Positions 1 to 32,000 are shown, counted from the stretch's first letter. The stretch: 32,000 bases of DNA from Candidatus Hermodarchaeota archaeon (GCA_048886185.1 JBHLKY010000026.1:1-32000), one strand, 5' to 3'. The notes: generated from the sequence alone by a model not told the origin. Numbers and translations: made by a program.

Positions 1-1
1 G

Positions 2-1390
2 ACTCAAATCAAGAAATTTTCTGGTGAAAATACTTTTTTTGATTGGAAAAGTGATCTTTATGTCTACTTCTCTTTAATGGCTTTGTCATTACTTGAAGAT
101 GGCGGAATTTTAGCTTTTTTGACCAGTAATGCTTGGCTTGAGGTTAAATATGGGCGAACTCTTCAAAAATACATTTTAGATCCAATTAACGGGATTTACA
201 TGTTTGAAATTATTCATAGGAGGGGGAGGCGATTGTGGGATCAACTTGGAATTAACTCAGTCATTTTTATTGGACAAAAAGCACTTAGTAAGAATGCAAC
301 TATTCCAAAGGGGACTTTTACAGAATTTCTTGTTGATTTTTCACAGGTTCCTCTTTCGTCACTAAGAAATTGTATCATGTTTCAAAATACATATGAGGAT
401 CAGTATTATCGCATTGAATTAATTCAACGAGATCTATTAAAACAAACTCATAAATGGGGTGGGACATTTCTGCGTACTTCTGGTTCTGAAAGAGTACTCC
501 TCAAGAGATTTAAGAATAGGGGTCTTCCTCTTTCCTTGCTAGCTGATGTTAGGTTTGGAATTAAGACTGGTGCTAATGATTTTTTCCATATTCGTTGTAT
601 TGAAGACAAACCACGATCTGATGGTAAAACATACATAAAAAATAGAATGGGCTATGAGGGATTAGTTGAAAATATATATTTAGTTCCTTTAGTGAAAAGT
701 CCTGCAGATATTAAAGGCTTTGTCATTCCTTCTTCATTTACATCTAATTTGTACCTTTTTTATTGTCTTGACTCTCCCAATGAATTACAAGGATCAGAGG
801 CATTGAAATATATTAAATGGGCTGAGAAAGTAAATGTCGTTGTAAAACAGGGAAAGGCAAGTGGATCAAAGGTTCAAGGATTCTCTTCACTTCGAAGTGT
901 GAAACAAAGGGAGTATTGGTACTCAATTGGAGAGTATCCACCTCCCTCTTTACTCTGGACCAAAAGCTATCATGATAGACCAGGATGTCTATACAATCAA
1001 GCAAAGATGTTTCCAGATCAGCGTTTATATGGAATTAATGTGACGAAAAAAGAACATCTGCCCTTGATCTTTACATACCTCAATAGTAGTTTGGTTTGGG
1101 CCCAGATGGAGGCTGAAGGTAATACTAATATGGGATTTGGGGTCTTAGATACAAATGTTTACTTTTTAAGAGAGATTAAGATTCCTATTGATGCAATGGA
1201 AGAAAAAAATCAGATTTTAAGACTGATGAATGAATTAATCAACCAAGAGGAACGAGTATCAATGCTTCAGTTCTCCCCAGTCCGTTCTGAAATTGATCAG
1301 TTCTATGCAAAATATTTCAATCTCTCTCATAATTCAATGGAAAGATTATATGGTTATATTTCACGATCAATTCATAATCGAATACGATAG
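2..1390 (+). CDS. N6-adenine DNA methyltransferase, type IIG/Eco57I-TaqI-like restriction-modification protein, C-terminal part (5'-truncated by window)
   Basis: Frame is open from base 2 (TQIKKFSGENTFFDWKSDLYVYFSLMALSLLEDGGILAFLTSNAWL..YG), so ATG 77 is internal. DLYVYF / GG.LAFLTSN.WL...YG is the segment that follows NPPY in gamma-class N6-MTases. GIKTGANDFF and the downstream region resemble a TaqI-like target recognition domain. The NPPY motif itself lies outside the window. Confidence 0.85.
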   Translation, partial: TQIKKFSGENTFFDWKSDLYVYFSLMALSLLEDGGILAFLTSNAWLEVKYGRTLQKYILDPINGIYMFEIIHRRGRRLWDQLGINSVIFIGQKALSKNATIPKGTFTEFLVDFSQVPLSSLRNCIMFQNTYEDQYYRIELIQRDLLKQTHKWGGTFLRTSGSERVLLKRFKNRGLPLSLLADVRFGIKTGANDFFHIRCIEDKPRSDGKTYIKNRMGYEGLVENIYLVPLVKSPADIKGFVIPSSFTSNLYLFYCLDSPNELQGSEALKYIKWAEKVNVVVKQGKASGSKVQGFSSLRSVKQREYWYSIGEYPPPSLLWTKSYHDRPGCLYNQAKMFPDQRLYGINVTKKEHLPLIFTYLNSSLVWAQMEAEGNTNMGFGVLDTNVYFLREIKIPIDAMEEKNQILRLMNELINQEERVSMLQFSPVRSEIDQFYAKYFNLSHNSMERLYGYISRSIHNRIR

Positions 1391-1537
1391 GTAAACAATT
1401 CATCATCTATAACGTTCTGATAGGCTGAAAATTAAAATCCAGTTATTATTACTCGGAAAGATTTTCTAGTTACCTTTTCAATAATTATATCCAGTTGTAA
1501 CCTGACAATATTTTTCTATTTATACAGGGTTTCCCAC

Positions 1538-2194
1538 ATGAGAATGTTGATCATGCAAAAAGATCCAATTCAAAGAGATGATGTTATAAAACAGCTCATC
1601 AGCCAACAGTTTTTCATATATCCTAATATCATCACGGATCGTACTTATCGTTTACAACATATAATTCAGGGTTCCGATCAAGTCCTTAATAAGTTTTCAG
1701 ACTTCCTGCATAATCTCAGTTATAATCTAAGAGGAACAGATCCCATACCTTATAACCTTGTATTGAAAAAAGCGGGGGAAACTTTGAAACTTAAATCATC
1801 AGTTACACAGCAGCGTTTTTACGAAAAAACACATATTTTCCTCGGAGAAGGGCTTGCAACTGAAGATATAATGTTCATAACTGCTATTGCTTCCATTCTT
1901 GAGGTTCTTGACATACAACACTTTCGTAGTCTTATTGAAAAGCTCTATGATTTATATCTACAATTATGTATTCAGAATATTCCAAGTATAAATGATAAAA
2001 ATCTCTCAAAACACTTTAATGCTGGGATAAAACTGCTAGGGGAAATTGCAGATTCTCACTTTTCGCTTTTACACAATATTCTGAAGTGTGAGAACTTAGC
2101 ACAGTTGTTTAAAATCGAGATAAAATATGATCAAGATATTGTAAAAGAATACTACCAAATTGTGATTAATAAAATTGTCTCAAGTGGATTTTAA
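1538..2194 (+). CDS. hypothetical protein, soluble, probably helical
   Basis: 218-codon ORF filling the gap between flanking genes; no recognisable motif; start could be a later ATG. Confidence 0.7.
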   Translation: MRMLIMQKDPIQRDDVIKQLISQQFFIYPNIITDRTYRLQHIIQGSDQVLNKFSDFLHNLSYNLRGTDPIPYNLVLKKAGETLKLKSSVTQQRFYEKTHIFLGEGLATEDIMFITAIASILEVLDIQHFRSLIEKLYDLYLQLCIQNIPSINDKNLSKHFNAGIKLLGEIADSHFSLLHNILKCENLAQLFKIEIKYDQDIVKEYYQIVINKIVSSGF

Positions 2195-2300
2195 ATCAAG
2201 TATCTAATTTAAGTTTTCTATAAGGGGAGAGTAAGAAATATAATATCAATTAATTCTTACCTATAGAAAAACAAGAACAAGATCAATCTGTCATAAAGAA

Positions 2301-2927
2301 GTGATAAAAATGTTCGAAGAAATTCTTGATCTACTTTTGCCATTAATTCTAATCATTGCAGGGATTATTGGTTTAGCTTATGGTATTAATAAGCTATTAA
2401 AAGGAAAGGAATACGAATCTAATATTTTGAAGTATTTAGCTTTAGCTACAAGTGTTGTTATTGGATTGGTAAACCTATGGGCGATATTTGAGTGGAAACT
2501 AGATACAACTCCTACTGAGGTAACAATGGTTCACTGGCTTACGATTCTATTAATATTTTTAGCAGGTTCCTCAATGCTTGCGGAACCACTGAAAGATACT
2601 CCCTTGGCAGCAGTTATTGCATCACTTGCTTTTGGTGCATTGGCAGGGATATTTCTGTTTTTTGCTGATTTTAATGAAGGTTTTTCAAATCCTGAAGTAC
2701 TAGGTGGTATCAATATTCCATTATGGCTTGTAATTCTATTGATTGTGATCATAGTTGGAGTTTTGTTTTTAATTACCCTATTTACTGAATTTACGGTAGA
2801 TAGAGTATTACAACTGATTAGTTGGGCTCCTGTTGTAATTCTTCTTACTGGTCTCCTCGCTATTCAGGGTTTACTAATGATTGTCCTTGGTGATGCCGGT
2901 GGAATTTGGGCACTTCTCGATTTATAG
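2301..2927 (+). CDS. hypothetical multi-pass membrane protein (~6 TM)
   Basis: 208-aa ORF with about six hydrophobic stretches; start GTG 2301 or ATG 2310. Confidence 0.8.
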   Translation: MIKMFEEILDLLLPLILIIAGIIGLAYGINKLLKGKEYESNILKYLALATSVVIGLVNLWAIFEWKLDTTPTEVTMVHWLTILLIFLAGSSMLAEPLKDTPLAAVIASLAFGALAGIFLFFADFNEGFSNPEVLGGINIPLWLVILLIVIIVGVLFLITLFTEFTVDRVLQLISWAPVVILLTGLLAIQGLLMIVLGDAGGIWALLDL

Positions 2928-2940
2928 GTAAAAAAATATA

Positions 2941-2976
2941 GATGATTAGAGAGAATTTGCCTCTCTCCTAGTCATC
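2941..2976. terminator. bidirectional hairpin terminator candidate between convergent genes
   Basis: GATGATTAG-AGAGA / TCTCTCCTAGTCATC imperfect inverted repeat with a 7-nt loop. An A-run lies on the left (T-run on minus strand) and ACTTTTTT on the right. It sits between stops at 2927 (+) and 3006 (-). Confidence 0.55.
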
Positions 2977-3005
2977 CACAACTTTTTTCGTAAACTGAAA
3001 AATTA

Positions 3006-3545
3006 TCAACCTGATCGGGCATTAGTCTTTCCTATGATCTGATGTGCTAACTTTGTAAAAGCTTCATCAATATTTTCCCCTGTTTTAGCTGAAGTTTCAA
3101 TAAATTCGGCATTTAAAGACTTAGCTTTGACAAATCCTTGAATAGTCTTTACACAATTAGGTACTTCATCTCTCAAATCAATTTTGTTACCAATCAATAC
3201 AACTGGTAGTTCTGGGAATGATTGAGCATAAGATTGAGCTTCTCTAATCCAAGAATCGATACCTTCCAATGTCTTTGGTTGAGTAATATCATAAACAGCA
3301 AGGGCACCCATACTTCCGACGAAATATGCCTTCATTACTTGTCTAAAAGCTGGTTGTCCCGCAAGATCCCAGATTTGCCATTCAACAGTATGCTCTGCTA
3401 TATTTATTTTTAGATAAGCAAAATCTGCACCCATTGTTGCAAGAAAATCAGCTTTAAACCCCTCTCCCATATATCTACGGCGAATAGATGTCTTCCCAAC
3501 AGCACCATCGCCAATTAATACAATTTTAAAGATATATTTCGCCAT
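3006..3545 (-). CDS. Rab-like small GTPase (Ras superfamily), 179 aa
   Basis: G1 GDGAVGKT, switch I ATMGADF, G3 WDLAGQ, YFVGSMGALAVYDIT, G4 NKID, G5 ETSAKTG. True start taken as ATG 3545 (MAKYIFKIVLIG); the 39 codons upstream in the ORF track look non-coding. Confidence 0.95.
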   Translation of the reverse strand: MAKYIFKIVLIGDGAVGKTSIRRRYMGEGFKADFLATMGADFAYLKINIAEHTVEWQIWDLAGQPAFRQVMKAYFVGSMGALAVYDITQPKTLEGIDSWIREAQSYAQSFPELPVVLIGNKIDLRDEVPNCVKTIQGFVKAKSLNAEFIETSAKTGENIDEAFTKLAHQIIGKTNARSG

Positions 3546-3685
3546 AAGGACATAACCACATGAGGAGCTTATTCTTTCATTCGAAATTAGTAATGTTTCA
3601 TTAGTTTTTAAGAGATGCCAAATTTGATATGAAAATGATAAAAATACTATAAATAAGCACAAGTTTGACTTTCTAGGTTTAAGAA

Positions 3686-4327
3686 ATGTGTTCAGGGCAA
3701 ACAGATTCTAATTTAAAAAGCGAATTGTTAGTCTTTGTCGTTGGAGCATCAGGTAGTGGAAAAGATACTGTTATGAGTAAAACTGTAAAAAATCTTCGTT
3801 TAGAACAGATACCAATCAAAATTCTACAAAGGTATATTACCAGACCCTCTGATGCGACAGAAGAATCTGTTTATGTTTCTAAGAAGGAATTTTTACAGAA
3901 AAAATCAGAAAATCAATTCGCATTATCATGGTTTATATATAATAACTGGTATGGGTGTCCAAGGGAACTTCTAGATCAGTCTCTTGACCGAGGAGAAATC
4001 GTTCTTGTGAATGTCTCTCGTAGTGTCCTTCATGAGGCTCGTAAGCAATATCCAGAATCAAAAATTATCTATATAGATGTTCATACTTCAGTTGCAGAAA
4101 GCAGAATTAAGGCTAGAGGAAGGGAGGTTTCAAATCAACTTAATGAACGCTTAACAAGAATTCATGAAAGTATTGATATGCCAATTCCTGATAAGACAAT
4201 TCATAATGATGAAGATGTTGAGAGTGCAGTTCAAGAGTTAACAGATTATCTGAAAAAAATCTATCTAGAAGCTGGACTAAAGAAATTACCTCCAGAAAAC
4301 GCTGAAAACAATTTTCGAGTTGATTAA
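3686..4327 (+). CDS. phnN: ribose 1,5-bisphosphate phosphokinase (PhnN, guanylate kinase-like)
   Basis: P-loop GASGSGKDT, RYITRP, FALSW...YG, VLVNVSR and RGRE match PhnN hallmark motifs. Confidence 0.85.
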   Translation: MCSGQTDSNLKSELLVFVVGASGSGKDTVMSKTVKNLRLEQIPIKILQRYITRPSDATEESVYVSKKEFLQKKSENQFALSWFIYNNWYGCPRELLDQSLDRGEIVLVNVSRSVLHEARKQYPESKIIYIDVHTSVAESRIKARGREVSNQLNERLTRIHESIDMPIPDKTIHNDEDVESAVQELTDYLKKIYLEAGLKKLPPENAENNFRVD

Positions 4328-4901
4328 GATAAGCCACACAATAATAAAAAAACTAGAAAGAACCCCTCAACAAAATATTGTTATCGCACTAACTGGTTTA
4401 GCTGCAATTGCTACAATTGTAATATTCTTATTAATGCGCCCTGTTGAGACAGCTTTAAAAGCTGTAAGCCCATATGGCGTAATAGAATTAGAATTTGCTT
4501 GGAATATTGAACGGATCCATCAAATCTTCGGAGATTGGACTGAAGATTTAATACTTCAAGAGTTAAACGTTACTCTTTTAGATTATGTATTCCTTATAGC
4601 TTATTCAACATTTCTTGCTAGTCTCACTTTATTAGTCTCACGAAGGTTGTTAACAGGGCAATTACAATGCATTGGATTCTATATGACATTAGTTCCTTTC
4701 TTTGCTGCCTTTTTTGATGCAATAGAAAATCTTAATCTTATTTTGATGCTATCTTCACCATCAAACTTTCCTTCATTCTCCCCTCTCATCGCTTCCATAT
4801 CTGCAACGATAAAATTCGGTTTAATTATCATTGTTGTTATTTTCATTGTAGTAGCTATCTTATGGTCATTATTTCAACGATTTTCAGATCGCACTGAATA
4901 A
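4320..4901 (+). CDS. hypothetical membrane protein (~4 TM) with polar intramembrane residues
   Basis: TTG start overlaps the phnN stop by 8 nt. Hydrophobic helices carry LDY..LIAY, FDAIEN and IKF motifs. Confidence 0.75.
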   Translation: MIKISHTIIKKLERTPQQNIVIALTGLAAIATIVIFLLMRPVETALKAVSPYGVIELEFAWNIERIHQIFGDWTEDLILQELNVTLLDYVFLIAYSTFLASLTLLVSRRLLTGQLQCIGFYMTLVPFFAAFFDAIENLNLILMLSSPSNFPSFSPLIASISATIKFGLIIIVVIFIVVAILWSLFQRFSDRTE

Positions 4902-4948
4902 AATATTAATTCTTTATATCAGATATAATTAAAAAAGGTAAGTTTCTC

Positions 4949-5440
4949 ATGCAGCTCCCTACTCATCTCATTGCTGGTATTTTGATTCAGATCACTATCA
5001 GTGAGTTAATCCGAACCCCAACTTGGGTATCTTTTTCATTGGTGGCTATCATCACTTTTTGCTCTCATTTTCTTTTAGATCCTATTGCGAGGATTACTTA
5101 TCACCCTCCAGAAAGAATCCATGATAATTTTTGGCTTACTTGGCATATTTTTGTATATATTACTGGTTTTATCATTATTGGGCTATTTATTTGGAATTAT
5201 TGGCTTGGGATGCTTTTTGCATATCTTCCTGATTTGTGGGATTGGTATATACTACGTAATATAGCTTCAAGAAAGAATCAACCTGATTGGGGGAAAAAAT
5301 ACTATCTTCATCCTATTAGTACTAAGATTCGGAATTCTTTCTTTTCGTGGTTGCCAGATTTGACTTTAGAACAAATTGGGATTCTTCCAGAATTGAGTTT
5401 AATAATCCTGTGGTTTAGTATTATCGTTTTTTCTAGCTGA
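4949..5440 (+). CDS. small membrane protein, possible His/Asp metal-dependent membrane hydrolase
   Basis: 163 aa with hydrophobic segments and THL, SHFLLD, YH, WH, LPDLWD and LHP motifs. These recall YdjM-like membrane hydrolases, but the motif order differs. Confidence 0.65.
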   Translation: MQLPTHLIAGILIQITISELIRTPTWVSFSLVAIITFCSHFLLDPIARITYHPPERIHDNFWLTWHIFVYITGFIIIGLFIWNYWLGMLFAYLPDLWDWYILRNIASRKNQPDWGKKYYLHPISTKIRNSFFSWLPDLTLEQIGILPELSLIILWFSIIVFSS

Positions 5441-5490
5441 AAGTGGGAATCTTCAGACCAAGTTTTTCTTCATCTATTGGTCTTACAAAT

Positions 5491-6756
5491 TTATTTTGGT
5501 TTTTCCAATTGATAATATTGATTTTCGGTTATGCTGGTTTTACAAAGGATTTTTCCTTTTCTAATTGTTGTGCGTGTGGGAGGTGTTGTTCGTATTGCTT
5601 CGGAAACTGACTTTACTCCATGTAAAATTACAATATTTGCTTGGGCACCAACTCTCAATCCATGGTTTTCGATTCCTAATATTATAGATGCATTTTTGGT
5701 TGTCATATCATATAATATATTGATTTCTGATCGAGAAGTCATTTTGGCAGCATGGCCAAGAAGATTGGCAACTTCCAGCATATCTCCTTTTCCAAAAGGA
5801 TAGTAAGGATCATAAATACAGTCTTGGCCGCATGTGACATTGATATTAGCTTTAAGTAGCTCTTTTACGCGTGTAATTCCAACTCTTTGCTTTTTATGAT
5901 CTAATCGTCCTTGTAAAACCATATTAGTACCTGGATTGGTAATTACATTGATATTTGCCTGTTTTACCAAGTTGATAATGCGACTTGCATAATAATTATC
6001 CTGAGCAGCAAGAGAGCATATATGATCCACTGTAACTCTACCATGATATTCTCTTTTAATTGTCTTAGCAGCAAGATATTGTAGAGTCCGTGAATTTGGA
6101 TCATCTGTTTCATCCGTATGAGAATCAATATCCACATTGAATTGTTTTGCAATGTCAAATATTATCTCGATATGGTGTTTAGAATCATCAGGGGTATATT
6201 CATTATGTGGCATCCCACCTATAAGATCAGCTCCCAACTCCATCGCCTTATACAATAACTCCTCAGTACTTTCGTCCTTAAGAATTCCTTCTTGAGGAAA
6301 AGCAACTATTTGCAGATCGATAACATCATTGTAAGCTTTTTTTACTTCAAGAAGTCCCTTTAGAGGTGTTAGGTTACCGATAGAATCTACATCTACATGT
6401 GTTCGAAAATGAGTTACTCCATATTTGATCTGTTGATCGATAACTTTACTCGCACGTTTCTGGATATCATCTTTGGTATAATTTTGTTTTACCTCCCATG
6501 TTTTTTGTATCGCTTCCCATAGAGTTCCTGATTCATTTGGTTCGATGATTTCACCAATGAGAACCTTATCAAAATGATTGTGAGGTGAAATGAAACTTTC
6601 CGTTACCAAAGAGCCTTCTGCGTCGATATGTTCTGCATCCTTAAGTTCAACAATCTTACCACCTGATTTATTTATGCTACGAATTGTACCATATTCAATC
6701 ACGATATCTACGAGTTTTCCATCACGAGTAAGAGCATTTTCAATAATTAAATTCAT
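5491..6756 (-). CDS. cytosine deaminase (CodA)-family amidohydrolase
   Basis: HNHFDK (HxH), QIVAFPQEG, DSHTDE, VDH and GQDCIYDPYYPFG align with E. coli CodA metal and catalytic motifs. Start ATG 6756 (alternative 6768). Confidence 0.9.
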   Translation of the reverse strand: MNLIIENALTRDGKLVDIVIEYGTIRSINKSGGKIVELKDAEHIDAEGSLVTESFISPHNHFDKVLIGEIIEPNESGTLWEAIQKTWEVKQNYTKDDIQKRASKVIDQQIKYGVTHFRTHVDVDSIGNLTPLKGLLEVKKAYNDVIDLQIVAFPQEGILKDESTEELLYKAMELGADLIGGMPHNEYTPDDSKHHIEIIFDIAKQFNVDIDSHTDETDDPNSRTLQYLAAKTIKREYHGRVTVDHICSLAAQDNYYASRIINLVKQANINVITNPGTNMVLQGRLDHKKQRVGITRVKELLKANINVTCGQDCIYDPYYPFGKGDMLEVANLLGHAAKMTSRSEINILYDMTTKNASIILGIENHGLRVGAQANIVILHGVKSVSEAIRTTPPTRTTIRKGKILCKTSITENQYYQLEKPK

Positions 6757-6942
6757 CCTTTCTTGCATCCCACTGTAATATGGACGAGTTCTTCTTTAAT
6801 TATTTGATTGAAAAGATGGTTTATCAGGAATACCTTGTAATGATGAATCATAATGATGGCTAGAAAAAGAATTTTAATACCTAAAAAACAATTCTCTAAT
6901 TCCTTTTCACTGGTAGAAGTGGCATAAGCAAAATCAAAAGAG

Positions 6943-7668
6943 ATGATAACTATGTCAGTAGACGAAGAAATGCTACGTCCTCCACAAAATGAGATTAATC
7001 CTGAAAACACTCCCTATCCTCCAAAATACATATATTTGGCTGATGGAACAAAGATGGTTGTTCGTCAAATCACACGAGATGAGGTTAGGCAAATCGTTCC
7101 ATTGTTTTACGATATTGTTAGACTTACAGATTTCCAGTACTACGATATTGTGGGTGCCCGAATATTAGGAGAACTCTTAGCCTATATAAATTACCGAGTT
7201 CATGATGAGTATGTTATTCTTGGCCAAGACGGGAATACTGGTGAAGTTCTTGGTCTTGTGAACTCAAGGTTAACAGTCAATCCCAAAGTAGGAATGAGTC
7301 TTCATACAATGACCTTTAAGCGAGGACTTCGTGTTGGCGCTCATCTTTTCGTTGCGAAGATGGAAAATCATTTCCTTCTTGGCAATGAAGAAGTTTATAT
7401 TGTTGCAGAATCACCCATTGGATTCCGACGGTGGATGCAAGAATTGCGACTTGAACCACGTCCCCAGATTGAGCACGAATTAGGTGGTGTACCTTCTTAT
7501 TGTCTCACAAAAGAAAATTGGGAAGGTTATGTTTTCCATGAAAGACTCTTTGGCGAACGACCTGTTCCAGAAGATCTATTAGAGACCTGTAAAAAGAACA
7601 TATTACTTCCTAAAGATGTCATTTTTCAAATCACTCGTAAAACGAAGGAAGAATGGTTGAATGCGTGA
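6943..7668 (+). CDS. GNAT-fold (acyl-CoA N-acyltransferase-like) protein
   Basis: MVVRQITRDE beta1-alpha1 pattern, a VLGLVNS strand, and a variant motif A (KRGLRVGAHLF). Its stop overlaps the thiolase start. Alternative start ATG 6952. Confidence 0.65.
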   Translation: MITMSVDEEMLRPPQNEINPENTPYPPKYIYLADGTKMVVRQITRDEVRQIVPLFYDIVRLTDFQYYDIVGARILGELLAYINYRVHDEYVILGQDGNTGEVLGLVNSRLTVNPKVGMSLHTMTFKRGLRVGAHLFVAKMENHFLLGNEEVYIVAESPIGFRRWMQELRLEPRPQIEHELGGVPSYCLTKENWEGYVFHERLFGERPVPEDLLETCKKNILLPKDVIFQITRKTKEEWLNA

Positions 7669-8842
7669 AGTTGCTATTATTGGTGTTGGGATGGGGAGCC
7701 AATGGGGTCGTTATGAAGGATCTCTTATCGAAATGATGGCTGAGGCTTCTATAGATGCGATTGATGATGCTGGAACTGACCAGATCGATGCCGTTTTTGT
7801 CGCTAATATGGGAGCAGGACGTATTAACAACCAAACAGCTTTAGGTTCTGCTTTAATTGATTATTTGAATCTTTTCCCAGCTGTTGGTACATCTGTTGAG
7901 AATGGTCCAGCTTCAGGAGGTACAGCTGCCCGAATAGGATATATGGCTATTGCTTCAGGGATTCACGACTGTGTTATGGTCACTGGTGGAGAGAAGATGC
8001 GTGTTGCTCCTGGCCCAGTTGTTACTGACTTCATTGCTACCATGTCACATCCCGAGGCTGAATATATTTATGGTATTACATTTCCTTCTCTTGGTGCGAT
8101 GCTGGCACGAATCTATTTCAATAAATATGGAGTTACATCCGAAGATTTGGCTAGAATTGCCATAAAAAATCACGCGAATGGCTTAAAGAATCCTTATGCC
8201 CATATACAACAGAAAATTACTATGGAAGGTATTTTGACTTCTCGAGAGGCTAAGCTCAACAATCCTATTATTGCTGATCCACTTCGTCTATATGATATGT
8301 GTCCTGTAACTGATGGAGCAGCTTCGATTATAATGTGCTCTCTAGAGAAAGCGCAAGAGCTTTCTAGGGAACCGTTAATCAAGTTTATAGGAACTGGCCA
8401 AGGTATGGACACCATGGCTGTACATGAACGTGAGGATCCAACGTTTCTTAAAGCAGTGAAATATGCCTCAGATCAGGCTTTTTCAATGGCTGGATTAAAG
8501 AGAGAGGACATTGATCTAGCAGAAGTGCATAACGCTTTTGAAATATTAGAGATTGCAGAACTGGAATCTGCTGGGTTCTATGAGCGAGGTAAAGCTCATC
8601 TTGCCATTCGCAATGGAGAAACTGAAATTACTGGACGTTTTCCTGTTAATCCTTCAGGAGGTTTGAAAGCTCGTGGGCACCCTGTTGGTGCAACTGGGGT
8701 AGCACAGATTTGTGAGTTAGTATGGCAACTCAGAGGAGAAGCTGGAGAGCGTCAAGTCCCAAATGATCCTAGAAATGGATATGCAGTAAATTTTGGTGGA
8801 TTTGGCAACAATGTGGTTGTGACCATATTATCTAGAGTCTGA
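7661..8842 (+). CDS. thiolase-fold protein (archaeal/SCP2-type) lacking the nucleophilic Cys
   Basis: VAIIGVG, GGEKM, CPVTDGAA, AEVHNAF and NPSGGLKARGHPVGATG are thiolase motifs. VENGPASGG replaces the usual VEx(A)CASG. Confidence 0.92.
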   Translation: MREVAIIGVGMGSQWGRYEGSLIEMMAEASIDAIDDAGTDQIDAVFVANMGAGRINNQTALGSALIDYLNLFPAVGTSVENGPASGGTAARIGYMAIASGIHDCVMVTGGEKMRVAPGPVVTDFIATMSHPEAEYIYGITFPSLGAMLARIYFNKYGVTSEDLARIAIKNHANGLKNPYAHIQQKITMEGILTSREAKLNNPIIADPLRLYDMCPVTDGAASIIMCSLEKAQELSREPLIKFIGTGQGMDTMAVHEREDPTFLKAVKYASDQAFSMAGLKREDIDLAEVHNAFEILEIAELESAGFYERGKAHLAIRNGETEITGRFPVNPSGGLKARGHPVGATGVAQICELVWQLRGEAGERQVPNDPRNGYAVNFGGFGNNVVVTILSRV

Positions 8843-8853
8843 AGGTGAAAATT

Positions 8854-9198
8854 ATGTCAGAAAACATACCAAGTGGATTCAAATGTCTGAATTGTGGAAA
8901 AATTCATTACCCTAAGCACGGTCGATGTCTTCAGTGTAAAAAGCGTAATTTCAAAGTTATTGAACTACCCTCCGAAGGATCATTAATTACCTATACAATC
9001 TTAAAAGCCCCACCCACGGGTATAGATAAATCCTCACTTCTCTTAGGTATCATTGATCTGGGAGATGTCCGTTATACAGGTCAACTAGAGGTTGAACCTG
9101 ATCAACTTAAAATAGGGATGAAACTTAAGGCTGTTAGGAAAAAAGTCCGTTTGATCGATGGTAAACCTGTATCTGGTTTTGTCTGGGTTCAGTCTTAA
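8854..9198 (+). CDS. DUF35-family Zn-ribbon + OB-fold protein
   Basis: CLNCG..YP...CLQC zinc ribbon followed by G.LITYTI and IGMKL OB-fold features; lies directly after the thiolase. Start ATG 8854 behind GAAGGTGA (alternative GTG 8845). Confidence 0.9.
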   Translation: MSENIPSGFKCLNCGKIHYPKHGRCLQCKKRNFKVIELPSEGSLITYTILKAPPTGIDKSSLLLGIIDLGDVRYTGQLEVEPDQLKIGMKLKAVRKKVRLIDGKPVSGFVWVQS

Positions 9199-9222
9199 AC
9201 ACCCAAAGGAAGTCATTTCTTT

Positions 9223-9969
9223 ATGAAACATTATCACATTAATTTATCAAAAGAAGAATTAAAGGGATCTCGACATATGTTCATCGTAGGTGACCCAGGA
9301 CGGACAGAATCGATTGCTAGACATATGCAAAATCCTCAGGAGATCACTTTCAACCGTGAATATAGAACTTTCCTAGCTTACATTGGGGAAACTCCAGTTA
9401 TTATCGCCAGTATGGGGATTGGTAGTCCATCAACAGCGATTGGGTTGGAAGAATTTGGAAAGTGTGGAATTACTACTATTATTCGAGTTGGAACTTCTGG
9501 TATTTTAAATTCCAAGGTTAAAATGGGAGATATCGTCTCTGCCACAGCAGCTATCCGTGATGAAGGGACTACAAAACAATACATCCCTCTAGAATTTCCC
9601 GCAGTAGCTCATCCAGATGTTGTCTTAGCATTACGACGAGGAGCAATCAGTCTTAATCTTCAGGATAGGTTTCATGAGGGTATTATCCATTCAAAGGATG
9701 CATTTTGGAGTGAAATCAGTGAGATGATTCCAGCTAGAAATGAAACAATTGAAAGATGGAAAATATGGAAAAGAGGCCGAGCCCTAGTTACCGAGATGGA
9801 GGTCTCTACCTTATTTGTGTTAGGAACAATAAGAGGTTGGCGAACTGGAGCAATCCTAGCTGCTATTGGTGATCTAAAGAATAACGAATTGATTATCGAT
9901 AAAAAGGCAGGCCATGTTGCATCAATTAATGTAGCAATTGCTGGAATGAAATTACTACTGAATCATTAA
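9223..9969 (+). CDS. udp: uridine/nucleoside phosphorylase (PNP_UDP_1 family)
   Basis: HYHI, VGDPGR, NREY, SMGIGSPSTAIGLEE, IIRVGTSG, AIRDEGTT, PLEFPAVA and EME motifs. Confidence 0.88.
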   Translation: MKHYHINLSKEELKGSRHMFIVGDPGRTESIARHMQNPQEITFNREYRTFLAYIGETPVIIASMGIGSPSTAIGLEEFGKCGITTIIRVGTSGILNSKVKMGDIVSATAAIRDEGTTKQYIPLEFPAVAHPDVVLALRRGAISLNLQDRFHEGIIHSKDAFWSEISEMIPARNETIERWKIWKRGRALVTEMEVSTLFVLGTIRGWRTGAILAAIGDLKNNELIIDKKAGHVASINVAIAGMKLLLNH

Positions 9970-10021
9970 TCGAAGTAAAATTTCCCAAGAATACCGCTGA
10001 TTCTTTTGTTCCCTCAAGTGT

Positions 10022-10678
10022 CTAATTTTGTGATCTTTTCTTGAGGATTCTAAAAATAATTATCGAAGAAATGATTAAAATTATTGAGATTACAACGATA
10101 ACTGTTAATAAAAATAGGTCAACCAAAGGATTTACAATTACTGCTTCTGAGATCGTTTCCCAGCCTAAGGTTTGATCAGATTCGTGAGGCCACTGATTGG
10201 GTGCCATCTCTGATTTATCCCAATCTTTAGGTTGTTTTGAATAATAAACTATATATTGGAGCTGCCCTTGTAATGATTCCCCCTGATTTATTGATATTTC
10301 AGTGGCTGAAGGAACCGATAATTGTATTAAGACATGCACTTTTGAGCCTATAGTTGGGAGGTCCCCGATATCACATTTTAGATCGCTTTTTACAGTTTTT
10401 TCCGAAGATAAGAATCTAAGACCGACTGCAATAGAATAGAAGCTGTCCAAATATGAACTAACAGCTTTAACTTCGAAGTTTATTTTATAAGTGTATTTTA
10501 TATTAACAAAAAGTGTTTTAGGATAAGAAGAAAGAGTTATTTGAAGCTGAGACCCATTCGATTGGGTCCAAGTTTTTATGTATCTTGAATCTGCTCTGGA
10601 ATAACTTAAATAAGGTGTAAGAAGAAGAAAAATGAGTATTAGCTCTATTAAATGCCTTCTTTTACACGATTTTGACAT
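10022..10678 (-). CDS. exported protein with signal peptide and C-terminal membrane anchor
   Basis: From ATG 10678: MSKSCKRRHLIELILIFLLLTPYLSYSRA resembles a Sec signal, followed by a beta-rich middle and a C-terminal TM plus basic tail (RILKKRSQN). Alternative start ATG 10759 overlaps the upstream stop (TAATG). Confidence 0.75.
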   Translation of the reverse strand: MSKSCKRRHLIELILIFLLLTPYLSYSRADSRYIKTWTQSNGSQLQITLSSYPKTLFVNIKYTYKINFEVKAVSSYLDSFYSIAVGLRFLSSEKTVKSDLKCDIGDLPTIGSKVHVLIQLSVPSATEISINQGESLQGQLQYIVYYSKQPKDWDKSEMAPNQWPHESDQTLGWETISEAVIVNPLVDLFLLTVIVVISIILIISSIIIFRILKKRSQN

Positions 10679-10758
10679 GTTGACCTGATATCTCTCTGAT
10701 GAATTAAACCATTTTGAGCGAATGAAAGCTGTAAAGAAGCATAAAGAATAACTAAACA

Positions 10759-11232
10759 TTAAAGAACTGAAAGGATCTCATAGAAAGCTTGACATTTCAT
10801 CCGGATTTGTTTTAGTTGTTCGTTTGTTAGCCTTTGAACTGTAAAGAAGGAAGTCGAAGTTAAAATTTCTTTAAAAGTACGCGCCATCTCCTCTTCCTTT
10901 GCAAGAATAAATTGTGTGAGTTTTTCTGCGGATTGATGAAAGACTACTAAGTAAGCAGAGCCTATTCCTTTAATATAAAAGGCCTTTGTTAAAGCAAAAA
11001 TCTCTATTTCATCCCAGATAATTGGTAAAAAATTCCATTCCACTTCCTCAAGGTCTAAAGGATTTTTTGTAGCGAGGATTTTTAATAATAAATCCCAAGT
11101 TTGGATTTCTGAATGCCATGTAGATCCTGACCAAAGAATTTCAGGATTCAAATTATGATATTCAATAATCCCAAAGAATAATCCCAAATTATGATCAGGT
11201 GTTATTTCCGACATAGATAATCGCTTAGCCAT
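10759..11232 (-). CDS. hypothetical protein, possible longin/uDENN-like fold
   Basis: 157-aa ORF whose hydrophobicity pattern reads as beta-beta-alpha-beta-beta-beta-alpha-alpha. The ORF is reliable; the fold is inference. Confidence 0.6.
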   Translation of the reverse strand: MAKRLSMSEITPDHNLGLFFGIIEYHNLNPEILWSGSTWHSEIQTWDLLLKILATKNPLDLEEVEWNFLPIIWDEIEIFALTKAFYIKGIGSAYLVVFHQSAEKLTQFILAKEEEMARTFKEILTSTSFFTVQRLTNEQLKQIRMKCQAFYEILSVL

Positions 11233-11309
11233 TTCTTTTAATGATGTCCACTAGGAAAAAATAGGAAAGTTAAATTTTAGAGGTCATTCAAAGAATATTT
11301 TCATATTTT

Positions 11310-11327
11310 TATTGAAATTTTTCAATA
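11310..11327. promoter_or_regulatory. inverted repeat, candidate operator in a divergent promoter
   Basis: TATTGAAA-TT-TTTCAATA, perfect 8-bp arms, located between divergent starts at 11232 and 11440. Confidence 0.35.
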
Positions 11328-11439
11328 GTACTACAAAAACTCTTTTATTTAATATGACACTATAAAGCAAAATTTCTCAAGAAGAAAAAAATTATCATTT
11401 AATCGATTAAAAAAGGTATTATAATCCAAAAAAGACTTA

Positions 11440-14022
11440 GTGATTAATATGTCATTATCAAGTGATATTTACAAACAGATAATTGTCCTTATTGCTTCAA
11501 TTATTGGAACGTTGCTCCTCATAATACTCCTTTCAACACCAATTATGGGAATGTTTGCTCTCGGGCCAATCGTGTCTCCTGGTGGAATTTTTGGGGCGTC
11601 GAGTGGATCAGCTTATACTTCTGGTATAATTACTCTTACAGGAGTTGATGATACTATAACTATCATCCGAGATAACTGGGGAATTCCCCATATCTATGCA
11701 AAAACTCACAAAGATGCCGTTTTTGCATTAGGCTATTGTCATGCAACAGATAGAATGTTCCAAATGGAGATGACAAGCAGAACAGGAATGGGTCAAATAT
11801 CCGAGATTATGGGTAACGATTCTCTAGATGACGATATTTATTATCAAACTCTTGGAATCGAAAAAGCTGCCCGAGAAATGATTGAAGTGTTTGAAGTTGA
11901 ACGTGAAACTGATTTAGAACTTGACACAATGTTAAATATGCTTGATGCTTATTGTAATGGTGTGAACTATGAGATTGAAAACAGGATTAAAAGTAAAACA
12001 TTACCAATCGAATTTCAATTGCTAAATTTCAAACCCACACCCTGGACGCCGCTTAAAATCTTCGTTTACAACCGTTTAATGAGTCTTATGTTAACTTACT
12101 CTACATATGATTTACACGCTACAATTCTAAGGGATGAATTGTTCGATGGTAACTTGACAGCAATGCACGAACTTTTTCCACTTAATAACACTCATTATCA
12201 GGTTCCAGTAATACCAGGTTATGGCAATTATTCACTTCCTTCGATTATGACGGATAAGTTTGAGGCACCTGTTCAAAAGGGGGATACTGAAGCTCGAACA
12301 AAAGCGTTAGAGAAAATTCTTGAGCGGACCCCCCAAAGCCTAGAATTCTTCCAACAATCATGGATTGGATCAAATAATTGGGTTGCGAATGGTACAAAGA
12401 CAAAGAGCGGAAAACCTATTCTAGCAAACGATATGCATTTAAGCATTGATCTCCCCCATATCTGGTACGAAGCTCATCTAGTTGTGTCTGAAGATAACTT
12501 GAATATTTATGGTTATACGTTAACAGGTACTCCTATTGTAGTCGTTGGCTTCAATACACACGTTGCGTGGGGATTTACAAATGTTGGTCCTGATGGTGTT
12601 GACTGGTACGAATATGTATGGGATGGAGATAAATATTGGAATGGTACGAAATGGGTTTCTCCTGTCTTAAGGAATATCAATATACCAGTAAAGGGCCTTG
12701 GTAATCATACTGATGTAATTAGATATACAGAAGATGGGGTAATTATGGGTGAAGTGATGGGGAAGTCATTGATAGCTATGAGGTGGACCGCGACTGAGAG
12801 CCCAACATATGAAATTAAAGCATTATTTGGTGCAAATACTGCAAAAAATTGGGAGGAATTCAATGAGTCAATACAATGGTTCCATGATCCTCCACAAAAT
12901 ATTGTGTTTGCAGATTCTGATGGTACGATTGCACTAAGACCAACCGGCCGATTTGTTAAAAGGAATTTCACAGAGGGATTACTTGCAGGTTTTGTTCAAA
13001 ATGGCTCTGATCCTAATATAAACAAAAAATGGGAATATATTCCCTTTCATGAATTACCATACTCAGTTAATCCTCCACAGTGCTATCTGGCATCAGCCAA
13101 TCAAAAATCTACTGGCCCAGATTATCAATATTATTTGAGTAGTACTCAAGCAGCAGGTTATCGGGGGAGAAGTATCAATCGTCATTTAAGTCAGGCTCCA
13201 GACGGAAGTATTGATGTTGATTTCATGAAAGATGCTCAATGTGGAGACATGGGAATTCTTGACATTTGTTCTGAAGCTTTCACACCATTTTTTCTTGCTG
13301 CAATTGAAGGTTCAATTGGATTAGATCTTTCAGACGTTGCGAAGGAAGCATTTTCAGCATTGAAATCATGGAGTAAAAGTGATGTCAAGTATCTTATGAA
13401 ACATGATCAAGTAGGTCCAACAATCTTTTATGAAACATTTTCCCAATTCAGGCAACTGGTGTGGAGTGATGAATATGAAGAGGCTGAGATAGATGTAGCA
13501 AAGCCTCAAGACAATACTCTTGAATATCTTGTCCGTGAGTTTCCAGATTCAAAATGGTTTGATAATGTAACAACTGTAGCTATAGAGGACAGGGATGATA
13601 TAATAGTTGAAGCCTTTCTAGAAGCAGTGAAGAATTTAAAGAAAGAATTTGGCTTAGAGGTTGACGATTGGTTATGGGGTGAATATCATCGAATGTACTT
13701 CAATCATTTAGGAGGAATAGACTCTTTTGGGAAAGGATCACACCCACATGATGGTTCTGGATATACGCTTTTAGCTGCAGGGGGTCGTCGGGTTGGTGGG
13801 GGTCCTAGTGAGCGAATGGTTGTAGATTTTGATAACATCTCCAATAGTTGGAGTGTTATTCCAGCAGGAGTAAGTGGAAATCCAGCCAATCCGCATTATG
13901 CAGATCAAGCTCTTGAACTCTGGATGAAAAGTGAATATCATCTAATGCTTATCCAATATGATACTATCGCAGATTTCCCAAAAGAACAAATGGAAGCTCA
14001 AGTAATTTTAAAACCACAATAA
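11440..14022 (+). CDS. penicillin acylase family Ntn-hydrolase, N-terminally membrane anchored
   Basis: RDNWGIPHIYA, ALGYCHATDRMFQME, GSNNW (Ser nucleophile codon 12370-12372), LANDMHL, QNIVFAD, SANQ and GVSGNP..PHY.DQ motifs; one N-terminal TM. Confidence 0.95.
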   Translation: MINMSLSSDIYKQIIVLIASIIGTLLLIILLSTPIMGMFALGPIVSPGGIFGASSGSAYTSGIITLTGVDDTITIIRDNWGIPHIYAKTHKDAVFALGYCHATDRMFQMEMTSRTGMGQISEIMGNDSLDDDIYYQTLGIEKAAREMIEVFEVERETDLELDTMLNMLDAYCNGVNYEIENRIKSKTLPIEFQLLNFKPTPWTPLKIFVYNRLMSLMLTYSTYDLHATILRDELFDGNLTAMHELFPLNNTHYQVPVIPGYGNYSLPSIMTDKFEAPVQKGDTEARTKALEKILERTPQSLEFFQQSWIGSNNWVANGTKTKSGKPILANDMHLSIDLPHIWYEAHLVVSEDNLNIYGYTLTGTPIVVVGFNTHVAWGFTNVGPDGVDWYEYVWDGDKYWNGTKWVSPVLRNINIPVKGLGNHTDVIRYTEDGVIMGEVMGKSLIAMRWTATESPTYEIKALFGANTAKNWEEFNESIQWFHDPPQNIVFADSDGTIALRPTGRFVKRNFTEGLLAGFVQNGSDPNINKKWEYIPFHELPYSVNPPQCYLASANQKSTGPDYQYYLSSTQAAGYRGRSINRHLSQAPDGSIDVDFMKDAQCGDMGILDICSEAFTPFFLAAIEGSIGLDLSDVAKEAFSALKSWSKSDVKYLMKHDQVGPTIFYETFSQFRQLVWSDEYEEAEIDVAKPQDNTLEYLVREFPDSKWFDNVTTVAIEDRDDIIVEAFLEAVKNLKKEFGLEVDDWLWGEYHRMYFNHLGGIDSFGKGSHPHDGSGYTLLAAGGRRVGGGPSERMVVDFDNISNSWSVIPAGVSGNPANPHYADQALELWMKSEYHLMLIQYDTIADFPKEQMEAQVILKPQ

Positions 14023-14023
14023 G

Positions 14024-14491
14024 GTGACTGATCAAATGACTAAAAAAACAGATCAATATAATTTTGGTAAGATACTAGAGAACCGTGAAATAATTGTATT
14101 AGTAATTTCTGTGTTTGGTATTATAATTTCTGACTTAACTATCGCCTCCTCATTACCTTTCTGGTTCCCTCCTATAATAATGGGAATAGTTGGTGGAATT
14201 ATACTAGGATCTTCACGTGCAGGATTGTTCAGCGGTTTGGGAACATTAGTCGGTCGTGTAGTATCAATTTTATTGATGATTCTGACAATACCTGGATTAA
14301 TGAGGACACTAGATTTATTCTTAGCTGCAATAGGAGACGTTTTAGGAGCACCATTACCTCCAGGGTCCCTAATTATGATCTTGTTATCAAGTGTCATCTG
14401 TGGGATATTTGGATTACTTGGAGGTCTAATAGGTGGTTCAGGGGTGAAAATTACTCTTGGTATATTAGAATCTCGTGAAGTAGGAACATAG
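14024..14491 (+). CDS. Gly-rich small membrane protein (~4 TM)
   Basis: Starts 1 nt after the acylase stop; many GxxxG motifs in hydrophobic helices. Confidence 0.75.
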   Translation: MTDQMTKKTDQYNFGKILENREIIVLVISVFGIIISDLTIASSLPFWFPPIIMGIVGGIILGSSRAGLFSGLGTLVGRVVSILLMILTIPGLMRTLDLFLAAIGDVLGAPLPPGSLIMILLSSVICGIFGLLGGLIGGSGVKITLGILESREVGT

Positions 14492-14634
14492 AGTTTAATG
14501 CTGAGGATTAATTTTCATATTGAAACTAGTCTATTTCCAATCTTTTGTTATCATTCCCGAATAAAAATAAATTAACCTTGAGTATTACATCTTTAAATCT
14601 GTTAAAATTTAAGAAGAAATGGGAGAAAAAGATA

Positions 14635-15945
14635 ATGTCTGATTTGAAAAATATTATCGTTCAGAAGATGGAGAAACTAAACGCTAAATATCTCTTGCTT
14701 CAATTCACTGGCGCTGATGGGCAACTTAAAGGGGTCGAAATGGCTAAAAGATCTTTTGTAAAAGCTGATCAAATAGGAATCGATGGGAGTAGCATTGGTT
14801 TTCTAAGAACAAAGCAATCAGACATGATAGTTGTCCCTGATCCATCTACAGTAACTTTGGTACCTTGGCAAGAGAATACTGCTTGTGTTTTTTGTGATTT
14901 AAGAAGCACTGATACCCATGAGCGCATTGCAGCAGATCCTCGAGGGATATTAGCTAAGGTGAATAGGGAATTATTTGATGAGTTCCACGCAGAATATTTT
15001 GTGAGACCAGAAATGGAGTTTTATGTGTTAACCTCTGATTTTAAACCTGTTGATAAAGCAAGTTATATGGAATTACCTCCAAAAGATAGAGGCTATTTTC
15101 TACGGAAATTAATCATTGAAACATTGGATCAGGTAAATGTTCCATTCAAGACTTTTCATTCAGAAGTTGGACCAAGTCAACATGAGATTGAGTTTGAAGC
15201 CTTACCTGCAATTCAGGCAGCTGATAATGTACAATTTTTCAAGCAAACTGCGAAAATTATTGCTTTAAACCACACTGAGGGGTGGTTGGTAAGTTTTATG
15301 CCCAAACCATTTATAGATGAGTCTGGTAATGGTATGCATATCCACCAAATAGTTCAATCTTCAAGTGGTAACCTGTTTAAGGGGAGTGGGAATGAAATAT
15401 CAGAATTTTCCCTCCATTTTATAGCTGGTCAGCTCAAATTTGCTACTGAAATAGCAGCACTAACCAATCCTATCGTGAATTCTTACCGTAGATTGGTTCC
15501 TGGAAAAGAAGCGCCTGTATATATTACTTGGGGAATTGCGAATCGAACCGCTTTAATTCGTGTACCTGGTTATGAAGCTGGGAGACTTGAATATCGTGCT
15601 GCTGATGCTGCATCCAATATTTACTTTTCGTTAGCATTACTCCTAGCAGCAGGGATGGAAGGAGTGAGAAAGAAGTTAGAACCTCCTGATGAAGCAGATT
15701 TTGATGCAGATGCTCTAAGTTTAGAACAGCTGGAAGAAAGAGGAATACAATTATTGCCTAGATCTCTTAAAGATGCTTTGATGAAATTTAAACAGAGTAC
15801 TCTTGCAAAGGAGGTACTTGGATTGGCACTTCATCAGGAATATTATGAAGCTCGAATGAATGAGTGGTTGGATTTTGCTAGTGAATATAGTTTTGAAAAA
15901 CAGGAAATCACTCTATGGGAAATTTCTAAGTATCTCAATTGCTAA
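14635..15945 (+). CDS. glnA: glutamine synthetase type I family protein (paralog 1)
   Basis: DGSSI, PEMEFY, HSEVGPSQHEI, FMPKPF..ESGNGMHIH, NSYRRLVPGKEAP, NRTALIRVP and RLEYR motifs. Start ATG 14635; TTG 14545 is unlikely. Confidence 0.92.
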   Translation: MSDLKNIIVQKMEKLNAKYLLLQFTGADGQLKGVEMAKRSFVKADQIGIDGSSIGFLRTKQSDMIVVPDPSTVTLVPWQENTACVFCDLRSTDTHERIAADPRGILAKVNRELFDEFHAEYFVRPEMEFYVLTSDFKPVDKASYMELPPKDRGYFLRKLIIETLDQVNVPFKTFHSEVGPSQHEIEFEALPAIQAADNVQFFKQTAKIIALNHTEGWLVSFMPKPFIDESGNGMHIHQIVQSSSGNLFKGSGNEISEFSLHFIAGQLKFATEIAALTNPIVNSYRRLVPGKEAPVYITWGIANRTALIRVPGYEAGRLEYRAADAASNIYFSLALLLAAGMEGVRKKLEPPDEADFDADALSLEQLEERGIQLLPRSLKDALMKFKQSTLAKEVLGLALHQEYYEARMNEWLDFASEYSFEKQEITLWEISKYLNC

Positions 15946-15959
15946 AGTGAAAATAATGT

Positions 15960-17234
15960 TTAAACTTGAAGATAATTCTTCCAATCCCAATCAGTGACCT
16001 GTGTGGAATATTGGAGCCATTCTTCGTTCTTCAACTGGAAGAATTTTTTGCAAATATGATCACCAAGCGCATCGCAAAGAAGCTTATCTTTTTTGAGATA
16101 AGAAAGTGCCTCAAAAAGGTTTCCTGGAAGCGTTTTTATATTTAGTTTTCGTTTTTCCTTTGTTGATAAGCTAAAAATATTTTTTTTCACTGATGGGGGT
16201 AGTTCAAGTTCACGTTCGACTCCGTCCATTCCTGCGGTGACAATTGAAATAAGAGCAAGATATGGGTTACAACTCGGGTCAGGACAACGATATTCAAAGC
16301 GGGCATGTTGAGGACTATTGAACATAGGAACACGAATTAATGCAGAACGATTAAGAGGGCCCCAAGAGACATAAACTGGTGCCTCATAACCTGGAACTAA
16401 TCTCTTAAAAGAATTTACAGTTGGTGCCACCAACACCGTCATTGCTTGAGCATGTTCCAATATACCAGCCATATAATGTTCAGCTAAAGGTGAAAGCTGA
16501 TTAGATTCAGAGTCAGCAAAAAGATTTTTAGTACCTTCCCATAATGAAATATGACAGTGCATCCCATTTCCTGCTTCTTTGATAAAGGGTTTGGGCATAA
16601 ATGTCGCTGTATATTCTGATTTTGCTGCCAATGCTCTAATGATGGCTTTATAAGTAACTATGATATCAGCAATACGAAGAGCTTCTTCATATCCAATCTC
16701 TATCTCATACTGACCCGGACCAACCTCATGATGGTGAACTTTGGGCTTAATTAAAGCTTTTATTAAGTATTGGGAGAATCTTTTAACCATCCCCTCAACA
16801 ATAGCATTAGGAAAGATATCTGCATATTTTCCTTGATCAACGGGGACATTGTTTTTAAAAAGGTAGAATTCTGGCTCAGGCCCGACTTTAAGGGATAATC
16901 CTTTTGCTGTTAAATTCTTCTCGATTATGCTTCGTAATTGAGAGCGGGTATCTCCCGAGAAAATTTTACCATTTTGGCGAATTTCACACATGACTGCTAG
17001 TTTAGGTTCCTCTGTATAAGGAATCTCGAATAGACTATCTGAAACAGGTAATAAGTGTAAATCAGAACTTTCTAATGCTGTAAAACCCGCAATAGAACTA
17101 CCATCGATGTTTATTCCTTCTGAAAAGACATGTTCAGCAGTTGCTGTGCTGATTTCTTCAACTGTGATTGGGAGACTCATTGCCTTTAATGTTCCGTGAA
17201 TGTCTACAAATCTGATTTCAAGCATATTGAACAA
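15960..17234 (-). CDS. glnA: glutamine synthetase type I family protein (paralog 2)
   Basis: DGSSIAGF, GPEPEFY, HHEVGPGQYEI, FMPKPF..EAGNGMHCH, NSFKRLVPGYEAP, NRSALIRVP and RFEYRCPDPSCNPYLA motifs. TTG start with AAGGAG SD about 10 nt upstream. Confidence 0.93.
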   Translation of the reverse strand: MFNMLEIRFVDIHGTLKAMSLPITVEEISTATAEHVFSEGINIDGSSIAGFTALESSDLHLLPVSDSLFEIPYTEEPKLAVMCEIRQNGKIFSGDTRSQLRSIIEKNLTAKGLSLKVGPEPEFYLFKNNVPVDQGKYADIFPNAIVEGMVKRFSQYLIKALIKPKVHHHEVGPGQYEIEIGYEEALRIADIIVTYKAIIRALAAKSEYTATFMPKPFIKEAGNGMHCHISLWEGTKNLFADSESNQLSPLAEHYMAGILEHAQAMTVLVAPTVNSFKRLVPGYEAPVYVSWGPLNRSALIRVPMFNSPQHARFEYRCPDPSCNPYLALISIVTAGMDGVERELELPPSVKKNIFSLSTKEKRKLNIKTLPGNLFEALSYLKKDKLLCDALGDHICKKFFQLKNEEWLQYSTQVTDWDWKNYLQV

Positions 17235-17370
17235 TTTAATTTTACTCCTTTTCTCAAAAATAGAAGATAATATTCAAATTTTAATTCTCTTTATTCCCAG
17301 AATAGAATGAACCTAGCATAATTAATACAAAATATTTAGTTATTGATCGACTTTTGTTCTTGCTTCATTA

Positions 17371-18654
17371 TTAATACAGCTTTTTTACATTTTCCTCTGT
17401 TCTATCTAAAATTTCTGTTTCATCAAGAGTTAAAACTTGGCGGTTATGCATCAGGAGGTGTCCATTTACAATTAATGAATGAACATCGCTTCCATTGGCA
17501 GCATAAACAATGTTAGAAATGATACTATGTATAGGTTTAAGATGAGGTGAATGAAAATTAATAATAACAAGATCTGCTTGATTACCTACCTTAATTAATG
17601 AATCAGGATGAAAATTTCGCCTGAAAGACCAACAAGTATCTTCAAGTACTTGTTCGGCTGGATAAAGAGCTGGATCCCATCTTGATGCAGAAATTACATT
17701 GGCTCCTTCACGCATCTCACGCCATAAATCCAATGTATTGTTAGAGGCACTACCATCAGTACCAATAGAAACAACTGCTCCTAAGGCTCGTAATTCTGGG
17801 ATTGGAGTAATTCCTCCATAAGCTAACTTTTGAGCTGAAACAGGGCACCATCCGATAGTCACATGATGCTTTCCAAGAATATTTACTTCCCTTTGGGTAA
17901 TCCAAGTGCAATGGGCTATTATTTCTTTAATTCCTTCTCTAAAGAATCCAATTTGGGCAAGTCTTTCGACAGGTGGGACTCCATATTTATCCTCAGAATT
18001 AAGAACTTCTTTTCGCGTTTCTGATGCATGCAGCATAAGGGGAATATGATGGTTTTCCGCTAAATCAGCTGCTTTCAGAATAATCTCTTCTGGTACAGTC
18101 ATCTGACTATGTGGAGCTATTGCTGCATTGAGGAGAGAAGATTCTTTTACAAGAGAAATTACACGCGTAAATTCTGCTAATTGAAATTCATACCCTCCTT
18201 GATCAACAAAAGCACTTGGTAGTATCCCTGCGCCTAGCCATCCTCGTAACCCTGCCTGTTCCATTACTTTTCCCACTGAAGTTTCATGAAAATAGAAATC
18301 TGCAGCTCCCCCTGTTCCAGCTTTGATCATTTCCAGGCAAGCTAATTCGGTTCCTAATACAATCCATTTTGCGTCAAATTTACCTTCAATTTTCCAGACA
18401 TCTTGAAGCCAATCTATTAAGGTTTTATTGTCTGAATAACCTCTTAATAAAGACATAGGTAGATGAGTGTGGCTATTGATCGGAGGAGGTAAAACAACAA
18501 GGGATTTTCCGCTGACAATGAATTCTGGATCGGGCATTTGGGCATCTGATGCTATATCACTGATGATATTGTCCTCTATTATGATGTTAGCTCTGATAAT
18601 TTTACTAGGATCAGGTTCTGGTATAATTGAAACATCTTTTAGTAATAAGTCCAT
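17371..18654 (-). CDS. amidohydrolase, MTA/SAH deaminase (MtaD/TrzA-AtzA-like) family
   Basis: NSHTHLPMSLLRG, APHS, HASET, AHC, CPVS..KL and GTDGSASNN.LDLW.EMR motifs. Confidence 0.88.
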   Translation of the reverse strand: MDLLLKDVSIIPEPDPSKIIRANIIIEDNIISDIASDAQMPDPEFIVSGKSLVVLPPPINSHTHLPMSLLRGYSDNKTLIDWLQDVWKIEGKFDAKWIVLGTELACLEMIKAGTGGAADFYFHETSVGKVMEQAGLRGWLGAGILPSAFVDQGGYEFQLAEFTRVISLVKESSLLNAAIAPHSQMTVPEEIILKAADLAENHHIPLMLHASETRKEVLNSEDKYGVPPVERLAQIGFFREGIKEIIAHCTWITQREVNILGKHHVTIGWCPVSAQKLAYGGITPIPELRALGAVVSIGTDGSASNNTLDLWREMREGANVISASRWDPALYPAEQVLEDTCWSFRRNFHPDSLIKVGNQADLVIINFHSPHLKPIHSIISNIVYAANGSDVHSLIVNGHLLMHNRQVLTLDETEILDRTEENVKKLY

Positions 18655-18907
18655 AAAAATTACTCTCTTCAGTCATAAAATATCCTACTCAATCAATGTG
18701 ATAAGAAGCTTGATATTCTCCTCAATTTTTAGAGTTATAGTATCTAAAGCACTGTTCAACTTCATAGATGAGGATTACTTAATGAAAATGTTCAATATTA
18801 AAATTTTATCTTACACTCTAAAAAAACAAATTTTTAAAGCATTACCTTTTACCTATATCTATTATTAAACTTGTATTGAGAATATCAGTAATATTGTCGG
18901 TGATATT

Positions 18908-20350
18908 ATGTCAGAGATTGTGTTGCAGGGTAAGCTTGTGGATTTGAAAACTGCAGTAGAAGAAACAGTAGAAGAGAAATGGCAAACTAAATCGCTAAAA
19001 AAACAAATTGAAGCAGCAGGATTAAGAAGAAAAGGGTTTATGATGCCTTTAGATGCAGTGGATGTTACAGAGAGAGATATTTCGTTAGCTAAGCAATTTA
19101 TGCCAGAGATGCAGTTATCAGGAATCGAATTGCGAGGAGAACGTAAATCCAAGGCTTGGGGAGGATCATATTTTAGAATTCTAGAAAGTATTGAGGAAAA
19201 TGATGAGCGCTGCATTCAGTGGATATATGTTTGGACCAAACAACGGTTTTTTATTTCTCTCTGGATGACTGTTCTCCCCTTATTCGCACTTGGTTTAATG
19301 GGGACATTAATATACTCTTACCTCTCATTTAAGTCAGCATTAATTTCTGTAGTTCTTATTGGGGGGATTTTCTTTCTTTTAGGAGCGAGAGAGTTGTATT
19401 CGGCAATCAAGGGATTAACAAAAGGTAGATACTACTTTAGTAATGGCCAGCTTTTCATTATTTTTGGAATCGTCTTTTGGGCGCTTTTGGGTGAGATTTA
19501 TATTAGTAAAGGTTCTCAAAAACAAGAGCTCATTGATGGTGCAGAGTCTTGGCATGAACTCCCAGTAGGTCAAGAAATAGTGGATAATGTTTCAAACACT
19601 CTTAATTTGGAGTATATGCTTAAAATATCCTGGATTAGTGTGCTATTTTTCGTTGCAGCTATAGTGGCATTGGTTCTCTGGAAATGGGAACCTCCTTCAT
19701 TTACACATGTAACTCATGCTATGGATTGGGCACCTTTTTTCATTTATATTCGTAAAAAAGATAATAAATGGCAATTAGATAAAGTTAGATATGATCACTT
19801 TCATTATTACGCTGAAACATTAACTTATGACAACTTGAAAAAGCAAAAAGCCATAACAAAGGATCAGAAACCACGATTTGAAATCGCTAATTTTTGGCAC
19901 AGTTTCCGACCCAATGGAGGATTCAATGATTGGGTTGCAGTTTTATTTGGTCTTATAATTGTAATAATCTCGGTATTATTAGCAGTGATTTCTTTCACTA
20001 GTTTTTCTGATAGAGTTTTATTAACACATGAGGTTGTTCGTTTTGTTATAGTCCCCTTACTGTTATTTATTGGAGTATACTTGATTTTTGCTAGATGGCC
20101 TACAAATGTCGTCAGTAAAAAAATTAAATTATCAGATCCAATCTATTATCTGACTGAAAATCGCTTACGAATATTCTGGAATTTGAGAGGAGAAGAACCC
20201 GCATTAAAGGTTCGATCAAAACTTCAAGATCCATTCATGGACGATGAGGATTTTGGTACATTCCGAGACGATCTTGAACAGATTGTGTTTTACAATTTAC
20301 TCCCTAAAGTCAGAGAACTTGAACAAAAAGACTTCTTCCAGAGATTGTAA
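18908..20350 (+). CDS. hypothetical membrane protein (~6 TM) with a possible split Vps62/NPP1-like soluble domain
   Basis: 480-aa ORF with four TMs, a soluble His/Asp/Trp-rich segment, then two more TMs. The ORF is reliable; the domain call is tentative. Confidence 0.75.
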   Translation: MSEIVLQGKLVDLKTAVEETVEEKWQTKSLKKQIEAAGLRRKGFMMPLDAVDVTERDISLAKQFMPEMQLSGIELRGERKSKAWGGSYFRILESIEENDERCIQWIYVWTKQRFFISLWMTVLPLFALGLMGTLIYSYLSFKSALISVVLIGGIFFLLGARELYSAIKGLTKGRYYFSNGQLFIIFGIVFWALLGEIYISKGSQKQELIDGAESWHELPVGQEIVDNVSNTLNLEYMLKISWISVLFFVAAIVALVLWKWEPPSFTHVTHAMDWAPFFIYIRKKDNKWQLDKVRYDHFHYYAETLTYDNLKKQKAITKDQKPRFEIANFWHSFRPNGGFNDWVAVLFGLIIVIISVLLAVISFTSFSDRVLLTHEVVRFVIVPLLLFIGVYLIFARWPTNVVSKKIKLSDPIYYLTENRLRIFWNLRGEEPALKVRSKLQDPFMDDEDFGTFRDDLEQIVFYNLLPKVRELEQKDFFQRL

Positions 20351-20386
20351 GATTCCTTTCTTTCTCCTCTCCTCTCTTTTTCTATT
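20351..20386 (+). terminator. pyrimidine-rich terminator candidate
   Basis: GATTCCTTTCTTTCTCCTCTCCTCTCTTTTTCT immediately follows the TAA at 20350, as expected for archaeal oligo-T/pyrimidine terminators. Confidence 0.4.
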
Positions 20387-20800
20387 CAGAGCTTAAGTGG
20401 TCCTATAGAACCTGATCTGCTAGTCAATAGACTCTTACTTTTCATGGCTTCTGATATTTACCATCTTTTGTGCCATTCGTAGATATTCTTCTATTTGCAC
20501 CTTATGTACTAGTTCTTTCATGGATATTTTGTCTTCTATAAGGTTTTGGGATGAATCTTATGCACTATTTTCCATGAAGAAAGTTAATGGGTTCATCTTA
20601 CGGAGAATATTTTCTCCAACGGGTGAAAGTTCAAAAGTTCTGCTAATTTCTTTTCTTTGTTAATCAATATTAAACTAAACAAAAATTCAAGTTAATTTGA
20701 TAAATCTCACTAAAATATCTTTAAAGGCCTAATACTTTATTTAAAGGACTCAAAATACCCACATTCAGATAAATTTTTCAACATTATGGAGGTATAAGAA

Positions 20801-21694
20801 ATTAAAGACGATTGGACTCATAATTATAAAAATGTAGGTGAAATAAAAATCCATTATGTCGAGGAGGGTTCTGGAGACTTAATCATCTTACTTCATGGAT
20901 TTCCTGATTTTTGGTACTCGTGGAGACTACAAATACCAGTATTATCAAGAAACTTCAGAGTTGTTGCTCCAGATTTACGTGGGTATAACAAAAGTAGTAA
21001 ACCTAAAGGTGTGGATAATTATTCAACTTCTGTTCTTGTCAACGATATCCTTGGTCTTATGGAAGCTTTAGGAGAAGAAAAAGCAGTTATTATAGGTCAT
21101 GATTGGGGTGGTTTTATAGCGTGGAACCTGGCAATGAAGTCGCCCGAAAAACTATCCAAGCTTGTTATTATCAATTGTCCTCATCCTATACCACTTTTAG
21201 AAGCATTCTGGTCAATGCGATTTCAACAACTACAAAAAAGTTGGTATGTCTTTTTTTTTCAGATCCCAAGGATTCCTGAAGAAATAGCGAGTAAAGATAA
21301 TTACGAGGTTCTTCAAAGAATGCTCCTTGGTTCTGTCAGCTCTAAACAGGTATTCAAAGAAGAAGATATACAAAAATACATCGAGGCATGGTCCCAACCT
21401 GGAGCATTAGAGGCGAGTATCAATTACTATCGGGCAAACTGGAACATCACCCAGATACTTTCCATTAAGAAAGAACATCAAGAAGAACTTATTCAAAGGT
21501 TTCCAAAAATAAAATGTCCTACACTGGTAATTTGGGGGGAAAAAGATGTTGCGTTAGATAGATCGTTAACATATGGTTTGGAAGAACACATAGAGGGATC
21601 ACATAAGATAGTGTATCACCCTGAATTTGGACATTGGATTCATGTAGAAACACCTGAATTTGTTAATAATACAATTCTATCGTTCCTCAAATAA
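20801..21694 (+). CDS. alpha/beta hydrolase, epoxide hydrolase-like (297 aa), with non-canonical ATT start or a recent start/nonsense lesion
   Basis: The frame of the 21011 ORF stays open upstream to a TAA at 20795 and encodes IHYVEEGSG..IILLHGFPDFWYSWR..APDLRGY. Also GHDWGG nucleophile, SWY and NYYRA tyrosines, WGEKD and GHWIH. SD GGAGGT at 20788-20793. Confidence 0.85.
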   Translation: MKDDWTHNYKNVGEIKIHYVEEGSGDLIILLHGFPDFWYSWRLQIPVLSRNFRVVAPDLRGYNKSSKPKGVDNYSTSVLVNDILGLMEALGEEKAVIIGHDWGGFIAWNLAMKSPEKLSKLVIINCPHPIPLLEAFWSMRFQQLQKSWYVFFFQIPRIPEEIASKDNYEVLQRMLLGSVSSKQVFKEEDIQKYIEAWSQPGALEASINYYRANWNITQILSIKKEHQEELIQRFPKIKCPTLVIWGEKDVALDRSLTYGLEEHIEGSHKIVYHPEFGHWIHVETPEFVNNTILSFLK

Positions 21695-21800
21695 GACTTG
21701 CAGTTTTCTTAAAAAGAAACATGGAGTTCAGACCCTATATAACCCATTCTGATAATGATTTAAAGGGCACATTTGCGTTCATTACTTGGAGGTTGTTCAG

Positions 21801-22730
21801 ATGAAAAAGTACAGGCAAATAGATGAGAGTGAAATCTCAAACCAATTCTTAATCAGTGAGAGTACCTCAGAAAATGAGATGAAAATAGTTCAGAAAGGCT
21901 TAAAGGATCATAATAAGAAATATCCTGGTGGGGAGTTAGACATTCCTACCCCAGATGTCAGTTTAGTATTAAAGGATGATAAGGGGAATGTCGTAGGGGG
22001 AGTAATAACGAGTATGCTGACTGGAATCATGCATCTTGAGGTTTTATGGGTGGATGAAAAGTATCGTGGTCGTGGTTATGGTAGAGATCTTGTGTTGCAG
22101 GCTGAAAGAATTGGGAAAGAAAAGGGGTACCCAGCATCGCAAACGTGGACCTTCTCATTCCAAGCACCTGAGTTTTATCAAAGAATTGGTTACAATATTG
22201 TGGGAATCTTTGAAGGTTATACTGATGGAATCATTGAATATATCCTCCTGAAGAAATTCAGGTCAATTGAAGGGCTGGAGAACAAGGATATTGAACCAAA
22301 TCGTAATGGATTTACCATTTCTGAAGATAAATCTAAGGAATCAATGGAGATTCTTCACGAAGGATTACGTAAATATGTCAGAAAACACGTTGGTGAATTA
22401 AGAAAGAATTATCCTGGAATAGGAATCAAATTAATTGGAAAAAATGCAGAGGGTCAAGTTATTGGGGGATTACAAGCTTATACAACACTTAAAGCTGTGC
22501 ATATTGAGAGTCTCTGGATTGATGGAAAATATCGTAACCAAGGTTATGGTAGAGAACTCTTGATGACTGCAGAAAGAATTGCGACAGATAATTACTGCAT
22601 TTCAGGATTAGTTAATGTTTTATCATTCCAATCCCCAGAATTCTTTCAGAACCATGGATATAAGATATTCGGGATTTCTGACGGCTACCCTAATGCCATA
22701 AAAGAATACTTTCTCATTAAGAAATTCTAG
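21801..22730 (+). CDS. tandem (two-domain) GNAT acetyltransferase
   Basis: Two repeats: LWVDEKYRGRGYGR...SFQAPEFY and LWIDGKYRNQGYGR...SFQSPEFF. ATG 21801 lies 7 nt after GGAGGT. Confidence 0.92.
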   Translation: MKKYRQIDESEISNQFLISESTSENEMKIVQKGLKDHNKKYPGGELDIPTPDVSLVLKDDKGNVVGGVITSMLTGIMHLEVLWVDEKYRGRGYGRDLVLQAERIGKEKGYPASQTWTFSFQAPEFYQRIGYNIVGIFEGYTDGIIEYILLKKFRSIEGLENKDIEPNRNGFTISEDKSKESMEILHEGLRKYVRKHVGELRKNYPGIGIKLIGKNAEGQVIGGLQAYTTLKAVHIESLWIDGKYRNQGYGRELLMTAERIATDNYCISGLVNVLSFQSPEFFQNHGYKIFGISDGYPNAIKEYFLIKKF

Positions 22731-22857
22731 GCTAGCAAAGGATCATATTTGGCTTTGTATATGTCCATGGTTTTCAGAGCTTTTTCCATGGATAGAAACC
22801 TGCCAATGCCATTTTAAATCCTTTTTTATTGTCACTTAAATTACTATTTCTCATCCC

Positions 22858-22924
22858 TTGTACAATTTCTCGAATTTAGGAAGCATTCAATTGTACGATG
22901 GTACAAAATAATATAAAAGTACAA
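22858..22924 (+). promoter_or_regulatory. promoter with TATA box and repeated GTACAA operator sites
   Basis: TTGTACAA (22858-65), TTGTAC-GATG-GTACAA (22891-22906), TATAAAA (22912-18) and GTACAA (22919-24). SD-like GAGGA at 22951-55 precedes GTG 22962. Confidence 0.55.
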
Positions 22925-22961
22925 AAAATCTTTTCCCTTTGTTAATTCTTGAGGAATCAAA

Positions 22962-24302
22962 GTGAATTTCTATAAAGAAGAGCTAGCTAATTTCATCCAA
23001 GCAAGGCCACAATCGGAAAAATTATGGAAAAGATCCATTGAGATTATTCCTGGAGGTGTATCGCATAATATACGAAACCTAGGCCTTCCCTCCATCGGAG
23101 CTTTTCCTGTATTCATTAAATCTGGACATGATGCATATTTAATTGATGTTGACGGTTTAAAATACATTGATTTCTGGCAAGGCCATTATTCAATGCTCCT
23201 TGGTCACAAACATCCTGTAATCCAGCAATCTATTAAGGATAAATTAGAAGAAGGCTGGCATTTTGGAACTGTGACTGAGGATCAAGTTAAACTAGCAGAA
23301 ATCCTTATCAGTGATAATCCGAGCATTGAAGAGGTTAGGTTTAGTTCTAGTGGCACTGAGTCAACAATGTATGCCACTCGTTTAGCCCGAGCATATACAG
23401 GTAAGTCATTTATAGCTAAAGCCAAGATGGGGTGGCATGGTTATGCAGATACATTATTATATAATGTTAAGGCACCTTTTCTTGGTAAAGAGGGTAATGG
23501 AATTCTTCCAGAGGATCAAGCTGGAATTATGACATTTGAGATAAATAATGAGGAAACAGAGAAGTTAATCAGAGATAATGCACATGATTTAGCAGCAGTA
23601 ATAATAGAACCAGTATTAGGTGGTGGAGGAGGCTTTCCAGTTAACCTTGACTTCTTAAAGATGCTTAGAGAAGTGACAGAGGAGTTGGACATTCTCTTAA
23701 TCTTAGATGAAATCATTACAGGATATAGATTTTCCTATGGGCTATTTCAGAATGAATTGAAAATAATACCAGATATGACCACGATGGGTAAGATCGTTGG
23801 TGGGGGATTAGCAATTGGCGTTGTGGGTGGAAGAAAAGAAATATTAGAACAAGCTAACCCACAATTGAATAATCGTGTTTGGACGGGGGGAGGTACCTTT
23901 TCTGCTCATCCTTTGAGTATGGTTGCAGGCTTAAAAACCTTAGAAATCTTAAAGAAATCTCCTGATGACTACGATCGTACCAATCAACTTGGGGCAAAAT
24001 TCCTAAACGAATTGAATAAGTTTTTTATCAGTGAAAAGCTCTCTTTTATCGCCACAGGGCTAAAATCTTTTATTACCATACATGTCTTATCGAAATACAA
24101 TGAAAATTTAGACTTTACGAGAATTGTTCATTTAACTGATAAAAAGCGCGAAGCTTTATTACAGTTAGCATTATTAAATAGGGAGATTAGTGGAATGCAT
24201 GGTATTGGTGCTCTTTCTTTTATACATACTTCAGACCATATTCGCCATACTCAAGAAGCTCTTGAAAATATTGCTCTCCCTATCTCAAATATGAAATTCT
24301 AA
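22962..24302 (+). CDS. class III PLP aminotransferase, glutamate-1-semialdehyde aminomutase (HemL)-like
   Basis: IPGGV, YLIDVDG..YIDF, RFSSSGTESTM.A.R.ARAYTG, IIEPV, LILDEIITGYR, TMGKIVGGGL (PLP Lys) and GTFSAHP motifs. Confidence 0.88.
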   Translation: MNFYKEELANFIQARPQSEKLWKRSIEIIPGGVSHNIRNLGLPSIGAFPVFIKSGHDAYLIDVDGLKYIDFWQGHYSMLLGHKHPVIQQSIKDKLEEGWHFGTVTEDQVKLAEILISDNPSIEEVRFSSSGTESTMYATRLARAYTGKSFIAKAKMGWHGYADTLLYNVKAPFLGKEGNGILPEDQAGIMTFEINNEETEKLIRDNAHDLAAVIIEPVLGGGGGFPVNLDFLKMLREVTEELDILLILDEIITGYRFSYGLFQNELKIIPDMTTMGKIVGGGLAIGVVGGRKEILEQANPQLNNRVWTGGGTFSAHPLSMVAGLKTLEILKKSPDDYDRTNQLGAKFLNELNKFFISEKLSFIATGLKSFITIHVLSKYNENLDFTRIVHLTDKKREALLQLALLNREISGMHGIGALSFIHTSDHIRHTQEALENIALPISNMKF

Positions 24303-24318
24303 TGGATTTTTTGAAATA

Positions 24319-24693
24319 TTAAGAGATTTCTAACTTTTTCACCATTATGGAAATCAATTCTCGTTTAGAAATTAAGCTAATTTGTCTTTTCTTTTTAGCA
24401 ATATGTCTTGCTCTGTGGGAGAATCCCATAGAGGAGATAATTAAAACTTGATTAAGTTCAGGACATACTTTAAGCAGCTCCTCTGCTTTGTGGATTTGGC
24501 CAACGCCAACAATTCGCTTCCAATCCCTAACAATAACTCCAATATTTTCTGATTTTTCATCTGGCCGTGTTAACACATAAGATAACAGAGAATCAGCTAA
24601 AGGATGAGTCAGTAATTGCATAGGGTGGTGTGTGACAAAACCTAGTGATTCAAATACTGTTGCGACAAGGTTAACTAAGGGCTTTGTGTACAT
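24319..24693 (-). CDS. small Mrr-like restriction-endonuclease-fold protein, probably degenerate (paralog A, 124 aa)
   Basis: Pattern VFESLGF...ADS...IGVIVRDWKRIVG...VLIISSMGFS..A......ISLISKREL follows the Mrr_cat layout. ATG 24693 chosen by alignment to paralog B. Confidence 0.7.
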   Translation of the reverse strand: MYTKPLVNLVATVFESLGFVTHHPMQLLTHPLADSLLSYVLTRPDEKSENIGVIVRDWKRIVGVGQIHKAEELLKVCPELNQVLIISSMGFSHRARHIAKKKRQISLISKRELISIMVKKLEIS

Positions 24694-24976
24694 AATTGAA
24701 TCCCTGATTATTATATGTTTAAGATAACGATGATAATTGTGTTTATAATTTCCCGTAATACCTAAATAAGATAAAACCAGTAGATACTTAAATAAGATAA
24801 TGTGTACCAATGGAAAAAGTAATTATAACGACCTAAAACACTAATTTCAGAATCACGCCGACATAATTTATTTCTACATTTTTTAGACAAAAGTCCAAAA
24901 AGTTCCTTTAAAATGTGTTGAAAAGGCTGAAATAGGTTTTCTGTATGGTAGCTGTCTTATAAGAATCTTGAGCTCT

Positions 24977-25360
24977 TTATAAAACTTCAACCCGTTTGTG
25001 TAATAAAGAAATTAACTCTCCACGTGAAATCAATCCAATTCCGACTCTTTTAGCTAAGCGTGTGGCTGAATAAGAGAAACCCATTGAAGAGACAATCAAT
25101 ACACGATCAAGCTTTGGACAAGCGTGTAATAGCTCCTCAGCTTTATGAATTTGACCAACACCCACAATTCGTTTCCAATCCCTAATTATTACTCCAATGT
25201 ACTCTGGTTTCGGATTAACACGCTTTAATACGCAAGATAAGCGAGAATCCGCAATGGGATGTTTTAATATTTGCATAGGGTGAAGTATAATAAATTCCAA
25301 CGCGTTAAAAACTGTTGTGACAAGATCGCTCAGTGGTAGATCGGTGAAGTTATTGGACAT
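24977..25360 (-). CDS. small Mrr-like restriction-endonuclease-fold protein, probably degenerate (paralog B, 127 aa)
   Basis: About 60% identical to paralog A by hand alignment, including an identical 19-aa block. Confidence 0.75.
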   Translation of the reverse strand: MSNNFTDLPLSDLVTTVFNALEFIILHPMQILKHPIADSRLSCVLKRVNPKPEYIGVIIRDWKRIVGVGQIHKAEELLHACPKLDRVLIVSSMGFSYSATRLAKRVGIGLISRGELISLLHKRVEVL

Positions 25361-25679
25361 GATTCAATCTCAGTATGATTTTAGAATGAATATAAATATT
25401 TACAGATATTTCTATATAGAGAATATAGAAGTGTGATTCTACACTTTTCCCACGATATATTCCTAGGATAAGAATCTAAGTACTACAGCCACAATACTAA
25501 ACCAAAAATGAAGAAAATGATACTGGAATTTGTTAGATAAGCCGACTTTAATCTTTTTTTAATGAATACATCCGACAATATTCAGTTTAGATTGAATAAT
25601 TAGAAAAACAGATTATTATCCTTCGATGAAATCTAATTTTTTAAATATTAAAGATTTTCCGAACCATGTGAGAAATTAA

Positions 25680-26744
25680 ATGTCTTTGATCATGAGAGCT
25701 CCTGGAAGGATTGTACTATTTGGAGAACACCAAGATTATCTTGGACTTCCAGTTATTCCCGCTGCAATAGATTTGTATATGACAATCAAAGGGAAGGAGT
25801 CCAAATCAAATATCTATCATATCGATTTACCAGATATTCAAAGCTCTTTGTCTTTTCACGCAAATAACATAAAATATCAATTTCCTCGCGATTACCTCCG
25901 CTCTGGAGTGAGGGTTTTACAGGAAAATGGCATTATTCCAAATAATAAAGGTGCCTCTGCCGTTATTACTAGTAAGATTCCAATGCAAGTAGGACTATCC
26001 TCTTCTAGTGCTTTATGTGTGATATGGATTTCTTTTCTCGCAGAGCTTTTTGATAATCCATTGACTCCTATGGAAATTACACGATTCTCTCATCAGGCTG
26101 AGGTTCTGGAATTTAATGAACCTGGTGGGATGCAAGACCATATGGCAATCTCTCATGGGTACGTGAATTTTGAGGAGTTTGATCCGATTAAGTGTACTCG
26201 TCTCCAAATTGATTTACCTGGAATTGTCATAGGAAATTCTCTAGAGAGGAAAGATACGCTTAATACATTAGCAACCATTAAAAATGGGGTGAAGAGGGGT
26301 CTTGAATACATGAAAGTATCAAAGGTTCGAGAATTATCGATTGATGAAGTTAAGAAGTTAACTCCAGTTAAAGGACAACTAGATCAGTTCTCTCTTAATG
26401 CATTAAAATCAGCTGTTATAAATTATAAGATAACAAAAAAAGCACAGATAGAGCTCCAGAAAGCATCCACAGCTTGGGATAGAGAATACATTGGAGATCT
26501 TATGACCAAACACCATGTTTCACTTCGCGATTTTCTAGGAATTAGCACCCCAAAAATCGAATCTATGATTAAGGCTGCCATGGATGATGGTGCCTTAGGC
26601 TGCAAAATTACGGGATCAGGACATGGTGGATGTATGATTGCTTTATGTCCTGGTCATGAGAGAGATGTGAGTCAAGCAATTCAGAGTGTTGGTGCTAGTG
26701 CCCACATCGCTCAAGTTGCTTCAGGTGTATTCAGAGTTGACTAA
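25680..26744 (+). CDS. GHMP-family sugar kinase (galactokinase-like)
   Basis: APGRIVLFGEHQDY, PMQVGLSSSSA, GGMQDH and LGCKITGSGHGGC motifs. Confidence 0.88.
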   Translation: MSLIMRAPGRIVLFGEHQDYLGLPVIPAAIDLYMTIKGKESKSNIYHIDLPDIQSSLSFHANNIKYQFPRDYLRSGVRVLQENGIIPNNKGASAVITSKIPMQVGLSSSSALCVIWISFLAELFDNPLTPMEITRFSHQAEVLEFNEPGGMQDHMAISHGYVNFEEFDPIKCTRLQIDLPGIVIGNSLERKDTLNTLATIKNGVKRGLEYMKVSKVRELSIDEVKKLTPVKGQLDQFSLNALKSAVINYKITKKAQIELQKASTAWDREYIGDLMTKHHVSLRDFLGISTPKIESMIKAAMDDGALGCKITGSGHGGCMIALCPGHERDVSQAIQSVGASAHIAQVASGVFRVD

Positions 26745-26864
26745 CGCATTAAAAAGTGCTAAAAGAATTTTAATGAATTTATTTTAACTAAAATGAAAAG
26801 CATCTTCAACAATAAATCCTGAATTTATAGGCATTTAACAAAGTTTTTGGGGTTTGATTCGCAA

Positions 26865-27329
26865 ATGATTCCAGTAAAAGATAAATTTCCCTTTAAGTGG
26901 ATGTTAAAAATTATAACAACATTAGAAAAAGACAGTCCACTTACTTCCTTACAGATCGCGAAATCAATAGGCTCCTGTGTTTCAGATGCAGCAGAAGTAA
27001 CTCGTATGTTGCATTATATAACTTCCTTTGGTAAAATCGAAGCAAATTCAGGAGGTGAATGGAGAATTTTTCGAAAAAAAGAATATAAGGGCCCTCCCCC
27101 CAAGAATTATAAGGAAAATTATGGCCAAAATCTTGAAAAAATTATTCACATTCTCACAGAAGAAGCACAGACTATTGAGGAGCTAATGCTAAAAATTTCA
27201 CTTGAAAAACATGACCTAACTGAAGATCTATCTTTCCTGGCATTAATAACGGAAAAAGGATATATCCATTTACAGGAAAGCAGTTATCCTCAGCAGTGGA
27301 GCCTTAAATTTTGGTCCTCTAGCTTCTAA
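26865..27329 (+). CDS. tandem winged-helix protein (154 aa)
   Basis: Internal repeat KIITTL..SPLT..QIA...ITSFGKI...W and KIIHIL..AQTIEEL...ITEKGYI...W. ATG 26865 (alternative TTG 26847). Confidence 0.6.
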   Translation: MIPVKDKFPFKWMLKIITTLEKDSPLTSLQIAKSIGSCVSDAAEVTRMLHYITSFGKIEANSGGEWRIFRKKEYKGPPPKNYKENYGQNLEKIIHILTEEAQTIEELMLKISLEKHDLTEDLSFLALITEKGYIHLQESSYPQQWSLKFWSSSF

Positions 27330-27368
27330 AAATAGCTTACGTGGTAATTCATTTACTTTTTAAGGAAT

Positions 27369-29711
27369 TCAGAGTAGTTGGATATTCTTTCCATCAAATG
27401 AGATCATGCCACGAATAGATAACATTCTAAGAACTGGGACGATTTCATTTTCATTTCGATTAAGTAAAAGACATAGTCTATCAGTGGTCATATTTGGATT
27501 AAACTTCAAAATTGAAATTATAGCTTCAATAGCTTCTGATGACTCAGAAACACGATCAGCAGACCCTGATCGGGTACTACTTTCACTAGTACTAAGATGA
27601 CTAAAGATGGTTTGAAAAATGATTATTCTATTAAGGCATTCCTCAAACACAAAAGTTAATGCTTCATTTCTAGATATTGTATGGGATCCAAGAGTTAAAT
27701 CTCCCGCAGAAGCAAATTCAATTAGCTTTTTAGTAGCTAAAAGTGCTTGGTTTGACATAAAGTCAATATAAAACAGTCCTCCATGTTCTGTTAATGATTC
27801 CGCAAGATCTAACGTCTTTGTTGCTGTTCGTTGTAAAGATAGCTCTTCATCTCGAAGAATAAATGCATAACGAATATTTCCTTTAACAAGTTTTTTTAGG
27901 CGTCGAAGACTTTGAAAAACTGTTGCTGAATGCTCGGAATTGTTGATCTCGATACCTACGGACGTTGGACCTCTAGGAGTTTGATATGTAAAGACTAAAT
28001 CTAGCCCTTTAGTATCTCTTTCAATTAGCTGACGGTCTATCCTGACATTAAGAATCGTCAATCCATATAAAGGTCTTTGACGTTCAATAGAAGCATTGAG
28101 GATTTCATAAAGAACCCCTTTTAGAAAATCACGTCGCACTGGATGTGGGAATGCAAAAATCTCCTGCTCAAATTCTCGTGCATATTGAGCCCATTTTCTC
28201 TCTAAAAACCCAATGACTTCACTCGAAGTAGATATTGGGGGGGATATTGTGCTAGATTCTAATGATTCCAAAAGATCTGTTACTGAAGGAGTCATTGAGG
28301 GAGCCGGAGTCATTGGCAGAGGGTAAGGTATTGACTCAGGTACTGGTTTATTAATATCAGGAAATAATTCTTCCAGTGCATCCATTTCTTCTGGTTTCAA
28401 ATCAATTATTGCTTTGGTACTTTCTTCGGAAAGCTCAGCTGAGGCAAGAACTTTGTCTGGAGTCATTGGGGGGACTCCTGCTACAGCAACAGCTGTTTTC
28501 TTGTCTTCTTCGTGAATTTCTGCCTCAGATAGCTTATAAATTCGTCCTCGATCTTTAAATTCATTCAATCTATCACGTAAATGTCGAAGAAATAGACGAG
28601 GATTTCCATTCGCATTTCTATTTGCTATTGCGATGTAATTTTCTGAGAACGGATAAGTTGGAAATGGGGGAGAGACACCTGAGTCACGAAAGACTGTCTC
28701 AAGTCTAGCTTTTGCTAATAACACAGCATTTTCAGAAGTTAATCGTTCTAGAGATGTAATATAATCGATTCGTTGGCGTGAATATTCTGGAACTTCGTTT
28801 TGAATAGATTCGTTCCAAACTACAGATTGCACCATCGCTAACACAAGAAGGTGGGTACATTGATTATATAAGTTGGTTAAAGAATCAAAGAGAAGTTGAA
28901 TCCCATTGTCTCGTTTGAAACGAATATAAATTGATTCTAATTGGTCGAAGCTTAGTAAAATTGGTTTTTGGGCAAGAGCGGAGATAGTTTGAAGGATAGA
29001 GAGGGCCCGATTTTCAGTACTAATAGAACTTGGGACATCTAACAATGCGAGATCGGTTTCTGATATTTCAATACCTGAAAGCCATTTAAAAGCTGTAGGC
29101 CGTATGTCAGGGTTCAGAGTGTGGAATAAAACTTCAAGAAACTGTATATCTATATCAGGATGGACACTAGCAAGATAATCAATGGCCAGTTTTCTCAAGT
29201 CGGAAGAATAAAATCTTTCAAGTTCAAAAGTGAAAATTTTCACAGGATCATGAATAAAAGAATTAAGTAGATCATTTGCTGCTGGATTATTTGAAAGACC
29301 ATCACTTAAGGCTCGTAAAACAATTTCGCCAATAAATCGTTCTAAGGGACTATAATTCTCCTCAATCCCCTTTTTACGTAGACTAATCATTATTTCTTGG
29401 AGAATATGGCCATAAATTCTTTGTAAATCTCCTAAAGGGCGGATACTAACGAATAAATAATCCCATTCTTCTGCAATTCGTCTTAAACGTGATAGAACAT
29501 GTGTTTTTCCAACTCCAGCATCTCCCAAGATCATGCACATCCCAGATCGCCCAGTAGATCTCACCTCATCCAACGTTTCAAGTACAACGCGACTGGCTTT
29601 TCTGTTTATCTCTGGGACATCAATCACTTCTGCTTGCCAAGGATCTCCTACTGAAGTGGATCGAAATGGATTTACTTTCCCTAAGATAAGCGCATCATAT
29701 ATCTCGGCCAA
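27369..29711 (-). CDS. large P-loop AAA+ ATPase with Pro-rich linker, nuclease-like domain and C-terminal wHTH
   Basis: Walker A GDAGVGKT, Walker B LLSFDQLE, GNPR lid motif, P/S/T/E-rich linker, DLVF..GIEIN segment and a C-terminal HTH-wing pattern. TTG start with GAGGG 7 nt upstream. Confidence 0.8.
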   Translation of the reverse strand: MAEIYDALILGKVNPFRSTSVGDPWQAEVIDVPEINRKASRVVLETLDEVRSTGRSGMCMILGDAGVGKTHVLSRLRRIAEEWDYLFVSIRPLGDLQRIYGHILQEIMISLRKKGIEENYSPLERFIGEIVLRALSDGLSNNPAANDLLNSFIHDPVKIFTFELERFYSSDLRKLAIDYLASVHPDIDIQFLEVLFHTLNPDIRPTAFKWLSGIEISETDLALLDVPSSISTENRALSILQTISALAQKPILLSFDQLESIYIRFKRDNGIQLLFDSLTNLYNQCTHLLVLAMVQSVVWNESIQNEVPEYSRQRIDYITSLERLTSENAVLLAKARLETVFRDSGVSPPFPTYPFSENYIAIANRNANGNPRLFLRHLRDRLNEFKDRGRIYKLSEAEIHEEDKKTAVAVAGVPPMTPDKVLASAELSEESTKAIIDLKPEEMDALEELFPDINKPVPESIPYPLPMTPAPSMTPSVTDLLESLESSTISPPISTSSEVIGFLERKWAQYAREFEQEIFAFPHPVRRDFLKGVLYEILNASIERQRPLYGLTILNVRIDRQLIERDTKGLDLVFTYQTPRGPTSVGIEINNSEHSATVFQSLRRLKKLVKGNIRYAFILRDEELSLQRTATKTLDLAESLTEHGGLFYIDFMSNQALLATKKLIEFASAGDLTLGSHTISRNEALTFVFEECLNRIIIFQTIFSHLSTSESSTRSGSADRVSESSEAIEAIISILKFNPNMTTDRLCLLLNRNENEIVPVLRMLSIRGMISFDGKNIQLL
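28288..28468 (-). repeat. three copies of GGAGTCATTG (encoding M-T-P) in the ATPase linker
   Basis: Exact 10-mers at 28288-28297, 28306-28315 and 28459-28468. Confidence 0.6.
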
Positions 29712-29855
29712 GTTATAGCCCTCAGTAAAATTACTATTTGTAGACTTGAATTCAAACTATCTTGATGTATCTTGTTCTTTTCGCTTTATTAAGTACACAT
29801 ATTAGTAAAACAATATCTACACAATATTTCTCTAAAGTCATTTTTGTTTTAATTG

Positions 29856-30935
29856 TCACATTAATCCATCAATTGTATCTAAATATGTTTTTAATTCCTT
29901 TAATGTTCGATCTCCCATATGGGCTATTCGAAAATTCTTTTCCTTAAATTCCCCATACCCTGTAGCAAATAAGTAGCCTTTTTTCTTAAGATCTGCTTTA
30001 AGCTGAACCACATTTACGCCGAAGCTATTCACACAAGTCACTGTGTTTGATGCTACGGCCTTATCGGCAAATAATGTAAGTCCTTTATCCTTCACCCACT
30101 TACGGGTATAATTTCCCATTTCTGTATGTCTAGCCCAGCGATTCTCAATTCCTTCTTCATCAATTATTTTATGAAGTTGATATTGTAAGGCATAATAAAT
30201 GGGAATAACAGGTGTTGCAGGCTGCATCCCTTTTCGATCATGATACTTCTTAAGAGTGAGAAAATCAAAGTACCACCCCCGATTGGGGACAGTTTTGGCC
30301 ATATTCATCGCTTCATCCGATATTGATGCAACAGCTAAACCAGGAGGCAGTGCCATACATTTTTGTAATCCAAAAAGGTAAATATCAATCTCCCAGTCAT
30401 CTACTCGTGTTTCAACACCTCCCGCGGATGAAACTGCGTCCACAAACAACATACAACCATGGTTTTTAATGATTTTGTACAGATCCTTAATGGGAGTTGT
30501 AACGCCTGTAGATGTTTCATTTTGTGTTATGCAAACGGCATCATACTCCTTTTCATCTAATTTTTCTTGTAATTGTTGAGGTGATACTGCTTTCCCCCAA
30601 TCTATCTTTATAGTGTCAGCTGTTTTTCCATTCATGGTAGCAATTTCATACCAACGTTCAGCAAAAGCTCCGTTGATGACATTAAGTACACCTTTCTTGT
30701 GCACACAATTTCGAATTGCAGCTTCCATTAATCCTGTGGAAGATGATGTAGACAAAATAATCTGATTGTTTGTAAATAACATTTTTTGTAAGTAGGAAGC
30801 AATATCTTGATGTAATTCTCCCATTGTCTCACTACGATGAGCTATCATTGGCAAAGCCAATTTTTCCCTGCAATCCTTCGAAACGTTAACAGGTCCAGGT
30901 ATAAATAGATCTAAAAAGTCATTTTCATCGATCAT
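29856..30935 (-). CDS. class V PLP aminotransferase (alanine-glyoxylate/serine-pyruvate family)
   Basis: FIPGPV, SSSTGLMEAA, NETSTGV, VDAVSS, GLQKCMALPPGL (PLP Lys) and FRIAHMG motifs. Confidence 0.93.
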   Translation of the reverse strand: MIDENDFLDLFIPGPVNVSKDCREKLALPMIAHRSETMGELHQDIASYLQKMLFTNNQIILSTSSSTGLMEAAIRNCVHKKGVLNVINGAFAERWYEIATMNGKTADTIKIDWGKAVSPQQLQEKLDEKEYDAVCITQNETSTGVTTPIKDLYKIIKNHGCMLFVDAVSSAGGVETRVDDWEIDIYLFGLQKCMALPPGLAVASISDEAMNMAKTVPNRGWYFDFLTLKKYHDRKGMQPATPVIPIYYALQYQLHKIIDEEGIENRWARHTEMGNYTRKWVKDKGLTLFADKAVASNTVTCVNSFGVNVVQLKADLKKKGYLFATGYGEFKEKNFRIAHMGDRTLKELKTYLDTIDGLM

Positions 30936-31225
30936 AATAGAAGTCTCCTTATAAAACTACCATGAAAGATAGAGCTTTCTCGGAGAATAAAGTTTTGGGT
31001 AATGAACTCTGTAGAGATATTCTTTTTAAATAATTCAATAAATGATCATTACACCTCTGTGATCATGGTTACTGTTCTTCTGGATTATTCATACAAAGAA
31101 TATGGTGTGATTGGCATTTAACTTCAGCTAATAAACAAATCGATAGTTTTCCCATTTTTTCTTGTTGACGTAAAAATAAGGTTTTATAGCTGTAGGATGA
31201 TTGATTTCAATGCGGTTGTAGCATC

Positions 31226-32000
31226 ATGATTTCCTTGAAATACCAGAAATTCCTCTTAATCAGTCTAATATGTATTATCCTAATTCTACCCATCAGTTAT
31301 GTTGCCAATATAACTTCAAACACAGTAGCTATAAAAGATTTAAAGATACCTCCACAGAATATTAATCAAGAATCTGCAATGGTTAACCTACTCTTCTCAT
31401 TTAATCCATCTGAACGAGAAACTATCACACAGGTTATAAATCAACTCAATCCTTCCTATATACACCTTTATCGTAATTTTGACGTAGGTTTTGTGACTAT
31501 TCAAGAGAAAACTTTGCCAATAATCCAGAAGAATTATCCACAAATTTACTCGCGCCTCCATAGATCCCAAAAAATACAGGTGATTCCCTCAATCGAACAT
31601 TTTAGACCATTGATGGCAGTGGAAAGTCTCCAATCAAGTTATATTTCCCCTGCTGAAATCATAGGTGCTCATGGATTGTGGAACAAAGGAATCGATGGTT
31701 CAACTGCTAAGATAGCGATTATTGATTCTGGAATTGACGGAAGTCCTCCTCATGGGGATTTTAATGGTAGAATTGTTTATGAGGAGTCATTTGTTAAAGC
31801 TAAATATGGATATGGGGCTGGTTCAGAGGAAGACGAACGAGATTACCATGGACATGGTACACACGTTGCTGGAATTGCTGCTGGGGCTGGTAAGGATTAT
31901 AGAGGAATCGCTTATAATGCGAATTTGGTAAACCTAAAGGCAGCTGATATGTCGGGCCACTCCACTCAGGAATCAATGCTTGCAGCAATTGATGAAGCTA
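31226..32000 (+). CDS. secreted subtilisin-like S8 protease (3'-truncated by window)
   Basis: Missing from the ORF track because it has no stop in the window. ATG 31226 begins MISLKYQKFLLISLICIILILPSVML (signal peptide), then a pro-region, KIAIIDSGID (catalytic Asp) and HGHGTHVAGIAAG (catalytic His). The frame is open to the window end. Confidence 0.92.
   Translation, partial: MISLKYQKFLLISLICIILILPISYVANITSNTVAIKDLKIPPQNINQESAMVNLLFSFNPSERETITQVINQLNPSYIHLYRNFDVGFVTIQEKTLPIIQKNYPQIYSRLHRSQKIQVIPSIEHFRPLMAVESLQSSYISPAEIIGAHGLWNKGIDGSTAKIAIIDSGIDGSPPHGDFNGRIVYEESFVKAKYGYGAGSEEDERDYHGHGTHVAGIAAGAGKDYRGIAYNANLVNLKAADMSGHSTQESMLAAIDEA

Follow-up and report, generated by a model that had tools for sequence, protein, structure and literature searches.

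A conserved GNAT-fold/Cys-less thiolase/DUF35 gene trio of archaea and anaerobic bacteria with a possible role in oxygen-free pyrimidine degradation

The window, that is the whole stretch of 32,000 nucleotides from an Asgard archaeon that was analysed, contains four co-oriented genes with tight junctions which are transcribed divergently from a CodA-like gene (Table 1). This layout had been described in an earlier note on the DNA and was confirmed by the open reading frames and the raw sequence. The GNAT gene and the thiolase gene overlap by 8 nt, the thiolase gene is separated from the DUF35 gene by 2 nt when counted from a GTG start or by 11 nt when counted from the ATG at 8854, and a gap of 24 nt precedes the Udp-like gene. 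The downstream starts given in Table 1 are preferred because the homologues of the GNAT-fold protein begin at MSVDEE and those of the DUF35 protein favour 8854. Both promoters are presumed to lie in the divergent intergenic region. By ORF and domain search no HMGCS or KASIII gene or domain was detected in the cluster, as had been claimed before. The core unit consists of the GNAT, thiolase, and DUF35 genes (the trio); the Udp-like gene lies outside the conserved unit. Since the three-gene order recurs in two domains of life, the arrangement is not a matter of chance.

Table 1. Positions of the genes and of the intergenic region at the trio locus, counted from the first nucleotide of the window
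Feature	Position	Strand	Length (aa)	Remarks
PhnN-like ribose 1,5-bisphosphate kinase gene	3686-4327	+	213	TIGR02322 below cut-off
CodA-like metal-dependent deaminase gene	5491-6768	-	425	divergent from trio; ORF and raw sequence
Intergenic region between CodA-like gene and trio	6769-6942			AT-rich, read from sequence
GNAT-fold gene	6943-7668	+	241	likely start 6952; no family match
Thiolase-fold gene	7661-8842	+	393	Thiolase_N and Thiolase_C_1
DUF35 gene	8845-9198	+	117	OB_ChsH2_C and zf-ChsH2; likely start 8854
Udp-like nucleoside phosphorylase gene	9223-9969	+	248	PNP_UDP_1

For the first protein of the trio, Pfam and NCBIfam gave no family at E ≤ 0.01, and its profile found no match among the PDB sequences. 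The AlphaFold (AF2) model has a pLDDT of 93.3. With this model Foldseek matched GNATs at E about 4e-7 and retrieved 378 PDB matches at E ≤ 0.001, the best 50 of which are all GNAT-type acetyl- or acyltransferases, and superposition with VIA-align gave a Z score of 12.4 for 3GYA (rmsd 2.6 over 139 residues) and of 11.8 for 1YRE, a structure with CoA. Judged from the model, the protein thus has the GNAT alpha/beta fold and represents an orphan family without Pfam match. This family comprises 2371 homologue clusters and has relatives in the genomes of at least 557 species. Some 40 residues never vary, among them S119, H121, T122, R127, G128, R130, G132, H143, E156, S157, R163, W164, and H178. Four of these are located in the loop R127-G128-L129-R130-V131-G132-A133, which matches the pyrophosphate motif Q/R-x-x-G-x-G/A in part, with an arginine at the position of the central glycine. 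We propose that the protein is a CoA-dependent acyl-transfer subunit.

The second protein is a thiolase by its domains (PF22691, 6.8e-41; PF00108, 4.4e-19), and its closest PDB matches are acetoacetyl-CoA thiolases (E 6e-90, and 4e-77 for 6ESQ). In the alignment with the solved archaeal thiolases 7YVY and 6ESQ, however, the motif EAACASG is replaced by ENGPASG, so that Pro83 takes the place of the nucleophilic cysteine and the acyl-enzyme cysteine is missing. Where SCP2-type thiolases have HDCF the protein reads HNAF, the acid/base cysteine being exchanged for alanine; a cysteine loss at this motif alone is not decisive, as the solved thiolase 7YVY also has HDAF. The alignment therefore bears out the earlier description of the thiolase as Cys-less. 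Of 64 thiolase homologues, 55 have ENGPASG and 56 have HDAF or HNAF. Compared with 7YVY and 6ESQ, the protein also carries an insertion of seven residues at about 192-198.

Across 33 sequences from both domains the residues E80-N81-G82-P83-A84-S85-G86, H290, N330, and H340 do not vary, and the GGFGNN motif is likewise invariant from Asgard archaea to Bacillota. In particular, the histidine pair formed by H290 of the HDxF motif and H340 of the oxyanion hole (GHP) is retained. Because of this invariance across both domains, the comparison supports an active site that was repurposed and did not decay.

Taken by itself, the high similarity to archaeal thiolases, with a score of 422 bits against NF004720 (cut-off 420), would be compatible with a plain acetoacetyl-CoA thiolase and its DUF35 partner, serving the mevalonate or a fatty-acid pathway beside an unrelated gene. 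We consider this hardly conceivable: the nucleophilic cysteine is invariantly proline and the HDCF cysteine invariantly alanine, the GNAT gene overlaps the start of the thiolase gene and is syntenic with it in both domains, and a canonical Cys-bearing thiolase (EAACSSS, HDCF) is encoded elsewhere in the same genome (contig C9), accompanied by a DUF35-SDR fusion.

The combination of a clear GNAT fold with a thiolase devoid of both catalytic cysteines could, on the other hand, mean that the GNAT-fold protein is the sole catalyst, namely an acyl-CoA N-acyltransferase acting on an amino intermediate, and that the thiolase and DUF35 only form a CoA-binding scaffold. Catalytically silent thiolase-fold subunits are known, for example PhlA in PhlABC. 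Nevertheless, this division of labour appears rather unlikely to us, as the invariance of the former active-site segment from Asgard archaea to Bacillota fits a working pocket and an N-acylation step would have no evident use in the catabolic operon described below.

The DUF35 protein matches PF01796 and PF12172 and combines a four-Cys zinc ribbon, whose cysteines C14, C17, C28, and C31 are kept by all 33 homologues compared, with an OB fold; presumably it is the scaffold of the trio. Modelling of the complex gave an ipSAE of 0.64 for the GNAT-fold protein against thiolase plus DUF35 (0.64, 0.70, and 0.64 in the single runs), whereas the best of three controls reached 0.00. Among solved complexes 58 of 80 attain the mark of 0.64, among mismatched pairs 2 of 110; this calibration is only rough for a three-chain model built from custom alignments. 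The runs share at least 93% of the contacts, and the partner pLDDT is at least 85. In the modelled interface the insertion region 184-201 of the thiolase, which is specific to the trio, meets the loop 128-134 of the GNAT-fold protein. This loop is where GNATs bind the CoA pyrophosphate. Confident contacts between the GNAT-fold protein and DUF35 were absent among those listed from the model. Of the three-component assembly suggested in the earlier note, the modelling supports, as a prediction, the binding of the GNAT-fold protein to the thiolase.

The distribution of the trio was studied at 83 loci, 71 from bacteria of about a dozen phyla and 12 from archaea. The GNAT gene is followed by the thiolase gene at 69 of the 71 bacterial and 10 of the 12 archaeal loci, and the thiolase gene by the DUF35 gene at 67 and 10 loci, respectively; the gaps at the archaeal loci without full trio are contig ends. 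The linkage of the GNAT gene to the thiolase/DUF35 pair, which had been postulated from a single locus, is hence found at nearly all loci, and the trio is present in hundreds of anaerobic species. Our searches revealed neither a characterised counterpart of the module nor a description of the trio in the literature, in agreement with what the earlier note had stated about its novelty.

For 38 bacterial loci at least 8 kb of flanking sequence was available on either side. Within this set a cyclase-family amidohydrolase was found at 28 loci, FdrA at 28, AllG at 29, and the Mo and FAD subunits of an XDH-family enzyme at 27 and 29. At about three quarters of these loci the trio, AllH/FdrA/AllG, the cyclase-family amidohydrolase, and the XDH-family enzyme form one operon, most commonly in the order GNAT-THL-DUF35-AllH-FdrA-AllG-cyclase-XDH. 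The FdrA, AllG, and AllH homologues score above the Pfam cut-offs. Additional genes of the operon are PucR (16 loci), an NCS2 permease (6 loci), and a carbamate-kinase-like AA_kinase; the Moorella operon also includes a CodA-like gene and an NCS1 permease, and Moorella has two XDH sets. At about one quarter of the full-flank bacterial loci and at both Undinarchaeales loci the trio stands without XDH, cyclase, or AllFGH nearby, and at the latter also without nucleobase genes, so the substrate of the trio may have other sources as well.

The archaeal neighbours point to pyrimidines. The CodA-like protein is assigned to the Amidohydro_3/cytosine deaminase subfamily (NF005748, 375.6 bits, below the cut-off of 438) and matches the E. 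coli CodA structures with E 2e-80. The motifs PHxH, HxDE, QEG, and GxD are retained, and the metal-binding and catalytic residues (HxH, H214, E217, H246, D313, Q156) are present in the alignment with E. coli CodA. In all 10 Hodarchaeal orthologues Asp314 is replaced by cysteine (GQDC); in E. coli CodA this aspartate restricts 5-substituted substrates. The protein shares 50% identity with the CodA-like protein encoded next to the trio in Moorella. It also matches AtzC (E 1e-49), and since the CodA family includes such non-cytosine deaminases its specificity is less sure; probably it makes uracil from cytosine. The Udp-like protein scores 210 bits against TIGR01718 (cut-off 280), and the 19 PDB entries that it matches best all bear the name uridine phosphorylase (best E 2e-45). 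The PhnN-like protein (146 bits, cut-off 156) is encoded upstream of the trio at 8 of the 12 archaeal loci and is a conserved neighbour and at most a candidate member of the unit, possibly in a context of ribose-phosphate salvage.

The two pyrimidine genes differ in their linkage to the trio. A CodA-like gene adjoins it at 10 of the 12 archaeal loci and in Moorella, which upholds the proposed connection to pyrimidine metabolism. The Udp-like gene, which had been counted as part of the candidate pathway, is adjacent at 3 archaeal loci (the window, L004, and L008), all in close relatives, and at none of the 71 bacterial ones; it was added to the operon in this lineage and probably frees uracil from uridine. 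According to the model of the earlier note, the complex would act on a substituent, such as an acyl group or a 5-substituent, of a pyrimidine base or nucleoside by removing or transferring it, and Udp and CodA would be its dedicated partners. The adjacency of both genes in the window and the cysteine at the Asp314 position of the CodA-like protein would suit such a function. We nevertheless regard it as very improbable and found no support for it: Udp is adjacent at just 3 of 83 loci, the bacterial trio lies beside ring-oxidising and ring-opening enzymes and not beside nucleoside enzymes, and at neither of the two Undinarchaeales loci are there nucleobase genes near the trio.

In the genome from which the window was taken, the partner genes are unlinked to the trio. 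Contig C1 carries, at about 201-214 kb, the genes of FdrA, AllG, the cyclase, and the Mo and FeS subunits of the XDH; that of AllH is found on a third contig (C5), beside two pyrimidine-nucleoside-phosphorylase-like genes. The cyclase is 72% and AllG 53% identical to the counterparts in the bacterial operons. Among 83 genomes of the class, the present one included, 22 belong to one genus, and within this genus orthologues of the GNAT-fold protein were found in 15, of the cyclase in 15, and of AllG in 17 genomes. All three are absent from the 61 other genomes of the class. The GNAT-fold protein and the cyclase occur together in 12 genomes of the genus, singly in 3 each, and in 4 neither is present, counts which come from incomplete MAGs that are related and hence not independent.

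As the trio is embedded in an operon for ring oxidation and ring opening (XDH family, cyclase, AllFGH-like), the bacterial setting suggests that it acts once the ring has been cleaved, on a C3 malonyl-type fragment. We tentatively put forward, as a serious possibility, that the trio is one heteromeric CoA-dependent enzyme which closes an anaerobic oxidative route of pyrimidine degradation; we infer the substrates, the order of the steps, and the roles of the subunits. First, Udp would cleave cytidine or uridine and the CodA-like enzyme would deaminate cytosine, uracil being the product of both branches. Second, an XDH-family molybdoenzyme would hydroxylate uracil to barbiturate, and third, the cyclase-family amidohydrolase would open the ring to ureidomalonate. 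For these two enzymes the match is at the level of the family, and no characterised orthologue acting on uracil or barbiturate was found. Fourth, a transcarbamoylase of the AllF/G/H type, likewise assigned at the family level, would yield malonamate and carbamoyl phosphate, the latter providing ATP via carbamate kinase. AllFGH has been shown by experiment to be an oxamate transcarbamoylase which cleaves oxalurate (PMC11326118), and on chemical reasoning ureidomalonate would be the one-carbon homologue of oxalurate. Fifth, the trio would convert malonamate and CoA to acetyl-CoA, CO2, and NH3. In this last step the GNAT-fold subunit would transfer the malonyl group from the amide nitrogen to the CoA thiol, which is uphill, and the thiolase-like subunit would decarboxylate malonyl-CoA by means of its enolate-stabilising His-His pocket, a downhill reaction that would pull the first one. 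DUF35 would hold the assembly together, a function that it has in the archaeal thiolase/HMG-CoA synthase complex. An exchange of roles between the GNAT-fold and the thiolase-like subunit is conceivable, since GNAT-fold malonyl-CoA decarboxylases exist (MCD and the GNAT-L of CurA). If the proposal is true, it describes a hitherto undescribed oxygen-free breakdown of uracil and cytosine.

The same module might instead serve another heterocycle, such as a purine or ureide (xanthine/urate, hydantoin, or allantoin type), and act on another acyl-amide fragment. PucR and NCS2 xanthine/uracil permeases beside the operon, the two XDH sets of Moorella, and the occurrence of AllFGH in allantoin catabolism (PMC11326118) are in line with this. 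However, the units that AllFGH takes over from the purine ring are oxalyl groups (C2), without the beta-carboxyl group or the enolisable thioester that thiolase-fold chemistry would use. Furthermore, the neighbours of the trio, CodA-like and NCS1 in Moorella, CodA-like and Udp in the present lineage, indicate pyrimidines, as does the position of AllH next to pyrimidine-nucleoside-phosphorylase-like genes. We therefore think a purine or ureide substrate unlikely.

It is also conceivable, if improbable, that the thiolase-like subunit is a retro-aldolase or lyase of the Ltp2 type, acting on a hydroxyacyl-CoA made by other enzymes, with DUF35 as obligatory partner. Ltp2 (6OK1), Cys-less and DUF35-dependent, is indeed among the PDB matches (E 1.6e-30), and the pairing in BbsAB (7PXP) is similar. 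The closest solved relatives are nevertheless true acetoacetyl-CoA thiolases and not Ltp2, a MaoC hydratase or an acyl-CoA ligase is not conserved in the operon, the DUF35 protein of 117 aa stands alone and is not fused to a hydratase, and ring-opened barbiturate offers no aldol substrate. Malonamate conversion by a three-subunit enzyme remains our preferred reading.

Among the known systems closest to the module is the archaeal thiolase/HMG-CoA synthase/DUF35 complex (6ESQ, 6ET9). It shares with the trio the thiolase subfamily (E 4e-77), a small zinc-ribbon/OB DUF35 protein, three adjacent genes, and, as proposed here, an uphill step pulled by a downhill step in a CoA-sharing assembly. In the trio, however, HMGCS is replaced as third subunit by a GNAT-fold protein of an orphan family, the thiolase has proline and alanine for the cysteines as well as the seven-residue insertion predicted to be the GNAT dock, and the context is nucleobase catabolism and not isoprenoid synthesis. 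The steroid side-chain aldolase Ltp2-ChsH2(DUF35), in which DUF35 is carried on a MaoC-type hydratase (ChsH2), and the benzoylsuccinyl-CoA thiolase BbsAB likewise have a thiolase fold in need of a DUF35 partner, and Ltp2 also lacks the catalytic cysteines. Both are far less similar in sequence (E 1.6e-30 and 7e-39), and the trio adds a GNAT subunit and has neither the MaoC hydratase fusion nor the context of steroid or aromatic CoA esters. The C-acetyltransferase PhlABC is a three-protein complex as well, of the SCP2-type thiolase PhlC, the DUF35 protein PhlB, and a third subunit, which is KASIII-like; PhlC keeps its catalytic cysteine, and the complex acts on phloroglucinols without CoA. The match to PhlABC (5M3K) is weak and partial (E 1e-22).

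With the aerobic oxidative pathway (uracil/thymine dehydrogenase, barbiturase, ureidomalonase) the proposed route would share the intermediates uracil, barbiturate, and ureidomalonate and the entry via an XDH-type three-subunit hydroxylase. In contrast to that pathway, the ring would be opened by a cyclase-family enzyme (PF04199) and not by an AtzD-type barbiturase; an AllFGH-like enzyme would gain carbamoyl phosphate, with no release of urea; and the trio would turn the malonyl part into a CoA thioester, which would conserve energy. A paper of 2025 on how uric acid is degraded anaerobically names in its introduction only the oxidative, reductive, Rut, and URC routes for pyrimidines (PMC12507026). 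Finally, homologues of FdrA, AllG, and AllH of E. coli AllFGH (PMC11326118) are encoded in the bacterial trio operons and in the present genome, here outside the window, and their substrate would be ureidomalonate and not oxalurate.

The gene anatomy described in the earlier note was matched by the ORF table and by the raw sequence. Genes for a GNAT-fold protein, a thiolase and a DUF35 protein (the trio) are followed by a Udp-like phosphorylase gene, and a gene for a CodA-like deaminase is transcribed divergently. Homologues favour starts at 6952 for the GNAT gene and at 8854 for the DUF35 gene, suggesting that these are the true starts; the gap upstream of the DUF35 gene is 11 nt with the ATG at 8854 and 2 nt with the GTG start. 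The window is AT-rich (33-40% GC) and its best relatives are Hodarchaeota/Promethearchaeota (Asgard) MAGs from sediments.

Features of the window and of contigs C1, C5 and C9 of the archaeon's own genome (L numbers are locus handles, with coordinates within the locus)
Feature	Position	Strand	Remarks
Small GTPase, Ras/Roc/Arf family	window 3006-3662	-	PF00071, 2.8e-45
Small protein, cluster w4320	window 4320-4901	+	193 aa
Small protein, cluster w4949	window 4949-5440	+	163 aa
CodA-like deaminase	window 5491-6768	-	425 aa, Pfam/NCBIfam
GQDC region of the deaminase	window 5797-5832		codons around 5818-5820
GNAT-fold gene	window 6943-7668	+	241 aa
Thiolase gene	window 7661-8842	+	393 aa, 8-nt overlap with GNAT gene
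DUF35 gene	window 8845-9198	+	117 aa
Udp-like phosphorylase	window 9223-9969	+	248 aa, 24-nt gap after DUF35
Penicillin-amidase family (Ntn hydrolase)	window 11440-14022	+	860 aa, PF01804 1e-169
FdrA and AllG	C1, about 201-204 kb
XDH Mo and FeS subunits	C1, about 209-212 kb
Cyclase	C1, about 214 kb
Lar-like genes	C1 (L085 14668-17651; L095 1635-3651)
AllH	C5 (L098 5782-11671, with neighbours)		adjoins two pyrimidine-nucleoside-phosphorylase-like genes
Row with canonical thiolase	C9 (L097 2470-5924)

Some further genes surround this group. Ras/Roc/Arf-family small GTPases are typical of Asgard genomes, and the position of the one in the window, upstream of a PhnN-like gene, is kept in related loci. 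Between the PhnN-like and CodA-like genes lie two small proteins without Pfam or NCBIfam match, whose ORF clusters were found in most Hodarchaeal loci. The penicillin-amidase-family gene is situated about 1.5 kb downstream of the operon.

The conservation of the group was assessed in 80 loci fetched from genomes, plus Moorella and Undinarchaeales contigs, which were compared by ORF clustering and by tblastn, the latter needing no gene calls. Counts were repeated with tblastn, since in GC-rich loci the greedy ORF caller overlooks genes; AllH is under-detected by tblastn (6 bacterial loci, versus 35 loci in all by clustering). The GNAT gene is followed by the thiolase gene in 69 and by the DUF35 gene in 67 of 71 bacterial loci, and by each of the two in 10 of 12 archaeal loci, the exceptions being contig ends. 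The trio is the conserved unit. It occurs in hundreds of anaerobic species, among them Clostridium, Moorella, Verrucomicrobiota, Bacteroidota, Thermotogota, Acidimicrobiia and others, as well as in two archaeal lineages.

The neighbours of the bacterial trio point to its context. Among the 38 bacterial loci with at least 8 kb on either side, a PF04199 cyclase-family amidohydrolase was found in 28, FdrA (AllF) in 28 and AllG in 29, together with the Mo subunit (27) and the FAD subunit (29) of a xanthine-dehydrogenase family (XDH) enzyme; FdrA, AllG and AllH would make up an AllFGH-like transcarbamoylase. The usual order is GNAT-THL-DUF35-AllH-FdrA-AllG-cyclase-XDH(FAD, FeS, Mo), where THL is the thiolase, with PucR regulators, NCS2 permeases and a carbamate-kinase-like gene as frequent or occasional additions. 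The Moorella operon contains an extra CodA-like gene and an NCS1 cytosine/purine permease. A CodA-like gene adjoins the trio in 10/10 Hodarchaeota-type and 0/2 Undinarchaeales loci, and a PhnN-like kinase is located upstream in 8 of the 12 archaeal loci. The idea of a new unit linked to pyrimidines thus stands, since the trio is conserved in both domains with a CodA-like gene beside the Hodarchaeota-type and Moorella trios. Two other parts of that first interpretation were not borne out: an action on base substituents is not supported, the bacterial trio being found with cyclase, AllFGH and XDH genes, and Udp is not a core member, as its adjacency is limited to the window and its two closest relatives.

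In eight loci with a stand-alone trio (L017, L018, L022, L041, L042, L058, L071 and L081) the neighbours show no consistent function; in two of these a Peptidase_C92 amidase-like gene lies upstream. Three related Bacillota MAGs (L020, L025, L083) carry an OAD_beta Na+-translocating decarboxylase subunit and a CbiM-type transporter upstream of the PucR/trio operon, which may indicate a link to decarboxylation-driven ion pumping; three related MAGs are too few to build on.

The GNAT-fold protein was the only one of the five gene products without Pfam or NCBIfam assignment, and its profile found no match among PDB sequences. Its structural model, made with an alignment of 30 homologues (pLDDT 93.3, pTM 0.89), gave 378 Foldseek PDB matches at E <= 0.001 (best E about 4e-7), of which the best 50 are GNAT-type acetyl/acyltransferases. 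An independent structure search returned Z scores of 12.4 (3GYA, rmsd 2.6 over 139 residues) and 11.8 (1YRE with CoA). The modelled protein is a GNAT by fold and an orphan family by sequence. In the protein collection this family has 2371 clusters (E <= 0.001), and a scan of species genomes found relatives in 557 or more. A search of longer proteins found no genuine GNAT-thiolase fusion, which is weak evidence either way: in two apparent fusions (P0125, P0126) Arg-rich segments are read out of frame, suggesting frameshifts in the assembly, and a 660-aa one in locus L042 is an out-of-frame extension by the ORF caller.

Among solved structures, the nearest relatives of the thiolase are genuine archaeal acetoacetyl-CoA thiolases (7YVY, E 6e-90; 6ESQ, E 4e-77). 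It reads ENGPASG where these have EAACASG, so that the position of the acyl-accepting cysteine is taken by Pro83, and HNAF where SCP2-type thiolases have HDCF; an insertion of 7 residues near 192-198 further sets it apart from solved archaeal thiolases. These changes do not reflect decay: every one of 33 homologues, drawn from Asgard archaea, Undinarchaeales and a wide range of bacterial phyla, keeps E80-N81-G82-P83-A84-S85-G86, H290, N330, H340 and the C-terminal GGFGNN; in a set of 64, ENGPASG is found in 55 and HDAF or HNAF in 56. Since contig C9 encodes a canonical thiolase (EAACSSS, HDCF) adjoining a DUF35-SDR fusion, the window thiolase is a distinct paralogue. The row on C9, consisting of an MDR-type dehydrogenase, this Cys-bearing thiolase and the 408-aa fusion, resembles a proposed ACP-independent archaeal fatty-acid synthase or reverse beta-oxidation module. 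The thiolase tree, in which an outgroup with a very long branch sets the root, unites the archaeal trio thiolases in a single clade (support 100/99); its sister is one bacterial group (100/97), and the Bacillota group falls outside. This topology fits inter-domain transfer, of which the tree does not fix the direction.

Binding of the GNAT protein to thiolase/DUF35 is supported by a predicted three-chain complex, in which the GNAT protein scored 0.64 (runs 0.64, 0.70 and 0.64) and the best control 0.00. This mark is attained by 58 of 80 solved complexes and 2 of 110 mismatched pairs, a calibration that is only approximate for a model built from our own alignments and three chains. The runs share at least 93% of contacts, with partner pLDDT of at least 85. 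The predicted interface joins thiolase residues 184-201, the trio-specific insertion region, to GNAT residues 30-35, 128-134 and 200-204. The second of these stretches takes in the invariant loop R127-G128-x-R130-x-G132, the putative counterpart of the loop at which GNATs bind the CoA pyrophosphate.

We found the partners of the bacterial operon dispersed over the archaeon's own genome (4.84 Mb, 96% complete). Identities to the bacterial genes are 72% for the cyclase, 53% for AllG and 41% for FdrA, and the XDH Mo subunit is 45% identical to that of Moorella; these genes are orthologous to those of the bacterial operon. A survey of 83 genomes in the class finds the GNAT protein and the cyclase and AllG orthologues confined to a single shared genus (15, 15 and 17 of 22 genomes, own genome counted), with 0/61 genomes in the other 17 genera. 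Within the genus, whose MAGs are incomplete, 12 genomes have both GNAT protein and cyclase, 3 only the former, 3 only the latter and 4 neither. As kin are not independent, this pattern counts as a single lineage with the full set. A single genus of Hodarchaeales-type archaea has, spread over several loci, a complete putative catabolic module also found in bacteria, relevant to reconstructing a heterotrophic, nucleoside-scavenging lifestyle of Asgard archaea.

On C1, the FdrA/AllG/acyl-CoA dehydrogenase block and the XDH genes are separated by LarB-like (AIRC), LarC-like (Ni insertion) and PP-loop LarE-like genes, a hint that an enzyme with a nickel-pincer cofactor is encoded nearby; a EutA-like gene is found directly upstream of the cyclase on the opposite strand. 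AllH on C5 has as neighbours a HAD hydrolase, two Glycos_transf_3/PYNP_C genes (AMP or pyrimidine-nucleoside phosphorylase type) and a double-SIS protein, possibly a nucleoside/pentose-bisphosphate cluster. PF01154, the HMGCS N-terminal domain, had no match in this genome, which we do not take as absence of HMGCS.

E. coli AllFGH is by experiment an oxamate transcarbamoylase, converting oxalurate and phosphate to carbamoyl phosphate and oxamate (PMC11326118). An N-heterocycle hydroxylase, a ring amidohydrolase and a ureide-cleaving transcarbamoylase would fit a route from uracil over barbiturate to ureidomalonate, which we infer to be the one-carbon homologue of oxalurate and whose phosphorolysis would leave malonamate. 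The GNAT subunit could exchange the malonyl group between the amide nitrogen and the CoA thiol. Without a cysteine in the thiolase fold no acyl-enzyme is possible; Cys-less ketosynthases decarboxylate malonyl thioesters, and the trio thiolase, its His-His enolate pocket kept, could do likewise. The uphill GNAT step would then be pulled by the downhill decarboxylation within one complex, for a net reaction of malonamate + CoA -> acetyl-CoA + CO2 + NH3; thymine in place of uracil would yield propionyl-CoA. In the archaeon, cytosine and uridine/cytidine would enter the route through the CodA-like enzyme and Udp. The deaminase has a cysteine at the Asp314 position (GQDC), as do 10/10 Hodarchaeal orthologues, so its substrate may be other than plain cytosine.

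We hold this function at no more than moderate confidence, somewhat short of even odds, and its substrates, step order and subunit roles are all putative. The roles of GNAT and thiolase may be swapped, because malonyl-CoA decarboxylases with a GNAT fold exist; two of these, MCD and CurA GNAT-L, are absent from the best 50 structural matches of both searches but may nonetheless be kin. Keeping the GNAT protein as the transferase, we tentatively propose, as a reading that is rather doubtful as a whole, that the trio is an energy-conserving amide-to-thioester machine: a reverse-running GNAT would transfer the malonyl group from malonamate (or ureidomalonate) to CoA, and the Cys-free thiolase, channelled with it in one complex, would pull by decarboxylation. 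With the trio, a fifth pathway of pyrimidine degradation, strictly anaerobic, would be complete; it would yield carbamoyl phosphate and acetyl-CoA, worth at most two ATP for each uracil, and would have passed as a whole between bacteria and Hodarchaeales, the Asgard lineage nearest eukaryotes. If true, the trio would gain a function, this route would be the first oxidative one suited to anoxic life, and a thiolase fold would have been repurposed without either cysteine, a GNAT serving amide-to-thioester transfer.

A 2025 paper on anaerobic uric acid degradation names just four pyrimidine routes in its introduction (PMC12507026). Our literature search, in which most subscription journals were outside coverage so that novelty is not proven, returned no paper on the trio and none combining DUF35, GNAT and thiolase, or DUF35, thiolase and Moorella; for barbiturate, ureidomalonate, malonamate and uracil dehydrogenase it found only work on the aerobic pathway and cyanuric acid hydrolase. 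The window adds archaeal occurrence, the CodA/Udp linkage, partners split across the genome, class-level co-restriction and the complex model. The proposed pathway would be an energy-conserving variant of the oxidative pyrimidine route. In architecture the trio is a variant on the DUF35-scaffolded thiolase complexes 6ESQ, Ltp2-ChsH2, BbsAB and PhlABC; their third subunits are absent from it, and its thiolase-fold subunit lacks the catalytic features that define a thiolase. The uphill-then-downhill logic proposed here is the same as in the thiolase/HMGCS/DUF35 complex, and the DUF35-scaffold principle would, if the proposal is true, reach beyond that mevalonate complex.
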